The notes under the pieces: model-generated
Databases searched by the model: none
Seen by the model: only the letters and a program-made list of their open reading frames with translations
Told to the model about the DNA's origin: nothing
Made by a program: the position numbers and the translations under genes
Assembly (NCBI GenBank): GCA_015655045.1
Contig: JAATFU010000006.1
Location: forward strand, 33,058-97,057
Direction of reading: 5' to 3'
Source: Candidatus Saccharimonadota bacterium
GTDB lineage: Bacteria > Patescibacteriota > Saccharimonadia > Saccharimonadales > Saccharimonadaceae
Length of the DNA: 64,000 bases
Shown here: piece by piece, positions 1-64,000 of the stretch
How positions within the stretch are numbered: position 1 is the stretch's first letter
How the letters are laid out: each line of letters begins with the position of its first letter

Positions 1-440
1 TACACAGATTTACGACCCATGACACCGATTGCTTCACGTTCAATGGGACCGGTGAGTGTGGCGTTAATCGGACCAGCTCCATCGAGTGGTCGACCGAGCG
101 GATCAACCACTCGACCGAGGAGCTCTGGGCCAACCGGCACTTCAAGGATAACGCCCTTCAGACGCACCGTCGCACCCGCTGAAACGAGGCGATCGTCTCC
201 CAAGATAACGGCACCAATTTCATCTTCCATGAGGTTTAGTGCAAAGGCTTCCACGATACCAGCACTGGTTTCAATTTCAAGCATTTCGCTGTATCCAGCT
301 TCTCGAAGTCCATGGACCCAAGCCACGCCATCGCCAACCCGAATAATGACACCGACGCTCTCAAGGCCCTCACGGGCTTCAAGCTGAGAAATTGCATCTC
401 GTAACTCTTTAGATAATTCTGCTACTGATAATTCTGTCAT
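1..440 (-). CDS. atpA: F0F1 ATP synthase subunit alpha, N-terminal part (gene runs off the window start)
   Basis: Reverse translation from the ATG at 438-440 gives MTELSVAELSKELRDAISQLE...IIRVGDGVAWVHGL...GRVVDPLGRPLDGAGPI, a typical AtpA N-terminal domain. It follows atpH in canonical operon order. The + ORF 19-387 is its antisense shadow. Confidence 0.85.
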   Translation of the reverse strand, partial: MTELSVAELSKELRDAISQLEAREGLESVGVIIRVGDGVAWVHGLREAGYSEMLEIETSAGIVEAFALNLMEDEIGAVILGDDRLVSAGATVRLKGVILEVPVGPELLGRVVDPLGRPLDGAGPINATLTGPIEREAIGVMGRKSV

Positions 441-451
441 AGGTATCCTTA

Positions 452-850
452 TTAAATCTTATGTTGCGCCCGAAGCGTGGTTAAGCGATGGCTCAGCGTA
501 TCGTCAAGTCGAAGGCCAGCCACATCAAGCTTAATGCCGCCCAATACGGTCGGCTCCACGCGAGCTCTTAGCTCGACCGTCTTCGCGTCCAATCGATCTC
601 GTACTAGTTTCGAAATAGCTTGACGAAGGGCAGAAGTGAGCTCGGATGCAGTTACTATATCGGCTACAACTACACCATGGTGTGAAAATACATACTCAAT
701 ATCGCGCGTAATGAGTTCGAGCTCCTTGGTGCGTTTTGTATCAAGTAAATACGCCGCAAGCTCATGCAAAAGTTGCGATGTTTGTTTGCCGGCAAGTATC
801 GCCTTAACAAAGTACTGGGCAACTTTTCGACGGGACAAACGTATAGCCAT
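452..850 (-). CDS. atpH: F0F1 ATP synthase subunit delta (short, 132 aa)
   Basis: Sits between atpF and atpA. The C-terminal VLGGIKLDVAGLRLDDTLSHRL resembles the OSCP/delta C-terminus. Confidence 0.7.
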   Translation of the reverse strand: MAIRLSRRKVAQYFVKAILAGKQTSQLLHELAAYLLDTKRTKELELITRDIEYVFSHHGVVVADIVTASELTSALRQAISKLVRDRLDAKTVELRARVEPTVLGGIKLDVAGLRLDDTLSHRLTTLRAQHKI

Positions 851-1398
851 TAGCGGACTTCCTTGAGCGATTCAGTGATCACCTTATTATCAATGTCCTT
901 GGTTACTGCCTTACCGAGTACTTTTTCTGTCGCTAACATAACCAGAGAGAGCGTATCATCGTGCAGAGCCTGTTTGGCAATGGCTATATCTCGAGCTATC
1001 TGATCCTGCGCATCAGCTATAATCTGGTCACCACGCGCGCGGGCTTTGTCGTCAGCATCAGCGAGGGCCTCGGAAGCTTCGAGCTTAGCGGTCGCGATAA
1101 TGTCTCGTGCCTCAGACTGAGCTGCATGGAGTAAGCCAGCGATTTTCTTCTCAGTTTCTTCAGCGTTCGCCTGAGCGGTTCGCGCCGCCTGAGCTGCTGC
1201 TTCAATAGCCGCCTGGCGGGCATCAACTGATCGTATCAACCATGGGTACACATACTTACCCAGAAGCCACACGAGAATAATAAAGGCGACGATCTGCAGC
1301 ACTAATGTCTTCCAATCAATTCCAAGTGCCCCAAAGACACCACCTTTGGTAGTGCTTTCGGCTGCAAACTGAATAAGAGATCTCTGCATACTGTGCAA
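850..1398 (-). CDS. atpF: F0F1 ATP synthase subunit b
   Basis: One N-terminal TM helix (LVLQIVAFIILVWLLGKYVYPWL) followed by a long A/E/K-rich coiled coil, in operon position. A TTG at 1398 or the ATG at 1389 could be the start. Confidence 0.8.
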   Translation of the reverse strand: MHSMQRSLIQFAAESTTKGGVFGALGIDWKTLVLQIVAFIILVWLLGKYVYPWLIRSVDARQAAIEAAAQAARTAQANAEETEKKIAGLLHAAQSEARDIIATAKLEASEALADADDKARARGDQIIADAQDQIARDIAIAKQALHDDTLSLVMLATEKVLGKAVTKDIDNKVITESLKEVR

Positions 1399-1614
1399 CT
1401 AGCCTAGGAACTTTGCAATAATAGCGACAATAATACCGATAATAGCCAGCGAGTCAGCAAAGACAATTGCCGTAATCATCAGTGTCCGAATATCGCTGAG
1501 TTTCTCAGGATTACGACCAAAGGCGTTCAGGGCCGCGGCACCAATAAAACCAATCCCGAGGGCTGCTCCAAGAGCAGGTAGGGCGTAGGTAAGTCCAAAG
1601 GCTAGTTGTTCCAT
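1399..1614 (-). CDS. atpE: F0F1 ATP synthase subunit c
   Basis: A 71 aa two-helix hairpin proteolipid with a GRNP loop (FGRNPEK), in operon position. Confidence 0.9.
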   Translation of the reverse strand: MEQLAFGLTYALPALGAALGIGFIGAAALNAFGRNPEKLSDIRTLMITAIVFADSLAIIGIIVAIIAKFLG

Positions 1615-1655
1615 AATAAATATATCTCCTTATTCTCTTGTTGTAATTATCTTCA

Positions 1656-2480
1656 TTATATCATTCCCGTCGGCTTTACTTTCTTCGGGAGTGTTGTCGA
1701 GGAAAGATTCTCCGATAGGGGCACATCATGGCTGCTGGTACCGAGCGCGGTAAACATAAGTGTCAGAATAAAGAAGACGTAAGCTTGAATGAAGCCAATA
1801 AAAAGTTCAAATGCCATAAAGAAGGGAAGGACGACGCTCGCAAAGTAACTCGTTAACACTGCAATGACCATTAAAAGTACTTCGCCCGCAAAGGCATTAC
1901 CAAACAGACGCAGTGCCAATGAAGCTCCTCGAGAGAATTCACCAATCAACTCTAAGATCCCCTCAAATGAGCCAATGGGATCTTTAAATGGGTTACGGAA
2001 ATACCGACCTGCATTACCGACTAACCCTAAGTGCTTAATGGCATAGAACTGTACAGTAACCACTGTAATAATCGCTAAACCTCCCGTAAAGTTAAGGTCA
2101 GCCGTTAAACTACGTAGCACCGGTATGCCACCCCATGACACCGAATCAAGACCCGGGATCACACCCAACCAATAGTTAAACAAGACGAAGAAGAAAATTG
2201 TTACCGCAAGAGGAGTAATCCGTCGAGCCACTTTCTTATCTGGAATAACGTCATCAATTGACTTTAGCAAACCCTCAAAAACCCATTGAACAAGACCAAC
2301 GAAGCGGTTATACCGTCCTTTTTTTACCCGTCCCCCCACGTACCATAAAATGATAATAGTCAGTATAAGACCGCCCACGCCAGTCACCATAGCATTCGTG
2401 ACCGCTATAGGACCGACCGAAAAAAGCTTTTCGGCACCAATGCTAATATGAAGATCGAGCGCTGCGATTGAAGTGATCAT
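1656..2480 (-). CDS. atpB: F0F1 ATP synthase subunit a
   Basis: Polytopic membrane protein carrying the conserved LALRLFGN motif (SLALRLFGNAFAGEV), in operon position. Confidence 0.9.
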   Translation of the reverse strand: MITSIAALDLHISIGAEKLFSVGPIAVTNAMVTGVGGLILTIIILWYVGGRVKKGRYNRFVGLVQWVFEGLLKSIDDVIPDKKVARRITPLAVTIFFFVLFNYWLGVIPGLDSVSWGGIPVLRSLTADLNFTGGLAIITVVTVQFYAIKHLGLVGNAGRYFRNPFKDPIGSFEGILELIGEFSRGASLALRLFGNAFAGEVLLMVIAVLTSYFASVVLPFFMAFELFIGFIQAYVFFILTLMFTALGTSSHDVPLSENLSSTTLPKKVKPTGMI

Positions 2481-2728
2481 GAACGCCTCACTTTCTTAAT
2501 TTGTAGCACAATTAGCCCTACGCTGATCACAAAACCAACACTAATAAAAGCTGTTGTATAGAGAGGCGCCTCGTCGGTGAGATTATCAAGTACTATTCCT
2601 AGAACAGTACCCCCGATAGTGGGAACAAAAGCTCGCCAGGTTGTATCAAGCGCTGTCATAATCAATAAAAAAGCCCCATGCGGCGGCGGAGTGGTCGTCT
2701 GGCGTGTAGATCGAGGCGACTGCAACAT
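2477..2728 (-). CDS. AtpI/AtpZ-like small membrane protein heading the atp operon
   Basis: Two hydrophobic helices (GAFLLIMTALDTTWRAFVPTIGGTVLGIVLD, YTTAFISVGFVISVGLIVL) and a 4 nt overlap with the atpB start. An internal ATG at 2726-2728 was chosen because the N-terminal 46 aa of the long ORF (to 2866) look non-protein-like. Confidence 0.5.
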   Translation of the reverse strand: MLQSPRSTRQTTTPPPHGAFLLIMTALDTTWRAFVPTIGGTVLGIVLDNLTDEAPLYTTAFISVGFVISVGLIVLQIKKVRRS

Positions 2729-2770
2729 AACTTCTATTATTGTAGCAGAGGGAGTAGGATGTGTACAGAT

Positions 2771-2971
2771 ATGCCACGCCGAAACCAGACACCAAAGCAC
2801 TTGCCATACAAACGAATACAAGCGGTTCACAGCAAACAACGTTTTAATAACCAAGTGGATGCACATGATGCTGCGGAATTACGTATGTTTGAGCACCCCG
2901 AGTTAAAACTCCACGTTTATAAGTGCCCAGAATGTTTTGGTTGGCACCTCACTCGTGATAAAGACATTTAG
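2771..2971 (+). CDS. Small (66 aa) putative zinc-ribbon-like protein
   Basis: C-terminal LKLHVYKCPECFGWHLTRDKDI preceded by RFNNQVDAHDAAELRM. This fits a small-protein pattern I recall (basic N-terminus, helix, then Y-C-x-x-C-x-G-W-H-L-T). Divergent from the atp operon. The start is uncertain: ATG 2771, or TTG 2801. Confidence 0.4.
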   Translation: MPRRNQTPKHLPYKRIQAVHSKQRFNNQVDAHDAAELRMFEHPELKLHVYKCPECFGWHLTRDKDI

Positions 2972-3012
2972 CTTACTTAATGTGATTATTGTGGAATTTT
3001 CTGTTCAATTCA

Positions 3013-4518
3013 CTAGGGTAAAGTACTCGGCACGAAGGATGCATCATAGGAGAAATAATCATTAGGAGTGGTTGTCCAAAAGAGAGCCGTATACCAACTT
3101 GCATCACTTCTCATTAGCACAGACCCATCAGAAACACGCACCGCCGCAAACAAAGCAGCTCCCACATTAGCGTTCGACGCATTATATAACCTTATGCCAA
3201 ATGTGTGCTGACCGGGTTGAATCGTTATTGTTGTCGAGAGAAAAGCCGAACCATGCGCGGAATCTGACGTATAAACTAAATTCCCATCGAGATAGACATC
3301 ACAGACATCGTCACAATACGCGCTCACCTTAACCTGGGTGGGGCTCGTCAACGTGAAGCCAGTTGGATTTCTCAACCAGGTATATGAGCTGCCTGGGTAG
3401 TTCGTACCTGATTGACTATTCACAGTAGAGATATAATGCGAGTTACTATCACCACTAACCGTGGCCCACGTACTCGGTGCACCACCCCACGGAAGAGAAG
3501 TGTTACTATAGACACCAAAATCTCTATCTAAAGCCCAGCTATTTGGATCCTGATAATAATTTGGTGAAGAGAAATGAACAGTCGAGCCAGTCGTTACCCG
3601 CCATGAAGTATCCGAGACCATGGCGTCGGTACCGGGACCGACTTGAATGAGTTCAAATCTGAAATTTGACGCACTCGGATTCATACCATAGTTCATAGCT
3701 TTTGCACTTGCTGTGTGGCATCCAGCGGTGAGGGTGATTGATGTACCATTATGATCAGGTGTCGTTAGAACAACCTGTCCATCTATTGATACTTCGGAGT
3801 GGTCATCTGCCGATGCGGTAAGCACATATGCGCCTGCCTGGGTTATCATAAAGTCTTTTCTGTAAAATATAGGTCCCGGATTAAGGTTGCCTGTCGCAAG
3901 CGTAATGATTGCCGGGCCACCCACAGCAGTAGGTGCCGAGGCAATGACCGCATTCGTCCACCCAAGTGTAGCTGGATTATTAGGCGAGCACTGACTCACT
4001 GGAACTAAAGAAAGGAAGGTAGTTTGTTTATATGTCCTCCATGGAATAGCGTCAGTACCAACGCTTGACGTGCGAAGAATATTAACAATCCCAGTCGATG
4101 GAATATTAGTCGCTTTCCCCGTACTACTGTCGGTAGTTGGATAGGCCACGCTAAACTCTGAGGTTACGTTACTATTTACAGCTACCGCACAGGCTGGATC
4201 GACCGAGCTAGCCAGACAATTTGTTTGAACCACACCCGAACAGTCTGTGTTAACCATCAGCGGCGCACTGGCACTCCACTTTGGTATGCCATTATTGGCA
4301 TTGAGGCAGGCTTTTGCGTAAGCCACGCCCGATTCAGCAGCGGTTCGACTCAACTCATTATAATACTGGGTTTGTAAAGACACGCGCACCGCAGCCGTAG
4401 AGGTAACGGCCGTAACGAGCACAGTCAACATGACCGTGGACGCAATGAGGACTGTCGCCAGTGCAAAACCATGACTGGTTCGAGGATGACGAAGAATAGC
4501 TTGTAGTGTGCGCTTCAC
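3013..4518 (-). CDS. PilX-like type IV minor pilin/pseudopilin with two PA14-like beta-sandwich domains
   Basis: The N-terminus RHPRTSHGFALATVLIASTVMLTVLVTAV...YYNELSRTAAESGVAYAKACL fits the PilX N-terminal pattern. Two internal blocks are PA14-like: GAYVLTASADDHSEVSIDGQVVL and VKVSAYCDDVCDVYLDGNLVYTS, each followed by a ...GxHTxxxxxxN... segment. Confidence 0.6.
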   Translation of the reverse strand: MKRTLQAILRHPRTSHGFALATVLIASTVMLTVLVTAVTSTAAVRVSLQTQYYNELSRTAAESGVAYAKACLNANNGIPKWSASAPLMVNTDCSGVVQTNCLASSVDPACAVAVNSNVTSEFSVAYPTTDSSTGKATNIPSTGIVNILRTSSVGTDAIPWRTYKQTTFLSLVPVSQCSPNNPATLGWTNAVIASAPTAVGGPAIITLATGNLNPGPIFYRKDFMITQAGAYVLTASADDHSEVSIDGQVVLTTPDHNGTSITLTAGCHTASAKAMNYGMNPSASNFRFELIQVGPGTDAMVSDTSWRVTTGSTVHFSSPNYYQDPNSWALDRDFGVYSNTSLPWGGAPSTWATVSGDSNSHYISTVNSQSGTNYPGSSYTWLRNPTGFTLTSPTQVKVSAYCDDVCDVYLDGNLVYTSDSAHGSAFLSTTITIQPGQHTFGIRLYNASNANVGAALFAAVRVSDGSVLMRSDASWYTALFWTTTPNDYFSYDASFVPSTLP

Positions 4519-4641
4519 GGTAGAGATACCCCTGTATTTATCCCTTTGAGTATAGCATAAGTTATATCATCAACAAATCAGGATTCATTTTGAATTTTAG
4601 TGTATAATGTATAGTAACAACCTAAGTAGGAAGGGTCTTTC

Positions 4642-4920
4642 ATGAGTGACACAACAACTCCCCAAATAACAATCTATAGTACTTCTTGGTGCGCCTTTTG
4701 TCACACTGAAATGCAATGGCTTGATAAATTAGGTATCCCATATATTGCAAAAGATATTGAAGCTGACAAAACTGCCTACGAAGAATTGATGAGCAAGAAT
4801 GGCGGCACCTATAGTGGTGTACCTGTGACCGATATTGCGGGTGACCTTATCCTTGGTTTTGATCGTCCAAAACTTCAAGACGCCATTAAGTCTCACGACA
4901 TTCAGCCAGTTGCCGCCTAA
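4642..4920 (+). CDS. Glutaredoxin/NrdH-like thiol-disulfide oxidoreductase
   Basis: ITIYSTSWCAFCHTEMQWLDKLGIPY carries a CxxC motif in a thioredoxin-fold context, and GVPVTDIAGDLILGF matches the glutaredoxin cis-Pro region. SD-like AGGAAGGG lies upstream. Confidence 0.8.
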   Translation: MSDTTTPQITIYSTSWCAFCHTEMQWLDKLGIPYIAKDIEADKTAYEELMSKNGGTYSGVPVTDIAGDLILGFDRPKLQDAIKSHDIQPVAA

Positions 4921-5003
4921 TCTTTCTCCTTTGGCTTATTGCCTAGTTAATAACGATAAACACGGAGGTTATACGTATTAACGATCACGAGCCACCGAGT
5001 GAC

Positions 5004-5492
5004 ATGCCAATACACGGCCGCCCGCTAGATCAAGGGCCATTGCTCCCTAACCTTGAGCGGCGTATTGAGTATGATCAGTTAAGGAAGCAACTCGAGCGAT
5101 GGCATGCGCCACTCTATCGAACGCATCTAACCGAACTTCTCCTAGCACTCGCACGTTATATGGAAACGGGCGAGGAACATGTATTGATTAATAAAGCTGA
5201 GATCCGTACAGCTGAAATACTTCTCTCATACGACCCTGCCGAGCTTGCTTTTGACGAAGATGATCCTTATGCAAATAGCTTCTCTCTTGCTTTCATGCAA
5301 GCGGGGGAGGATATTACAAAACAGAAAGCAATCGAGATGCTAGAGCGCATCTATCTTGTAGCACATCAAAATGCGCCCTCAAAGCCAGTCGGTATTGACC
5401 AAGCGCTTGTTCGGGTTGTACATCCCGAATCTACTCGTCCTCGGATACTTCCAATCCTGAAAATAGTTCCCAAAGAGGATGATCCCTCTTAA
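5004..5492 (+). CDS. Hypothetical protein (162 aa)
   Basis: Clean ORF with protein-like composition. No motif recognised. Confidence 0.5.
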   Translation: MPIHGRPLDQGPLLPNLERRIEYDQLRKQLERWHAPLYRTHLTELLLALARYMETGEEHVLINKAEIRTAEILLSYDPAELAFDEDDPYANSFSLAFMQAGEDITKQKAIEMLERIYLVAHQNAPSKPVGIDQALVRVVHPESTRPRILPILKIVPKEDDPS

Positions 5493-7129
5493 ACAGAGCC
5501 GACCTGCAGCACCTCACCACCTAAAGAGTGACGAAAATATCCATCATGGCTGACATAAAGTGTTGCCCCTGAGTATTTAGCAAGAGCCGTTTCTAGTTCT
5601 TCAATACTCGGTAAATCTAAGTGATTAGTTGGTTCGTCAAGGATCAGAAGCTGTGGATCGTTTGCAAGCATTGCTATCAATTGGAAGCGAGCCTTTTGCC
5701 CACCCGACAGACGAGAGACTGGCGTTTTACCGTCACCTTCGCTAAATAGATAGTCACTTAAGAGATTACGGACCTTTGTGGTTGAGATTGAGAGATTACG
5801 ATCCAGATACATACGCTCAATTGCCGCCTCGAGTGGCAATTCGAAATAAGTAGGCCCGACTTCCTGCTCGTACACTCCAATCCGTACATGTGGATCAAGT
5901 GAAATGTCGCCCGAAAAAAACGTCGGCGTCGTATCACCGAGCAAAGCTTTAATAAGTGTTGTCTTACCCGCACCGTTTCGACCCCGAAGCTCGAGTGCTT
6001 CGCTTTCCCGAAGATCAATATTAATCCCCGAAAACAGGGGAGTATCCCCATAACCAAGCGACACGTCTCGAGCTGTCACGAGAATATGCTTACTACGTGA
6101 TTCATCATCCTGGAGCTTCATCTTGATATTCTTTGCCTTAAATTTATCGTACTGGGCAGCAACTTTATAGTTCAGATTCGCTGCTGATTCTTTATCAATC
6201 CAGAAGGTAGGCTTTTCTTTGGCCTGTAGCTCTGCAAGTTCCTTGCGTGAATTCTCTTCAAGACGTTTGAACTTTTGAATCGTACCAGGATTGCGAGATT
6301 TCTCTTTAAGTCGCTGGTAGTCGATAACTTTTGCCTTAAGGTTAACGATTCGCTTCTCGATCATCTCGAAATCATTCATTTGCGTACCCGTACTAACCGC
6401 ATTCTGCTTCAGATATGCATCATAGTTACCCTTGTAACTCACACTTTCACCATCTTTTAGCTCAATAATACGGTCAACCTCATTGAGAACATCTCTATCA
6501 TGCGTAATCACAAGCATTGCTTCACGAGCCGATTTCATCCACTCAACATATTGTGCCTTAGCAACATAGTCCATATGGTTAGTTGGCTCGTCGACAAGCG
6601 CAAGATTTGCATCACTGTGCATAACCTTAATCACTTCAACTAATCGCTTTTGTCCTCCCGATAGGGTAGAGAAGGTACGATGAGCTACCCCTGGAAGTTG
6701 GAAGTTATCGAGTTCACGTTCGATTTGTTCCTCAATTTGATAAAAGCCCTTATCGTCAAATCGCATTAATGCTTGGGTATACTCTTCGATTAATTTCATA
6801 TCATCACCCATGGTATGAGGGTATGTCTCCATAATATGACTAAGGTGGCTATATTCGGGGAGTCCCTGAAGAACGTACTGCAAAACGGTCGTTTCGCCCA
6901 TATCGTGGTGTTCTTGAGCCGTGGCGACAACTACGGTACCTCGCTTAAAGATAATCTCACCAGTGAAGTCCTTATCGGTGCCTGCAAGTATCCCAAATAG
7001 GGTAGACTTACCAACCCCGTTACGTCCGATAACGCCCACTTTTTCACCATCATCAATACTAAATTTGATCCCGCTCATTAAGAGTTTGGGGCCAAACGAT
7101 TTTTCAGTAACGGTAATATCGGCAATCAT
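5489..7129 (-). CDS. ABC-F family ATPase (two ABC domains, no TM domain)
   Basis: Two Walker A motifs (GRNGVGKST, GRNGAGKTT), two signature motifs (LSGGQKRL, LSGGQKARF), two Walker B motifs (LALVDEPTNHMD, LLILDEPTNHLD), and a charged linker between the domains. Confidence 0.9.
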   Translation of the reverse strand: MIADITVTEKSFGPKLLMSGIKFSIDDGEKVGVIGRNGVGKSTLFGILAGTDKDFTGEIIFKRGTVVVATAQEHHDMGETTVLQYVLQGLPEYSHLSHIMETYPHTMGDDMKLIEEYTQALMRFDDKGFYQIEEQIERELDNFQLPGVAHRTFSTLSGGQKRLVEVIKVMHSDANLALVDEPTNHMDYVAKAQYVEWMKSAREAMLVITHDRDVLNEVDRIIELKDGESVSYKGNYDAYLKQNAVSTGTQMNDFEMIEKRIVNLKAKVIDYQRLKEKSRNPGTIQKFKRLEENSRKELAELQAKEKPTFWIDKESAANLNYKVAAQYDKFKAKNIKMKLQDDESRSKHILVTARDVSLGYGDTPLFSGINIDLRESEALELRGRNGAGKTTLIKALLGDTTPTFFSGDISLDPHVRIGVYEQEVGPTYFELPLEAAIERMYLDRNLSISTTKVRNLLSDYLFSEGDGKTPVSRLSGGQKARFQLIAMLANDPQLLILDEPTNHLDLPSIEELETALAKYSGATLYVSHDGYFRHSLGGEVLQVGSV

Positions 7130-7249
7130 GTTTGTCTAGTATAACATTTATCTCTAACGAGTAGGTGATTCTATTGAGGTCATAGGCACATAGAAGGGCC
7201 TCAGTAATACAGGTCGGCACACTATTATCAGAATCGAAACTTGATGTCT

Positions 7250-7789
7250 CTAGCGATTGTCTACCGAATCACGAGATTGCTCGGTTATAGAAGTGGCCTC
7301 ACGACCAGCTAGCAACTTTAGCGCTTCAAGAGCTTTTTGTCCAACCTTACGCTGATGAGGTATACGGGGTAGTTCGGTCGCAGCAACCTCTAAAACCTCA
7401 AGTATGCCACCTCGCTCATGTTCTGTCATGCGAACTACATCGTAATCTACCTCGCCGTAAAGAGACAATTTGCCTTTCAGGCTGTCGATCTCACCTTCGG
7501 CTTTCACCAAATCATCTCTTAAGTCGTTAGTAACTTTCTCTGCTTCAACACGTTCCTCGAGAAATCTTATCGCTTCTTCTAAGTCCCGAACATTATTCGC
7601 ACCAGCTTGAGCTGCTAGGGTAATGATTGCATTCGTTACCTTTGATATTTCAACGTAAGCATAGCCATCTGTCTCATATTGCCGTACGTCTTCAACAAAC
7701 CCATCAATTACTCGCGTTCTCCGAATTGTTTCTTGAGTTTCTTGTGCTTCTATCTGTATGTCCACATCTGTTTTTAGCACTGTCATCAT
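7250..7789 (-). CDS. Hypothetical coiled-coil protein (179 aa)
   Basis: Clean ORF with a predicted helical, charged sequence. No motif recognised. Confidence 0.5.
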   Translation of the reverse strand: MMTVLKTDVDIQIEAQETQETIRRTRVIDGFVEDVRQYETDGYAYVEISKVTNAIITLAAQAGANNVRDLEEAIRFLEERVEAEKVTNDLRDDLVKAEGEIDSLKGKLSLYGEVDYDVVRMTEHERGGILEVLEVAATELPRIPHQRKVGQKALEALKLLAGREATSITEQSRDSVDNR

Positions 7790-7898
7790 TCTATCTCCTA
7801 TTTCAAAAAGTATATCTTTTGATAACTATCGAAGCAAGCACGAGCCATATAGAAAAAAGCACTTGTACGAAAAAATTAATTATTGTTTAATCATTACT

Positions 7899-8306
7899 AT
7901 GCAGGATGGCAAGGTAGTCGGAGAAGCAAGCATATTCAAGAATAGAGCCTCCCTTCCAACGCCCGAACATATTCTTGGAGAAGTCATCCCTATGCGTGCA
8001 GTTGGTTTCGAAAATGAATATCGAATAGTTCCAACGGACGAAGCTTTAGAACGTGTGGGCATTATCGCTTCTAGTATGTACGATGAGCTATCTTTTGCAG
8101 GTTATGAGCGAGAGTCAGATTTTCTTATGACACTCTGTCTAAATTTAGTTGACTCTGGGGCAACTGACGCCGAGATAAGCCATACGGCCTTTGAATTCAT
8201 TAAGAATTTTCCAGAGGTTACAGAGGCTATTATTACCCTGGCTCACGAGCAATCTCGATCAATTAAAAAAGTTGGTGCTACCGCCATTAAGAAGTCGTTG
8301 TCCTAA
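7899..8306 (+). CDS. Hypothetical protein (135 aa)
   Basis: An internal ATG at 7899 (MQDGKVVGEAS...) was chosen because the upstream part of ORF 7758-8306 overlaps the divergent gene and looks like low-complexity read-through. Confidence 0.45.
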   Translation: MQDGKVVGEASIFKNRASLPTPEHILGEVIPMRAVGFENEYRIVPTDEALERVGIIASSMYDELSFAGYERESDFLMTLCLNLVDSGATDAEISHTAFEFIKNFPEVTEAIITLAHEQSRSIKKVGATAIKKSLS

Positions 8307-8335
8307 GTATTAAGACAACGCTATACTAATACGCA

Positions 8336-9160
8336 ATGACATCTCCACAAGAATTCAACTATAAAACCTATCACAGCACAAAGTTACCTTCTGTCATAAT
8401 GATTCATGGCTTCCGAGGTACACACCACGGACTCGATCTTATCGCTAAAGAGTTGACTGATTATCATGTCATTGTTCCTGATTTGCCGGGGTTTGGAGAG
8501 GGAGAGCCTCTAGCCGGAGAGCATGATCTCAAAAATTACGTCAACTGGTTACATAGTTTTATTACCGAGCTACACCTCACGAAACCCCCAGTCTTACTCG
8601 GCCACTCTTTCGGGAGTATTATTGCGAGTAGCTATGCGGCTCACTTTCCAGAGACGATTGTCCAATTAATACTCGTGAATCCTATTGGCGCACCGGCACT
8701 TGAAGGACCCAAAGCCTTTTTGACACAATTAGCCGTGTTTTATTACTGGCTTGGCCGTAAGTTACCTACAAAACTAGCCCATACGTGGCTGTCCGCTAAA
8801 CCAATTGTCATGATTATGAGTATGAGTATGGCCAAAACGCATAACAGGAAAACTCGGGCCTACATTCATAATCAACATCTTCAACATTTCAGTTCGTTCG
8901 CCACCCCACAAGTTGTAAGCGAAGCCTTCAGAACATCCGTGACTAATACTGTTCGTGACCACGCCACAACTATTACTACTCCTACCTTACTCATAGCTGG
9001 GGAGAAAGATGACATCACACCACTTCATAAGCAACAAGAGTTAGTGAAGTTATTCCCAGATGCTACCCTTAAAGTCATTAGGGGAGTCGGACACCTCACT
9101 CATTACGAAACACCCGTCGAAGTTGCAGAACTCGTGAAGGAGTTTCTTAATTCTCAATAA
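8336..9160 (+). CDS. Alpha/beta-fold hydrolase
   Basis: HG oxyanion motif (VIMIHGFRGTHHG), nucleophile elbow GHSFGS, late GEKDD and GVGHLTHYE (catalytic His region). Confidence 0.85.
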   Translation: MTSPQEFNYKTYHSTKLPSVIMIHGFRGTHHGLDLIAKELTDYHVIVPDLPGFGEGEPLAGEHDLKNYVNWLHSFITELHLTKPPVLLGHSFGSIIASSYAAHFPETIVQLILVNPIGAPALEGPKAFLTQLAVFYYWLGRKLPTKLAHTWLSAKPIVMIMSMSMAKTHNRKTRAYIHNQHLQHFSSFATPQVVSEAFRTSVTNTVRDHATTITTPTLLIAGEKDDITPLHKQQELVKLFPDATLKVIRGVGHLTHYETPVEVAELVKEFLNSQ

Positions 9161-9165
9161 CCAAG

Positions 9166-10332
9166 CTATCGGTTAACGAGATTAGTGTAAATCGCCTCGA
9201 AACGCTCAAGGGTATAATTCAGGTTATGTGTTTGAGCAATGGCAAGACTCTCTCGACTCATTTGGTCATGCAATTCTTTATCAGCAATAATGGCCAAGAT
9301 AGCAATTGCAAACTGTTCGTCGTTATCAAGTTCACACAAGAAACCATTACGATCATTTTGGCACAGCTCTCTTAATGCGCCGGCATCAACGGCAACTACC
9401 GGTTGACCACTAGCCATAGCTTCAAGCGTGGCTATACTTTGAAGCTCTACAGGGGAAGGCATAACATAGACCGTACCTACTTGGTGAAGGAGTGGCAAAT
9501 CCTCATCACTGACTCGACCCGTAAAAGTAACTCGATCGGTGATTCCGAGCTTATGAATAAGGTGGTGTAGATTCTCAACATCGGTACCATCACCAACAAT
9601 CATTAGGTGTGCATCATAAATAGGAGCAATTCGTCCAAAAGCTCGTACGAGCGTCTGGAGATGTTTCTCTGCATCGATTCGTCCGATGTACGAGACGATT
9701 GGTTTATTTGTTGGCAGGTTAAACTTTTTAAGGATTGCCTTTGAGGGAGTTCCTGCTTTAAAACGGCTTAAGTCAATACCATTTGAGACCGCCTCCATTG
9801 GAACGGCAACTTTGTCGGTCACGTTCAACATATCAATCGCTGCCTGGGTCGGAAGGGTGACGTAATCAGCTTTTGAATGAAAGCGTGCTCCATACCCGTT
9901 GAGCATGTAGTTAATTGGTCGAGCAATTGGCGCAAGAAGCTTAATATTGTCCATAAGGTTTTCAGGTACCGCATGGTTGGTACTGACAATTGGAATACCG
10001 AGCTTATTGCCAAACTTCATTGCCGCTTGTCCTATCCACATCATCATCTGTACGTGGATCACGTCAGGGTCAAAATCTTTAATTATCTTCTTTACTTCAG
10101 GACCAGGCGTAGGAGAGATGCGAAAGTTCTGATAAAAGGCAAACGGAACTGACGAAGTTCGATAAATAATGTGATTACCGTCAATTTCTTTATAGCGTTT
10201 ACCCGATTGGCTCGGAGCAATCACGACTACTTCGTGTCCTCGAGCGGCCAAACCCTTGGCGAGATTACGACTGAAAGTTGCGACGCCGTTAATTGTCGGC
10301 CAATGCAAATCCGACGCGATTAAAATTTTCAT
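9166..10332 (-). CDS. Glycosyltransferase, GT4 (GT-B fold)
   Basis: N-terminus MKILIASDLHWPTINGVATF. C-terminal PSPVELQSIATLEAMASGQPVVA matches the E-x7-E region of GT4 enzymes. Start set at ATG 10330-10332. Confidence 0.85.
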   Translation of the reverse strand: MKILIASDLHWPTINGVATFSRNLAKGLAARGHEVVVIAPSQSGKRYKEIDGNHIIYRTSSVPFAFYQNFRISPTPGPEVKKIIKDFDPDVIHVQMMMWIGQAAMKFGNKLGIPIVSTNHAVPENLMDNIKLLAPIARPINYMLNGYGARFHSKADYVTLPTQAAIDMLNVTDKVAVPMEAVSNGIDLSRFKAGTPSKAILKKFNLPTNKPIVSYIGRIDAEKHLQTLVRAFGRIAPIYDAHLMIVGDGTDVENLHHLIHKLGITDRVTFTGRVSDEDLPLLHQVGTVYVMPSPVELQSIATLEAMASGQPVVAVDAGALRELCQNDRNGFLCELDNDEQFAIAILAIIADKELHDQMSRESLAIAQTHNLNYTLERFEAIYTNLVNR

Positions 10333-10360
10333 ATACCAGCAATTATAACACGACGCCCCG

Positions 10361-11128
10361 CTAAGGCTCATACGGTTTAGAACCGACTGCACCTCTCTTT
10401 ATATAGTTTTCCCTTGTTCGCTCATTTGACTTCCTGATACCTTCTCTAAAGAAGGCAAGAAGCGGCTGATAATCGGCCGGTTCTGGAGTATATGCGAGCA
10501 AGTCTAAGTCTAATAGTTGCTTAAACACCCCCCCTTCATTACCCACAACTGCCTCTGTTAAAGCAACATCTTCAAGTGGCCAATAGTGCTGTAGTCCAAG
10601 CACTTTGTCGAGTATCACCTTGCGTCCTATATGAATACCCATATTAGGCCCATACTGCGCGCCATTGCTGCCACTATTGAATGCTCTCTGTTTTGTTGCA
10701 ATAGTAGCACCGATTCGCCATAAAGACCGAATATTTGAGCTGAGTGTTGTCTCGCCTGATTCCAGCGTAAGCCAGACAGGACCTGACGCAACAATAGGGC
10801 GGGAGGCTTGTGGTTCAAGTGCAGAAAGCATACGTCTATGCCATTCTATGGGATGCCGAGGAATCGTATCAGCATCAAGTAACAAAAGTGGTTCAAGCGC
10901 TCTTTCCCCTAAGTCACGGAGGACATGTTGAATTGCCGGTAGTTTACCTTGCTCAGAGAGATTAAATACTTTGACACCAAAATGCTCAGCAATTGTTACT
11001 GTATTGTCTGTTGATCCATTAGAGGCAACAATCGGTTCAACCTCTTGCGGAAGCGCATTCAAAGTTGTAGCAATGTTCCGTTCCTCATTAAACGCAGGAA
11101 TAATAACAGGAGTCTTCATACTAACCAT
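10361..11128 (-). CDS. Glycosyltransferase family 2
   Basis: PVIIPAFNEERNIATTL...SNGSTDNT...LLLDADT are typical GT2 N-terminal motifs with a DxD-like element. Confidence 0.8.
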   Translation of the reverse strand: MVSMKTPVIIPAFNEERNIATTLNALPQEVEPIVASNGSTDNTVTIAEHFGVKVFNLSEQGKLPAIQHVLRDLGERALEPLLLLDADTIPRHPIEWHRRMLSALEPQASRPIVASGPVWLTLESGETTLSSNIRSLWRIGATIATKQRAFNSGSNGAQYGPNMGIHIGRKVILDKVLGLQHYWPLEDVALTEAVVGNEGGVFKQLLDLDLLAYTPEPADYQPLLAFFREGIRKSNERTRENYIKRGAVGSKPYEP

Positions 11129-11196
11129 ATTTAACCATAACTATGACATAAATGCAATATCGCCACAACGCACACCCTGCAATATAATCATGAAAG

Positions 11197-12273
11197 ATGA
11201 AGTTATTTTTTGATGCCCGTTATATACGTACCGACTTTCACGACGGTATAAGTCGTTATTCGGCCGAACTTGCAAACGCCACCGCCAAATTAACACCAGT
11301 GACATTCATCATCTGCGACAAAGCACAACTTAGGCTTCTACCCAAAAATGCTACTTATGTATTGCTGCATGAGCCAACCTCAATTAAAGAGCCTTTCACC
11401 TCTCTGATGTTGAACACATATAAGCCAGACGTTGTCTTCAGTCCTATGCAAACGATGGGAAGTATGGGGCATCGTTTTAAGCTTATTCTGACTACCCATG
11501 ATTTAATTTATTATCGCCATCGCACACCACCCCGTAGCTTAAACGTTGCCGTACGTGTTGGATGGCGTATATTTCATCTGAGCTACGCCTCAGAACGAGC
11601 CTTGTTAAATGAAGCCGATGCTGTTGCGACAGTGAGCGAAACGACCAAAAAAGAGATTGTAGACGTTCGCTTAACTCGGCGTCCCATTACGGTCATCCCG
11701 AATGCGCCACAGAAACTGGAGGAATTCCTTAAGAAACCTGTTTCCTTCAAAAAGTCAGGACCAACCAACCTTATTTACATGGGCTCATTCATGACCTATA
11801 AAAACGTCGAAACGCTCATCAGAGCAATGGCCTGGCTTCCTGGTTACACCCTCCACCTTTTGAGTCGTATTTCCCCGAGTCGAAAGGCAGCTCTGACAAA
11901 GCTTATCCCCAAGGGTAGTGTAGTCATATTTCATAGTGGCGTCAGTGACCAGACATACGCGGAACTCCTTGCCGATAATGCCATCCTCGTAACCGCAAGC
12001 CTTGACGAGGGCTACGGGCTGCCAATTGCTGAAGCGCTTGCGCTTGGCGTACCGGCTGTCGTAAGTGATCTGGCCATTTTTCATGAGGTAGCAGGCGAAG
12101 GCGCCCTCTATGCTTCTGCTCGAGATCCTCGTGACTTTGCTCGAAAGATTCTCTCCTTAGCAGATCCCATGTTACTTCAAAAAGTCACCACGAGCGGCCA
12201 AAAGCATATTGCCCAGTTCAATTGGAATGCCTCGGCCAAGACACTAGTAGAACTTGCCCAGTCTCTGATCTAG
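11197..12273 (+). CDS. Glycosyltransferase, GT4 (GT-B fold)
   Basis: C-terminal ASLDEGYGLPIAEALALGVPAVVSD matches the GT4 signature. Confidence 0.85.
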   Translation: MKLFFDARYIRTDFHDGISRYSAELANATAKLTPVTFIICDKAQLRLLPKNATYVLLHEPTSIKEPFTSLMLNTYKPDVVFSPMQTMGSMGHRFKLILTTHDLIYYRHRTPPRSLNVAVRVGWRIFHLSYASERALLNEADAVATVSETTKKEIVDVRLTRRPITVIPNAPQKLEEFLKKPVSFKKSGPTNLIYMGSFMTYKNVETLIRAMAWLPGYTLHLLSRISPSRKAALTKLIPKGSVVIFHSGVSDQTYAELLADNAILVTASLDEGYGLPIAEALALGVPAVVSDLAIFHEVAGEGALYASARDPRDFARKILSLADPMLLQKVTTSGQKHIAQFNWNASAKTLVELAQSLI

Positions 12274-12298
12274 CCAATCTGTTACAATAAGAGTTATT

Positions 12299-12781
12299 AT
12301 GGCACAAAAGAAAAAGCCAAAAACCGTTCGTTCTGCCATCGTTAATCGTCGAGCTACCTTCGATTATGCCATCGACAGTAACGATGACTTAGTAGTGGGT
12401 CTTGCACTTACGGGGCCCGAGACGCGGGCCGCCCGCGATGGACACATTCAACTCAAAGGCTCATTTGTTACTATCCGCAATAATGAGCTTTGGCTCAATA
12501 ACGCAAGCTTTAGCCTTAAGCTGAATGAAAAAGGGAAAGTGGGTGCCCGAACAATCGATACTGCTCCCCGAAAGCTCCTCGCAAAACGTAAACAAATAGA
12601 TGACTTACAGGCTCGTAAGCAGACAGGTATGACAATTGTGCCGTTACGGCTCTTAACCAAAGGTCGCTACATTAAACTAGTAATTGCCCTCGGGAAAGGA
12701 AAGAAGAACTATGATAAGCGCGAGACTCTCAAACGACGTGATCAGGAACGGGAAGCTCAACGAGCAATAAAAAGCTTTTAG
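12299..12781 (+). CDS. smpB: SsrA-binding protein
   Basis: VNRRATFDYAI...GLALTGPE...LKGSFV...ELWL and a basic C-terminal tail are characteristic of SmpB. Confidence 0.9.
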   Translation: MAQKKKPKTVRSAIVNRRATFDYAIDSNDDLVVGLALTGPETRAARDGHIQLKGSFVTIRNNELWLNNASFSLKLNEKGKVGARTIDTAPRKLLAKRKQIDDLQARKQTGMTIVPLRLLTKGRYIKLVIALGKGKKNYDKRETLKRRDQEREAQRAIKSF

Positions 12782-12801
12782 ATGATTTATACTTAAAGTA
12801 T

Positions 12802-13602
12802 ATGAAATTATATTCGTGGAACGTCAATGGTATTCGTGCAGTTATCAAGAAGGGTACTTTTCAGGAGTTTATGGCAAACGAGCAGCCAGACATTCTTTGC
12901 CTCCAAGAAACCAAAGCAAAAGCCGAGCAAGCCGACCTTAATCTGCCCGACTACTATACGTACTGGAACAGCGCCGATAAAGCAGGCTATAGCGGAACGG
13001 CTATCTTCAGCAAAGTAAAGCCTCGTCAAGTTATTAACGGATTTACCGAGAATATTGCCAAAAAGTATAAGCTCGCAGGAGATAGCTATGGTGATCCGTC
13101 ACAGGAAGGTCGAGTTATCTCGGCTGAGTTTGAGAAATTTTGGGTTGTTACTGTCTATACTCCAAATTCAAAGGGTGATCTCTCACGGCTCAAGCTCCGT
13201 CATAGCCAATGGGATCCTGCCTTCCTTGAGCATATCGGCGAGCTTGAGCGAACAAAGCCCGTTCTTTTCTCTGGTGACCTCAATGTTGCGCATAACGAGA
13301 TTGACCTGGCTAACCCCAAAGCAAATATTGGCAAGCACGGCTTCACCAACGAGGAAAGAGAGGGGTTTGATAATTTCGAGAAAGCAGGATTTGTTGATAC
13401 ATTCCGCCTTAAATATCCCAAGCAAACCGAAGCCTATACGTGGTGGACCCATTGGGCAAATGCACGGGCTCGTAATATCGGGTGGCGAATCGATTACTGG
13501 CTTGTGAGCCGATCAATAGCTAGTAAGATTGTCGATGCTAAAATTCATCCTGAGATTCTCGGGTCTGATCACTGCCCAGTAAGCATTGAAATTCAGGCAT
13601 GA
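12802..13602 (+). CDS. xth: Exodeoxyribonuclease III (AP endonuclease)
   Basis: MKLYSWNVNGIRA, PDILCLQETK, GDLNVAHNEIDL, WRIDYWLVS and GSDHCPV are the canonical ExoIII/APE1 motifs. Confidence 0.95.
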   Translation: MKLYSWNVNGIRAVIKKGTFQEFMANEQPDILCLQETKAKAEQADLNLPDYYTYWNSADKAGYSGTAIFSKVKPRQVINGFTENIAKKYKLAGDSYGDPSQEGRVISAEFEKFWVVTVYTPNSKGDLSRLKLRHSQWDPAFLEHIGELERTKPVLFSGDLNVAHNEIDLANPKANIGKHGFTNEEREGFDNFEKAGFVDTFRLKYPKQTEAYTWWTHWANARARNIGWRIDYWLVSRSIASKIVDAKIHPEILGSDHCPVSIEIQA

Positions 13603-13726
13603 ACAAGCTAACTCTCTTATTTTCTATGTGTCTTATGGACGTCTCCGTACAGGATAACGTTGACCCATATATTGATCTTCGTACTCTATGCGGGGGAATG
13701 CTTCGCGTAGGAAGAAATATGTTGTA

Positions 13727-14512
13727 ATGGAATATGAATATTGGCATAAACAGACGCCCACCTCGGCACTTTATCCCGATATCGAATGGGGTAAGCCCGA
13801 GCAGCGCTCCCATGCTGGACGACTCGGTATTATTGGGGGCAATAAACTTGGGTTTGCAGGAGTAGCCGAAAGTTACGCCACAGCGCTGCAAACAGGCGCA
13901 GGTCAAACCAGGGTTCTCCTTCCAGATATACTGCGTAAAACTATTCCAACTACTATGACCGACGTTATTTTTGGTGCTACTAATCCTTCGGGAAGTTTGG
14001 CTAAAGATGCGCTTGTTGAAATGAAGGCTATTGGTGAGTGGGCGACAGGTATCCTACTCGTAGGTGACGCGGGGAGGAATAGCGAAACAGCAATTGTATA
14101 TGAAGATTTTATTCGTGAGTATAGCGGCCCGCTTACTATTACTCGAGACGCTATCGACCTTGTCAAGCATGCCAGTCAAAATCTCGTTGAGCGCCCAAAC
14201 ACCCTGTTAATAGTTTCATTTGCCCAGCTCCAAAAGCTCTTTCAACTCGTCTACTATCCAAAAGTTCTGACCTTCTCAATGCAATTGACCAATCTTGTCG
14301 AGGCTATTCATAAATTTACATTAACTTATCCAGTAAGCCTTGTGGTTCTTCATAAAGAAGCATTATTGGCCGCAGCCAATGGCGAAGTGACAAGTACACC
14401 CTGGGACAACCCGATGGCTATCTGGCGCGGCCAAACCGCTTCAAAAGCAGCTACTTACTGGCTATGGAATCCAGCTAAAGTACTTGAAAGTATCACAGCT
14501 AGTCTGCTCTAG
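13727..14512 (+). CDS. Divergent YjeF-C/carbohydrate-kinase-like protein (NAD(P)H-hydrate dehydratase-like fold)
   Basis: GRLGIIGGNKLGFAGVAESYATALQTGAG, LLVGDAGRNSET and LTITRDAIDLV parallel the conserved blocks of Nnr/YjeF-C. The terminal GxGDxLxG block is not recognisable. The start could instead be ATG 13688. Confidence 0.4.
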   Translation: MEYEYWHKQTPTSALYPDIEWGKPEQRSHAGRLGIIGGNKLGFAGVAESYATALQTGAGQTRVLLPDILRKTIPTTMTDVIFGATNPSGSLAKDALVEMKAIGEWATGILLVGDAGRNSETAIVYEDFIREYSGPLTITRDAIDLVKHASQNLVERPNTLLIVSFAQLQKLFQLVYYPKVLTFSMQLTNLVEAIHKFTLTYPVSLVVLHKEALLAAANGEVTSTPWDNPMAIWRGQTASKAATYWLWNPAKVLESITASLL

Positions 14513-14534
14513 ATACCAGGTTATACGATAATAT

Positions 14535-14621
14535 TGGTGGGCAAGGGGGGACTTGAACCCCCACTCCCTTGCGAGAACCAGATTTTGAGTCTAGCGCGTC
14601 TACCGATTCCGCCACTCGCCC
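14535..14621 (-). tRNA. tRNA-Leu (anticodon CAA), 87 nt, CCA encoded
   Basis: The reverse complement folds by hand: acceptor GGGCGAG/CTTGCCC (one G-U), anticodon stem CTAGA/TCTGG, loop CTCAAAA, long variable arm, T arm GGGGG-TTCAAGT-CCCCC, 3' ACCA. Confidence 0.9.
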
Positions 14622-14706
14622 AACCATATCATAGTATAATTATCAGAGGTAGATAGCGGTTGCTACCAATGTATTGTACAATAGAATGTATTAGGAATCT
14701 ATAGAT

Positions 14707-15903
14707 ATGAAGCCAGATCAACCAGATAGCAGCCAGAGTGGGGCGCCGCTGTTCACACAGGGGCAGGAGGATCATACCGCCCCGACCCTCGATTCCCAAC
14801 AAGCCGCCGCTCAAATTGTTCGTGGTCAGATTGACTCACTTTTTGAGCAACAAACACCAATTTCAGTCCCGGGATCAACCATTGAAAATGTAAACCCCTA
14901 TGCCCGCACGCACGAAGAACACACCACTCCACAGGCTGAACAATGGAAGCAATATCACACGGCTTGGCAAACTTATTATCAGAAATACTACGAAGGATAC
15001 TACACACACCACCTCCAACAAGCACTAAAACCCCAGACCAGCACCGTAGCTCAATCACAAACAGGTATCTTCAGTACTCAGTCACCTGAGCAAACCACCG
15101 ATACTGAGACTCTCAACAAAGATGAAGCCTTGTTTGATCTCCGCCAGAAGTTACTTGGTAAGGTAAAGGCCTCAGCAGCCAAGGTGCGTAAGAGCCGCCA
15201 TTTCGTTCCTATTACTGCCGCTCTGATTGTTATCCTCATCTTTGCTTTTTTACAATATAATCAGCTCCTCATTGCCAATGTAATGGCCTACGTCAGTCCT
15301 GGTAATATCGATCCTCAAAATATTGTTATTGATCCAAGTACGACAGTAGCCGTGACACCCGACCCTAAACTTATCATCCCTAAAATCAATGTCGATGTAC
15401 CCGTTGCGTACGACATAGGCAATGACTACGCCTCCCAAATGGCCGCGATGGCCAAAGGAGTGGCATGGTTTGGGGTACCAGGAGCAAGTAGTCATCCTGG
15501 TGAGATTGGCAATACCGTCATCGCTGGGCATAGCAGTAATGACCTGTTGGAACAAGGTGATTATAAGTTTATCTTCGCCCAACTCGACAAGCTCGAGGCA
15601 GGGGATACCATTTATGCCAATTATCATAGTATCCGCTATACCTATGTCGTCACCGGTAAGACGGTTGTGAGTCCTACAAATGTCGCAGCACTTATTTATC
15701 CCACGACGAAGCCAGTTATGACGCTCTTAACCTGTACGCCAGTCGGAACAGCTAAGAATCGCCTCCTTGTTACTGCCGAGCAGGTAAGCCCCGACCCTAG
15801 TACTTCTGCACCAGCACCAGCCAGTTCAACCTCAAATAGTGAAGCTACCGTCATCCCCGGAACCGAACCAACTCTCCTCGAAAAACTCTTTGGCGGCAAA
15901 TAG
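14707..15903 (+). CDS. Sortase-family transpeptidase with a long Q/T/H-rich N-terminal region and one TM helix
   Basis: Catalytic His region NTVIAGHSSN, TLxTC motif MTLLTCTPVG, Arg region NRLLVTAE, and a TM helix PITAALIVILIFAFL. Confidence 0.8.
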   Translation: MKPDQPDSSQSGAPLFTQGQEDHTAPTLDSQQAAAQIVRGQIDSLFEQQTPISVPGSTIENVNPYARTHEEHTTPQAEQWKQYHTAWQTYYQKYYEGYYTHHLQQALKPQTSTVAQSQTGIFSTQSPEQTTDTETLNKDEALFDLRQKLLGKVKASAAKVRKSRHFVPITAALIVILIFAFLQYNQLLIANVMAYVSPGNIDPQNIVIDPSTTVAVTPDPKLIIPKINVDVPVAYDIGNDYASQMAAMAKGVAWFGVPGASSHPGEIGNTVIAGHSSNDLLEQGDYKFIFAQLDKLEAGDTIYANYHSIRYTYVVTGKTVVSPTNVAALIYPTTKPVMTLLTCTPVGTAKNRLLVTAEQVSPDPSTSAPAPASSTSNSEATVIPGTEPTLLEKLFGGK

Positions 15904-15923
15904 CCCCGTACTTTTCTTGTAGA

Positions 15924-17429
15924 TTACTGTAAGATCATGCGTACACGCTGGAGTTGGACGCCTGTTGTGGTAGTACCGAAACTATAGAGGAAACGACCGT
16001 TCTCGGTCAATACGGCATCCTGACCACTAACGAGGGGATTAATCGTATGTACATTTGCGCCATCAAACTCACGAATAGTCAGACTCCCACCTCGGTCTGC
16101 CCATAAGTAGTTATCGTTGAGCCACTTCAGATGTGATAATTGACCATTACCTTCAATGCTGGAGGTTGCGAGGGTATGATATTCCATATCGTAGCTGGTC
16201 ATAGTGGTACCGGATTGCGTCAACACAAATTGACCCGTCGGACTAAACTCAAGCCGTTCAGCAGCAGCACTTAATGTATATGAAGCAAACGCTTTAAGGC
16301 TTGTTGTATCATTCGACGATGTCGGGTAGCTTCCAATAGTAATATCTACTTTTTGTCCTTCGGCAATTGCGATGTAGTCGTCATTGAAATAATGAGTTGT
16401 TGCAACAAATAATGGTACGCTCGAAGAACTCGTTGTTGTTCGTAGAATCTCGGGATTGGTATCACCATCTCGATACATACCAACAACGCGCTCATTGGTA
16501 CCGCTCCGACCCGTTCCGATATAGGTAATAATATTTGTCTTAAAAAGGCTAAAACTCGTTACGTTACTTGCAAGTGTTCGCGAGATAGTTCCAGCTGAAA
16601 GGTCAAGTTTACGCACGTCACCGGAAGAAAGGGCGAATAAAATATTTCCTGAAGTACCTGAAAAATGGGCATCTGAGAGAGCCACATCAAAGGTGGTAGT
16701 AATATTACGAGAAGCAGCTCCATTTTGAGAATCAAGGACAAGCCACTCGCTTTTGTCTCCATACGTATGTTGAATAAGTACATAGCGACCACCCTGATCC
16801 CACTCTTTAAGGATAAACGCGTGCGTAACACCGGCAGTAGTGGCTTCACTATATACCGCTTGCGGAATAGTCACGGTGGTTGATTTTATATCATCCGAAG
16901 TTAAATCAACTACTTGAAAACTTGGCTCACTCGCTTTTTGTTGTACGAGCATAGTGTGTCCGGTAGGTGAGGCAAGTGAGGCATCGACCGTTGGGTACGC
17001 TGCGACCGATTGGAGAGGGAGTGATTTTGGTACCAATAAAGCATAGTTAAGCCACGTCAATACACCAGCTTTGGCTGAAACCGTCTTCGACCATGGCTGA
17101 TAGCCATCGCGTACCATACTAAAGGCATGTTCACCTGGTGTCAGAGCCGTTTTGGCTGGGGTTTTAGCATTCACAGCCTTACCATCAATGCTAACACTCG
17201 CGCCTGAGGGTATGGTTGCAAACTGGACGATGGCATCTTGTTGAAGTTGACCTTTAGTAATATCGAATCGAAAGCCCAGAATAACCAGAACAAGCCCCGA
17301 AACAATAACACACACAAGTAACGTCATAATACTATAGACGCTGATCCGTTTAATAAGTTCTTTTCTTTTAGAGGGACGGCGATACATCTTTCTACCAGTA
17401 TACCAAGTATGGACCGCTTTCGCACCCAT
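15924..17429 (-). CDS. PEGA domain-containing membrane-anchored protein
   Basis: An N-terminal TM helix, then ATIPSGASVSIDGKAVNAKTPAKTALTPGEHAFSMVRDGYQPWSKTV (PEGA motif). The remainder is beta-rich. An alternative start is ATG 17387. Confidence 0.65.
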   Translation of the reverse strand: MGAKAVHTWYTGRKMYRRPSKRKELIKRISVYSIMTLLVCVIVSGLVLVILGFRFDITKGQLQQDAIVQFATIPSGASVSIDGKAVNAKTPAKTALTPGEHAFSMVRDGYQPWSKTVSAKAGVLTWLNYALLVPKSLPLQSVAAYPTVDASLASPTGHTMLVQQKASEPSFQVVDLTSDDIKSTTVTIPQAVYSEATTAGVTHAFILKEWDQGGRYVLIQHTYGDKSEWLVLDSQNGAASRNITTTFDVALSDAHFSGTSGNILFALSSGDVRKLDLSAGTISRTLASNVTSFSLFKTNIITYIGTGRSGTNERVVGMYRDGDTNPEILRTTTSSSSVPLFVATTHYFNDDYIAIAEGQKVDITIGSYPTSSNDTTSLKAFASYTLSAAAERLEFSPTGQFVLTQSGTTMTSYDMEYHTLATSSIEGNGQLSHLKWLNDNYLWADRGGSLTIREFDGANVHTINPLVSGQDAVLTENGRFLYSFGTTTTGVQLQRVRMILQ

Positions 17430-17543
17430 AGTCCTGAATACATTTTTTAGACAAGACCTTGTATTATCCGCATAATATACCTAAGATAGTGATATCGCTT
17501 ATGCCAATGGGTCATAGGTATCTGACAAACTGCGAGGATAAAC

Positions 17544-18500
17544 ATGAATAAAAATGATATTGTTACCATTAACGGTCGTGGGTACGACGCACATACAGGA
17601 TTACCTGTCGAGAAACAGGCCGCTCCAAACGATAGGGCAACAAAGAACCCTGTCTCGGCCGCGGTCATACATTCGTCTGTTCAAAAATCACAAACGCTTC
17701 GTCGTCGCTCAACTAAGAAGCCGGTTCCCACGTCAACCATCCCTAAACCCGTCCCACGTTCTTCTGGACGGAGTATGGATATTGCCCGTAGTAAGAGTAT
17801 TAGTCGCTTTGCGCCACACCCTGTTGGTAAAGCCCTCACTACTGCAACATCACCGGATGTAGCAGATATTGGACCCGTCCTTCACCCGAGTGTCGTTAAG
17901 GCACATGCCAAGCAACTTGCCAAACAGGCAACCCCACTTGTTGTGACCCCTCCTACTGCTCAAAAGATCAAAGAGGAGGCCATTGCTACCGCTTTAGCTA
18001 AGCCTGCGCCAAAACAAAAGAAAACAAGTTTCTTTAGGCGCCATACACGTCTTATTAATATCACTACCGGCTCAATCCTCTTGCTCCTAATAGCTGGCTT
18101 TGTTACGTATGTTAATCTCCCTAGTTTATCTGTCCGTATTGCCGCTGCTCAAGCAGGTATTAGCGCCACTTATCCAGATTATCACCCAGACGGATATAGC
18201 CTGAATGGACCCGTTACTTTTAGCGACGGCAAAGTCACAATGACTTTTGCGGCCCACACCGGTAATCGTAAGTTCACCATTGTTCAATCGAAGAGCTCGT
18301 GGGATTCAAGCGCCCTTGAAAACCAAATTAGCAAGGACTCAAACGGTCAATTCATCACTACGCAACAACAAGGCCTAACGATTTATACCTATGGTGGTAA
18401 TGCGGCGTGGGTTAATGGTGGCATCCTCTACCGAATTGAGAGTAGTAGCGATACTGTGTTGTCGGGTGACCAGATTCGTCAAATCGCTACCAGTATGTAG
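17544..18500 (+). CDS. Hypothetical single-pass membrane protein (basic, P/K-rich N-terminal region; extracytoplasmic C-terminal domain)
   Basis: TM helix ITTGSILLLLIAGFVTYV. No catalytic motif recognised. Confidence 0.55.
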   Translation: MNKNDIVTINGRGYDAHTGLPVEKQAAPNDRATKNPVSAAVIHSSVQKSQTLRRRSTKKPVPTSTIPKPVPRSSGRSMDIARSKSISRFAPHPVGKALTTATSPDVADIGPVLHPSVVKAHAKQLAKQATPLVVTPPTAQKIKEEAIATALAKPAPKQKKTSFFRRHTRLINITTGSILLLLIAGFVTYVNLPSLSVRIAAAQAGISATYPDYHPDGYSLNGPVTFSDGKVTMTFAAHTGNRKFTIVQSKSSWDSSALENQISKDSNGQFITTQQQGLTIYTYGGNAAWVNGGILYRIESSSDTVLSGDQIRQIATSM

Positions 18501-18536
18501 GTAAGCTTCCTCTCTAATCTGGTATAATGGGCACAT

Positions 18537-19979
18537 ATGGAATCTTCTCACCCAATCGTCCGCACCCGTTTCGCACCAAGTCCAACTGGTTTTATGCACG
18601 TCGGTGGCGTGCGCACAGCACTCTTCGCGTGGCTTATTGCTCGCCAGGGTCATGGCCAATTCGTTTTACGCATTGAAGATACTGATCAAAAACGCGAAGT
18701 AGACGGCTCAGCTGACCATCTGATTACTAGTCTGAATGCCCTTGGCCTTCACTATGACGAAGGACCTGATATTGGTGGTCCGTATGGCCCTTATCGTCAA
18801 AGTGATCGCTTAGCTATTTATACGACTTGGGCACAAAAGCTTATTGACCAAGGTCGTGCCTATGCCGATCCCTACTCAGCCGAAGAGCTCCAAACATTCC
18901 GCGAGCTTGCCAAAAATGAGAAACGAGCTTTTTTATATCGAAATCATCGGCCCGAACACCCACCAACTTGGGATGGAACAATGCCGCTTCGTCTCAAGTC
19001 GGATCCAAAAGCCTATACGTGGCACGATGAAGTCATGGGGGACCTACAAACTGGCCCAGAAGTCATAGATGATATTATCCTAATTAAGTCGGATGGTTTT
19101 CCGACGTACAATTTTGCCCATATCGTCGATGACGCCGAAATGAAGATTACTCATATAATTCGAGGCCAAGAATTCATCGCCAGCCAACCAAATTATCTGA
19201 ATATCTATGAGGCACTTGGCCTAACTCCACCCATCTTTGCAACAATGCCACATATCCTTGGAGAGTCGGGGACCAAGAAACTCGGTAAGCGTGATGGAGC
19301 AAAAGATGTACTCGATTACCTCGCGGATGGCTACATAGAGGAAGCTTTGATTAACTTCATCGCCAGCCTCGGCTGGAACGACGGCACAGAACAAGAGATT
19401 TTTACTCGCGAAGAACTCATCGAGAAATTTAGCCTCGATCGGGTGCAACATAGCGGTGCTCGCTTTGACGAGCAACGGCTCTTATGGATGAACGGCCAAC
19501 ACATTCGCTTGTTATCGCTCGACGAGCTGTATGCCCGAGTAGACCGCTTCTGGCCAGCTTCAGCCGGCTCTGCGACCAGCGAGCACAAGAAACAAATCCT
19601 TTCCCTTGTGCAGGATCGTCTCAAAACCCTCAAAGATCTCCCTTTACTTACTACGTACTTTTTCTCGGATCCTCCCGCAAATCTCACCATGATCACCGAA
19701 AATAAGCAACTTGCTAAACTCCCATTGACTGAATTAGCTCACTTGCTGAGCGTGAGCCGTGACGCTTTAACTCTCAGTGACTATACTGCCGATCACCTCC
19801 AGCTCACGCTTAATCAACTCCTTGACACAACGGGCCAAAAACCAGGTATTTTGTTTAGCCTTATTCGCATTGCCGTCTCGTGGGCACCTTTTAGCCCCAG
19901 CCTTAATGACACGCTTTCGGTGCTAGGTAAAGCGACAGTAACCAAGCGTCTTGACCAAGCGATTCAGCTCTTGTCATGA
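18537..19979 (+). CDS. gltX: Glutamate--tRNA ligase
   Basis: RFAPSPTGFMHVGGVRTALF (HIGH region), GFPTYNFAHIVDD and KLGKRDG (KMSKS-like). Confidence 0.95.
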   Translation: MESSHPIVRTRFAPSPTGFMHVGGVRTALFAWLIARQGHGQFVLRIEDTDQKREVDGSADHLITSLNALGLHYDEGPDIGGPYGPYRQSDRLAIYTTWAQKLIDQGRAYADPYSAEELQTFRELAKNEKRAFLYRNHRPEHPPTWDGTMPLRLKSDPKAYTWHDEVMGDLQTGPEVIDDIILIKSDGFPTYNFAHIVDDAEMKITHIIRGQEFIASQPNYLNIYEALGLTPPIFATMPHILGESGTKKLGKRDGAKDVLDYLADGYIEEALINFIASLGWNDGTEQEIFTREELIEKFSLDRVQHSGARFDEQRLLWMNGQHIRLLSLDELYARVDRFWPASAGSATSEHKKQILSLVQDRLKTLKDLPLLTTYFFSDPPANLTMITENKQLAKLPLTELAHLLSVSRDALTLSDYTADHLQLTLNQLLDTTGQKPGILFSLIRIAVSWAPFSPSLNDTLSVLGKATVTKRLDQAIQLLS

Positions 19980-20602
19980 TCATACCCGATGATGTGCTGC
20001 TAAAAACTCTTTGGAATTACCTCACGATCGAGAGCTTACTATTGCCTGCTGACGTAATCATAGTGGGGGGTGAGAATGATCCGGGTCTTGCCGGGCAGGC
20101 AAGTGATCTTTATAAGCAAGGTTTCGCACCCTTGATTGTCTTCTCGGGCTACCAACAACCCGGTATGGACGAGACCGAAGCCAAGATGCTATCTCGCATT
20201 GCTGAGCAACGAGGTGTACCGACTTCTGCCATTCTTCGCGAGGAGTTGGCCACCAACACCGGTGAAAACATTACCTTGTCGGCTGCCGTACTAAAAACAC
20301 AGGGAATACACGCAGAGCGCGTTATCTTAGTCCATAAACCATATATGACCCGGCGTTTTCTTGCGACTGCCGAGGTACAATGGCCAGATCCAAAACCTTC
20401 TTTCATGGTCTCTCATCAAGTGATCTCGATTGATAATTACTACTTAAAGCTAGGACGGGGGGAAGTGATTCGCAAAATGCTCGGTGACTTCAAGCGAATC
20501 AACACCTACGCGAAGAAAGGTTTCCAAACGCCGCAAGTGATTCCAGAAGAAGTACAAACAGCCTACGATTTACTCGTCGCAAGAGGCCACCAAGTCCGTT
20601 AA
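19976..20602 (+). CDS. DUF218/YdcF-family protein
   Basis: IIVGGENDPG...IVFSGY...LATNTGENI (the T-x-E-N motif typical of DUF218). 4 nt overlap with gltX. Confidence 0.7.
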   Translation: MIIPDDVLLKTLWNYLTIESLLLPADVIIVGGENDPGLAGQASDLYKQGFAPLIVFSGYQQPGMDETEAKMLSRIAEQRGVPTSAILREELATNTGENITLSAAVLKTQGIHAERVILVHKPYMTRRFLATAEVQWPDPKPSFMVSHQVISIDNYYLKLGRGEVIRKMLGDFKRINTYAKKGFQTPQVIPEEVQTAYDLLVARGHQVR

Positions 20603-20778
20603 GTAGCGGAGATATGCTGAACACACCACAAGACCTCCTCTGCAACTTTTATCAGAGCTTCGGAATGTGCTAATAGTGTATCGGTGTATTCAATAAGGTC
20701 TCGGTCGAACATTTCAAGCCTTTCACTGTCCGTGATGGTGATTGCTTGCAACTTGAGATCAATGATCTTATCTTCCAT
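20599..20778 (-). CDS. Possible small helical protein (59 aa), below the ORF-track cutoff
   Basis: Hand translation gives MEDKIIDLKLQAITITDSERLEMFDRDLIEYTDTLLAHSEALIKVAEEVLWCVQHISAT. Composition is protein-like and it fills an otherwise empty 244 bp gap. GAAGG sits immediately upstream of the ATG, closer than ideal. Confidence 0.3.
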   Translation of the reverse strand: MEDKIIDLKLQAITITDSERLEMFDRDLIEYTDTLLAHSEALIKVAEEVLWCVQHISAT

Positions 20779-20846
20779 ACCTTCAGCTTACATGGAGCCA
20801 TAAAGGTTACAAAGCATAACCTGTTTGCTATAATAACGCTTAAGCT

Positions 20847-21938
20847 ATGGAACAATATAAAAAACCAAACATCTGGAAGCGATTCGGACATTGGATCCGT
20901 CGTCATCCACGCCTCAGTTATTTGCTTGCGGGTGTAATAATTATCCTCATAAGCCTTGCTACGGCAGTCTTCATTTATTATAAAACAACCCCCGCACCTG
21001 TTGCCGCACCTGCCATTGTCAAGCCAGTTGTTAAACCTGCTCCGGTCGTTTATTATTCGCCATTAACCGGAAATATAGTGCCCGATCTTGCAGCGACTAC
21101 TCAACCAGTTACGGCCATTATGATTGAGAATAGTCCCGATGCTCGACCCCAATCGGGTGTCAAACAAGCAGGTGTCGTCTTCGAAGCAATTGCCGAAGGT
21201 GGTATCACACGCTTTCTCACTCTTCATCAAGAAGATAAGCCACAATTAATTGGTCCTGTTCGAAGTGTACGCATGTACTACGTTGATTGGCTAGCGGCAT
21301 TTAACGCAAGCGTAGCCCACGTGGGCGGCAGTGCTGCTGCCCTAGCCGAAGTTCGTAATGGCTCTTACCGGGACATTGATCAATTCTTCAATAGTAGTAC
21401 TTACTGGCGAGCAACAGACCGCTATGCACCGCACAACGTATATACGAGTTTCGCCAAACTTGATGCTCTTAACGCCGCCAAAGGCTACACCACATCACAA
21501 TTTACCGGTTTTAGTCGTATTGATGGGAAACCGAGCGAGACACCAACCGCTACGAGTGTTGCGATTAATTTTGGTAGCGCGCTCTATAACACGGCATATA
21601 CATACGACAAGACAACCAATACTTATCCTCGCTCAGAGGCCGGAGCACCACACCTCGATAGAGAGGACGGGCAAATCAGTCCGAGTGTCGTAATTGCCAT
21701 GCACGTTACCGAGAGTACTGTACTTGAGGACGGTTATCGTGAAGATATTAATGCAATTGGTAGTGGCAAAGCTACCATCTTTCAAAATGGCACAGCGATC
21801 GATGCAACATGGACTAAAGCAAGCAAAACGAGCCAAATTACCTTTACTGACGCGACTGGCAAGGACATACCGCTTGTACGCGGACAAACTTGGATTGCAG
21901 CCGTACCAGACGGGAAAGGAGCGGTCTCATGGCAATAA
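20847..21938 (+). CDS. DUF3048 domain-containing membrane-anchored protein
   Basis: An N-terminal TM helix, then PVTAIMIENSPDARPQSGVKQAGVVFEAIAEGGITRFL, as I recall for DUF3048. Confidence 0.65.
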   Translation: MEQYKKPNIWKRFGHWIRRHPRLSYLLAGVIIILISLATAVFIYYKTTPAPVAAPAIVKPVVKPAPVVYYSPLTGNIVPDLAATTQPVTAIMIENSPDARPQSGVKQAGVVFEAIAEGGITRFLTLHQEDKPQLIGPVRSVRMYYVDWLAAFNASVAHVGGSAAALAEVRNGSYRDIDQFFNSSTYWRATDRYAPHNVYTSFAKLDALNAAKGYTTSQFTGFSRIDGKPSETPTATSVAINFGSALYNTAYTYDKTTNTYPRSEAGAPHLDREDGQISPSVVIAMHVTESTVLEDGYREDINAIGSGKATIFQNGTAIDATWTKASKTSQITFTDATGKDIPLVRGQTWIAAVPDGKGAVSWQ

Positions 21939-23476
21939 CCAAAATGCCAAAACAGATTCGAGATTACGTTCCATCGTTTCACCGCCATGTCCTAGGGCTT
22001 GCACTTGTCTGCAATGTTATTGCCTCTTTATGTCTTGCTGGTCTGCTTCTCTCAATGGGGACGTTCACTGCAGATTCAACCACGCTTTGGATGATCGTTG
22101 GTGCGGTCTTTGTGATTGGAGCAGGTGGGGCAACCTTGGCCGTCCATTTGGCTATACAGCCAACTAAAGACCTTCTATCAGCTCTCATTCATGTGGCTGG
22201 CGAGCCAACCCTCACGCCACCACCAAACCCTAATAACCATAAGTATGCCGGTAGCGGCCTTCAAGCAGCTCTGCAGACAATTTATGAACTCGCTAGTCAC
22301 GAAGAGGGTCAATCGTCGCTCACTGCAGCCACGCCACCGCTAACCGACACGGCTAAAATTATGGCCGCAGCACTCGATGCGACTACTTGTGGTTTTGTGG
22401 TACTCGGCACTGATCGTTCGATCCTCTATAGCAATAAGGTTGCACCCGTCAAAACTGATCAAAACGGCAAAGCTACGCTCCAGCTACTCTTTAATGGGAG
22501 TGATACTCTCGATGCCTGGCTCGACGAATGCGAAGAACAAGCCGTTCACAACGAACACATATGGACACGAATTGCCGATCGTCTACCCGAGGAAGAGGGC
22601 CGTCGATTGTTTGACGTGATTGTTTCATACCAGAAGGGGACAATCAGCGAGACGGTTATTACCTTAGTTGATCGCACTGCCACCTATAGCGTCAACGAAG
22701 AAGAGCTCGACTTTATTGCCTTTGCCGCCCATGAACTCCGGGGACCAATTACCGTTATTCGCGGCTACCTTGACGTACTTGAAGACGAATTAGCCGATGT
22801 TCTTAAAGATGATCAACATGAACTTTTCCGTCGCCTGACTGTCTCAGCAAACCGCTTATCGGGCTATATTAATAACATCCTCAATACCTCCCGATACGAT
22901 CGTCGCCATCTGAGTGTCCACCTCTCGGAAGAGTCGGTAGCTGATGTTTATGCTACTATCCGTGATGATATGGAGCTACGAGCCAGCTCACAAAATCGAT
23001 TGCTTTCAGTCAATATTCCGACCGACTTACCAACCATAGCAGCAGATCATGCCAGCCTTAGTGAAGTATTTGGTAACCTGATTGATAATGCCATCAAGTA
23101 CAGTAACGAGGGGGGAGCAATCAATGTTACCGCCGACGTGAAGGGTGACTTCGTTGAGGTGTCCGTCGAGGATCACGGTATTGGTATGCCGGGAAATGTT
23201 GTCAGCAATCTCTTTCAAAAGTTCTACCGATCTCATCGATCTCGTGAAACGGTGGCGGGAACCGGTATTGGTCTCTACATCAGTAAGGCAATCGTAGAAT
23301 CCCACGGTGGTACAATCAGTGTCCGAAGTGAAGAAGGGCGTGGGTCAACCTTTACCGTAAGCCTACCTATTTATGCAACGGTTGCAGATAAGCTTCGAGC
23401 AGGTGATAATAGTAACGAAGGATTAATCGAACATGGTGATGGCTGGATAAAAAACCACTCCATGTATAGAGGATAA
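21929..23476 (+). CDS. Sensor histidine kinase
   Basis: Two TM helices, H-box FIAFAAHELRGPITVIRGY, N-box NLIDNAIKYS, G-boxes DHGIGM and GTGIGLYISK. Start set at ATG 21929 with AAAGGAG 8 nt upstream. Confidence 0.9.
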   Translation: MAITKMPKQIRDYVPSFHRHVLGLALVCNVIASLCLAGLLLSMGTFTADSTTLWMIVGAVFVIGAGGATLAVHLAIQPTKDLLSALIHVAGEPTLTPPPNPNNHKYAGSGLQAALQTIYELASHEEGQSSLTAATPPLTDTAKIMAAALDATTCGFVVLGTDRSILYSNKVAPVKTDQNGKATLQLLFNGSDTLDAWLDECEEQAVHNEHIWTRIADRLPEEEGRRLFDVIVSYQKGTISETVITLVDRTATYSVNEEELDFIAFAAHELRGPITVIRGYLDVLEDELADVLKDDQHELFRRLTVSANRLSGYINNILNTSRYDRRHLSVHLSEESVADVYATIRDDMELRASSQNRLLSVNIPTDLPTIAADHASLSEVFGNLIDNAIKYSNEGGAINVTADVKGDFVEVSVEDHGIGMPGNVVSNLFQKFYRSHRSRETVAGTGIGLYISKAIVESHGGTISVRSEEGRGSTFTVSLPIYATVADKLRAGDNSNEGLIEHGDGWIKNHSMYRG

Positions 23477-23489
23477 AGCGGTATATATC

Positions 23490-23870
23490 ATGGCAATTAA
23501 AACAATTCTCTGTATCGAAGATGACCGCTTCATTGGTGAAATGTACGTCCGAAGCCTTAAGAAAGCCGGCTATGACGTCGATTGGGTTGTAGATGGCAAT
23601 GATGGACTCGTCACAGCTCGCAACAAACCCTATGACCTCATGTTGCTTGATGTCATGCTGCCCGAACGCCGCGGTACCGAGATACTCGACGCCCTCAAGG
23701 GCGGCGCCGAAGATCTCATTCCGCATACAAAGGTGATCGTATTGACTAATTTTGAGCAGGATGATGCTTCTCGGATTGCTATGCAAAAACACGCCGATGC
23801 CTATCTCATAAAAGCGGAGATTACCCCAAAGCGCCTCATCGAAGTTATTCATCAACTCGATACTCTCTAG
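23490..23870 (+). CDS. Response regulator, receiver domain only (126 aa)
   Basis: ILCIEDD, LMLLDVMLP (phospho-acceptor Asp) and VIVLTNF...YLIKA. No output domain. Confidence 0.9.
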   Translation: MAIKTILCIEDDRFIGEMYVRSLKKAGYDVDWVVDGNDGLVTARNKPYDLMLLDVMLPERRGTEILDALKGGAEDLIPHTKVIVLTNFEQDDASRIAMQKHADAYLIKAEITPKRLIEVIHQLDTL

Positions 23871-23907
23871 ACAGCACTAGTGTTATTTGGTAAAGTAGGG
23901 CAGTTAT

Positions 23908-23982
23908 GGTCCCGTCGTCTAACGGTTAGGACACCAGGTTCTCATCCTGGCAATCGGAGTTCGATTCTCCGCGAGATCACCA
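23908..23982 (+). tRNA. tRNA-Glu (anticodon CTC), 75 nt, CCA encoded
   Basis: Hand fold: acceptor GGTCCCG/CGAGATC (one G-U and one C-A mismatch), D arm GTCT/GGAC, anticodon stem CCAGG/CCTGG with loop TTCTCAT, T arm CGGAG-TTCGATT-CTCCG, 3' ACCA. Confidence 0.85.
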
Positions 23983-23996
23983 AAATTATTCAACAT

Positions 23997-24026
23997 ACAA
24001 CATACCTTTAGCTGAAGGTATGTTGT
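23997..24026. terminator. Perfect 12 bp hairpin between tRNA-Glu (+) and the convergent gene ending at 24091 (-)
   Basis: ACAACATACCTT-tagctg-AAGGTATGTTGT followed by ATTATATTTG. It is positioned to act as a bidirectional terminator. Confidence 0.6.
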
Positions 24027-24090
24027 ATTATATTTGCGTACTATATGAATATATCGCAATGGTTTTATACCAGACTAAAAAATGAGGTAT

Positions 24091-25038
24091 CTACCGACGT
24101 CGACCCCTAGAGTTTTGCGGCATGCTGCCCCTGAGTTTCTTGAGTTTTGCTTCAAGCGACAGAGGCTCGCGGGGAGACTCTTCCTGGGTTGCTGAGCGTG
24201 ATTGATGCCATTTGTAGCGCCCATCAGCCAGTGATTCAATCATAGGAAGGAGTCGGAGTTTTTCAAATAATTGGTCTACTTGATCCTGTCGAATAATAAT
24301 GTTTTGGGCCTTCAGGGCGCCAAGTACCGTTCTGTCACTGAAATATCCTCGCGAATCTAGACGAATCATTGGCAGAGTAGAGATAAGTACCTCCGTCAGC
24401 TGATTCGGATGTAGCAGTGAAGCTTCAACAATAGCCGTTGGATCTCCTTGGTAGATATCTTTTAGTACCACCCTGCCATCACCAACTAGATAAAAGCGTG
24501 GATCCTGATCCATATACGCCCAGAACGCATTAAACTCATCAATGCTCAAGCGTTCAAAACCGGCTGTTTTGAGTATGCCACTCAACTCACGTGTGGTAAA
24601 AATCCCGGACAATCTTGCCGCCTTTTGGTACATAGCTGTCGCGAAGGTATCCATACGCGCCATAATTCGCTGACGCTCATGCACCTCAATCATTGCCCGA
24701 CCGAGTACAATCGCCCGCAGTGACGGTTGAACTTGGCTTGCTTCACTCAAGGTCGGCTCATAGCCATAGCGTCGATCAACCCGATCAATGAATCGCTCTT
24801 CCTTAACTAAAGCATGACTAAATGATATCTTCACTTCAAGGGGGACGCGTACCCACTGAAACGCAACCTCAGCCAAGGTAGCGTAGGGAACCCGACGCTC
24901 TTTTCCATCGACCTCGCCATCAATCACTACTTGATCGACCGTCCGCTGTACGGTCCGTTCAAGTATGTGTTCGTCGGCAAAGTCTTCTGGGGTGTTCATA
25001 TCCGTATTTTGACTTTTAGGATATAAACTTGCAAGCAT
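24091..25038 (-). CDS. Hypothetical protein (315 aa; basic C-terminal tail)
   Basis: Clean ORF with no motif recognised. A possible alternative start is ATG 24999. Confidence 0.5.
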   Translation of the reverse strand: MLASLYPKSQNTDMNTPEDFADEHILERTVQRTVDQVVIDGEVDGKERRVPYATLAEVAFQWVRVPLEVKISFSHALVKEERFIDRVDRRYGYEPTLSEASQVQPSLRAIVLGRAMIEVHERQRIMARMDTFATAMYQKAARLSGIFTTRELSGILKTAGFERLSIDEFNAFWAYMDQDPRFYLVGDGRVVLKDIYQGDPTAIVEASLLHPNQLTEVLISTLPMIRLDSRGYFSDRTVLGALKAQNIIIRQDQVDQLFEKLRLLPMIESLADGRYKWHQSRSATQEESPREPLSLEAKLKKLRGSMPQNSRGRRR

Positions 25039-25177
25039 GAGCGAGTTAGGCGTTAGCTAAAGAAGGAACAGATATACGAACGTAGTGCCCACTATGACTC
25101 CAGGCTCGATAATAGAAGCCTCGTGTTTCTGCTATACTGCTAGGTAGTACTAGCATAAGCATATTGAACACGATTCT

Positions 25178-25996
25178 ATGACTCCCAAAGCCACTCCTGA
25201 ACAAATTGATGCCTACTTGGCTCTGTTTGCGAATAACCCTTATAATGCAATGGTAGCGATTAAGGAGCATGTACAACGACGATCGGCCGTCACCTCTGAA
25301 TCTATTTCCGCTCCTTCTCATTCCGAAACAGCAATTATTACTGCGCAGTCTCTCACAAAAACCTATAAGCTTGGCCGACAGCGTATTCAAGCACTCCACG
25401 ATGTTTCATTCACTATTTATGACGGTGAGTTTGTTGCCCTAACCGGTGCTAGCGGGAGTGGGAAGAGCACGCTACTCCAGTTAATCGGTGGGCTTGATAA
25501 ACCGACCAGTGGTGAGATCATAGTAAATGACACCAATTTGAATCATCTCCCCGATGCAAAGCTTTCAACTTTTCGCAACAAAACAATTGGTTTTATCTTT
25601 CAATTTTTCTACCTTCAACCGTTTCTCCGTCTAAGTAAGAATATCGAAGTGCCGAGTATGTTCGCTCATACCAAACGTTCGATTCGTCGACTGCATGTCA
25701 AAGAGCTTATTGAGAGAGTTGGTCTTGCCCAACAAGCTCCTCAGCTACCAAAGCAACTTTCGGGTGGCCAGATCCAACGAGCGGCGATTGCACGAGCTCT
25801 TATGAATAACCCAAAGATTCTCTTAGCCGATGAGCCAACCGGCAACCTTGATAGTACGAATAGTAGGGCGATTATTGAGCTCTTCAAACAAATTCGTGCC
25901 GAATTCGGGATGACAATCGTGCTTGTAACGCATAATCCCGAAATTGCCGCCTTGGCCGATCGCGAGATCCAACTCAAAGATGGGACCTTAATATGA
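25178..25996 (+). CDS. ABC transporter ATP-binding protein (MacB/LolD/FtsE-like) with a roughly 50 aa N-terminal extension
   Basis: Walker A GASGSGKST, Q-loop, signature LSGGQIQRAAIARAL, Walker B ILLADEPTGNLD, H-loop VTHN. Confidence 0.9.
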   Translation: MTPKATPEQIDAYLALFANNPYNAMVAIKEHVQRRSAVTSESISAPSHSETAIITAQSLTKTYKLGRQRIQALHDVSFTIYDGEFVALTGASGSGKSTLLQLIGGLDKPTSGEIIVNDTNLNHLPDAKLSTFRNKTIGFIFQFFYLQPFLRLSKNIEVPSMFAHTKRSIRRLHVKELIERVGLAQQAPQLPKQLSGGQIQRAAIARALMNNPKILLADEPTGNLDSTNSRAIIELFKQIRAEFGMTIVLVTHNPEIAALADREIQLKDGTLI

Positions 25997-27963
25997 TCGG
26001 ATTCATTGATACCCTGACGCTGGCTCGCGCCAAATTACGATCAAAAAAAGTCCTCCTTAGCGTGACGGTCGTACTTGCCTCATTAGTATTTGGCATCATC
26101 ATTACAGGTATGATTGTCGTGACGGGTGCCTCTCGGAGCGCGAATACGTACCTACAGGCGGCACTTGGTGGCAAATACCTCGTGGCGGTAAATCCTATTA
26201 TTCCCGATGAGATTTTAGGTTATGGCTCCATGACAGAAACCCCCTCCGACACCCTTAAGGCTCACTTAACGGATTTACAAAAGCAATATATCGCCGAACA
26301 AGAAAAACTTGCTAAGCAGTATGATGTTGCATTTAATAGCGAATCTATTGATCCCATTCTCAAGGCTAATCCTTTTGGTGCGAAGGATGCATTTGGTAAT
26401 GTCACTCAAGTTATCAATCGTGATGCGCCAGCTTACCAAATGTATGTCCTTGAATTACAGAACGAGTGGCTCAAAACGGCGAGCAATAGCTTTACCGATC
26501 TCAAGAAACTCGCGGGTGTTGATGGCGCAACGACCTACTATCAAAATCAGCGTTCTAGCTTAGGTTATGCGAACGCGATGTATCTTACAAACGGCAAGGA
26601 AGATTTAACAAAGATAGGTCAGCCATTAAGTACGGATTATACTTCATTTATACAAAATTCTGCCTACACATTTACTGACCAGTCACTTATTAATCGATAT
26701 GTGCTACCCGAGAATGCGGCGCGACAAGCAAACAAAAAAGCCATACCGGTAGTTGTCACGGCACAAGAAGCGACTAAGCTATTTAGCGAACAGATAGGGA
26801 TCCCTAAAGAACCGAGTGATGCTGCAGGTAAAATTATCTGGATGAAAGCGTTGCAGGAAAAGCTGAATGGTCTAACGTACCAAGCGTGCTATAGAAGCCC
26901 GGGAGAGATTGCATTAATTCAGCAGACAATGCAACAGAATCAAACAGATACAAGCATGAATAGCTCCTTGGCGTCGATGCAATCATCCATTATGTATAAT
27001 CTACCCACTTCGACCTGTGCGCCAGTTACGATTAAAAAAGATAGTCGAACAACTGCTGAAAAGCAAGCTGATGCTAATCTTGAAGCCTATCAAAAAGCTG
27101 CCGGTACGTATCAACCGCAAATAACACAACTACTAACGTTTCAAATAGTTGGCATCATGCCCCTTGGTAGCCAGACGGATGGCAAATATAACGATATACC
27201 TTCGCTGATTACCGGATTACTAGGCTCTCAGTATCAAGACGGGGCTTTTATACCTACCCAGTTATATACACAACTTTCCGTCACAGAACAGCACAAAGAT
27301 ATTCTCCAATACTCCACTAGCGTGCGAGGTGAAAATGTCCAGAAGCTTGTTGATGCAGGTATCACTCCTGCTATCATATCTTTTCCCAGTGCTGCGTCTG
27401 CAAAGAAATTTATTAATACCAATACTTGTTTAACAATGGACGAAAGCAGCTGCAAGAAACCTTGGACGAGCCAGCTCTATGGCCCTAATTATCTTCTCAC
27501 AGACGACATCAGTAAGAAGGTAGGCGATATTGCAAAGCTAGTATTGCCAATTGCCCTCATTGTTGCGGCAATTATTATGAGCTTTACAATGGCTCGCGTC
27601 ATCATTGATAGCCGGCACGAGACAGCCGTCTTTCGAGCACTCGGAGCAAAGCGAATCGATATTATGCGCATTTATCTTATCTACAGTGTTATGGTTGCCG
27701 TACTGGTTGCCATATTCTCATTTCTTATAGGTACAGGCGGTGCAGTAACCATAGAATTGCTCTATGGACCTGAGATTACCGATCAAGCAAAAGTCGCATA
27801 TGGTGTATTCGATAGCCTAGGGAAGTTTAGTTTAATTGGTGTTGACGGGATGCTTCTCGGGATTGTGGCTGCTGCAATCCTTCTTGTGGGCATTCTTGCC
27901 GTCTTACCACCGCTTATCCGCAACGTTCGCCGCAATCCTATCCGTGACATGCGTGACGAGTAG
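25993..27963 (+). CDS. ABC transporter permease, FtsX/MacB type, with a large extracytoplasmic domain
   Basis: One N-terminal TM helix, a roughly 470 aa soluble domain, then three C-terminal TM helices with the FRALGAKR motif typical of the FtsX domain. 4 nt overlap with the ATPase gene. Confidence 0.85.
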   Translation: MIGFIDTLTLARAKLRSKKVLLSVTVVLASLVFGIIITGMIVVTGASRSANTYLQAALGGKYLVAVNPIIPDEILGYGSMTETPSDTLKAHLTDLQKQYIAEQEKLAKQYDVAFNSESIDPILKANPFGAKDAFGNVTQVINRDAPAYQMYVLELQNEWLKTASNSFTDLKKLAGVDGATTYYQNQRSSLGYANAMYLTNGKEDLTKIGQPLSTDYTSFIQNSAYTFTDQSLINRYVLPENAARQANKKAIPVVVTAQEATKLFSEQIGIPKEPSDAAGKIIWMKALQEKLNGLTYQACYRSPGEIALIQQTMQQNQTDTSMNSSLASMQSSIMYNLPTSTCAPVTIKKDSRTTAEKQADANLEAYQKAAGTYQPQITQLLTFQIVGIMPLGSQTDGKYNDIPSLITGLLGSQYQDGAFIPTQLYTQLSVTEQHKDILQYSTSVRGENVQKLVDAGITPAIISFPSAASAKKFINTNTCLTMDESSCKKPWTSQLYGPNYLLTDDISKKVGDIAKLVLPIALIVAAIIMSFTMARVIIDSRHETAVFRALGAKRIDIMRIYLIYSVMVAVLVAIFSFLIGTGGAVTIELLYGPEITDQAKVAYGVFDSLGKFSLIGVDGMLLGIVAAAILLVGILAVLPPLIRNVRRNPIRDMRDE

Positions 27964-28075
27964 GTGTCTTAAGGTTGTACCGAACCGTGGCGGCTCTTGT
28001 AAATCATAAGCAATATTGTCATAATTACCCCTAGAACATCGTCATAACATAGGGGGCAATATACAACCAATCATC

Positions 28076-30040
28076 TTGACTCGTTTTTGGCATCGCCGCA
28101 TCTGCGAAGCGACTTTCTTCGTTGCCGTCGTTGTTATTGCTCTCTACGTCGTTCCTTTGCTACCTCAATATGTATTGATTGGACATATTGTCACTATCAG
28201 TCTGCCAGCATGCATCGTAGCGGGCATAACAGCACTTACGAGCATCATTCTATATGTCTGGGCACCAAAAAAAATAGGAGGGCTACCGAGCCTAGTTGTC
28301 TTTATACTACTCGCTACGACGACCAGCCTCCTTATTCTCGGCAGCGGAACGATGTCCTCACCATTTATTGCCCTGCTTATGATCACGGCTATCTTTGCGG
28401 GTGTCTTCGGAATAAGTGGCTATGTGGTGGTCTTGGCTGCTATTGGCTCTGTTCTGGCCGGAAACTATCTCCAGACAGGAACCCTTTCAACTAACACTAT
28501 CGTGATGGCTCTCCTGATTAGTGTGGTACCGCTCCTTGTCAGCTTCCTTATCTGGCATAATAAATCGGCCGGAGCAGCAAACGACGATCGAGCATATAAA
28601 GACCTTGCAAATGAGCTCTCCGAAGTAGCTAGTAAGTCCGAGGTAGTTATTAACGCTATTGGAGACGGCGTCATGGCAGTAGATAACCAGGGCATTATTC
28701 AACTAATTAACCCTGCAGCCCAGACAATCCTCGGGTGGGGAAAACAAGACGCGCTTGCCTTAAGCTATAAATCCGTACTCCAACTTGTCAATCAAAAAGG
28801 TGATCCGCTTGACGCTACCACCGACCCTATCCAGCAAGTGCTCAACACAAACCAACAACTGCGTACCAATGATTTTACGATTATTACAAAAAGTGCCAAA
28901 AAGTTATTAACCTCACTTGTGATTTCACCAATCGGCACCGCTGGATCAGGAGCAATTATTGTTTTTCGAGATATAACAAAAGAGAAGGCCGAGGAACGAG
29001 AACAGGCCGAGTTTATCAGCACCGCAAGTCACGAAATGCGTACACCCGTCGCGTCAATTGAAGGCTATTTAGGACTTGCACTCAATCCAGCTACGGCACA
29101 GATTGATGCTAAAGCTCGTGATTTCATTCTAAAAGCACACGAGTCAGCCCAGCACCTTGGGCGGCTCTTCCAAGACTTACTTGACGTCTCGAAGGCTGAT
29201 GATGGTCGACTGTCGAATAACCCTCGGGTAGTCGATGTTATGACCTTTACACATGATATCGTCCAGGGGTTACAGCCCAAGGCAGCGGAAAAAGGTTTAC
29301 GGCTAACCTTTAAACCAATCCCTGATGATAACGTCAAACATATGACACCTGTCTATTCGGTTAACCTTGATAACGACCATATCCGGGAGATTATCAATAA
29401 CTTAACCGAGAATGCTATTAAATACACACCCTCGGGAGAAGTCGTGGTTGACGTCACAGGCACCGAAGATAAAGTAGTCATTAGTATTCAAGATAGTGGC
29501 ATTGGTATTCCCGCTGAAGATATGCCTCATCTTTTTCAGAAGTTTTATCGGGTCGACAACGTTGATACACGTCAAATTGGCGGTACCGGTCTCGGACTCT
29601 ACTTATGTCGTCGCCTCGCCGAAACTATGGGTGGGCGAATCTGGGCGGAGAGCGAGTACAAGAAGGGGAGTACTTTTTATGTCGAATTGCCTCGACTTGA
29701 GAGTCAAGAAGCAAGTCGGTTAGCCGAGCAACAGGCGGCTGATGCCGCTCGCACTGCTGCGACACCACCACCCGCCGCGGCCTCCTTTACGGTCGCTGAT
29801 GGGGCCGCTCCAAATACGATCCAACCAGCTTCGACTGTTCCTCGTGGAGAAAGTTTAACACCTGAACAAATCGCCCAACATGTTGCTCGCTTACGAGCCA
29901 TGGCCCAAGAGCAATCAGCCTCGGTCATAGCAACGCCTTCGACAGCAATGCCACCCCCTCAAGTTGTAGCACCTACTGTAGCAACTCGCTCACCCCAAGT
30001 CACCATTCCTGTTCGTGATCCATCTCAGCCAACCCAATAA
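28076..30040 (+). CDS. Sensor histidine kinase (polytopic N-terminal domain, PAS-like domain, HisKA, HATPase, then an A/P-rich tail of about 110 aa)
   Basis: TTG start. About 5-6 TM helices, H-box FISTASHEMRTPVASIEGYL, N-box NLTENAIKYT, G-boxes DSGIGI and GTGLGLYLCRRL. The tail reads QQAADAARTAATPPPAAASF...PPPQVVAPTVA. Confidence 0.9.
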   Translation: MTRFWHRRICEATFFVAVVVIALYVVPLLPQYVLIGHIVTISLPACIVAGITALTSIILYVWAPKKIGGLPSLVVFILLATTTSLLILGSGTMSSPFIALLMITAIFAGVFGISGYVVVLAAIGSVLAGNYLQTGTLSTNTIVMALLISVVPLLVSFLIWHNKSAGAANDDRAYKDLANELSEVASKSEVVINAIGDGVMAVDNQGIIQLINPAAQTILGWGKQDALALSYKSVLQLVNQKGDPLDATTDPIQQVLNTNQQLRTNDFTIITKSAKKLLTSLVISPIGTAGSGAIIVFRDITKEKAEEREQAEFISTASHEMRTPVASIEGYLGLALNPATAQIDAKARDFILKAHESAQHLGRLFQDLLDVSKADDGRLSNNPRVVDVMTFTHDIVQGLQPKAAEKGLRLTFKPIPDDNVKHMTPVYSVNLDNDHIREIINNLTENAIKYTPSGEVVVDVTGTEDKVVISIQDSGIGIPAEDMPHLFQKFYRVDNVDTRQIGGTGLGLYLCRRLAETMGGRIWAESEYKKGSTFYVELPRLESQEASRLAEQQAADAARTAATPPPAAASFTVADGAAPNTIQPASTVPRGESLTPEQIAQHVARLRAMAQEQSASVIATPSTAMPPPQVVAPTVATRSPQVTIPVRDPSQPTQ

Positions 30041-30091
30041 GCACAAGGGGTATAGTATTTTTTATAACCTTTCAGTACAATAGGGATAACG

Positions 30092-30979
30092 ATGACAAAG
30101 ATCCTACTAGTAGAAGATGACAAAAGTTTACGAGAGATATATGGCGTCCGTCTTTTAGCCGAGGGTTACGATATTGTCTCTGCGGGTGATGGAGAAGAAG
30201 CACTTGCAATGGCCATCAAAGAACGACCTCAACTCATTGTCAGCGATGTAATGATGCCGAAGATTAGTGGCTTCGATATGCTGGATATTCTACGAAGTAC
30301 CAGTGAAACTAAAGATATTAAGGTGATTATGATGACCGCCCTCAGCAGCGAAGATCAACGGGCCCGCGGCGAAGCGCTTGGTGCTGACCGCTACCTTGTT
30401 AAGTCCCAAGTTGGTATTGAAGACGTCGTCCGCACCGTCCACGATGTGCTTGCAGATGCACCCGTATCTGCTGCAAGTGCCCAAGCAACCTTCGGTACGC
30501 CCGGGCCGTCAGCTGTCATTCGACCTGCCGCACCTGTTGCGCCCCGACCTGTTACAGTACCTCAGCAAACAACGCCAAACCTCGCACCATCACCAGCTCC
30601 TACGGCACCTCCTGTACAGACATATCAAGCTCCTGCACCCGTAGCAGTTACACCTCAACCTGTTACATCACCACCAGTTACGGCCCCACCGGCAGCTCCC
30701 GTAGCCCCTCCTGTATCTCCTCAGCCAACTTATCAACCTCCCGTTACCCAACAACCTGCGCCTACGCAGTTACCTCAGCCTAGCGCACCATTCTCTTCAC
30801 CTCGTCCCGCATCATTAGGTGATCGAGTAATTAATCCGATTACACCCCAAGGTACGACACCAGACGTTGCAAGTCTCATGAATCAAGAATTAGCCGCTGC
30901 ATCACAGCCACCAGTCCTAACTCAGCCACCTGTTCCACCAACGCCGCCATACCCACCAACGCCAAGCCAAACGGTCTAA
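30092..30979 (+). CDS. Response regulator receiver domain fused to a proline-rich low-complexity tail of about 170 aa
   Basis: ILLVEDD, LIVSDVMMPKISGFD and IMMTAL...YLVKS form the receiver. The rest is APVAPRPVTVPQQTTPNLAPSPAPTAPPVQTYQAPAPV... with no recognisable output domain. Confidence 0.85.
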   Translation: MTKILLVEDDKSLREIYGVRLLAEGYDIVSAGDGEEALAMAIKERPQLIVSDVMMPKISGFDMLDILRSTSETKDIKVIMMTALSSEDQRARGEALGADRYLVKSQVGIEDVVRTVHDVLADAPVSAASAQATFGTPGPSAVIRPAAPVAPRPVTVPQQTTPNLAPSPAPTAPPVQTYQAPAPVAVTPQPVTSPPVTAPPAAPVAPPVSPQPTYQPPVTQQPAPTQLPQPSAPFSSPRPASLGDRVINPITPQGTTPDVASLMNQELAAASQPPVLTQPPVPPTPPYPPTPSQTV

Positions 30980-31002
30980 CACCTGATATACTAAGAGTTA
31001 TA

Positions 31003-31701
31003 GTGACACCCGAAACACCTGATGTAACTCGTCTTAATAAATACCTCGCACTCCAGCTCGGGGTATCTCGTCGTGAAGCCGATAACCTTATCGCTGCTAA
31101 ACGAGTAACTATTAACGGCATCCTCGCCACTCTCGGGGCTCGTCTCCAGCCAGCCGATACCGTACTAGTCGATGCTAAACCCATTAAGCAGGATACTGCC
31201 TACGTCTATTTAGCGCTTCACAAACCAACCGGTTATGTCTGTTCTCGCCGTCAACAGGGGGATAGCCCGACAATTTATGACCTTCTTCCTCCTGAATATC
31301 ATGCCCTTAAGACAGTCGGCCGGCTTGATCGAGACAGTAGTGGTATTATTCTGTTAAGCAATGATGGCGATTTTGCTTTTCACATGACACATCCAAAGTT
31401 TGCAAAAACAAAGGTATATAAGGTTCGACTTGATCATGATCTTGAGCCACTCCATCAACAGATGATCAGCGACTATGGTATCCAACTTGAAGATGGTACA
31501 AGCACTTTACAGCTTGAACGACTAAGCCAAGCCGATCGTCAAGATTGGATTGTTACCATGAAAGAGGGGAGGAACCGCCAAATCCGTCGAACCTTTGGCG
31601 CTCTTGGTTATTCTGTTACGAAGCTTCATCGAACAAACTTCGGTAATTATGCATTAGGTGATATAAAAGTTGGAGAGTATGAGCTCATCACTATCCAGTA
31701 G
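31003..31701 (+). CDS. Pseudouridine synthase, RsuA/RluB family
   Basis: S4 domain RLNKYLALQLGVSRREADNLI and catalytic VGRLDRDSSGIILLSNDG, plus REGRNRQIRR. GTG start. Confidence 0.9.
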   Translation: MTPETPDVTRLNKYLALQLGVSRREADNLIAAKRVTINGILATLGARLQPADTVLVDAKPIKQDTAYVYLALHKPTGYVCSRRQQGDSPTIYDLLPPEYHALKTVGRLDRDSSGIILLSNDGDFAFHMTHPKFAKTKVYKVRLDHDLEPLHQQMISDYGIQLEDGTSTLQLERLSQADRQDWIVTMKEGRNRQIRRTFGALGYSVTKLHRTNFGNYALGDIKVGEYELITIQ

Positions 31702-31785
31702 GTGATATATTGCCAATCTCTTAGTCACTGGTATAGTAAAGTTATATTTATTAGAGTACGTCGAACTATAGGAGTATGGCCGATT

Positions 31786-32451
31786 ATGCCACGAATCATT
31801 ACCCCCGAGCAATCTGAAGCATTCAAAACGGCTTTACGTACTGAGACGGCCCAGTGGAATGATACAATACCTCCTTATACGAATGAGCCGGGTAGTATCG
31901 GGGTCTACGACGAAATGGGTGACATCCTCCTTGCTCGTATGCGTCACATTACTCTTCCAGAGTATTTTCATTCAAGCGCCATAAGTGGGGGAATGGCGGT
32001 TATACCTCGATTTATGTACGCCGGCGGAGCTAAGGCCGCCCTGGCCGGACTTACGATTGACCAGCTTCACTCTGCCATGTATACGAGTGCGTCTTTTAAT
32101 ACACTAAGCTTACTCACTCGGGAAAAGAATAAAGTCGCAACCAGAATTGAGCTCGCGCTTGGTCTTAAACGAGGACCCTATGAAAGCGTTGATGATCGCT
32201 TAGCTGAATATAAAATTGACTCAGAGGAAGGATTATCCATCCCAAGGTATCACTTCTTGCGCGATAGTATACGAGAAGAACTCTTTGTCGAAAGTGAGGG
32301 TCGACAGATTAGCGCTCAGGAAGTAAGGGCTGAGAATCCTATTCTATGCGAAGGGCATCAGGCAGGACTCGTGGCTACGGTATATCGGAGTATGTTACAC
32401 ATTTGTCTACAAGACGCCCACCTTTATCCAGCCACACTCGCACGAATATAA
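31786..32451 (+). CDS. Hypothetical protein (221 aa)
   Basis: Internal ATG at 31786 with GGAG 11 nt upstream. No motif recognised. Confidence 0.45.
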   Translation: MPRIITPEQSEAFKTALRTETAQWNDTIPPYTNEPGSIGVYDEMGDILLARMRHITLPEYFHSSAISGGMAVIPRFMYAGGAKAALAGLTIDQLHSAMYTSASFNTLSLLTREKNKVATRIELALGLKRGPYESVDDRLAEYKIDSEEGLSIPRYHFLRDSIREELFVESEGRQISAQEVRAENPILCEGHQAGLVATVYRSMLHICLQDAHLYPATLARI

Positions 32452-32528
32452 ATACTGTCGCATCCATAACACAGCAAAGACGCTTATGCTCGCTAACTCG
32501 CCTTATCTCTGTTATAATGAGCAAAGTT

Positions 32529-33947
32529 ATGGCTTCAAAACTCCCCACAGTTGCGATTATTGGTCAAGCGAATGTCGGCAAGAGTTCGCTTTTTAATCGT
32601 CTCGTACAATCCCAACAGGCTATCGTTGCCCGTGAAGCCGGCACAACTCGCGATAATGTCGTGGGCCGAGTTGAGTACCAACATCACCAATTTTGGCTAG
32701 TCGATACAGCCGGGCTTAAAGATCCGAACGACGAATTCGAAGCTTCTATTCAGGAACAAATTACTGAAGCGGCCGAAGCGGCCGATGTCATTTTAGTCGT
32801 TGTTGATAGCACACAGTATGTCAGCGACCAAGACCGGATGGTTGCCAAAAAAGCACTTCGAAGCAAGAAACCAGTCTTGCTAATTATCAATAAGACAGAC
32901 CTTAAAGAGAGTATTGCAAGCGATGAGTTCAAACGTCTTGGTATTAAAGAGATGATTCGAACTAGTGCCGAACATAATCAGGGTATCCTCGATGTACTTG
33001 ATGAAATCGTCGACCTTATCCCAGCAAAGAGCGAAGAAGCACCAGATGATGTTCTGCGAATCGCCTTGATTGGACGCCCAAACGTTGGTAAAAGCTATCT
33101 ATTTAACACCCTTGCCGGTAAGCAACAGGCAATTGTGGCCAATATTGCAGGGACTACTCGTGATATTAACCGAATCGCTGTTCGTTACGGCGCTCGAGAC
33201 ATCGAGCTCCTTGATACAGCCGGAATGCGGAAGCCAGGAAAACAAGAAGTGGGCATTGAGAAGTTTAGTGTCTTACGAACGTTGTATGCAATTGAGCAAA
33301 GTGATGTGTGTTTTCTCTTGATGGATGTCAACGAGTTGAACACACAACTTGATCAACGCTTAGCTGGCATTATTGATGAAGCCGGTAAGGGGATGGTGAT
33401 TGTCGTCAGTAAGTGGGATAGCGTCGAAAATAAAGACGCCTATACTCGAGATGCCCTGGCGCCAACTATTTCTCGTACTTTTAAATTTACTCCTTGGGCA
33501 CCGCTCATCTTTACGAGTAGTGTAACGGGCCAAAATGTCACAAAGCTCTTTGATCTTGCCCTCGATATCGATGCCCGTCGTCGTCAGCAAGTCAAGACGC
33601 GCGCTTTAAATGACCTACTCCAAAAAGTTGTTCAGATGCATCCACCAGCCGGCTTGAAGAATACGCATCCAAAATTACGCTATATTGTCCAAACCGACAT
33701 CACACCACCTTGGTTTGTGATCTATGGAAGCAACCTCAAGTTTATTCATTGGAGCTACAAGCGCTACATTGAGCGTCATATGCGCGAAACCTTTAACTTT
33801 GCAGGGACGCCTATTAAGTTCAGCTTCCGTGATGAGAAACAGATCAAGGCTAACAAAGCCCGTATCGCCGAAGGCAAAGAGCCAGTCACTAAGAAGTATA
33901 AGCAAGAAAAAGAAAAACTCGCTCGGATCTCTCCAAGCGAGGAATAA
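32529..33947 (+). CDS. der: Ribosome-associated GTPase Der/EngA (two GTPase domains plus KH-like C-terminal domain)
   Basis: GQANVGKSSLFNRL, DTAG and NKTD in domain 1. GRPNVGKSYLFN, DTAGMRK and SKWD in domain 2. The start is ATG 32529 or 32517; the long upstream extension of the ORF overlaps the previous gene. Confidence 0.9.
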   Translation: MASKLPTVAIIGQANVGKSSLFNRLVQSQQAIVAREAGTTRDNVVGRVEYQHHQFWLVDTAGLKDPNDEFEASIQEQITEAAEAADVILVVVDSTQYVSDQDRMVAKKALRSKKPVLLIINKTDLKESIASDEFKRLGIKEMIRTSAEHNQGILDVLDEIVDLIPAKSEEAPDDVLRIALIGRPNVGKSYLFNTLAGKQQAIVANIAGTTRDINRIAVRYGARDIELLDTAGMRKPGKQEVGIEKFSVLRTLYAIEQSDVCFLLMDVNELNTQLDQRLAGIIDEAGKGMVIVVSKWDSVENKDAYTRDALAPTISRTFKFTPWAPLIFTSSVTGQNVTKLFDLALDIDARRRQQVKTRALNDLLQKVVQMHPPAGLKNTHPKLRYIVQTDITPPWFVIYGSNLKFIHWSYKRYIERHMRETFNFAGTPIKFSFRDEKQIKANKARIAEGKEPVTKKYKQEKEKLARISPSEE

Positions 33948-33958
33948 TGTTGGGTTGG

Positions 33959-34002
33959 GATCTAGCCTGACGAGGAAATATATCCCTCAGCCAGGCTAGA
34001 TC
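33959..34002. terminator. Strong hairpin between convergent der (+) and a membrane-protein gene (-)
   Basis: GATCTAGCCTG...CAGGCTAGATC forms a perfect 11 bp stem with further inner GAGG/CCTC pairing. No clear U-tract. Confidence 0.4.
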
Positions 34003-34033
34003 ATGATGATTAGAGGAAACTGGTGGCGATCGG

Positions 34034-34345
34034 CTAGACCGTGTTTGATGACAACTGACGTTTTGTGCGAATATACAGAATGTACTCTATTGCACAGCAA
34101 ACGTAGAAGATGGCCGCTGCTGTCGTTACGACTACCAACAGGTCATCCCGGACCGGCAGAAAGATACAAACCAGTGTAAATATCGCAAATCCAGGACACC
34201 CTACGAACGTGATCGGCCACACAAACCGAGCGCTCATCACGTCCTCGGGAAACTCGTGGAGACGGGCGAAAGCGTACAGCCTCGGCAGTCTTACGGCGAT
34301 TGCCGCAGTCACCAGGATATAAGCAAGAAACAATGCAATAGCCAT
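34034..34345 (-). CDS. Hypothetical small membrane protein (3 predicted TM helices)
   Basis: Hydrophobic segments IALFLAYILVTAAIAV, WPITFVGCPGFAIFTLVCIFL and LLVVVTTAAAIFYVCCAIEYILYI. Confidence 0.5.
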   Translation of the reverse strand: MAIALFLAYILVTAAIAVRLPRLYAFARLHEFPEDVMSARFVWPITFVGCPGFAIFTLVCIFLPVRDDLLVVVTTAAAIFYVCCAIEYILYIRTKRQLSSNTV

Positions 34346-34437
34346 GATGGCTCCTTAATCAAATTATTCACGACTCTCGTGAACAAGCGTATTATACAAT
34401 AATACGCTTAAACTCACAATGATTTACAATAGAGTAC

Positions 34438-35007
34438 ATGAAGCTCATCCTCGGACAAGGTAATCCCGAAACAAAATACGACGGTACCCGCCATAACGTA
34501 GGCTTCTCTATGCTCGATGTATTTGCTACCGCCCATGCCGTTGTCTGGCACGAGAAATCAAAATTTGATGCGCTGATAGGAGAAGCTCTCATTGACAATG
34601 AAAAGGTCTTATTAGTTAAACCAACCACATTTTATAATGAAACAGGCCAATCGGCGCGGAAACTCATCGACTTTTACTCTCTCGATCCAGTCCAAGATCT
34701 GCTCGTTATCCACGATGACCTTGCCTTACCACTTGGCACTATTCGTACCCGTAAGCAGGGGAGTGACGCGGGTAATAATGGCATAAAATCACTCAATGCC
34801 CACATTGGTCAAGATTATAGCCGTATTAGAATCGGTATCTGGAGTACATTGCGCGACCAAATGAACGATACCGAATTTGTCTTAGGTAAGTTTAGTCAGT
34901 CCGAACGAGAGACTTTGTTGGCGCTCACGCCAACAGTCATGAATTATATCGAAAACTTCATAGCAAGTACCCTTATCCATGAGACGAGTAAGCTTGAGCT
35001 TGCGTAA
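34438..35007 (+). CDS. pth: Peptidyl-tRNA hydrolase
   Basis: MKLILGQGNPETKYDGTRHNVGF, VIHDDLALPLG and GSDAGNNGIKS are canonical Pth motifs. Confidence 0.95.
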   Translation: MKLILGQGNPETKYDGTRHNVGFSMLDVFATAHAVVWHEKSKFDALIGEALIDNEKVLLVKPTTFYNETGQSARKLIDFYSLDPVQDLLVIHDDLALPLGTIRTRKQGSDAGNNGIKSLNAHIGQDYSRIRIGIWSTLRDQMNDTEFVLGKFSQSERETLLALTPTVMNYIENFIASTLIHETSKLELA

Positions 35008-35073
35008 AGTCCGGCATGGGGTGTATAAATGAGCCTGACGGATTATATTTGATTCATAACGGAAGGAGTGATC

Positions 35074-35415
35074 ATGACACTCACCTCCGCCACATCCGTG
35101 GCACACGAGGTTGCAAAATCCATCGAAAGTAGGGCAGCGACGCACGGAGCACTCGTGCTCCGTAATTCCCAAGCCAGGCTCGAGTCCGTCCGACTCGCGA
35201 ATGGCCGGATCGTCCTCGAACGGACGATCAGACTGAAGGGTAGGTTCTTCTTGACGAGACAAGGAATTGGCGCCCAAAAGCGTCACCTCATCTTCTTTCG
35301 TCTCATTGAACATGTTGGTCATCAGCGATATGATGCCGAACTGTCCAGTGAATCACTCATCGCAATGAGTCAAAGGCTCGACCGTCTCATTGGTGAAGAT
35401 GCCGCCCAACACTAA
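35074..35415 (+). CDS. Hypothetical basic protein (113 aa) in a locally GC-richer patch
   Basis: Near-ideal SD (GGAAGGAG) 5 nt before ATG 35074, and a hairpin with a T-rich tail directly after the stop (35424-35466). An exactly antiparallel ORF exists on the minus strand, so coding-strand assignment rests on these signals. Confidence 0.5.
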   Translation: MTLTSATSVAHEVAKSIESRAATHGALVLRNSQARLESVRLANGRIVLERTIRLKGRFFLTRQGIGAQKRHLIFFRLIEHVGHQRYDAELSSESLIAMSQRLDRLIGEDAAQH

Positions 35416-35423
35416 TCCGCCCT

Positions 35424-35466
35424 GGCGGCGCAGACTTCAAACCTCTGCGCCGCCCTTACTCTTTTC
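35424..35466 (+). terminator. Intrinsic-terminator-like hairpin after ORF 35074-35415
   Basis: GGCGGCGCAGA-cttcaaacc-TCTGCGCCGCC (11 bp GC-rich stem) followed by CTTACTCTTTTC. Confidence 0.55.
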
Positions 35467-35529
35467 GGCGAGAATGTCACCCCCGTAAAGGTACGCTAAA
35501 TTGTTTTATACGAGATTATTTTGGGATAT

Positions 35530-35650
35530 AAAAAAGCGCCAGGTAAGGGTGGGCATCACCTGGCGCCGTTTTACCCTTTAACCCACCCAAGGGGCAAGCG
35601 TAACGATCTCGTTCATAAGATACGCAGACGTTCGCTGGTTAAAGGGATTA
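35530..35650 (-). ncRNA. Candidate small structured RNA ending in a strong intrinsic terminator
   Basis: On the minus strand, a 10 bp helix CCCTTTAACC/GGTTAAAGGG encloses an inner hairpin AGCGAACG/CGTTACGCT. This is followed by GCGCCAGGT-gatgcccaccctt-ACCTGGCGC-TTTTTT. No ORF with an SD is present. The 5' end is only guessed, from a weak TTGATA-N19-TATACT. Confidence 0.35.
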
Positions 35651-36084
35651 GTATACACACAATGCTGGTTCGGATATCAAAAAATGAGATCGTCATCTAA
35701 AAGGTGGAGGGTAGATTACCTTAAAGATACATTGTATGTACCCTAACATAAGTTAGAATAGGGGGTATAAGGTGCTTTTGGTTAATCTCGCAGAGTCAAC
35801 CAATCGTGTTTGATATTAGCACGTGTTTGACATAATGTCAATACTTTTTGACATAAAACTTGACCTAAATCAATAGAATTCTACCCCTAAAGCATAAGTG
35901 TTAACAGATTAGGTGGCCTATTGCTATAATATCAATTATATTTCGTCAGTATAATAGACCAAACTCGGTAAGCTATGGAGCTCATGGTTCCTATTCTTAA
36001 AAGATTATTTTCTTTACAAAGCTTTGCAAGTTGCGTATAACTAATCACTGTGTTTAGCTAAAGCAATAACCACAACCAGAATAT

Positions 36085-38436
36085 ATGAGCAAGAATTTAG
36101 TTATCGTTGAATCACCAGCCAAGGCCAAAACTATCGAGAAGTATCTCGGGAGTGACTTTACTGTACTCTCAAGCGTTGGACACATCCGTTCAATCGCGAA
36201 GAAGGTCAAAGGCGGCGCTGAACCAATTGATGTTAATCGTGGCTTTGAAACAGTCTACGAGATTGATCCCGAGAAGAAGAAGACGGTTGCAGAACTTCGA
36301 AAAGCCGTCAAAGCTGCGCAAGATGTTTGGCTTGCAACCGACGAGGACCGCGAAGGGGAGGCTATTGCATGGCACCTTTGCGAAGTCTTAAAACTCGACC
36401 CCAAGACAACTAAACGAATTGTCTTTCATGAGATTACCAAGCCAGCTATTGAAGAAGCGATTAAACATCCTCGAACAGTTGATATGAGTTTAGTACGCGC
36501 CCAACAAGCTCGCCAGATCCTTGATCGACTAGTGGGGTTTGAGCTCTCTCCAGTCGTCTGGCAAAAGGTTCCTGGTGGCAAATCGGCAGGACGAGTCCAA
36601 TCTCCAGCCGTGCGCCTCTTGGTTGAGCGCGAACGTGATATAGAGAACTTCCAAGGTTCCTTCCAGTTCAAGGTATCAGCACTGTTCCGCCGCGCTAGTG
36701 ATGAGCTTAAGGCTGAATTACCACAGCGCTTTGATACCGAAACTGAAGCACGAGATTTTCTTGAATCTTTGCAGGGTGCACACTTCCAGGTTACTGACAT
36801 TACGACGAGTCCATCAACTCGTAATCCAGCCGCACCGTTTACCACTAGTACACTTCAACAAGATGCAAATGCGAAACTTGGTTTTGGCTCGAAAGCTACT
36901 ATGTCAAGTGCGCAGAAGCTCTACCAGGAAGGTAAGATCACCTATATGCGTACTGACTCAATGACGCTATCTGGACAGGCCATTGCGGCTATTAAGGATT
37001 TTGTGACGGGCGCTTACGGTCCACAGTATAGCCAAGTTCGTCAATTTAAGACGAAGAATGCCAGCGCTCAAGAAGCCCATGAAGCAATTCGTCCTACCGA
37101 TATTCGCCTCGAAAAGGGAAGTGGCAATGAGTACGACCAACGACTTTATAATCTGATTCGGAGTCGAACGCTAGCGAGCCAAATGGCTCCCGCTCAACTT
37201 GAAAAGACGACTATCACTATCTCTATCAGCAGCCGTAACGAAGTTTTTGAAGCTAAAGGCGAGGTTATTATTTTTGATGGCTTTATGAAAGTGTATGGTG
37301 GTGGAAAAAAAGATCCGGATATTCTTCCGAGTGTTGTCACAAGTGAGACACTCGATCTTGCTACTGTGAGTGCTCGCCAAATTTTTGCCCGACCACCAAG
37401 TCGCTACACCGAAGGAAGTTTAGTAAAAAAACTTGAGGAGCTCGGTATCGGCCGACCGTCTACCTACGCCACTATTATCAATACCGTGCAAGTTCGTGGT
37501 TATGCCGAAAAAGGTGAAGCCGAGGGTACTCCCAGAGAGGTTATCGTGCTCAATCTAACTCAAGATGGAGTTAAGCGAGAAGTCGTCGAAGAGAAAACGG
37601 GCTCAGACCGGGGTAAACTACTTCCAACAGCGAGCGGCGAAGTGGTCAGTGACTTTCTTACAGGTCATTTCGAGCCAATCGTTGACTATGACTTTACGGC
37701 GAAAGTTGAACAAGAATTTGACTTAATCGCAGGGGGTACACTTGAACGTAACCAGATGCTTCAAGAGTTCTATACGCCATTTCATGAACTCATTACCCAA
37801 TCTGGTGATATTAAACGCTCAGAGGTCGCTCAGGCGCGTGAGATTGGTATTGATCCTAAGTCGGGCAAACCCGTACTTGCCCGTTTCGGCCGATTTGGTC
37901 CTATGCTACAACTCGGACTTGCCGAAGATAAAGATGATAAGCCTCAGTTCGCGCCACTACCTGCTGGACGTAAAATCGAAACAGTGACGCTCGAAGAGGC
38001 TCTGCATGCTTTCCAGCTACCTCGTATCATTGGTGAGACGGCCGAAGGGGAGATTATTAAAGCTAATATTGGTCGCTTTGGCCCCTATATTCAAGTCGGG
38101 AAATTATTTGTAAGCATTAAGCCACTTGATCCCCATGAGATTACCCTTGATCAAGCACTCGAGCTGTATCAAGCCAAGCTGAAGGCTGAAGCAGAAAAGA
38201 ATATCGCTGATTTTGGTGATGGACTCAGAGTCCTTAATGGTCGCTTTGGCCCCTATATTACCGACGGTACAAAGAATGCCAAGATTCCAAAAGATATTGA
38301 GCCAACTTCAATAACTCATGAGCAGGCAAAGGCCATGATCGCAGCCGCACCCGCAACAAAGAAACGTTCATTTAGTCGTAAAACAGCTAAGAAGCCGGCA
38401 GTTAAGAAGAGAACCGTTCGTTCTAAAAAGACCTAA
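36085..38436 (+). CDS. topA: DNA topoisomerase I
   Basis: MSKNLVIVESPAKAKTIEKYLG (Toprim), ATDEDREGEAIAWH, active-site region ITYMRTDS, C-terminal repeats with RFGPY, and a basic tail. Confidence 0.95.
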   Translation: MSKNLVIVESPAKAKTIEKYLGSDFTVLSSVGHIRSIAKKVKGGAEPIDVNRGFETVYEIDPEKKKTVAELRKAVKAAQDVWLATDEDREGEAIAWHLCEVLKLDPKTTKRIVFHEITKPAIEEAIKHPRTVDMSLVRAQQARQILDRLVGFELSPVVWQKVPGGKSAGRVQSPAVRLLVERERDIENFQGSFQFKVSALFRRASDELKAELPQRFDTETEARDFLESLQGAHFQVTDITTSPSTRNPAAPFTTSTLQQDANAKLGFGSKATMSSAQKLYQEGKITYMRTDSMTLSGQAIAAIKDFVTGAYGPQYSQVRQFKTKNASAQEAHEAIRPTDIRLEKGSGNEYDQRLYNLIRSRTLASQMAPAQLEKTTITISISSRNEVFEAKGEVIIFDGFMKVYGGGKKDPDILPSVVTSETLDLATVSARQIFARPPSRYTEGSLVKKLEELGIGRPSTYATIINTVQVRGYAEKGEAEGTPREVIVLNLTQDGVKREVVEEKTGSDRGKLLPTASGEVVSDFLTGHFEPIVDYDFTAKVEQEFDLIAGGTLERNQMLQEFYTPFHELITQSGDIKRSEVAQAREIGIDPKSGKPVLARFGRFGPMLQLGLAEDKDDKPQFAPLPAGRKIETVTLEEALHAFQLPRIIGETAEGEIIKANIGRFGPYIQVGKLFVSIKPLDPHEITLDQALELYQAKLKAEAEKNIADFGDGLRVLNGRFGPYITDGTKNAKIPKDIEPTSITHEQAKAMIAAAPATKKRSFSRKTAKKPAVKKRTVRSKKT

Positions 38437-38568
38437 GGTTCTTTTCCCTTGAGGGAATATTTATTCATACCATATCTATAGGTTATAAAAAGTCCCAAGA
38501 CATGCTTTACAGTTACCGTCTAGTTCATGCTATAATGATATAAATTACACGAAGTTTGTATGATTTGT

Positions 38569-38597
38569 TTGACAATGTAAATATAATCTTGTATAAT
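38569..38597 (+). promoter_or_regulatory. Consensus sigma-70-type promoter (TTGACA-N17-TATAAT) upstream of gene 38662
   Basis: TTGACA at 38569-38574 and TATAAT at 38592-38597, with exactly 17 nt between them, in an AT-rich intergenic region. Confidence 0.5.
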
Positions 38598-38661
38598 CTA
38601 ATATAGATTTAATAGTAATATATGACCTGTGGTGTGGCGGAAGAAAGATAGACGACATTTT

Positions 38662-39717
38662 ATGACCGAAACTGAACAAAACCAAACAATTGACCTTAAA
38701 TCGGGTGTCAACGAAATTTTAGCTATTATTGATCAAGAGCGAGAGCGAGAGATTATTACTCGTCGATTTGGTTTGTATGATCGTCGCGAAACCCTCGAAC
38801 AAATCGGTGAACTACTTGGTATTACTAGGGAGCGTGTCCGTCAACTTGAAAAAGCCATCCTTATTCGTCTTAAGATCGCCTCCGAAGAGGGTAAAATTAC
38901 TAGCATTACAAACTTCGAAAAGCTCTTTACTCGTCAACTCTCTGAGATGGGTCGTATTGCACGTGTTCAAGATCTTACCGACCGTCTACTTGGTCGCTCA
39001 ACCGATGCTCGTGAACGTTCGCATGTTGCCTTTATTGCTGAACTTGCCGCCAGTTTGACAGTTGTTAATGAGAATGATGATTACTTTCATAGCATTGGGA
39101 TTGCCGAGTACGGTGACGAGAAGAAGATCCGAGCCGAAGTTGATGAGATCGTCAAAACTATCAAAAAACATGGCGAACCACTTACTATTGAACAGCTACA
39201 CGAACAACTACATTATGAACATCCTACGTACGTTCGAGCACTAGCAAGCGTCAGTAAATTACTCGCGCACTTGAAGGATAAGTGGGGGCTAGTTCGTTGG
39301 CCAACCGTTAATCCAAAGAATATTCGCGACAAGATCTATGTCATCCTCGCCGAAGAGGGTAAACCAATGCATTTTTCAGAAATTGCGAACTCAATCAAGG
39401 ATAGTAGCTTTAAACGCAAAGATGTTACAACCCAGGCAATTCACAATGAACTTATCAAGGATAAGCGATTTGTTCTAATTGGCCGAGGTATCTATGCACT
39501 CGACAGCTGGGGCTTCAGCAAAGGGACAGTGGCAGACATCATTACAGATGTCCTAAGGAATGCGACCGAACCGCTGCATCGCGATGAAATCGTTAAACGT
39601 GTTCTCAAGAGTCGCCAGGTCAAAGAAACAACTATTTTACTCAACCTGCAAAGCAAACCCCAGTTTAGACGGGTTGCTAAAGCGACTTATACACTCGAGC
39701 AACAACCGGCTGTCTAG
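38662..39717 (+). CDS. Sigma-70 region-4-like HTH protein with a C-terminal winged-helix (HARE-HTH-like) domain
   Basis: RFGLYDRRETLEQIGELLGITRERVRQLEKAILIRLK is a typical sigma region 4.2. The C-terminal IYVILAEEGKPMHFSEIANSI...IHNELIKDKRFVLIGRGIYAL resembles the RpoE(delta)/HARE-HTH domain. No regions 2 or 3 are recognisable. Confidence 0.65.
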   Translation: MTETEQNQTIDLKSGVNEILAIIDQEREREIITRRFGLYDRRETLEQIGELLGITRERVRQLEKAILIRLKIASEEGKITSITNFEKLFTRQLSEMGRIARVQDLTDRLLGRSTDARERSHVAFIAELAASLTVVNENDDYFHSIGIAEYGDEKKIRAEVDEIVKTIKKHGEPLTIEQLHEQLHYEHPTYVRALASVSKLLAHLKDKWGLVRWPTVNPKNIRDKIYVILAEEGKPMHFSEIANSIKDSSFKRKDVTTQAIHNELIKDKRFVLIGRGIYALDSWGFSKGTVADIITDVLRNATEPLHRDEIVKRVLKSRQVKETTILLNLQSKPQFRRVAKATYTLEQQPAV

Positions 39718-39760
39718 TCGTTGCCAAGTCAGAGAACAGGTGAGACAATAAAAGGGTCAT

Positions 39761-42442
39761 ATGGGCATTTTTTCAGCAGTTATTACATTATTACTTCAAT
39801 GGTACATTTGGTTTCCGATCGTCTTAGTTCTCGGTTTTTTGACGTGGCGTAACTATCGACGAATTGACAGCGTCGCAAACGTTGAGGGCGACCTACTAAT
39901 TCTCGAGATTCCGAAGGCAAACGACAAGAAAGAACTTGCCGCTGAACAATTATTCGCCAGTTTACACGGTATTTTTCGAGACAAGCAAGAGCTGAAACTC
40001 AACGGGGGAGTCCAAGAGCACCTCAGTTTTGAGATTGCCTCGGTTGATGGTCAAATTCGTTTTTATGCCTGGGTACCAAAGACACTCCGAAGCTTTGTTG
40101 AAGGTCAAATATATTCCCAGTATCCGACCGTCCAAATTCGAGAAGCAGAGGAAGATTATGTGGCTCACGAACGAAAACATAGTGTTGTCTATACTTCTGA
40201 AATTGTCCTTACAGATAACGAGATGCTTCCCATTAAGACGTTTCAGAGTTTTGAAGTCGATCCACTCGCTGGTATTACCGGTACCCTCGCGAAACTCGAA
40301 TCAACTGGCGAAGAGGTCTGGATTCAAATTCTGGCCCGCCCAATCGCTGACGACTGGCACAAAGCTTCTGACAAATGGGTGAGTGGTGTCAAGCAAGGTA
40401 AGTCTTCGGGGAGCGGACTGAGCCTTACTTGGCTGGCAGGCTTATTTGAAGCCCTATGGAAACCGCCAGAGGACGGCAAGGTCGGTGGCGCTGCCGCCCC
40501 TAAAGAGCTCTCGGATCGAGACAAAACACGCGTCAGTGAAGCTCAAACCAAAGCTACGAAATTGGGTTACCAAGTCAAGATACGTCTAGCCTATCTGGGA
40601 GATAGTACCGTCAACGGACGATTGCGCATGCAAGCAATTGTCGGAACCTTTAAACAGTTCAATAGTACCAACCTGAATGGATTTAAGGTGGCGGGGGGGA
40701 GCTTCAAGGCCGAAGACCTTGCCCCATATCGAACACGAGCTTTTGGCGGAGCTGGCTTTATCCTCAATATAGAAGAGCTGGCTAGCGTCTTTCATTTGCC
40801 CCATACGAACGTTGAAACACCAAATATCGTCTGGGCAAGTAGCAAAACAGCCGAACCACCAGCCAAATTACCACTTATTACTGGTAACACTGCAATTGAT
40901 GAGAATATTAGCGCCTTTGGTCTGACAAACTTTCGGGGAATTAACCATCAATTTGGCATGCTTCGATCGGATCGCTCACGTCATGTCTATATTATCGGAC
41001 AAACCGGAGCAGGCAAGTCAGGAACCCTCGAATTGTTTGCCCTTAGTGATATCTTCCACGGACATGGGTATGCAATTATCGATCCGCACGGTGATTTCGC
41101 TGTTAATAATATGCGTTTTATTCCTGGCTCTCGTCTTCAAGACGTCGTATATTTTAACCCAGCTGACACCGCTTATCCGCTTGGCTTCAACCCACTTGAA
41201 GTCACCAACCCAAACCAAAAGACAAACATTAGCTCTGAAGTGATTGGTGTCTTAAAGCGAATGTTTGGCGAGAGTTGGGGACCACGGCTTGAATATATTC
41301 TTCGTTATACGATTCTAGCTCTTCTTGATCGCCCCACAACCACCATGTTGGACATTACCCGAATGCTTACCGACAAGAAGTTTCGAACCGAGACTCTCTC
41401 TTACAGCCAAGATACTGTCGTATTGAACTTCTGGAAAGTTGAATTTGCTAGTTGGAATGATAAGTTTGTCTCCGAGGCTATCGCCCCAGTCTTGAATAAA
41501 GTAGGTGCCTTTACGGCCAACCCAATTATTCGTAATATTATTGGCCAGCCAAAAAGTACCTTTAACATTCGTGAGATTATGGATGAAGGCAAAATATTAA
41601 TCGTCAATCTTTCAAAAGGTCTTATCGGTGAGGATAACGCCGCCATTCTAGGTGCATTCATGGTTACAAAAATTCAACTTGCCGCTATGAGTCGAAGTGA
41701 TATCGAACGAGTTGAGGACCGACGTCCTTTTTATCTATATGTTGACGAGTTTCAAAACTTTGCGACCGATTCGTTTGCTACTATTTTATCTGAAGCACGT
41801 AAGTATGGTCTCAACCTGACAGTTGCCAACCAATATATAAGCCAGATGAATGAAACAGTTCGCGATGCTGTCTTTGGTAATGTGGGGACTATGATTAGCT
41901 TTCGCGTTTCAGCTGATGATGCACCAATTCTGTCGAAACAATTTGAGCCTCAATTCGAGCCCAATGACCTCTTACAAATGCACAATCGTCACTTTGTCAT
42001 TAATATGGTGATTGCCGGCGAGAAGGCGCCTGCCTTTAGCGCCACCACCTTAACCCTCCCTGAGCCACAGATTGATAACAGCGGTCGTATTATTGAGAAC
42101 ACCCGACGTCTCTATAGCCGAAGCCGTGCAGACATTGAACAAGAGATCGCCCATGCTATTCAACCGCCCGAAAGCTTACAGAAACGACCCGTACAGTCTT
42201 CAGCTCAAGCAAGACAATGGCCAATTAATGCCCAAACACAGACCATTACCCAATCCATTCAAGAACAGCCTGCAGAGCAGGGGACTGGGGATATCTTCTC
42301 GACTCCTGATGCCCCACCAAAGAGAAAACGGACACGTACTCGAAAACGAAAGCCAAGTGCCACAGCAGTACCCACAGAGTCTCAACCAGCCGATCAACAT
42401 GGTGTTGAAGAAAACGAAGCGGTCGATATTCAGTTACGTTAA
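39761..42442 (+). CDS. Membrane-anchored P-loop NTPase of the TraD/VirD4/HerA-FtsK-like (type IV coupling protein-like) class
   Basis: N-terminal TM helix, Walker A IIGQTGAGKSG, HGDFA, Walker B-like FYLYVDEFQNFAT, NLTVANQY, and a basic/acidic disordered C-terminal tail. Confidence 0.7.
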   Translation: MGIFSAVITLLLQWYIWFPIVLVLGFLTWRNYRRIDSVANVEGDLLILEIPKANDKKELAAEQLFASLHGIFRDKQELKLNGGVQEHLSFEIASVDGQIRFYAWVPKTLRSFVEGQIYSQYPTVQIREAEEDYVAHERKHSVVYTSEIVLTDNEMLPIKTFQSFEVDPLAGITGTLAKLESTGEEVWIQILARPIADDWHKASDKWVSGVKQGKSSGSGLSLTWLAGLFEALWKPPEDGKVGGAAAPKELSDRDKTRVSEAQTKATKLGYQVKIRLAYLGDSTVNGRLRMQAIVGTFKQFNSTNLNGFKVAGGSFKAEDLAPYRTRAFGGAGFILNIEELASVFHLPHTNVETPNIVWASSKTAEPPAKLPLITGNTAIDENISAFGLTNFRGINHQFGMLRSDRSRHVYIIGQTGAGKSGTLELFALSDIFHGHGYAIIDPHGDFAVNNMRFIPGSRLQDVVYFNPADTAYPLGFNPLEVTNPNQKTNISSEVIGVLKRMFGESWGPRLEYILRYTILALLDRPTTTMLDITRMLTDKKFRTETLSYSQDTVVLNFWKVEFASWNDKFVSEAIAPVLNKVGAFTANPIIRNIIGQPKSTFNIREIMDEGKILIVNLSKGLIGEDNAAILGAFMVTKIQLAAMSRSDIERVEDRRPFYLYVDEFQNFATDSFATILSEARKYGLNLTVANQYISQMNETVRDAVFGNVGTMISFRVSADDAPILSKQFEPQFEPNDLLQMHNRHFVINMVIAGEKAPAFSATTLTLPEPQIDNSGRIIENTRRLYSRSRADIEQEIAHAIQPPESLQKRPVQSSAQARQWPINAQTQTITQSIQEQPAEQGTGDIFSTPDAPPKRKRTRTRKRKPSATAVPTESQPADQHGVEENEAVDIQLR

Positions 42443-43292
42443 CTCACCAGTTATCCTCAATCTATTAACTACCCAATATTTCGTGTATTTGCTCAGATGC
42501 AAAATAGCCGCATTCTATCTCCGATAGATACATTCCCAGCTTCCGTCTACACTAGTAGATTTATTTATTCGACGCAGTTAGAACAAAAGTAGAACTTATT
42601 GATAAGATAAATTTTTTCACGGTTGAACTCGTATGCTCAATATAGGCAAGACAATCATATGCTGCTGGTCAATTTTCTGGCAAATAATTTAAATGGGTAT
42701 CTGCACGAAGAATGAATAAGAAAAGTCGCTACAAGTCGGAAAGTAGAGACATTAAAAGTAGTGAACTCAAAAACGTAGCCGTAAACCGAAGAATGAATAG
42801 GAGAATTGTCATACAAGTCATACATAGACTATGTGTCGCACAATATATCTTTTACGACATTACATATCATATATAGAGATGACTATACACCCATCTTACT
42901 ATTGTCCTTATTAGAGGTAAACGGTCCCGAAAGTAGTAGTAGACACCCTACGCTAATCTCAATGTCATTATTCTATATAACTTCCACTAAACTTTGAACA
43001 ACGTTCTATGTAGATATGGATCAATTATATAGTGACCGTGTTGTGAGACCGTCAATACTACACATTTGACATACTTGACTTATCCACAGTCTTATATGTA
43101 TCGCTTGCATTTTTGGCAGAATATTTTCACGCTCCCCTCGCACTACTTCTACCCCACTATTTGCTTTTTTCTAGTTTTGATATTAATATATATTTTTATC
43201 ATATTATAATCGGACGGAAGTATATGAACAAAAATAGAACATACACAAAGGAGCGGAGGAGTGGCGATACTCACTAACCCAGTTGGAAAGGT

Positions 43293-44237
43293 CTATCTGT
43301 AGAAGGCCTTGCCGCTTACTCGAACATCGATATACTGTGGCGCTTCTCCATGAGTTGTAAAGTAAGTAACTGCCCTACTCATATCTTCTACCTGCTCGGC
43401 TGCCGGGCGATCAATAGAAAGCTTCACAAGTGGCGTAATACCATTAAGCCGAACCTCAAGTTGACGTGTCGTGCCACTGGGAATAATTGCCTGAGTTACA
43501 TCATAGCCTGCTGCTTTAGCTTGTGCTACCACGCGTCCAACAAAACCCAAGAAACTGTTACTCACGACACTTGTTCCTTGAGACACCCCTACCCCACTCT
43601 CATCTGTAATCTGTACACCTGGCGTACCAAAATAATTAATTTGAAATGGTACACCACTCGCATCTACATAGTATTGACTATCCCCTATTTTCCAACCAGC
43701 GACGGGATTGCGCATTGTTAGCACAAAGCGAGAAGTTCCAAGACTGGCAATGCCTTTTTGTTCTACCGAAGCCACCTCTGGGAGCTGAGTCGATACATAT
43801 TGACTAAGGGCTCGTTGGTCCAGAGCGAATCGCAAACGGCTAAGAGGGTTAGCCTGGAGATATGTCTGAATGACTTTCTCATAGCGCGTGTTATCAATTG
43901 TATGAGAGATGGAGGTATCCGATAAAGCAATCACGGGACTAGCCGTAAATTGACTCAATAACCAAAAAAGTATACCTGCTACTGCAATGATCGTTAAGAG
44001 AATACCAGAGATCTTACGACGCTTAACAGTCAGGTTATGGGCACGAGTACGCGGTGACTCGAGGTCATTCTTATTGCCACTTGCCGTTAATTGATTCGAG
44101 GTTGTTCCCGTTAGGGTACGATTACGACGAAACATGTCACCGCTACGATCGATTGGAGCTTCGGGACGAAGGGCATTTGTCGCAGACGACTGACGTCGCC
44201 GTGGAATATCCGGTTGTTTTTTTGTAAATAGAGCCAT
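43293..44237 (-). CDS. ftsQ: Cell division protein FtsQ/DivIB-like
   Basis: Basic cytoplasmic N-terminus, one TM helix (ILLTIIAVAGILFWLL), a POTRA-like region, and position at the end of the dcw cluster after murG. Confidence 0.7.
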   Translation of the reverse strand: MALFTKKQPDIPRRRQSSATNALRPEAPIDRSGDMFRRNRTLTGTTSNQLTASGNKNDLESPRTRAHNLTVKRRKISGILLTIIAVAGILFWLLSQFTASPVIALSDTSISHTIDNTRYEKVIQTYLQANPLSRLRFALDQRALSQYVSTQLPEVASVEQKGIASLGTSRFVLTMRNPVAGWKIGDSQYYVDASGVPFQINYFGTPGVQITDESGVGVSQGTSVVSNSFLGFVGRVVAQAKAAGYDVTQAIIPSGTTRQLEVRLNGITPLVKLSIDRPAAEQVEDMSRAVTYFTTHGEAPQYIDVRVSGKAFYR

Positions 44238-44261
44238 ACTGTTTGTGTTTATTATACCGTA

Positions 44262-45416
44262 TTACTTCGCCACAGACAGAATCATTTCAGCGACGTCACG
44301 CGCAGCATTTGGCCGTGCAAACGTCGCGAGCGCCTCAGCCATAGCTTGAGCCTCTTGCGGGTTCGATAGAAGCCGAAGAATTGCATTTGATAAAAGCTCT
44401 GGTTCATGTTCAATGCGAACATCATCCACGATCAGTGCCGCATGTTTGTCAGCATACACTGCAGCGTTTTTAAGTTGATGTCCACCCGTAAGGTAACCGT
44501 TCGGAATCAGAATAATCGGTTTTTTTAGTGCTGCTAACTCAAGCAGAGTTGTCGCTCCGGCTCGTGTGACTATGAGATCGGCAGCCCCAAGTAAGATTGC
44601 CATGTCTTTTGATACGAAAGGGATCAGCTGAAAACGAGCATCATCCTGCGGCGTGAGTGCACGCAGTTCATCATATTGGGCCACGCCCGAGAGAAGCGCA
44701 ATTGAGGTAAATGATAAAAGCGTATCAAGCGATGATGCAATTGCATTATTAATACGCTCTGCCCCAAGTCCCCCACCAGTAACTACTACCAAGGGCCGTC
44801 CTGGATCGAAGCCGAATTGTCCCTTCGCGTTTGTCTGCTGGGCAGGTGTAAAGGGTTTGAATTCTGGCGCAATTGGTATTCCTACATAGCGCGAACGATC
44901 AGCTGGATAGGGATAATACTCAAGAGGTGCCCCAGTGGCAATTGCAGAAGCAAATCGAGCAAGGATACGATTGGTGAGACCGGGATGAGCATCAGAGTCG
45001 TGTACAACAATCGGGATACCAAGGACTCGAGCCGCAAAACCAACCGGTAAACATACATAACCACCTTTCGTAAAAATAACATCAGGTCGCCACACAAGTA
45101 GCTTCATAATACTCTGTATCGTGCCAATCCCAACCAGGAGTAAGTCTCGCAAGTTTGGCAGAACAATAGTAAACGGTCGCATCAATTGGCGAGTAATTGA
45201 AAGATTATTATAACGTCGCAGTTTACCGGCGATAATTTTCGATACTACAATCCGACTATCGAAATTGCCCATAATGGCCCGTGCCTGCGTCACAAATTTT
45301 GTGTCAGACCAAAAGCGTATATCGGCACGTGGATGGAGCTGTCTAAGCTCGCGCAGAACTGCCACGACTGGCGTAACGTGTCCGCCCGATCCCCCGCCGA
45401 CTGCGAGTATCTTCAT
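44262..45416 (-). CDS. murG: Undecaprenyldiphospho-muramoylpentapeptide beta-N-acetylglucosaminyltransferase
   Basis: MKILAVGGGSGGHVTPVVAV, VVTGGGLGAERIN and RAGATTLLELAALKKPIILIP are canonical MurG motifs. Confidence 0.95.
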   Translation of the reverse strand: MKILAVGGGSGGHVTPVVAVLRELRQLHPRADIRFWSDTKFVTQARAIMGNFDSRIVVSKIIAGKLRRYNNLSITRQLMRPFTIVLPNLRDLLLVGIGTIQSIMKLLVWRPDVIFTKGGYVCLPVGFAARVLGIPIVVHDSDAHPGLTNRILARFASAIATGAPLEYYPYPADRSRYVGIPIAPEFKPFTPAQQTNAKGQFGFDPGRPLVVVTGGGLGAERINNAIASSLDTLLSFTSIALLSGVAQYDELRALTPQDDARFQLIPFVSKDMAILLGAADLIVTRAGATTLLELAALKKPIILIPNGYLTGGHQLKNAAVYADKHAALIVDDVRIEHEPELLSNAILRLLSNPQEAQAMAEALATFARPNAARDVAEMILSVAK

Positions 45417-46665
45417 TGTGTATCTCCTTTAATCTTGATGAGTGAACAGTATAACGGGAAAGTTGGAAAACAAGGCCTAGCGCCGCCGTAATGAAGATCA
45501 TACTGGTGCCGCCAAAGCTTAGCAACGGCAAGGTGATTCCCGTAAGTGGAAAAATACCAATGATTGCCGCTACATTCAGAATAACATGTGAGCCGAACCA
45601 GCCAAAAACACCGGCTGCAAGCAATTTCAAACGCATATCAACTAAATGGTCCATTAACTTTAGAAGGCGCATGAGAAGGCCTACAAATAGGGCCAGGATG
45701 GTTACTAGGCCCACAAAACCAAATGTCTCACCCATAATTGCAAATACCGAGTCATTAATAGCCTCCGGGAGATATCCCGTTGCCTGAATACTATTACCAA
45801 TCCCTACGCCGAATAAACCACCTGTACCGAGTGCAATCTTGGCATGCTGAATTTGATAACTCCCCGCATCATCAGTAGATGTATTATCACCCTGTAAGTA
45901 AGTAGTAATGCGCTCAATTCTATGAGGCGCAATTACAATGAATAGGCTGCCCGCCACAATAAGACCAATCAATGTAATCAGTCCAATCCGCTTATTCACA
46001 CCAGCAACGAGTAACATCGCTGCTAGAATACCCATGAGAGCAACTCCCGTTCCAAGATCTTTCTGAATGACTACTACAAATAACAAGGAAAGAGCCGAAA
46101 TAATAATCAGTGGTAAGAGAGTTTCTTGGAAGTTATTGACCTTTCCTTGACTTGACCTTAATCCTAAAAAGCCCGCTACGTATACAAGTAGTCCAAACTT
46201 AAGCATTTCTGCCGGCTGCAAGCTTCCAAGGGGGCCAAGGTTGAACCAACGGGTTGCACCAAGGCTCTCTTGAGCAATTCCAAGATGTGCCACTCCTGCG
46301 ACAGCTAGAAGTGCACAGGCGGCTAAACTAAAGATAAGAACCTTACCCGCATACTTTGTAATCCACGTGTATGGAATAATGGCCATAAGGCCAAATGCCA
46401 CTAATGCAAGCAGAAGACTAATTGTTTGCTTTACAAAGAAATAGCTATCACTGTAGTTGCTTCCGTATGAATTATTAAGCACATTGGCACGTTGTGGACC
46501 AATGGCGTACATAATGATCAGACCAATCAGCATGAGTAGTCCCATATAGAGCACAATTAAGTAATCGGGGCGATGACGACGTACAACCGTACTTGTCGTG
46601 CCCTGAATTGCACTTAATAGTGGTCGCCCACCGAGACGAGCCATGTTAGATATGACCCCCTGCAA
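45343..46665 (-). CDS. ftsW: SEDS-family peptidoglycan polymerase FtsW
   Basis: About 10 TM helices, QPAEMLKF and the FGWFGSHVILNVAAIIGIFPLTGITLPLLSFGGTS region. The basic C-terminal tail overlaps the murG start by 74 nt. An alternative start is ATG 46644. Confidence 0.85.
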   Translation of the reverse strand: MQGVISNMARLGGRPLLSAIQGTTSTVVRRHRPDYLIVLYMGLLMLIGLIIMYAIGPQRANVLNNSYGSNYSDSYFFVKQTISLLLALVAFGLMAIIPYTWITKYAGKVLIFSLAACALLAVAGVAHLGIAQESLGATRWFNLGPLGSLQPAEMLKFGLLVYVAGFLGLRSSQGKVNNFQETLLPLIIISALSLLFVVVIQKDLGTGVALMGILAAMLLVAGVNKRIGLITLIGLIVAGSLFIVIAPHRIERITTYLQGDNTSTDDAGSYQIQHAKIALGTGGLFGVGIGNSIQATGYLPEAINDSVFAIMGETFGFVGLVTILALFVGLLMRLLKLMDHLVDMRLKLLAAGVFGWFGSHVILNVAAIIGIFPLTGITLPLLSFGGTSMIFITAALGLVFQLSRYTVHSSRLKEIHNEDTRSRRGIGRTRYASRGSSARA

Positions 46666-47680
46666 TCGCTAAAAGAACACCGACAAATGCCGCAACATAG
46701 CCGATAACCCAAAACCGCATAGTTACTTTCGTCTCGGGCCACCCAATAGCTTCCAGGTGATGATGAATGGGAGCAGATAAGAATATCTTACGCTTAAGAA
46801 GTTTTTTACTTGCAATCTGGATGAGACTTGAACCCGCTTCAATAACAAACACAATGCCGATCACGGGGAGCAAAAAGAGTGAGTTCGTTAAAATAGCAAC
46901 CACACCCAGAGAGGTCCCAAGCGCAAAACTGCCTACATCCCCCATGAAGAAACGAGCAGGGAAAATATTAAACCACAGATAGCTTAACAATGCTCCCACG
47001 ACGATAAAACAAAAGCCTGCTAACATTGCCTGATCCTGTAAGAGCGCAATAATACCAAATGCCCCATACGCGATCGAGACAAGTCCTCCTGCGAGGCCAT
47101 CAAGTCCATCACTAATATTGACCGCGTTTCCCGTAGCAACCACAACGAAGGCAAATAAAGGAATAATGAGCCAGCCAAGCGTCCAATCACCTAGGAATGG
47201 AACGTGAACCGCATCGACTCCAATCTTTGAGAAAAAATACCAACCAAGTACTACGCCAATGATTGTAATCATCGCAAACTTCAGGCTTGAACGTAAACCA
47301 GCTACGCCCGTTCCCTGGCCACGGATGTTGATAATGTCGTCTAGAAGTCCTACGAGTCCCCCACCAATTAGCGCAGCAAGTGGCAACCAGGTTTGACTGC
47401 GGTCATTATCAAATACAAATGTAATCACCGTAATAGCAACAACAAAGACAATACCGGCCATAGTCGGAATATTTCGCTTGAATTTATTTGCATGTAGTTT
47501 TGTAAAAACAAGTAGTTTCTCGCCTGTTGAACTTGTGCTTCGCTGCTTTTTCCAAAACTTATAGCGATAAGCCACAAAGGTATAGAGGGGCGTCAAAAAC
47601 ATTGCAAGCAGGAATGCACCGACACTTAAGAGAAAGGTTCCGGTGAGTTCATGGGTAAGGTTTGGTAGTGTCTGCTGCAT
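46646..47680 (-). CDS. mraY: Phospho-N-acetylmuramoyl-pentapeptide transferase
   Basis: NISDGLDGLAGG, MGDVGSFALG and the HHHLE motif (PIHHHLEAIGW), in a polytopic membrane protein. Confidence 0.95.
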   Translation of the reverse strand: MQQTLPNLTHELTGTFLLSVGAFLLAMFLTPLYTFVAYRYKFWKKQRSTSSTGEKLLVFTKLHANKFKRNIPTMAGIVFVVAITVITFVFDNDRSQTWLPLAALIGGGLVGLLDDIINIRGQGTGVAGLRSSLKFAMITIIGVVLGWYFFSKIGVDAVHVPFLGDWTLGWLIIPLFAFVVVATGNAVNISDGLDGLAGGLVSIAYGAFGIIALLQDQAMLAGFCFIVVGALLSYLWFNIFPARFFMGDVGSFALGTSLGVVAILTNSLFLLPVIGIVFVIEAGSSLIQIASKKLLKRKIFLSAPIHHHLEAIGWPETKVTMRFWVIGYVAAFVGVLLAIAGGHI

Positions 47681-47684
47681 AATT

Positions 47685-49421
47685 TTATCCTTTCGGTTGT
47701 ATCCTTAAGTAATCGAGCATCCAGTTGGAAATATCGGTAAAGATTGGTTCGGCATCTCGTCCACCTTGAAAGGCTTTATTTTGACCTGATACCTGTATCA
47801 TTATGACATACCTTGGAGTATCACCACCACCGTACCCTAGATACGTACCAACTGTTTGATTGTTATTATAGTTCCCATTAATCAGCGTTTGCGAGGTACC
47901 AGTCTTACCACCTACCTCATAGCCTGGTTTATCGGCGGGGCCGAAGAGGCCGCCACGAGCTACGTGGGTCATTTCTCGTACTTGATCGGCTGTTGATTGA
48001 CTGATTGACCGAGTCGGAGTGACTATAGGATTTGGGGTATATGCCCCATTGGCATCAACCGTTCCAGCAAGGACGCTTGGCGTATGGTAGAGTCCCCCAT
48101 CGACAATTGAACTAAAGGCCGCGGCTACTTGTACCATTGTGTCGTCCATGCCCTGTCCGAAGGCCATATTCGAATAACGTACAGCGTTACCTTCGGCTTC
48201 GGTCGGTGGGATAACTGTTCCCGGAACCTCACCGCTGACTTCTATACCCGTTAGTTGCCCTAGTTTAAAATGATTATAGAAGTAGTCGTACATCGTATTT
48301 CTAGCCTGGAGATTAATATTCGAACCATCACCAAGCCGCTCGGCTACAGTGACGAAACCAGTATTCAGAGAATAGTTAAGCGCTGTCTGGAAAGTAATAT
48401 TACCGGTATGCCCCAAGTCGGCATTTGAAACTGTAATGTCATCAATCTTAATGTGATCCGTGTTGTAATACGTTGCCGTTGGGCTTACTACACCCTTATC
48501 GATCCCTGTTGCCATCGTCAATGTCTTAATGTCCGAACCTGGCTCATATGGCGCAGAGACCACAGGGTTATTAAATACCGATCCGTCACTCACCTGACCA
48601 TAGTTAGCTGGATCAAAGCTCGGCAAATTAGCCATTGCCATAACATGACCCGTTTGAGGATCCATCACAACAACACTTCCATTCGTAGCACCAATTTTTT
48701 TCAGGCTATCACTCAAGGTCTGCTCCACGTGGGCTTGCACGTTCCGATCAATGCTAAGCACTTCGTTTGTTCCATCAACAGCAGGTTTGTTAATATTCTT
48801 ATCTCCAATCGTAAGCGGTACATCACTTACGTCAGTAACCGTCTTTAATAGGCCGTCCGTGCCCGTTAGTTCACTGTTGAGTTTACCCTCAACGCCATAC
48901 TGCCCTTGACCTTGATAGTCAACGAAGCCAAGAGTTTGTGCCGCAAGAGCGCCTTCGGTATACACGCGCTGGCTCTCCTCTTGAAAGCCAATGCCATTTA
49001 AATCAAGTGCTTTTAGCTTTTCGGCTTGGGTTCGACTAATCTTTGTCGCCAAAATTTGATAGCGCGTATCTTTACGCGCTAATAATGCCTGCAAACCAGA
49101 TCGAGCATTGCCCCCGGCAATTGACTGAACCGCATCAATAATTTTGACATCATCCGTGGTAGCTGTTGGATCTGCAAACACGGTATACACCGTTTGGTTC
49201 ATGACAAGTGGTGTTGGCGTTGACCCATCCAACGCGTAAATCATCCCTCGTTTGGCTGGAATCTTGAGCGTTTGAATCTGTTCTTGATCTGCTAGGGCCT
49301 GGTAATGAGCGTGTTGAAGAATCTGCAGATAAAAGAGACGAACGACAAAGACGACCATGATACCTAAGATCAAGGTCGCTAAAATTTTCGAACGGCTGCC
49401 CTTCTGTAATTCTAATTTCAT
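47685..49421 (-). CDS. ftsI: Penicillin-binding protein 2/3-class transpeptidase
   Basis: N-terminal TM anchor, PBP dimerisation region, active-site region PGSDIKT (a divergent SxxK-like motif), SNA-like SNADL, and KTGT. Confidence 0.85.
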   Translation of the reverse strand: MKLELQKGSRSKILATLILGIMVVFVVRLFYLQILQHAHYQALADQEQIQTLKIPAKRGMIYALDGSTPTPLVMNQTVYTVFADPTATTDDVKIIDAVQSIAGGNARSGLQALLARKDTRYQILATKISRTQAEKLKALDLNGIGFQEESQRVYTEGALAAQTLGFVDYQGQGQYGVEGKLNSELTGTDGLLKTVTDVSDVPLTIGDKNINKPAVDGTNEVLSIDRNVQAHVEQTLSDSLKKIGATNGSVVVMDPQTGHVMAMANLPSFDPANYGQVSDGSVFNNPVVSAPYEPGSDIKTLTMATGIDKGVVSPTATYYNTDHIKIDDITVSNADLGHTGNITFQTALNYSLNTGFVTVAERLGDGSNINLQARNTMYDYFYNHFKLGQLTGIEVSGEVPGTVIPPTEAEGNAVRYSNMAFGQGMDDTMVQVAAAFSSIVDGGLYHTPSVLAGTVDANGAYTPNPIVTPTRSISQSTADQVREMTHVARGGLFGPADKPGYEVGGKTGTSQTLINGNYNNNQTVGTYLGYGGGDTPRYVIMIQVSGQNKAFQGGRDAEPIFTDISNWMLDYLRIQPKG

Positions 49422-49429
49422 ATAATAGT

Positions 49430-49780
49430 TTATTGGCTGACGTATTGGGTGCTTGTAGGTGCCGTCATGGTTGTAGCCACGCTACTGTTTTTGACTGTTT
49501 CGAGTGCTGTTAAACGTGCATTCTCAACTTCAAGGTCACTCTTTTGGTTATTGAGATCGGCAATTTGACTATCAATTTTCTGTGCTGCATAGTCATAACC
49601 CGTCGCACGAGTCGCCTGGGTTAAGTATATCAAGCCGAGTACCGTAATCATAAGGGCAACAAGCACCGTATGAGCCACAGGGCCAAGTTTGACTGATGAG
49701 ACAAATGCAACGGTGTTTTGATTGCGTGACCAATTCTGTTGGCGACGACTGACAAATTGTGATGATCGTTGATAAGACAT
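49430..49780 (-). CDS. ftsL: FtsL-like cell division protein
   Basis: 116 aa with one TM helix (VLVALMITVLGLIYL) followed by the coiled coil IADLNNQKSDLEVENARL. Lies between rsmH and ftsI. Confidence 0.7.
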   Translation of the reverse strand: MSYQRSSQFVSRRQQNWSRNQNTVAFVSSVKLGPVAHTVLVALMITVLGLIYLTQATRATGYDYAAQKIDSQIADLNNQKSDLEVENARLTALETVKNSSVATTMTAPTSTQYVSQ

Positions 49781-49951
49781 GTGGTGGATTTTCTATTTAT
49801 TTTTGTTTATTTTGGGGCTCCACCACCCTAAAAAGATGGCGGAGCGCAATTGGTGACTACTTTACGTGAACAGCAACTACTTGAGTTGTGTCTGCGTATT
49901 GTACTGCAATGTGAATTGGCATGGTGTTTTGCCCCTTCTTTGTTGTTTATT

Positions 49952-50848
49952 TTATTTTTTCACTGCTCCACGTAGCTTGCTGCTCCGTGATCGCGGATTG
50001 TGAACATCGTAAATATCTCCGGCGATTGGCTTTTTAGTCAATGGCAGTAATTCAGCCTCGAGACCCGCTTCAAACTGTTCCTTAAAAAAACGCTTGACGA
50101 GTCGATCCTCGAGACTATGAAAGCTAATGATGCCAACTCGCCCGCCTGGTTTTAATAGATCGGGCAAGACTGGCAACAGGTCTTCGATTTGCCGTAGCTC
50201 ATCGTTAACCGCAATCCGGAGTGCTTGAAAGGTGCGCGTAGCTGGATGGATTTTTTTCCATTTACCACGATAGGTTGTTTTGATAAGATTCGCGAGTTCT
50301 TCAGTTGTATGCAATGGTCGGTGCTCAACAATTGCTTTCGCAAATGTTCTGGCCTGCCCTACGCGCTCTTCGCCGTAGTCAGTGAGTATACGCGTCAGGT
50401 CGTCGACAGACTTTGTGTTAACCAACATTTCTGCCGTTACTGTCTGGCGTCGATCCATTCGCATATCCAGTGGACCATTATTTGTAAAAGAAAACCCTCG
50501 TTCACTCATATCGAGTTGTGGTGATGAGACCCCCAAATCAGCTAACACAATGTCGAACTGTCGTCCCTCATCTTTGAGCTGTTTCGCAGCGTGCAAAAAA
50601 TCAGTATGCATAATTCGAGCTCCTTTGTCCGACAGAAATTTCAATCGCTCAGTGGCGTATTCATCTCGATCGACCAAAACAGCTTCATCGTAATTGCCTG
50701 TCTGTTGTAAAATAGCAGCCGCATGACCTCCATATCCGGCAGTCAAATCGAGATAGCTCTCATTGGCTTTTGGGCGTAGGATATCAAGCGTTGCCTGCAA
50801 CAACACAGGAATGTGAATCTGACGTGGTGGTGATTCATTTATACTCAT
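49952..50848 (-). CDS. rsmH: 16S rRNA (cytosine1402-N4)-methyltransferase
   Basis: HIPVLL, LDLTAGYGGHA, ADLGVSSPQLD, SFHSLEDRLVK and the C-terminal PRSRSSKLR are canonical RsmH/MraW motifs. Confidence 0.95.
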   Translation of the reverse strand: MSINESPPRQIHIPVLLQATLDILRPKANESYLDLTAGYGGHAAAILQQTGNYDEAVLVDRDEYATERLKFLSDKGARIMHTDFLHAAKQLKDEGRQFDIVLADLGVSSPQLDMSERGFSFTNNGPLDMRMDRRQTVTAEMLVNTKSVDDLTRILTDYGEERVGQARTFAKAIVEHRPLHTTEELANLIKTTYRGKWKKIHPATRTFQALRIAVNDELRQIEDLLPVLPDLLKPGGRVGIISFHSLEDRLVKRFFKEQFEAGLEAELLPLTKKPIAGDIYDVHNPRSRSSKLRGAVKK

Positions 50849-50874
50849 TGCATCTATATTACTATAGTTGCGTT

Positions 50875-51113
50875 CGAGATCACCTATCTGGTAGTTATGG
50901 CTATTTGTTTTTGTAGTGTGTTTGTTTTAAAAATAAGTGACCGAACAATTGGTATATAGGGGGTTGCGATGCAACTCATACCCTATCAATTATTCGATTG
51001 AGAGACTTATGTGTGAGGTGGAGTTTTTTTGGGAGGTGTGTTTTAGGGAAGGTGCGCGGATTTTTTAATGTGGTTCCGTAGCCCACTGCCTAACTACCAG
51101 ATAGCTGATCTCG
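50875..51113. repeat. 23 bp inverted repeat (22/23 match) bracketing about 193 bp of non-coding sequence between mraZ and rsmH
   Basis: CGAGATCACCTATCTGGTAGTTA at 50875-50897 against TAACTACCAGATAGCTGATCTCG at 51091-51113; the reverse complements differ at one base. The interior has a nested hairpin ATAGGGggGTTGCgatGCAACtcataCCCTAT and no ORF. Confidence 0.75.
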
Positions 51114-51164
51114 AGAGTTTCTTCTTCGTATATCATAAATTGTCAAAGAGCGTTTTTTAATAAC

Positions 51165-51536
51165 CTAGGCAGACGTATCGGCAGGAAGTAATCGGAAATA
51201 AGCACCAGCACGGACGGCAATCAGCTCACGATCAATTCCGGCGTAGTCAAGCAAGTGCTGCTCGATGGTTACTCGACCTTGTTTTTGGTCAAGTTCTACT
51301 TCGGTTTTGCCGCGACGAAATCGTACATTCAAGTCAGCTACTTTCTCATCGAGAATACTGCTGCCAAGAGCCGACTCCACTTCTCTATCCCAAACTGCTT
51401 GGGGATACATATGAAGATACTGGCCAAAGCCACGCGTAAGAACGACACCGCTCACGAATTCATTTCGAAGTTCTATCGGTATTGTTAACCGATGCTTGTC
51501 GTCAAGCTTTCGTTCGAAATAATCTACGCTAGCCAT
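51165..51536 (-). CDS. mraZ: Division/cell wall cluster transcriptional regulator MraZ (short, 123 aa)
   Basis: LDDKHRLTIPIELR and a second GRVTIEQHLLDYAGI repeat (two SpoVT/AbrB-like halves). First gene of the dcw cluster. Confidence 0.85.
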   Translation of the reverse strand: MASVDYFERKLDDKHRLTIPIELRNEFVSGVVLTRGFGQYLHMYPQAVWDREVESALGSSILDEKVADLNVRFRRGKTEVELDQKQGRVTIEQHLLDYAGIDRELIAVRAGAYFRLLPADTSA

Positions 51537-51610
51537 ATATGGTTCTCTCTTGAGGCTCCGCTTTGGTTATTTTTTAATTTCAGTGGTGTTTGTTTTGTAG
51601 GTGGTGTTAC

Positions 51611-51660
51611 CCACTGCTTTCCACTGGCCTAACTATACTACCCACTTTTACCCACTACAA
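51611..51660 (-). promoter_or_regulatory. Putative Pmra promoter (TTGTAG-N17-TATAGT) overlapped by four phased AGTGGG/AGTGGA boxes (MraZ-operator-like)
   Basis: The minus strand reads TTGTAGTGGGTAAAAGTGGGTAGTATAGTTAGGCCAGTGGAAAGCAGTGGGTAAC. CCACT on the plus strand occurs at 51611, 51621, 51642 and 51652, spaced 10, 21 and 10 nt. The region lies 75-125 nt upstream of the mraZ ATG. Confidence 0.6.
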
Positions 51661-51793
51661 CCCCTAATTTTGACAATTTCATAAGATAGTTCATGAGTTA
51701 TTCACAGTTCTGTGGATAAATAAAGTCGGTGACGGATTGGCAGAACCATACCCACCCGTATAGGGCGTAGTATTTTTAGCATGATGACTTTGA

Positions 51794-52354
51794 CTAAAGA
51801 GCCATTACTTCTTGGAACCTAAAACAATCAGGCGAATGGTCATTCACCATACCGATTGCCTGCATAAAGGCATAACATATCGTTGGACCCACAAAGCGAA
51901 ACCCATGCTTCTTCAGATCTTTACTCATCTGCTCACTCACTAGCACGGCCGCTTGATGCTGAGTATGCACTAGATTTTTCCCAGAAACAAATTGCCATAC
52001 GTAAGTATCAAAACTGCCATATTCCTCTTCAATTTGTAAAAATGCCCTAGCATTTTCAATGACAGCATTAATCTTCAAACGATTTCTAATGATTCCAGTA
52101 TCATTCAGTAGTTCGGCCCGTTTTTCATCAGTGTACCGGGAGATGCGACGCGCTTCAAAATTATCAAACGCTTGACGATACGTGTCTCGTTTTCGAAGAA
52201 CCGTTAACCAACTCAGACCCGCCTGAGCGCCTTCAAGGTTGAGCATTTCAAATAATATTCTATCGTTATGCTCTGGGACACCCCACTCTTGATCATGATA
52301 TGCAATAAAAAGTTCATTTGTTTCTGACCAAGCGCATCTTGTAGCACTAGCCAT
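51794..52354 (-). CDS. tag: DNA-3-methyladenine glycosylase I
   Basis: RCAWSETNELFIAYHDQEWGVPEHNDRILFEMLNLEGAQAGLSWLTVLRKR is the canonical Tag sequence. Start set at ATG 52354. Confidence 0.9.
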   Translation of the reverse strand: MASATRCAWSETNELFIAYHDQEWGVPEHNDRILFEMLNLEGAQAGLSWLTVLRKRDTYRQAFDNFEARRISRYTDEKRAELLNDTGIIRNRLKINAVIENARAFLQIEEEYGSFDTYVWQFVSGKNLVHTQHQAAVLVSEQMSKDLKKHGFRFVGPTICYAFMQAIGMVNDHSPDCFRFQEVMAL

Positions 52355-52359
52355 CGGAT

Positions 52360-53628
52360 TTATACTCCGCGGATTTTCTTGAGTACTCGTCCAAACCACC
52401 GAGCGCTTGGACGCAGGCTGCGTTGACCGGTATTGTAATCAACTGAGGCAAGACCAAATCTGGGCCATTTGCCCTCTGCCCACTCGAAGTTATCCATGAG
52501 GCTCCAATGGAGGTAGCCCTGAAGCTCAACCCCGTGACGCATTGCCTTTTGCATACCCACAATTGTCTCTTTAAGCCACCATTGTCGATGGGTATCTTCG
52601 GCGTCTGCTAGGCCATTCTCAGTAATAATAATCGGTAGCTTATATTTTCGATCTAATCGTTCAAGAACATATTGAATATCAGCGGGATGCATATCCCATT
52701 GAACATCGCTCATACGTTGATCGGGATTATGGATTCGGTAGCCGTATACGCGATTACTAAAATAGTAGTTCACCCCTAGAAAATCACATTGACGAGCGAC
52801 TTTCTTGAGGAAATAGTCGTCCTGGGCATATTGCATAATCGCCGTACTCAGTCGGCTCACCCATGCATCATCACCTGGATAAAAGAAATTGGAATTCTTC
52901 GCAATGGAAACCTTATAGCGACGATTAAGACTATGGATAGCTTTGGCCGCTTGTCGATGCGCATGCGCCATGTTGTTTACTACTCGCCACCACTTATACT
53001 TACTTCTTAACGCGGGAGGCCAGTTTTGATGATAATAACTCTCGGTTGCATACACCTCGGGCTCATTAATAGTAATAATGAGCCGAACATTCGTACCAAG
53101 TTCTCGTACAATCTTCTCTGCAAATCGAGTGAAATACGCAACATTTCGACGGTGCTCAAATCCCCCTTTATCTGTGAACCAAATGGGTAAAGAAAAGTGA
53201 AAGAGTGTCATCACTGGCTCAATTCCCTTTTTCTTTAGCGACTCAACGTATTGCCTGTAATGTTTAATTGCTGCTACATCCCAAACCCCTTCACTTGGTT
53301 CAATTCGCGACCATTCAACACTAAAGCGAAAGGCATTCATATTCATTTGTTTTAAAAGAGCAAAGTCTTCTTCGTAGCGATTATAGTGATCGGCCAAGTT
53401 GCCCGACACATAGTTGTCTGGATCTTTTGCGGCTACCTTAATGCGTTCCCAGCTAGCATAGTCGTTGTAGTGATATTGAGCTTGGGCAGCACGGACCTTG
53501 GCATTCTCCAGTTCCCAGACGGTCCACTGGTTGTGGGTGCCCCCCTCAACTTGGTGAGCTGCTGTTGCCGCGCCCCATAGAAAATGTTTTGAAAATCCTT
53601 GATTTGGTCTTAACTCGTCTACGCTCAT
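52360..53628 (-). CDS. Glycoside hydrolase family 1 (beta-glucosidase-like)
   Basis: FLWGAATAAHQVEGG, TINEP (acid/base Glu), ITENG (nucleophile Glu) and WSLMDNFEW. Start set at ATG 53628 with AAGGGG directly upstream. Confidence 0.9.
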   Translation of the reverse strand: MSVDELRPNQGFSKHFLWGAATAAHQVEGGTHNQWTVWELENAKVRAAQAQYHYNDYASWERIKVAAKDPDNYVSGNLADHYNRYEEDFALLKQMNMNAFRFSVEWSRIEPSEGVWDVAAIKHYRQYVESLKKKGIEPVMTLFHFSLPIWFTDKGGFEHRRNVAYFTRFAEKIVRELGTNVRLIITINEPEVYATESYYHQNWPPALRSKYKWWRVVNNMAHAHRQAAKAIHSLNRRYKVSIAKNSNFFYPGDDAWVSRLSTAIMQYAQDDYFLKKVARQCDFLGVNYYFSNRVYGYRIHNPDQRMSDVQWDMHPADIQYVLERLDRKYKLPIIITENGLADAEDTHRQWWLKETIVGMQKAMRHGVELQGYLHWSLMDNFEWAEGKWPRFGLASVDYNTGQRSLRPSARWFGRVLKKIRGV

Positions 53629-53691
53629 CCCCTTATTATACCTCTTTGTGTAGCAATCATCATGCTGGACACACAATAGGTCATCCGCAAG

Positions 53692-55212
53692 CTATAGTTC
53701 AACCACATCTTCACCAAAGTGTTTCTGTAGGCGCATAACGATTGAACCTTCATGACGCCCCAGTAATGCGCTCAGTTCTTTTACACTTGCTCCATTTTGA
53801 AATTTCTCCTGCAATGTCGCATCCTGAAGAGGTTCCCAGGGTCGATAGGCGTTGGGATATGTTTCACGCATCTTGGCAATTTTCTCCGACCAACCATTCA
53901 ATTGCTTATCCTTTTTAGGAAGCTCGTGTATACGTTTATCAGCCTGTTCCTCGAGGTAGTTAAATCGTTTCGTTGCCTGCATGGCTTTATCCCGAAGCAT
54001 GATGTCGATCTCTTGGGCCACTGCGCTGACTTGCAGTGCCATGCGATTAATACCGGATAAGTAAAGACTGTGCAAGTTTTTTACTCGACTTAATGCAACG
54101 TAGCCCATACCTTCAACAAATGCTTTTCGAAGATCAATACGTGCGGCATCGAGCGTCATACCCTGGGATTTATGAACAGTAATCGCCCATGCGAGACGCA
54201 GTGGAATCTGTGTAATACTCGCCCGTTTCTTATCTCCATCCCGTAACTCCCACGTATCAGGTTGCATCGTCACTACCTTACCACTCTTGAACTCAACCAC
54301 GGGGTACTCTGTACCTGGTTCAAAATCAATCACCACTCCTTGGCTTCCGTTTGCGTATTTACGTTCAAGACTGTTCTTCACTGCCATAACTAAGGCACTT
54401 TTTTTGAGGCGCAAAGTGGCTGGAGCAAGCACTGACCGCTGTAAGTTCTCCACATAGCTCTCGCTCCCCGTGGTGGTCTGTGTATAAAAAAGTTCGTCAC
54501 CCCCCAAGTCGTCTAGCTTTTGATCATTGAGGCGATCGACATCGACGTTGACGGTATGGAGTTCTGTCATCACTTCACCTTCCTCGGGTACCACCTCAAC
54601 CCGCTCGAGTAGTGTCTCTGCATGATGGCGACGAAGCTCTCCAGCACGTAAGGCATTGAGGATATCCAGCAGTTGCTCATCATCTTGACGATGCTGCTCC
54701 TCGAGATAACAAATGACTGGATCTAGCTCCTGCCAAACGCGACTTCCAACTACGAAGCCACCCGCACGTGAGTCACCCCTGTTAATTGGAGGTAGCTGGA
54801 AAAAGTCACCACTCATAATAACCTGAATACCACCAAAAGGCTCATCTTTACGTCGCACTAAACGACAGACCTCATCGACCATATCAAGGCGAAAATCATG
54901 CAACATACTGATCTCGTCAATAATTAAAACATCGGTTTTTTCAATAATCTCCCGTCGTCCTTTTGCCATATGGTCCACAAAACCATGCGGAAGCTCGTCT
55001 CCAATTCCGATACCACTCCAACTATGAATCGTGGTCCCGCCTAGGTGGGTGGCCGCAAGGCCAGTCGTAGCAGTTACAGAGACATGCTTGCCGGCACCTT
55101 TTGCGAGTCGAATGAACTGATTTAACACAAAGGTCTTCCCTGCTCCGGCTGGACCAGTTAGTAATACGCTCTCTCCCAGGAGCATGATCTCAAGTGCTAT
55201 ATCCTGTCTCAT
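53692..55212 (-). CDS. Pif1/RecD-like SF1B DNA helicase with a C-terminal helical extension
   Basis: Walker A GPAGAGKTF, IIDEISML, GDFFQLPPI, ITVHKSQGMT and YVALSRV are Pif1-family motifs. A TATAAT lies only about 9 nt upstream of the ATG. Confidence 0.85.
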   Translation of the reverse strand: MRQDIALEIMLLGESVLLTGPAGAGKTFVLNQFIRLAKGAGKHVSVTATTGLAATHLGGTTIHSWSGIGIGDELPHGFVDHMAKGRREIIEKTDVLIIDEISMLHDFRLDMVDEVCRLVRRKDEPFGGIQVIMSGDFFQLPPINRGDSRAGGFVVGSRVWQELDPVICYLEEQHRQDDEQLLDILNALRAGELRRHHAETLLERVEVVPEEGEVMTELHTVNVDVDRLNDQKLDDLGGDELFYTQTTTGSESYVENLQRSVLAPATLRLKKSALVMAVKNSLERKYANGSQGVVIDFEPGTEYPVVEFKSGKVVTMQPDTWELRDGDKKRASITQIPLRLAWAITVHKSQGMTLDAARIDLRKAFVEGMGYVALSRVKNLHSLYLSGINRMALQVSAVAQEIDIMLRDKAMQATKRFNYLEEQADKRIHELPKKDKQLNGWSEKIAKMRETYPNAYRPWEPLQDATLQEKFQNGASVKELSALLGRHEGSIVMRLQKHFGEDVVEL

Positions 55213-55275
55213 ATATCTTTATTATACGGTACGTAGGCCCTTCGGTCCTAACGGACTCACGCATACCAAAAGTAT

Positions 55276-56253
55276 TTATCCTCTGGGGGGTTCACCCTCG
55301 GGGTCATCAAGTGCTCGTTTGCTCTTTACTTCGTAGCGTCGCCCTGTAATTTCACTCGTAATATAATCTTCATTAATAAGGTTAACAAACGTGTCGAGAT
55401 CATTCCCGTCCATAATAATAATGGCACCCGCATCGTCTGTCATAATTTCAAGCTGCATTTGATCGGCATAATCAATGACTTGCTCTTGGGTAATTTGACC
55501 TACCTCAATCTTTTGCAGTTTATTCACCGTCTTCTTTCGATCACGGACTAAACTCTGGAGATCAAATCCATCAGGAAAACTGAGTTTAAATTGTTTCTCT
55601 ATCTCTGCAACCTTCTGATCAGCTAGTAATTGTTTCTTGTAATCAAAGTTAAACAGTCGTTCAAATTTACTTTGGTTAAAAACAAAAATATCCGTATCCA
55701 CAATGAGGACTTGGTTATCACTAGGCACCTTCCATCCTATATCTGCTTGAAAGAGACCGAACTTACCCGCCTTAAACTCCCACGCCGTTGTGCCCTTAAG
55801 AACTTGTCCCTGACTAATATATTTGATCGTGTAAAATGGCTTCTTTGAAGGGTCTTTTGACGTAAAGCGACCAATAATGCCCTTAATCCGTTTAAATTCA
55901 TGTTCTTCTTCACTAAACTCAACTATGTCGCTTCGTTCATGCTCAATGAGATGGATAAGTGTCTCAGCCCGACCGACTTTTGGGAGATCGATTCGAAGCA
56001 ATACATTCTCTTCTTGCTCAGACAGTTCGTAGTCGCGAACGCTCAGGCCTGTTCCGGCCCCCATATTCACAAAATTAATCATGTCGTAAAGAAATAGTGG
56101 CCTAATCTGTGAGTTGAGGTCACTCGTGAAGTTTGTGGTATATGGGGTGTAGTTCTTATTGAACAAGAAAAACTCAACTTCAAGATCGTTCTTCACACCA
56201 TCTGTGTTGTTTGCCCACAGGAAAATATCAGTCGATTCGGTTTTTTCTTCCAT
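55276..56253 (-). CDS. KwaB-like protein (DUF4868-type; Kiwa defence component homologue), 325 aa
   Basis: Blocks IVDTDIFVFNQSKFERLFNFDYKK and DLDTFVNLINEDYITSEITGRRYEVKSKRAL resemble, from memory, the conserved central and C-terminal blocks of KwaB (…FIKLMSDDYLQSDLT…). The size also matches. Not verified by search. Confidence 0.55.
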   Translation of the reverse strand: MEEKTESTDIFLWANNTDGVKNDLEVEFFLFNKNYTPYTTNFTSDLNSQIRPLFLYDMINFVNMGAGTGLSVRDYELSEQEENVLLRIDLPKVGRAETLIHLIEHERSDIVEFSEEEHEFKRIKGIIGRFTSKDPSKKPFYTIKYISQGQVLKGTTAWEFKAGKFGLFQADIGWKVPSDNQVLIVDTDIFVFNQSKFERLFNFDYKKQLLADQKVAEIEKQFKLSFPDGFDLQSLVRDRKKTVNKLQKIEVGQITQEQVIDYADQMQLEIMTDDAGAIIIMDGNDLDTFVNLINEDYITSEITGRRYEVKSKRALDDPEGEPPRG

Positions 56254-56306
56254 GTTTATCTTTCTTTATTAGATGTCAATTAATGATTGTACCTCGACAA
56301 GGTTAC

Positions 56307-57092
56307 CTAAAACAAGCCTGTTCGCAGTAGACTTAAAATTCCAAGAGCCGATCTAATATGAGCTCGGCCTGATTGACTCCCAAATTCTAGGCTTTTTTTC
56401 AGAGCATTATCTGTTAGATAGCGTCGCCACTCTGTTTCTATACCATCTATCTCTTCTTCGATATTCTTCGCTGTAAGATAAGGAACAACAAAAGGACGCC
56501 TCTCAATGACTGCTCCATCATTCATATAGATTGGTGCAAACTCTTCTCCCTCGGCTGAAGTATCGTAGACCACCTCGTGAATCATTTCCCCATCAAGGGT
56601 ATAGCGAAACGCAAGTGTATAATTTTTAATTTGGCCAAACTCGTTAATGCTATATGTCACCGCTTGCTCGCGTTCAATAGGATAAGAGTCAAGATCCTCG
56701 GGATCTACTCCCTCTTCATCCTCATTGTCCTCAAGCATCTCTTGTCTCACACTCTCAGGTATCTCGTCTTGCTCAATCTCCTGACTCACCGTGCTTACTA
56801 GGTCATAATGCATAATGTCATAACCATTACCGTGGCTATCTTCGGCGCTTTGTTTGTGAGCACTAAACTCAATTCTCACTTCATTAAGAACTTCTGGGAG
56901 ATATCCATCTTCACGATCAATAGGCTGTCCAACACCTTCAGTAATCTGACGCGTTAGACCTATACTCCTAATGGCAGCTTGCCCCCAAGCTCCCCCGGCG
57001 AGATGATCGGCAACTTCAAAGCAAACACGCTCTAAATGAGCAGCATTCTGTTGTCTACGAGGAATTAAAAAGTCTCTATCTAAGTAGTGCAT
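56307..57092 (-). CDS. Hypothetical strongly acidic soluble protein (261 aa)
   Basis: No TM helix. Contains the long acidic stretch EIEQDEIPESVRQEMLEDNEDEEGVDPEDLDSYPIEREQ. No motif recognised. Confidence 0.55.
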   Translation of the reverse strand: MHYLDRDFLIPRRQQNAAHLERVCFEVADHLAGGAWGQAAIRSIGLTRQITEGVGQPIDREDGYLPEVLNEVRIEFSAHKQSAEDSHGNGYDIMHYDLVSTVSQEIEQDEIPESVRQEMLEDNEDEEGVDPEDLDSYPIEREQAVTYSINEFGQIKNYTLAFRYTLDGEMIHEVVYDTSAEGEEFAPIYMNDGAVIERRPFVVPYLTAKNIEEEIDGIETEWRRYLTDNALKKSLEFGSQSGRAHIRSALGILSLLRTGLF

Positions 57093-57147
57093 GCGCTCTT
57101 AGTATACGATGCAAAAACCGCATTCAAAAGCATAAACGACACTACAC

Positions 57148-57585
57148 TTATCTTAATTCGTTCACCTGTCCGCTCAGCCGTTGCTCTCTCGCCTTATTGG
57201 CCCACTCGTCAGCCATCTCGTTACCAGTATCACCCTCATGCCCTCGCACCCACGTCAAAATAGCATTAGACTGCCCATAAAGTTCATATACTTCTTTAAC
57301 TATTTCAAGATTTTTGATTTCGCCACCTTTTTTAATCCAGCCCTTTGCTGCCCAGCCAGGTGCCCACTTGGTTATGACATTGATCCAAAACTCACTGTCA
57401 CTAAAAATCTCACACTTCTCACCTTTCGCATCCAACAGGGCAGCGATGAGTGCTTTGCCTTCCATGCGAATATTCGTTGAGATGAGCTCATGTCCGACAA
57501 TCCATGGTTTCATATCCTTTATAACTGCAAATCCCCCAGGACCAGGATTAGGGCTGCAACTGCCATCTGTATAGTAAATAATCAT
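57148..57585 (-). CDS. rnhA: Ribonuclease HI
   Basis: IIYYTDGSCSPNPGPGGFAVI, IRMEGKALIAAL, IFSDSEF and WVRGHEGDTGNEMADEWA give the D-E-D-D catalytic pattern of RNase H1. Start set at ATG 57585. Confidence 0.9.
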   Translation of the reverse strand: MIIYYTDGSCSPNPGPGGFAVIKDMKPWIVGHELISTNIRMEGKALIAALLDAKGEKCEIFSDSEFWINVITKWAPGWAAKGWIKKGGEIKNLEIVKEVYELYGQSNAILTWVRGHEGDTGNEMADEWANKAREQRLSGQVNELR

Positions 57586-57754
57586 CTTCTCTATTCTACT
57601 ACAGCTTTCCGTTTGGTGTTTAGCCAAAAAAAGCGCATAATGAGGGAAGTATATATGTGAAATAGCACATGAAAGGGTTCATATGTCCAAGGATAGTAAC
57701 AGTCAAAAGAAAAACATCAAGAAGCCAAAAAAAGCTAAGATCGCAGCGTCTTAG

Positions 57755-57964
57755 GTGACTGACGAAGAAGTCATCACCAAACTTGAGTCTCTTCAAGACG
57801 ATCCAACCTATTCAACGAGCACTAAATATAGCCCTCAAGCTACTATGTGGCCAGATAACCAGATGCCCTTCGTGGAAACCCATCTAACTTATCTGCGGAC
57901 TCATAAGTTAGTCGATCCAGCTCACTACATCTCAAACCTTGAACTCATGATAAAGAAGCGCTAA
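57755..57964 (+). CDS. Hypothetical small protein (69 aa, GTG start), in frame with a 23 aa basic ORF upstream across a TAG
   Basis: ORF-track entry. ATG 57683 has GAAAGGG 5 nt upstream and encodes MSKDSNSQKKNIKKPKKAKIAAS, followed by TAG (57752-57754). The GTG of this ORF follows immediately, in the same frame. Confidence 0.4.
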   Translation: MTDEEVITKLESLQDDPTYSTSTKYSPQATMWPDNQMPFVETHLTYLRTHKLVDPAHYISNLELMIKKR

Positions 57965-58004
57965 TAGCGCTTCTTTATTCTTAAGCATTCACTAGCCAAT
58001 AGTC

Positions 58005-58553
58005 TTAGTTTGTAACTGCAATTTCTGTAGCTGTCGTCTTATTATCAGCGGTTGTTCCCACGACCGTAACTGTATCGTTCACTACTGGTTTCGTATCGTT
58101 GTCATATTTCGTTGAGGAATTCGTGGTAATTGTTGTTTGTTTACCATTACCCGCAATCACGATATTATCGCTATTCACCGCAACCACTACACCTGTTAGA
58201 TAGGTGTAGACCGTAGTTGTGACTGAGTTAGTAGTTGCTTCAGTCCGTACAGTCGTTCCATACCCAAACATGCCGTGGCCAGTTCGCACAACACGGGTCG
58301 ACTCACCGAAGCCGCCTCGTATTTGCTGACTATTACGCTGGTTAGCAATACCCTCGGTAACAAGTGCTGTTGCCAAGATAAGCAAACAGACAATAATTAA
58401 GGCAATAATAGTAATTAGAAGGGTGTGTCGCGTCTTTGTTCGCGTTGGTGCAACGTCGGATTCAGAGACAGCTCTGTCGTGCGTCTCCTCGGCTGGAATG
58501 GTTTTTGACCCTTCTTCAACAGTGACTCGTTTGTTCTCTTCTTTATCTGCCAT
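58005..58553 (-). CDS. Hypothetical membrane-anchored T/V-rich protein
   Basis: One TM helix (LLITIIALIIVCLLILATALV), then a beta-rich, T-rich ectodomain. No motif recognised. Confidence 0.55.
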   Translation of the reverse strand: MADKEENKRVTVEEGSKTIPAEETHDRAVSESDVAPTRTKTRHTLLITIIALIIVCLLILATALVTEGIANQRNSQQIRGGFGESTRVVRTGHGMFGYGTTVRTEATTNSVTTTVYTYLTGVVVAVNSDNIVIAGNGKQTTITTNSSTKYDNDTKPVVNDTVTVVGTTADNKTTATEIAVTN

Positions 58554-58621
58554 GCTTTTATTCTCCTTTGTATTGCTAGTGTATACGTTGAAACTGAAAA
58601 GATACTTAAATCTACCTCGTA

Positions 58622-58927
58622 TTAGACCTCTGAGACTTCAATACCGTTCCAAAAAGCTACATAATTCGCAAAGTCTTTCTTGACTCGCTCCACTGATCCT
58701 TCTTTAGGCTCCGGGTAGTACCACGCACCAAACTCGTTTGTCTGGCCCCCGACAACAACGTCAAAGTAGCTTGCTTCTCCCTTCCAGGGGCAGGTTGTAT
58801 GGTGGTCACTATCGACATAAAACTCTTTCTTGAGGGCATCTGGTGGGAAATACCAATTACCTTCAATGCGAATGAGATCTTCTTTTGGAGCTTCCGCGAT
58901 TATGGTGTTGTGCCAAATTGCTTTCAT
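58622..58927 (-). CDS. DUF427 domain-containing protein
   Basis: IRIEGNWYFPPDAL...TTCPWKGEASYFDV...AWYYPEP matches the DUF427 pattern as I recall it. Confidence 0.7.
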   Translation of the reverse strand: MKAIWHNTIIAEAPKEDLIRIEGNWYFPPDALKKEFYVDSDHHTTCPWKGEASYFDVVVGGQTNEFGAWYYPEPKEGSVERVKKDFANYVAFWNGIEVSEV

Positions 58928-58936
58928 ATATTTATT

Positions 58937-60403
58937 CTACTCTCTTTTATTATGATCATGGAGTTCACTGATAGACACTCTCTTTTGCTCAGTTGTATCT
59001 CGTTCGCGAATAGTGACCGCATTGTCTTCAAGTGACTCGAAGTCGATGACAACACAGTAGGGCGTCCCGATCTCATCTTGGCGACGGTAGCGTTTTCCAA
59101 TATTGCCGTTATCATCCCACATAACATTGCCATATCTCTCTTTTAAGAGAGTGTACACCTCACGAGCTTTGGCAACTAACTCTGGTTTATTCCGAACCAG
59201 AGGCGAAACGGCATATTGAATCGGTGCAAGGTGTATAGGAAGCTTTAGATACGTCCGCTTCTCTCCGTTTACTTCATCCTCTCGATAGGCGGCCGAGAGT
59301 ACCGCCATTAAAGCCCGTTCAACGCCAAATGAAGGCTCGATCACATGAGGTACAAATTTTGTATTCGTACCCTTTACGGTGTATTCCATATTCTTACCAG
59401 CCACACGTTGAATATTCATAAGATCAAAGTCTGTTCGGTATGCAAGGCCGGAGAGCTCTTCGCGACCAATCGGAAAATCATACTCAAAGTCGATCGTTCG
59501 CTTACTATAGTGGGCTCGATCTGCCTCCTTAACCTCAAGTTCATGAATACGCTCTCTCGGTAACCCGAGAGCATCCATCCAAGCATAAACGCGTTCGATC
59601 CATTTCTCAAATTCCGTCTCCCAATTTGCTGGATCAATAAAATACTCGATCTCCATTTGTTCAAATTCACGAGAACGAAAGATGAAATCACGTGGACTGA
59701 TCTCGTTCCGAAATGCCTTACCCTGTTGGGCAACCCCAAAGGGAAGATCGGGGTAGAAACTATCGAGGATGTTCTTATAATTCGTAAAGATCCCTTGAGC
59801 TGTTTCAGGACGAAGATACGAAACACTCGCTGGATCATAAGTAACTGCCTTCATGCCCTCCAAATTATTCATAAGACTACTCGTCGGACTATCTTCTCCC
59901 GGCTCTCCGATCGTGAGTTCATCGCCCTGCATAGGGCCCACAAAGGTACGAAACATCATATTGAAGGTCCGAACATTTGAAAGCTCATTCCCGTTAGGAC
60001 TCTTGATGTTATTCTCTCGAATCAGGCTCGTTAAGCCAGCGAGGTCCAAACCCGTCACGTCAAAACCGGCGTCTTTTAATAAGTGGTCAGCTCGAAAACG
60101 TTGCTTCGTTTCAAGATCCTCAACTAAAGGATCGGTAAAAGTGTCGACATGCCCACTTGCTTGCCAGACTCGTTGATTCATCAAAATTGCCGCATCAACT
60201 CCGTACGTATCTTCTCGATCTTCAACGAACATCTTCCACCATAGTTGCATAATGTTACGCTTGAGCGTCACCCCGAGTGGACCGTAATCCCATGTGCCAC
60301 TGAGGCCCCCATAAACATCACTACCTGGGTAAATAAAGCCGCGACGCTTTGCTAGACTTACAATTGCTTCCATCTGCTCGTTCTTGTTTTTATCAGTAGC
60401 CAT
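58937..60403 (-). CDS. glyQS: Glycine--tRNA ligase (alpha2 homodimeric type)
   Basis: LAKRRGFIYPGSDVYGGLSGTWDYGPLG, FRNEISPRDFIFRSREFEQMEIEYF, VIEPSFGVERA, and a C-terminal anticodon-binding domain. Confidence 0.95.
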   Translation of the reverse strand: MATDKNKNEQMEAIVSLAKRRGFIYPGSDVYGGLSGTWDYGPLGVTLKRNIMQLWWKMFVEDREDTYGVDAAILMNQRVWQASGHVDTFTDPLVEDLETKQRFRADHLLKDAGFDVTGLDLAGLTSLIRENNIKSPNGNELSNVRTFNMMFRTFVGPMQGDELTIGEPGEDSPTSSLMNNLEGMKAVTYDPASVSYLRPETAQGIFTNYKNILDSFYPDLPFGVAQQGKAFRNEISPRDFIFRSREFEQMEIEYFIDPANWETEFEKWIERVYAWMDALGLPRERIHELEVKEADRAHYSKRTIDFEYDFPIGREELSGLAYRTDFDLMNIQRVAGKNMEYTVKGTNTKFVPHVIEPSFGVERALMAVLSAAYREDEVNGEKRTYLKLPIHLAPIQYAVSPLVRNKPELVAKAREVYTLLKERYGNVMWDDNGNIGKRYRRQDEIGTPYCVVIDFESLEDNAVTIRERDTTEQKRVSISELHDHNKRE

Positions 60404-60434
60404 AATTAGTGCCTATTATATCAGCAATTGCCTA

Positions 60435-61109
60435 TTATATCGCGGCGTGTTGCCGAGCTACGAGCGCGCACTCTGGAAGAATCTCATTAATACCGCCAAT
60501 TTGCGCTAATGTTTTCAAGGGACGAGTCGCAATTAACCTCAGTAGTTTGATGTGCTCAGCTCTAAGCTCTGCCCCTACTAGAGGTCGCAAACCCTGGTCG
60601 GTTTCGTCGTAACGATATTGCATATCAGCACTCAGCTCAGCTCCCGAGATGTCATGCCATAAACTGAGTTCGTGGCCCAAGAGTGCCGCATAGCGAAGGT
60701 AAAACCACGTTTGAACCAACTCAAGGGCAATTGAGTGAGCGTCCAACCCCTTATAGACTTCGGCAAGCACATCGTACCAATCAGGTTCATCAACCATTTC
60801 ACTTGCCCGCGTAATCAGTTTAATGGCCGTATAGCCAAATTGCATACGGTCATAGTCCTCCATAATATGGCGATAGAATTGTACTAGCCGAGCTGAGGTA
60901 AGAATACCGAGCTCCCCTCTGCCCTCTCCGATCACTACATCAGTCACCGCGAACAGCTCAATATCACCCGCTAAACGACTCTTTTCGCGTCGTACCCCTC
61001 TAGCCATAACACTTCGCTTACCCTCGGGGGTAAGAAGCTGCAAGATGCGATCGGCTTCACCATAATTTGTTCGCCGAAGCACGATCGCTCGTGTCCGAAC
61101 CGTTTTCAT
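60435..61109 (-). CDS. recO: DNA repair protein RecO
   Basis: RAIVLRRTNYGEADRILQLLTPEGKRSVMARGVRR is the typical RecO N-terminal OB fold. Confidence 0.85.
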   Translation of the reverse strand: MKTVRTRAIVLRRTNYGEADRILQLLTPEGKRSVMARGVRREKSRLAGDIELFAVTDVVIGEGRGELGILTSARLVQFYRHIMEDYDRMQFGYTAIKLITRASEMVDEPDWYDVLAEVYKGLDAHSIALELVQTWFYLRYAALLGHELSLWHDISGAELSADMQYRYDETDQGLRPLVGAELRAEHIKLLRLIATRPLKTLAQIGGINEILPECALVARQHAAI

Positions 61110-61477
61110 ACCAATACACTCCGAAGTGCCGTCACAAGATCACTTGGCTCCATACTTGTTTTATCAAGAATACGACGCACGCCATACGGTGCAACCACCT
61201 CTAGTTCAAGCTCCTCGGCTATATTCGTACAGAGTATGATCGGAATGCGAGCAGTGTCAGTATAGGATTGAAGTTCATGCATTAAAGCAAAGGCTGTGCT
61301 ACCGGTCAGCAGAACATCAAGAATAATGGCAGCTGGCTCAACTATATCAATTGCTTGAATGGCAGCGAGCGCATGAGGCGTAATAGTCGGTTCGTATCCC
61401 GCGCGACTAAGGACACGGGCATGTTGTTCGGCCAGCCACGGATCATCTTCAACGATTAAGACGTGTTGCTTATTCAT
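61106..61477 (-). CDS. Response regulator, receiver domain only (123 aa)
   Basis: VLIVEDD, AIILDVLLTG and PIILCTN. No output domain. 4 nt overlaps with both neighbouring genes. Confidence 0.85.
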   Translation of the reverse strand: MNKQHVLIVEDDPWLAEQHARVLSRAGYEPTITPHALAAIQAIDIVEPAAIILDVLLTGSTAFALMHELQSYTDTARIPIILCTNIAEELELEVVAPYGVRRILDKTSMEPSDLVTALRSVLV

Positions 61478-62259
61478 AACCAGCTCAGCTGTTGGGACGC
61501 ATGCAAATCGATGTAGAAGGTTGCGCCATCTGCGTGACGTGTGACACCTAAGCTCCCATTCATTGCTTCAGCAAATTGGCTCGCAATATAGAGCCCTAGT
61601 CCACTACTTTGAGGCCGGGCATGAATCGGCTGTGGCGCTGTCGAGAGCTTTGTTTGAAGGCTACGCCACATATCACTTGAAAGAGCAGGGCCGTAATCAC
61701 GTACGCCGAGTCGAATCATTTGGCCTTCATGAAAAGCATTAATCTGCAATTGAACCGGACCATCCCCTTCTGCATAATACAGGGCATTGTCACTAAAGTT
61801 GACTATGATGCGACGGAGTAGATCACGATTCGCAACGAGTAATAATGGATGAGTTCGTGGAGCAAGGGTAATGCGACGACCGTGGGCTGTAAATAAAGGC
61901 GTCAATTCATGGACCACTTCTTCACAGAGCTGTTTTGGGTTAATCGGCTCGAGGGTAAATAGTGCATCTTGCAAGCGTACAGAACGCGTCAGGTCGTTTG
62001 TGAGCCGCAAGGCACGTTCACTCGTCAGCGTAATTTGCCTAAGCATACGCTGTCTCTCATCTACTGATAGGTCTTCTGTTTCAAGTAAAAGAGATAGTTG
62101 ACGGACAAGGGAGAGTGGCGATTTAAGCTCGTGGGCGGCGGCAATAAGCGAAGGAAGACCATCAGCTAAGACACCTCCACTTGCCATGTTGTCGCGCATC
62201 CCTTGCTCCCGCTTCATACTACCTACTAGTTTAACACGCACCCGGGTATACAGGATCAA
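61474..62259 (-). CDS. Histidine kinase, soluble (no TM segment)
   Basis: H-box AAHELKSPLSLVRQL, N-box NFSDNALYYA, G-boxes RDYGPAL and SSGLGLYIASQF. The start may be the internal ATG at 62217. Confidence 0.85.
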   Translation of the reverse strand: MILYTRVRVKLVGSMKREQGMRDNMASGGVLADGLPSLIAAAHELKSPLSLVRQLSLLLETEDLSVDERQRMLRQITLTSERALRLTNDLTRSVRLQDALFTLEPINPKQLCEEVVHELTPLFTAHGRRITLAPRTHPLLLVANRDLLRRIIVNFSDNALYYAEGDGPVQLQINAFHEGQMIRLGVRDYGPALSSDMWRSLQTKLSTAPQPIHARPQSSGLGLYIASQFAEAMNGSLGVTRHADGATFYIDLHASQQLSWL

Positions 62260-62931
62260 CTATTGGTTAAACCTGATCGTTGCCACCAAGGCATCGAAGT
62301 CGGGCCTAAAGGTATCGGCATCGCTACGAATCGTTACCGTCTTATCGCGGATCTTAAAGATCACCGCCGAACCACGAATGTCCTTTGTAAAACTACCATC
62401 AAGGCGCGTTCCGGTAGTTCCTCCAATAGTTACCGTGCTGGATTTCAGCGTACCCTTTTGGACTAAAGAAGTATAGCTAGCAAGTGTCTTATCATAATCG
62501 GTGCTTGCAATTGTGACACGCAATGAGAATTGCTGGCTATCGCTAATAGCTGGGACTGAGACGGGATTAAAGTAAGCCTGGAATGTGTCTCCTGGATTGA
62601 CCACATCCTTTGCAATGTAGACGCTCCATGTTTTAGGATAGTCAAAGGTAAGACGTCCATAATCTTCTGGTCCCACAAACTGACGATTCGGTTGTTTATC
62701 ACGCTCATTAAAGTTGGCCTCATCTTTATCGGCTTGGGTCTTTTGGGCTGATGCAACTGCTGATTGGACTTTCGTATCAACGTCAGTCTTTTGCTCGTTA
62801 TAGTTCAAAATCCCCCAGATCGCAGCTGCAATCGCCCCCGCCGCAACTACACTGACAAGAATTGTGGTAAGAACCCAGGCATTAATTGCGCCTACTTCGT
62901 CCGTTCGCTTCACCTTGCGGTCGTATATCAT
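62260..62931 (-). CDS. Hypothetical membrane-anchored protein (223 aa)
   Basis: One TM helix (AWVLTTILVSVVAAGAIAAAIWGIL) and a beta-rich ectodomain. Its stop abuts the start of the kinase ORF. Confidence 0.55.
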   Translation of the reverse strand: MIYDRKVKRTDEVGAINAWVLTTILVSVVAAGAIAAAIWGILNYNEQKTDVDTKVQSAVASAQKTQADKDEANFNERDKQPNRQFVGPEDYGRLTFDYPKTWSVYIAKDVVNPGDTFQAYFNPVSVPAISDSQQFSLRVTIASTDYDKTLASYTSLVQKGTLKSSTVTIGGTTGTRLDGSFTKDIRGSAVIFKIRDKTVTIRSDADTFRPDFDALVATIRFNQ

Positions 62932-62970
62932 AGCGTCATTATACTTATGGTTCAGCGAGATGTAAACAGC

Positions 62971-63480
62971 CTAACGTGGGCTGGGATCAAATCGATAGAG
63001 GTGGTATGCCCCAACGCTCCTGAGGGCAGTCTGCTGTGGCATTTCGTTGCCGTACAAGATAACTTGCACGCTGCGTTCAAGGCGAGTTGCCTCTTGCTGC
63101 ATCTTACGAGCAAATTTCTTCATATCACGTGTCACCATAAACGCATATACAACCGTGGTTTCGGCAGGTAGTTTGACGCGCCAAAAATCCGCAAGTCGAA
63201 CCTCTACCTTACGATCCCCTCTTGAGAGTAGACGAGCAATTAAAACCAGAGCTGGGTTAAGTTCATAGCCAATCGCGTGCGCCCCGGCTTTACTCGCAAG
63301 CCGTAACACAATACCATCCCCACTGCCGACGTCAATGAGTGTATCACGCGGACCCACTGGATATAGTTCCGTAAACGCTTCTTGAATATAGCGCTTACGA
63401 CTAGGTACATAGGGCGCGCCGCGAAACACCACAAAACCAAATAACAAAATGAGGGCGCCAATTACCCACTGCACAACCAT
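62971..63480 (-). CDS. Class I SAM-dependent methyltransferase with an N-terminal TM helix
   Basis: Motif I LIDVGSGDGIVL and an acidic residue after beta2 (GYELN). Confidence 0.7.
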   Translation of the reverse strand: MVVQWVIGALILLFGFVVFRGAPYVPSRKRYIQEAFTELYPVGPRDTLIDVGSGDGIVLRLASKAGAHAIGYELNPALVLIARLLSRGDRKVEVRLADFWRVKLPAETTVVYAFMVTRDMKKFARKMQQEATRLERSVQVILYGNEMPQQTALRSVGAYHLYRFDPSPR

Positions 63481-63696
63481 TTAATTTTCGCTATCAAATT
63501 TCTGTTTAATAACAGTGATGTCGTTTTTAAGCACTGATAGATCGTGCTCAATTTCGGCAGCCAATGCTTCGGCCTCTTTAAATTTATCGAGTGCCGCTTC
63601 GAGAGTAAAATCATCGCTATCAAACCACGCGACAATCGTATCGAGTTCAATAATTTTCTCTTGAATAGTGGGGTTACTTTTCGTCATATCGTTCAA
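63481..63696 (-). CDS. xseB: Exodeoxyribonuclease VII small subunit
   Basis: 71 aa with LDTIVAWFDSDDFTLEAALDKFKEAEALAAEIE, typical of XseB. Directly downstream of xseA. Confidence 0.85.
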   Translation of the reverse strand: MNDMTKSNPTIQEKIIELDTIVAWFDSDDFTLEAALDKFKEAEALAAEIEHDLSVLKNDITVIKQKFDSEN

Positions 63697-64000
63697 CCTT
63701 TGCTTCTAGTATAGCCTTATATGTTTCAATGTGTATCGTCTCACCTACCTTCTGTTGTCCTCGTACAATGGCATAGCCACGCTTCAAAACCACGTGCGGG
63801 TCAAGCTGCGCCAACACAGTACGATATCGTGTGAATTGCTCTTCGGCGCGATCGTACTGGTGTTCTATCGCGAGCAAAGACCGTTCAAGAGTTTGTCGCA
63901 CCTGAGATTGCTGTCGCTCAATTGCTTGCAATAGGCGCGGAAGAAGTGAGCCAAGCTTCACGTGAGTCGCTCGAATGATTTCATTACGGTCCGGGACAAG
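63674..64000 (-). CDS. xseA: Exodeoxyribonuclease VII large subunit, C-terminal part (gene runs off the window end)
   Basis: LAQLDPHVVLKRGYAIVRGQQKVGETI preceded by coiled-coil repeats is a typical XseA C-terminus. The reading frame stays open to the window edge. Confidence 0.8.
   Translation of the reverse strand, partial: LVPDRNEIIRATHVKLGSLLPRLLQAIERQQSQVRQTLERSLLAIEHQYDRAEEQFTRYRTVLAQLDPHVVLKRGYAIVRGQQKVGETIHIETYKAILEAKVERYDEK

What the first reader, a model, noticed from the sequence alone, without database searches (positions are those of the whole stretch)
55276..57092. KwaB-like (DUF4868-type) gene lacking its KwaA membrane partner, paired with an acidic soluble protein between RNase HI and a Pif1 helicase
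The 325 aa ORF at 55276-56253 has two blocks (IVDTDIFVFNQSKFERLFNFDYKK and DLDTFVNLINEDYITSEITGRRYEVKSKRAL) that match my recollection of the conserved central and C-terminal blocks of KwaB, the DUF4868 effector of the Kiwa anti-phage system. Canonical Kiwa is a two-gene module in which KwaA is a polytopic membrane sensor. No membrane protein is adjacent here. The upstream, co-oriented gene (56307-57092) is soluble and very acidic, and the flanking genes are nucleic-acid enzymes (rnhA at 57148-57585, a Pif1/RecD-like helicase at 53692-55212). A KwaB-like protein coupled to a different partner, or working with an SF1B helicase, would be an undescribed defence architecture. It would be especially notable in a reduced-genome, CPR-like organism, where few defence systems are characterised.
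Basis: partly seen in the sequence, partly recalled or inferred. Interest (0 to 1): 0.75.

Follow-up and report, generated by a model that had tools for sequence, protein, structure and literature searches.

The report
KwaA-less KwaB gene conserved in Saccharibacteria
The 325 aa gene is a real but distant relative of the Kiwa anti-phage protein KwaB; in Saccharibacteria it is a highly conserved chromosomal gene beside a Pif1 helicase and RNase HI with no KwaA membrane sensor, and the acidic "partner" is a rare, fast-evolving insert.

Summary
The ORF at 55276-56253(-) belongs to the KwaB/DUF4868 family (Pfam above the gathering score; Foldseek's top six PDB hits are all KwaB, E about 1e-11). 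No KwaA exists in the 64 kb window or within 10 kb of the gene in 80+ related genomes. The upstream 261 aa protein is soluble and acidic.

The acidic gene is absent from more than 90% of related loci and about 30% identical where present, so it is not an obligate partner.

The KwaB-like gene is not a mobile defence gene. It sits in a conserved Saccharibacteria block (RecO-GlyRS...RNase HI-KwaB-like-Pif1...MraZ-RsmH). Its median identity of 78% ties it with Pif1 and MraZ as the most conserved genes there. Its Southlakia orthologue is non-essential in published Tn-seq.

KwaA-linked KwaBs form a separate branch (300/300 bootstraps). The nearest relatives outside the clade are KwaA-less phage proteins, including one in a Nanosynbacter prophage and several near RecT/exonuclease genes.

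Best reading: a KwaA-independent DNA-binding protein acting with Pif1 on replication, recombination or incoming DNA. This is a new variant of a known kind, and its mechanism is inferred, not shown.

The parts
55276..56253 (-). KwaA-independent KwaB-family (DUF4868) protein, 325 aa, pI 4.76. It has an N-terminal Rossmann-like domain and a C-terminal DUF4868 domain.
   Evidence: Pfam PF16162 at 39.9 bits; PADLOC KwaB over the full length; Foldseek to KwaB 9mrx/9mtn/9nyu at E about 1e-11; 72-84% identical orthologues in 80 Saccharibacteria loci.
53692..55212 (-). Pif1/Dda-like SF1B helicase, 506 aa. It is the conserved neighbour, 63 nt downstream and co-oriented.
   Evidence: Pfam PIF1 at 118.9 bits; PHROG Dda-like helicase at E 3.5e-60; found in 68 of 80 loci with median 78% identity; adjacency kept in the reversed order in L085 and Southlakia.
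57148..57627 (-). RNase HI (likely start is the ATG at 57585). It is the conserved upstream neighbour of the block.
   Evidence: Pfam RNase_H at 109.2 bits; found in 71 of 80 loci and directly abutting the KwaB-like gene in 24 of 71.
56307..57092 (-). Lineage-specific acidic soluble protein ("acid261"), 261 aa, pI 4.48. It is a sporadic insert in the variable RNase HI/KwaB-like junction.
   Evidence: No family or structure match; only itself among 5.8 billion proteins; about 30% identical homologues in L059, L066, L078 and L081-L083, always next to the KwaB-like gene; lowest GC3 in the block, 0.344.
56254..56306 (-). 53 nt intergenic spacer between acid261 and the KwaB-like gene. Together with the 55 nt and 63 nt spacers (57093-57147 and 55213-55275), it is part of a tightly packed co-oriented gene string.
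   Evidence: Sequence read; no terminator-like site between the genes, and promoter-like hits occur at chance level.

Best explanation
The 325 aa gene encodes a KwaA-independent member of the KwaB/DUF4868 family that is a vertically inherited, strongly constrained part of the Saccharibacteria chromosome.

By analogy with solved KwaB, I infer that it forms a dimer with a basic channel that binds DNA without sequence specificity. It is not tethered to the membrane by KwaA. Instead it works in the cytoplasm with the adjacent Pif1-family helicase, and loosely with RNase HI, on DNA replication, recombination or linear-DNA intermediates. A plausible role is holding or capping DNA that the helicase then processes. 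That could include DNA entering by natural transformation or from phage.

The 261 aa acidic gene is one of many unrelated lineage-specific genes that come and go in the variable junction upstream. It is not required for the function.

Shown: family membership, absence of KwaA, conservation, synteny, phage paralogues, and non-essentiality of the orthologue.
Inferred: DNA binding, cooperation with Pif1, and the cellular process.
For: Family and fold: (the diverse profile hits PDB KwaB at E 3e-5).

Basic residues at or next to E. coli DNA-contact positions are retained:
- R167 maps to K175, which is K/R in 63 of 63 clade members, in three alignments.
- R142 maps to K153 (K/R in 54 of 63) in two of three alignments.
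- Near-invariant K196 and invariant K245 lie next to the positions of K187 and R233.

No KwaA.

Core-like behaviour:
- At least 289 species genomes carry it.
- The block HK-RR-RecO-GlyRS...RNaseH-KwaB-like-Pif1...MraZ-RsmH is conserved.
- Median identity is 77.7%, against GlyRS 71.5 and RecO 67.9.
- The same neighbourhood occurs in clades only 42-53% identical and in cultivated Southlakia.

Operon-like packing: gaps of 6-80 nt wherever the genes abut.

The Southlakia orthologue SEML1_0265 is non-essential with flat Tn-seq read counts, which fits a conditional DNA-handling role.

The nearest relatives outside the clade are KwaA-less phage proteins. In L090 and L092 the gene is immediately downstream of RecT, with at most one small ORF between them. 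In L095 and L096 it is about 1 kb downstream of RecT-exonuclease/FtsK in a module that also has a resolvase and a helicase. One is in a Nanosynbacter prophage.

KwaA-linked KwaBs form a separate branch in 300 of 300 bootstraps.

Canonical KwaB needs KwaA for defence, so a KwaA-less clade must act differently.
Against: - No experiment bears on the function.
- N134 and D169 of E. coli KwaB are not conserved, and the alignment rests on about 15% identity.
- The protein is acidic overall (pI 4.76).
- Foldseek TM is only 0.42-0.50 with high global rmsd, so inter-domain geometry, and therefore the dimer channel, may differ.
- Synteny with Pif1 and RNase HI is lost in at least one clade (L086), and both junctions tolerate kilobases of unrelated inserts, so tight co-regulation is not universal.
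- I could not measure what fraction of all Saccharibacteria carry the gene.
- KwaA elsewhere in these genomes is untested beyond 10 kb on each side.
- Non-essentiality fits a defence role equally well.
Confidence: 0.5

Rival explanations
1. It is a dedicated, KwaA-independent immune effector fixed in the core genome. The KwaB-like protein, possibly with the Pif1 helicase, binds and blocks replication of invading phage or plasmid DNA. The paralogues carried by Saccharibacteria phages would be counter-measures (dominant-negative subunits or decoys) or superinfection-exclusion genes.
For: Homology to a proven anti-phage effector that stalls phage replication forks. The gene is non-essential in co-culture Tn-seq. 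A Nanosynbacter prophage and related IMG/VR phages carry paralogues about 30% identical, which is a pattern seen in arms races. A Saccharibacterium (L115) does use a canonical KwaA-KwaB in the same region, so Kiwa-type defence operates in this lineage.
Against: Conservation and vertical inheritance are those of housekeeping genes, with no patchiness among the loci sampled. It is not in a defence island: the junction inserts are MetK-like, pilin-like, YaaA-like and unknown genes, with no PADLOC defence hits on those tested. Canonical KwaB is inactive without KwaA. Untethered non-specific DNA binding would need another way to tell self from non-self. Phage homologues sit in recombination/replication modules, not in recognised anti-defence loci.
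Confidence: 0.25
2. One reading: a two-gene defence module in which the acidic 261 aa protein replaces KwaA as the sensor or partner of KwaB.
For: The genes are co-oriented and 53 nt apart. Every acid261 homologue found lies directly next to a KwaB-like gene, including three loci found by a search not anchored on KwaB.
Against: It is absent from more than 90% of loci carrying the KwaB-like gene, including the window's closest relatives. RNase HI directly abuts the KwaB-like gene in 24 of 71 loci. It is about 30% identical where neighbours are about 75%. It is unrelated to the other unknown ORFs occupying the same slot. It has no TM segment and no family match.
Confidence: 0.04
3. The acidic protein is an optional modulator of the KwaB-like protein, for example a DNA-mimic-type inhibitor in the way lambda Gam binds the KwaB channel, carried by only some lineages.
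For: Strong net negative charge (52 D+E against 23 K+R, with a 30-residue stretch containing 15 acidic residues). Strict adjacency to the KwaB-like gene, on either side, in all seven loci. Fast evolution. KwaB is known to be inhibited by a DNA mimic.
Against: There is no homology or structural evidence. Many proteins in this genome are acidic, including KwaB-like itself. Adjacency could simply reflect inheritance at an insertion-prone junction, since most carriers form one clade. I could not obtain a structure prediction with an alignment under the tool restrictions.
Confidence: 0.1
4. It is a decaying relic of an ancestral Kiwa operon that lost KwaA and has no current function.
For: KwaA is missing. 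One Saccharibacterium has an intact KwaA-KwaB in the same region.
Against: The ORF is intact in all 80 loci at 72-84% identity, with 50 invariant columns even across clades 42-88% identical. L115's KwaB belongs to the KwaA-linked branch and never groups with the KwaA-less proteins (0 of 300).
Confidence: 0.01

Closest known systems
KwaB of the Kiwa defence system (E. coli O55:H7; PDB 9mrx, 9mtn, 9nyu, 9o0i; Pfam PF16162)
   Same: Same two-domain fold over the full length (Foldseek E about 1e-11). The C-terminal block (F..L..DDY..S..T...Y....K) is conserved. Several basic DNA-contact positions are retained.
   Different: Only 14-15% identical, and below the NCBIfam equivalog cutoff (52.6 against 200 bits). 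There is no KwaA partner. It is chromosomal, vertically inherited and highly conserved rather than HGT-driven and MGE-associated. Its neighbours are Pif1 and RNase HI. It lies on the KwaA-less side of a 300/300 bootstrap split.
Phage-encoded KwaA-less DUF4868 proteins (PHROG 11123 and 15620; IMG/VR contigs L095-L113; the Nanosynbacter TM7-087 prophage protein WP_243819239.1)
   Same: These are the closest relatives outside the Saccharibacteria chromosomal clade (30-41% identity against 25-26% for KwaA-linked KwaB). They have the same length and lack KwaA. They are set among DNA-transaction genes such as RecT, exonuclease/FtsK, resolvase, helicase and PNKP.
   Different: They are on phage or prophage genomes rather than the host core chromosome, and are not linked to Pif1 or RNase HI. 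Function is unknown for all of them.
Southlakia epibionticum SEML1_0265 (DUF4868) with SEML1_0264 (Pif1/RecD-like helicase) and SEML1_0262 (RNase HI)
   Same: An orthologous neighbourhood in a cultivated, genetically tractable Saccharibacterium. The same three genes plus GH1 and RsmH lie nearby.
   Different: The order of helicase and DUF4868 is swapped (as in L085). There is no acid261 homologue; a different 170 aa hypothetical gene fills the gap.

Membership tests
KwaB / DUF4868 protein family (Pfam PF16162) | Sequence match to the family model above its curated threshold | tested here: met
   PF16162 at 39.9 bits against a gathering score of 26.3, E 5.9e-10. Eight PADLOC KwaB models hit, best E 1.7e-13.
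KwaB / DUF4868 protein family (Pfam PF16162) | Full-length two-domain architecture (N-terminal Rossmann-like domain plus C-terminal DUF4868) and the KwaB fold | tested here: met
   Model-to-protein coverage is 21-316 of 325 aa (PADLOC) and 22-312 (NCBIfam). The AF2 model (pLDDT 80.9) matches only KwaB chains in PDB, over 317-340 aligned columns, E 1.6e-11, probability 1.0. TM of 0.42-0.50 indicates a different domain orientation.
KwaB / DUF4868 protein family (Pfam PF16162) | Conservation of the experimentally defined DNA-contact residues (N134, R142, R167, D169, K187, R233 of E. coli KwaB) | tested here: inconclusive
   R167 maps to K175 (K/R in 63 of 63) and R142 to K153 (K/R in 54 of 63). 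K187 and R233 fall one column from near-invariant K196 and invariant K245. N134 and D169 are not conserved. The alignment rests on about 15% identity.
NCBIfam NF041623 'anti-phage protein KwaB' (equivalog) | Score at or above the curated equivalog cutoff of 200 bits | tested here: not met
   52.6 bits. Ten relatives from across the branch score 22-68 bits.
Kiwa defence system (KwaA + KwaB operon) | Adjacent KwaA, a roughly 180-200 aa four-TM membrane protein (PF28043) | tested here: not met
   No KwaA in the window or within 10 kb in 80+ loci: PADLOC; tblastn and an HMM of three KwaA sequences over 1.77 Mb. As a positive control, KwaA overlaps KwaB in L087, L114 and L115.
Kiwa defence system (KwaA + KwaB operon) | Mobile, patchy distribution (HGT, association with MGEs or defence islands) | tested here: not met
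   The gene sits in a conserved housekeeping block in all 80 loci with median 77.7% identity. Canonical Kiwa is more than 53% MGE-associated and incongruent with host phylogeny.
Kiwa defence system (KwaA + KwaB operon) | Protection against phage or plasmids; membrane localisation of KwaB through KwaA | not testable with these tools
   Needs experiments. The only functional datum is that the Southlakia orthologue is non-essential in Tn-seq.
Pif1-family SF1B helicase (the neighbouring gene) | PIF1 helicase domain above threshold | tested here: met
   PF05970 at 118.9 bits against 25.9; PHROG Dda-like helicase at E 3.5e-60.
DNA-mimic proteins (Gam/Ocr-like), considered for the 261 aa protein | Structural mimicry of DNA and binding to a DNA-binding target | not testable with these tools
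   Only composition is known (pI 4.48). There is no sequence match to anything. No alignment-based structure job was permitted for it.

The most novel reading that the evidence does not exclude
KwaB is not only a Kiwa effector. It would be one arm of a wider family of KwaA-independent DNA-binding proteins, perhaps DNA-end-binding or fork-binding, used by phages in RecT/exonuclease recombination modules and fixed in the Saccharibacteria core genome alongside a Pif1 helicase. On this reading Kiwa arose by coupling such a protein to a membrane sensor. In Saccharibacteria the host copy and the copies carried by their own phages would compete or cooperate over the fate of linear incoming DNA from transformation or infection.
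Probability: 0.25. Interest if true: 0.8.

Novelty: new variant of a known kind. Interest (0 to 1): 0.55.

Why it matters
Kiwa is among the most common bacterial defence systems, and its effector has been studied only together with KwaA. The main study explicitly analysed only complete KwaA+KwaB operons.

A deep KwaA-less branch, conserved like a housekeeping gene across a whole class of ultrasmall episymbionts and shared with their phages, bears on two questions:
- Where the effector came from: DNA metabolism or phage recombination on one side, immunity on the other.
- What the DUF4868 fold does to DNA when it is not at the membrane.

The question is directly testable. Southlakia epibionticum carries the orthologous locus, is naturally transformable, and tolerates insertions in the gene.

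The result also warns annotation pipelines that "KwaB-like" in Saccharibacteria should not be counted as a Kiwa defence system.

Tried and rejected
- First AlphaFold run, with 48 sequences all at least 80% identical, gave pLDDT 40.6 and was not used. It was rescued with a 42-88% identity alignment.
- phmmer and the narrow profile A1 against PDB found no KwaB. Only the diverse profile A3 did.
- The acidic protein matched nothing in Pfam, PADLOC, NCBIfam, PHROGs or PDB, and only itself in the 5.8-billion-protein search.
- Test of whether the unknown ORFs upstream of the KwaB-like gene in other genomes are one fast-evolving family: hhalign links only clusters 2/14 and 9/18, and none to acid261. 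No Pfam hits.
- Promoter and terminator scans were uninformative.
- tblastn of the window protein and of P0140 against GenBank phages gave no match. IMG/VR was needed.
- A bootstrap run containing the saturated E. coli fragment produced NaN distances and a spurious "Saccharibacteria monophyletic 185/200". I discarded it and redid it cleanly.
- The TM7x transcriptome supplement held only host genes in the text available, so there is no expression evidence.
- The "core family = 0" flag in the Southlakia table refers to 921 pan-bacterial families and does not count against lineage-level conservation.
- A weak CARF3 PADLOC hit on the L059 acid261 homologue (E 2.3e-5 over 53 aa) is not reproduced in the window protein, and I treat it as unconfirmed.
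Full report
**Observation.** They are co-oriented with spacers of 55, 53 and 63 nt. There is no terminator-like site between them, and promoter-like matches occur at chance level.

**Family membership of the 325 aa protein.**
- Pfam PF16162 (KwaB): 39.9 bits against a gathering score of 26.3.
- PADLOC: eight KwaB models hit, the best over nearly the full length at E 1.7e-13.
- NCBIfam KwaB equivalog: aligned over 22-312 but scoring only 52.6 bits against a cutoff of 200.
- Structure: a first AlphaFold attempt with a shallow alignment failed (pLDDT 40.6). A second, with sequences 42-88% identical, gave pLDDT 80.9 and pTM 0.72.
- Foldseek against PDB: the only significant hits are six KwaB chains (9mrx KwaA-KwaB complex; 9mtn and 9nyu KwaB). 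They have E 1.6e-11 to 1.5e-10, probability 1.00, 317-340 aligned columns and 14-15% identity. The next hit has E 0.65. TM of 0.42-0.50 with high global rmsd suggests a different inter-domain orientation.
- A diverse family profile reaches PDB KwaB by sequence at E 3e-5.

So the protein is a KwaB-family member, but a distant one.

**No KwaA.** The 261 aa protein has no TM segment, pI 4.48, and no match in Pfam, PADLOC, NCBIfam, PHROGs or PDB. None of the window's membrane ORFs hits a KwaA model. Neither do the few multi-TM ORFs found near the gene in related genomes. tblastn and an HMM built from three real KwaA proteins find nothing in the window or in 1.77 Mb of fetched loci, apart from the four canonical Kiwa loci that serve as positive controls.

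**Conservation and synteny.** The 325 aa protein has 3,269 cluster-level hits. The best 120 are all 78-100% identical, and those with names come from Saccharibacteria. A scan of one genome per GTDB species found at least 289 species with a relative. This is a lower bound, because the scan used peptide patterns taken from the query. The best 80 loci are 72-84% identical.

In these loci the gene lies in one conserved block: histidine kinase, response regulator, RecO, GlyRS..., RNase HI, [gap], KwaB-like, [gap], Pif1, (GH1), MraZ, RsmH.

Median identity to the window's proteins:

| Gene | Median identity (%) |
|---|---|
| Pif1 | 78.1 |
| KwaB-like | 77.7 |
| MraZ | 77.6 |
| RNase HI | 73.3 |
| GlyRS | 71.5 |
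| RecO | 67.9 |
| RsmH | 67.7 |

So the KwaB-like gene is among the most constrained genes in its neighbourhood.

The neighbourhood persists in clades only 42-53% identical:
- L084 has the window's order.
- L085 has RNase H-hyp-PIF1-KwaB-GH1-CofD-MraZ-RsmH.
- L086 keeps RecO-GlyRS but has lost Pif1 and RNase H.

Cultivated Southlakia epibionticum has the L085 order: SEML1_0262 RNase HI, 0263 hypothetical, 0264 helicase, 0265 DUF4868, 0266 GH1. Published Tn-seq calls 0265 non-essential at all three time points, with flat read counts (PMC10633639 Table S1/S2). That table's "core family" flag refers to pan-bacterial families and is uninformative here.

Canonical Kiwa behaves differently. Its phylogeny deviates from host phylogeny, more than 53% of loci co-localise with mobile elements, and loss of KwaA abolishes defence (PMC11785009; PMC13434031).

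**The acidic "partner".** The 261 aa protein matches only itself among 5.8 billion proteins.
- Among the 80 genome loci, homologues exist in L059 and L066 (upstream, 31-32% identical) and L078 (downstream, about 21-24%).
- A profile scan of metagenome contigs, not anchored on KwaB, found three more loci (two nearly identical). All have the order RNase HI-acid261-KwaB-like-Pif1.
- So it is a real gene, with 33 invariant columns, and it is always adjacent to the KwaB-like gene. But it is rare and evolves far faster than its neighbours.
- On the KwaB-like tree most carriers form one clade, which also contains non-carriers. The window sits elsewhere, next to genomes that carry unrelated ORFs in that slot.

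Both junctions of the KwaB-like gene are variable. RNase HI abuts it (gap under 160 nt) in 24 of 71 loci, and Pif1 abuts it (gap under 170 nt) in 21 of 68. Otherwise the inserts reach 6.2 kb and 2.5 kb.

The 206 inserted ORFs fall into 85 clusters: MetK-like, type IV pilin-like, YaaA-like, prephenate-dehydratase-like, and many unknowns. The unknown upstream ORFs are not one family, and none relates to acid261. Representatives have no Pfam domain and no PADLOC defence hit on those tested.

An optional modulator role, for example a DNA mimic by analogy with Gam binding KwaB, remains a low-probability possibility.

**Wider family.** An exhaustive search of 1.84 billion representatives found only 222 relatives. 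Full-length members run from 53% down to 25% identity, and none reaches the KwaB equivalog cutoff. Their contexts sort by identity to the window protein.

At 25-26% identity they are canonical Kiwa, with KwaA (PF28043) overlapping KwaB:
- L087, beside an HNH nuclease and a DNA methylase.
- L114, near a resolvase.
- L115.

At 30-41% identity they lack KwaA and sit in phage-like arrays:
- RecT-small ORF-KwaB-like (L090).
- Methylase...RecT-KwaB-like-small ORF-PD-(D/E)XK/FtsK...endolysin on a 37 kb contig (L092).
- T4-type RNA ligase-small ORF-KwaB-like-PNKP (L089).
- Others with RtcB or YopX.

IMG/VR holds 20 contigs with relatives:
- L095 carries integrase, RecT, an exonuclease/FtsK fusion, the KwaB-like gene about 1 kb further on, a Holliday-junction resolvase, a helicase and ParB.
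- L102 carries small and large terminase subunits, HNH, KwaB-like, a regulator and a portal gene.
- The L102-type cluster (422 members) includes a protein from Candidatus Nanosynbacter sp. TM7-087. In that genome it lies in a prophage flanked by host genes: BipA, RarA, Band_7 | RusA, terminases, KwaB-like, YopX, KilA-N, capsid (L116). So phages of Saccharibacteria themselves carry paralogues.
- GenBank phages have no detectable homologue.

In a clean NJ analysis (30 sequences, 319 columns) the three KwaA-linked proteins separate from all KwaA-less proteins in 300 of 300 bootstraps. Within the KwaA-less branch, chromosomal and phage sequences interleave and the order is unresolved. An earlier run with NaN distances is discarded.

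**L115.** This contig is from a Saccharibacterium. Its GlyRS is 67-73% identical to the others, and its RecO is 60% identical to L086's. It carries KwaA-KwaB immediately after RR-RecO-(362 aa)-GlyRS, the same region as the window's gene. Its KwaB never groups with the KwaA-less proteins (0 of 300). I therefore read it as an independent canonical Kiwa in an insertion-prone region, not as the ancestral state. The contig ends at KwaB, so whether that genome also has the KwaA-less gene is unknown.

**Mechanism.**
- Shown: the KwaB fold, absence of KwaA, strong constraint, vertical synteny with Pif1 and RNase HI, phage paralogues in DNA-transaction modules, and non-essentiality of the orthologue.
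- Partly shown: retention of basic residues at the E. coli DNA-contact positions. R167 maps to K175 (K/R in 63 of 63). R142 maps to K153 (54 of 63). Near-invariant K196 and invariant K245 flank the K187 and R233 positions. N134 and D169 are not conserved.
- Inferred: the protein is a dimeric, non-sequence-specific DNA binder like KwaB (PMC11785009). It acts free in the cytoplasm with the Pif1 helicase on replication, recombination or linear-DNA intermediates. Given that Saccharibacteria are naturally competent, this may include incoming DNA.

The main rival is a dedicated KwaA-independent immune effector, with the phage paralogues as counter-measures. My evidence disfavours this because of the housekeeping-like conservation and context, but does not exclude it.

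**Novelty.** Databases already label these proteins "KwaB-like", and the Southlakia table lists the DUF4868 domain. No paper in the searchable library discusses DUF4868 in Saccharibacteria or KwaA-less KwaB. I rate it a new variant of a known kind, of moderate-to-good interest, and directly testable in Southlakia.

Noticed in passing
L115:3469-4933 (KwaA 3469-4008, KwaB 4001-4933): A Saccharibacterium (GlyRS 67-73% identical to the others) carries a canonical, overlapping KwaA-KwaB pair immediately after RR-RecO-(362 aa)-GlyRS. This is the same chromosomal region where other Saccharibacteria carry the KwaA-less gene. Its KwaB falls in the KwaA-linked branch. The contig ends at KwaB.
   Followed up: partly
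L116:5242-20966 (KwaB-like at 10001-10966); related IMG/VR contigs L097-L113: A prophage in a 537 kb Candidatus Nanosynbacter sp. TM7-087 contig (RusA, small and large terminase, KwaB-like, YopX, KilA-N, capsid) and 17 related viral contigs encode a KwaA-less KwaB paralogue about 30% identical to the host core gene. It always follows terminase and a small HNH gene.
   Followed up: partly
L092:4761-9516; L095:4299-8963; L096; L090:886-2832: Uncultivated phages place a KwaB-like gene close to RecT and a PD-(D/E)XK exonuclease/FtsK-like fusion, in a slot reminiscent of the Gam position in Red-type recombination modules. In L090 and L092 it is directly after RecT, with at most one small ORF between. 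In L095 and L096 it lies about 1 kb downstream of the RecT-exonuclease/FtsK pair. L095 also has an integrase, a resolvase, a helicase and ParB.
   Followed up: partly
L094:7527-9108; BFVD entry A0A8S5QWK1; L036, L040, L044, L047: Likely mislabelled records. IMG/VR contig L094 and a "Siphoviridae sp." BFVD fragment (66% identical) look like Saccharibacteria chromosomal RNase HI-KwaB-like-Pif1 segments filed as viral. Several MAG contigs titled Taylorbacteria, Verrucomicrobiia, Chloroflexi or Parcubacteria carry the typical Saccharibacteria synteny at 77-79% identity.
   Followed up: no
Junctions flanking the KwaB-like gene in L001-L080 (for example L076:5114-5659, L037:6366-6893): Both junctions are insertion-prone. 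Type IV pilin-like genes recur: 20 ORFs in 17 loci, mostly just downstream on the opposite strand. MetK-like genes recur upstream in 23 loci. There are also several families of unannotated acidic proteins of 160-390 aa, with clusters 2/14 and 9/18 remotely related.
   Followed up: partly
window:56307-56360 (C-terminus of the 261 aa protein); alignment A2: The acid261 family keeps a conserved hydrophobic or amphipathic C-terminal segment (ALGILSLLRTGLF) after an otherwise very acidic sequence. It is too short to be scored as a TM helix. The L059 homologue gave a weak PADLOC CARF3 hit (E 2.3e-5 over 53 aa) that the window protein does not reproduce.
   Followed up: no
window:57755-57964 (+): A 69 aa ORF on the opposite strand between RNase HI and the DUF5666 gene is conserved at 69-75% identity in 8 related loci. 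It has no family match.
   Followed up: no
window:62971-63480 (-) and window:28076-30040 (+): Weak PADLOC hits unrelated to the finding. A 169 aa single-TM protein matches mad2 and type II methyltransferase models (E 4e-9). A 654 aa six-TM protein matches candidate system PDC-M43B (E 2.8e-8). These are probably generic domain similarities.
   Followed up: no
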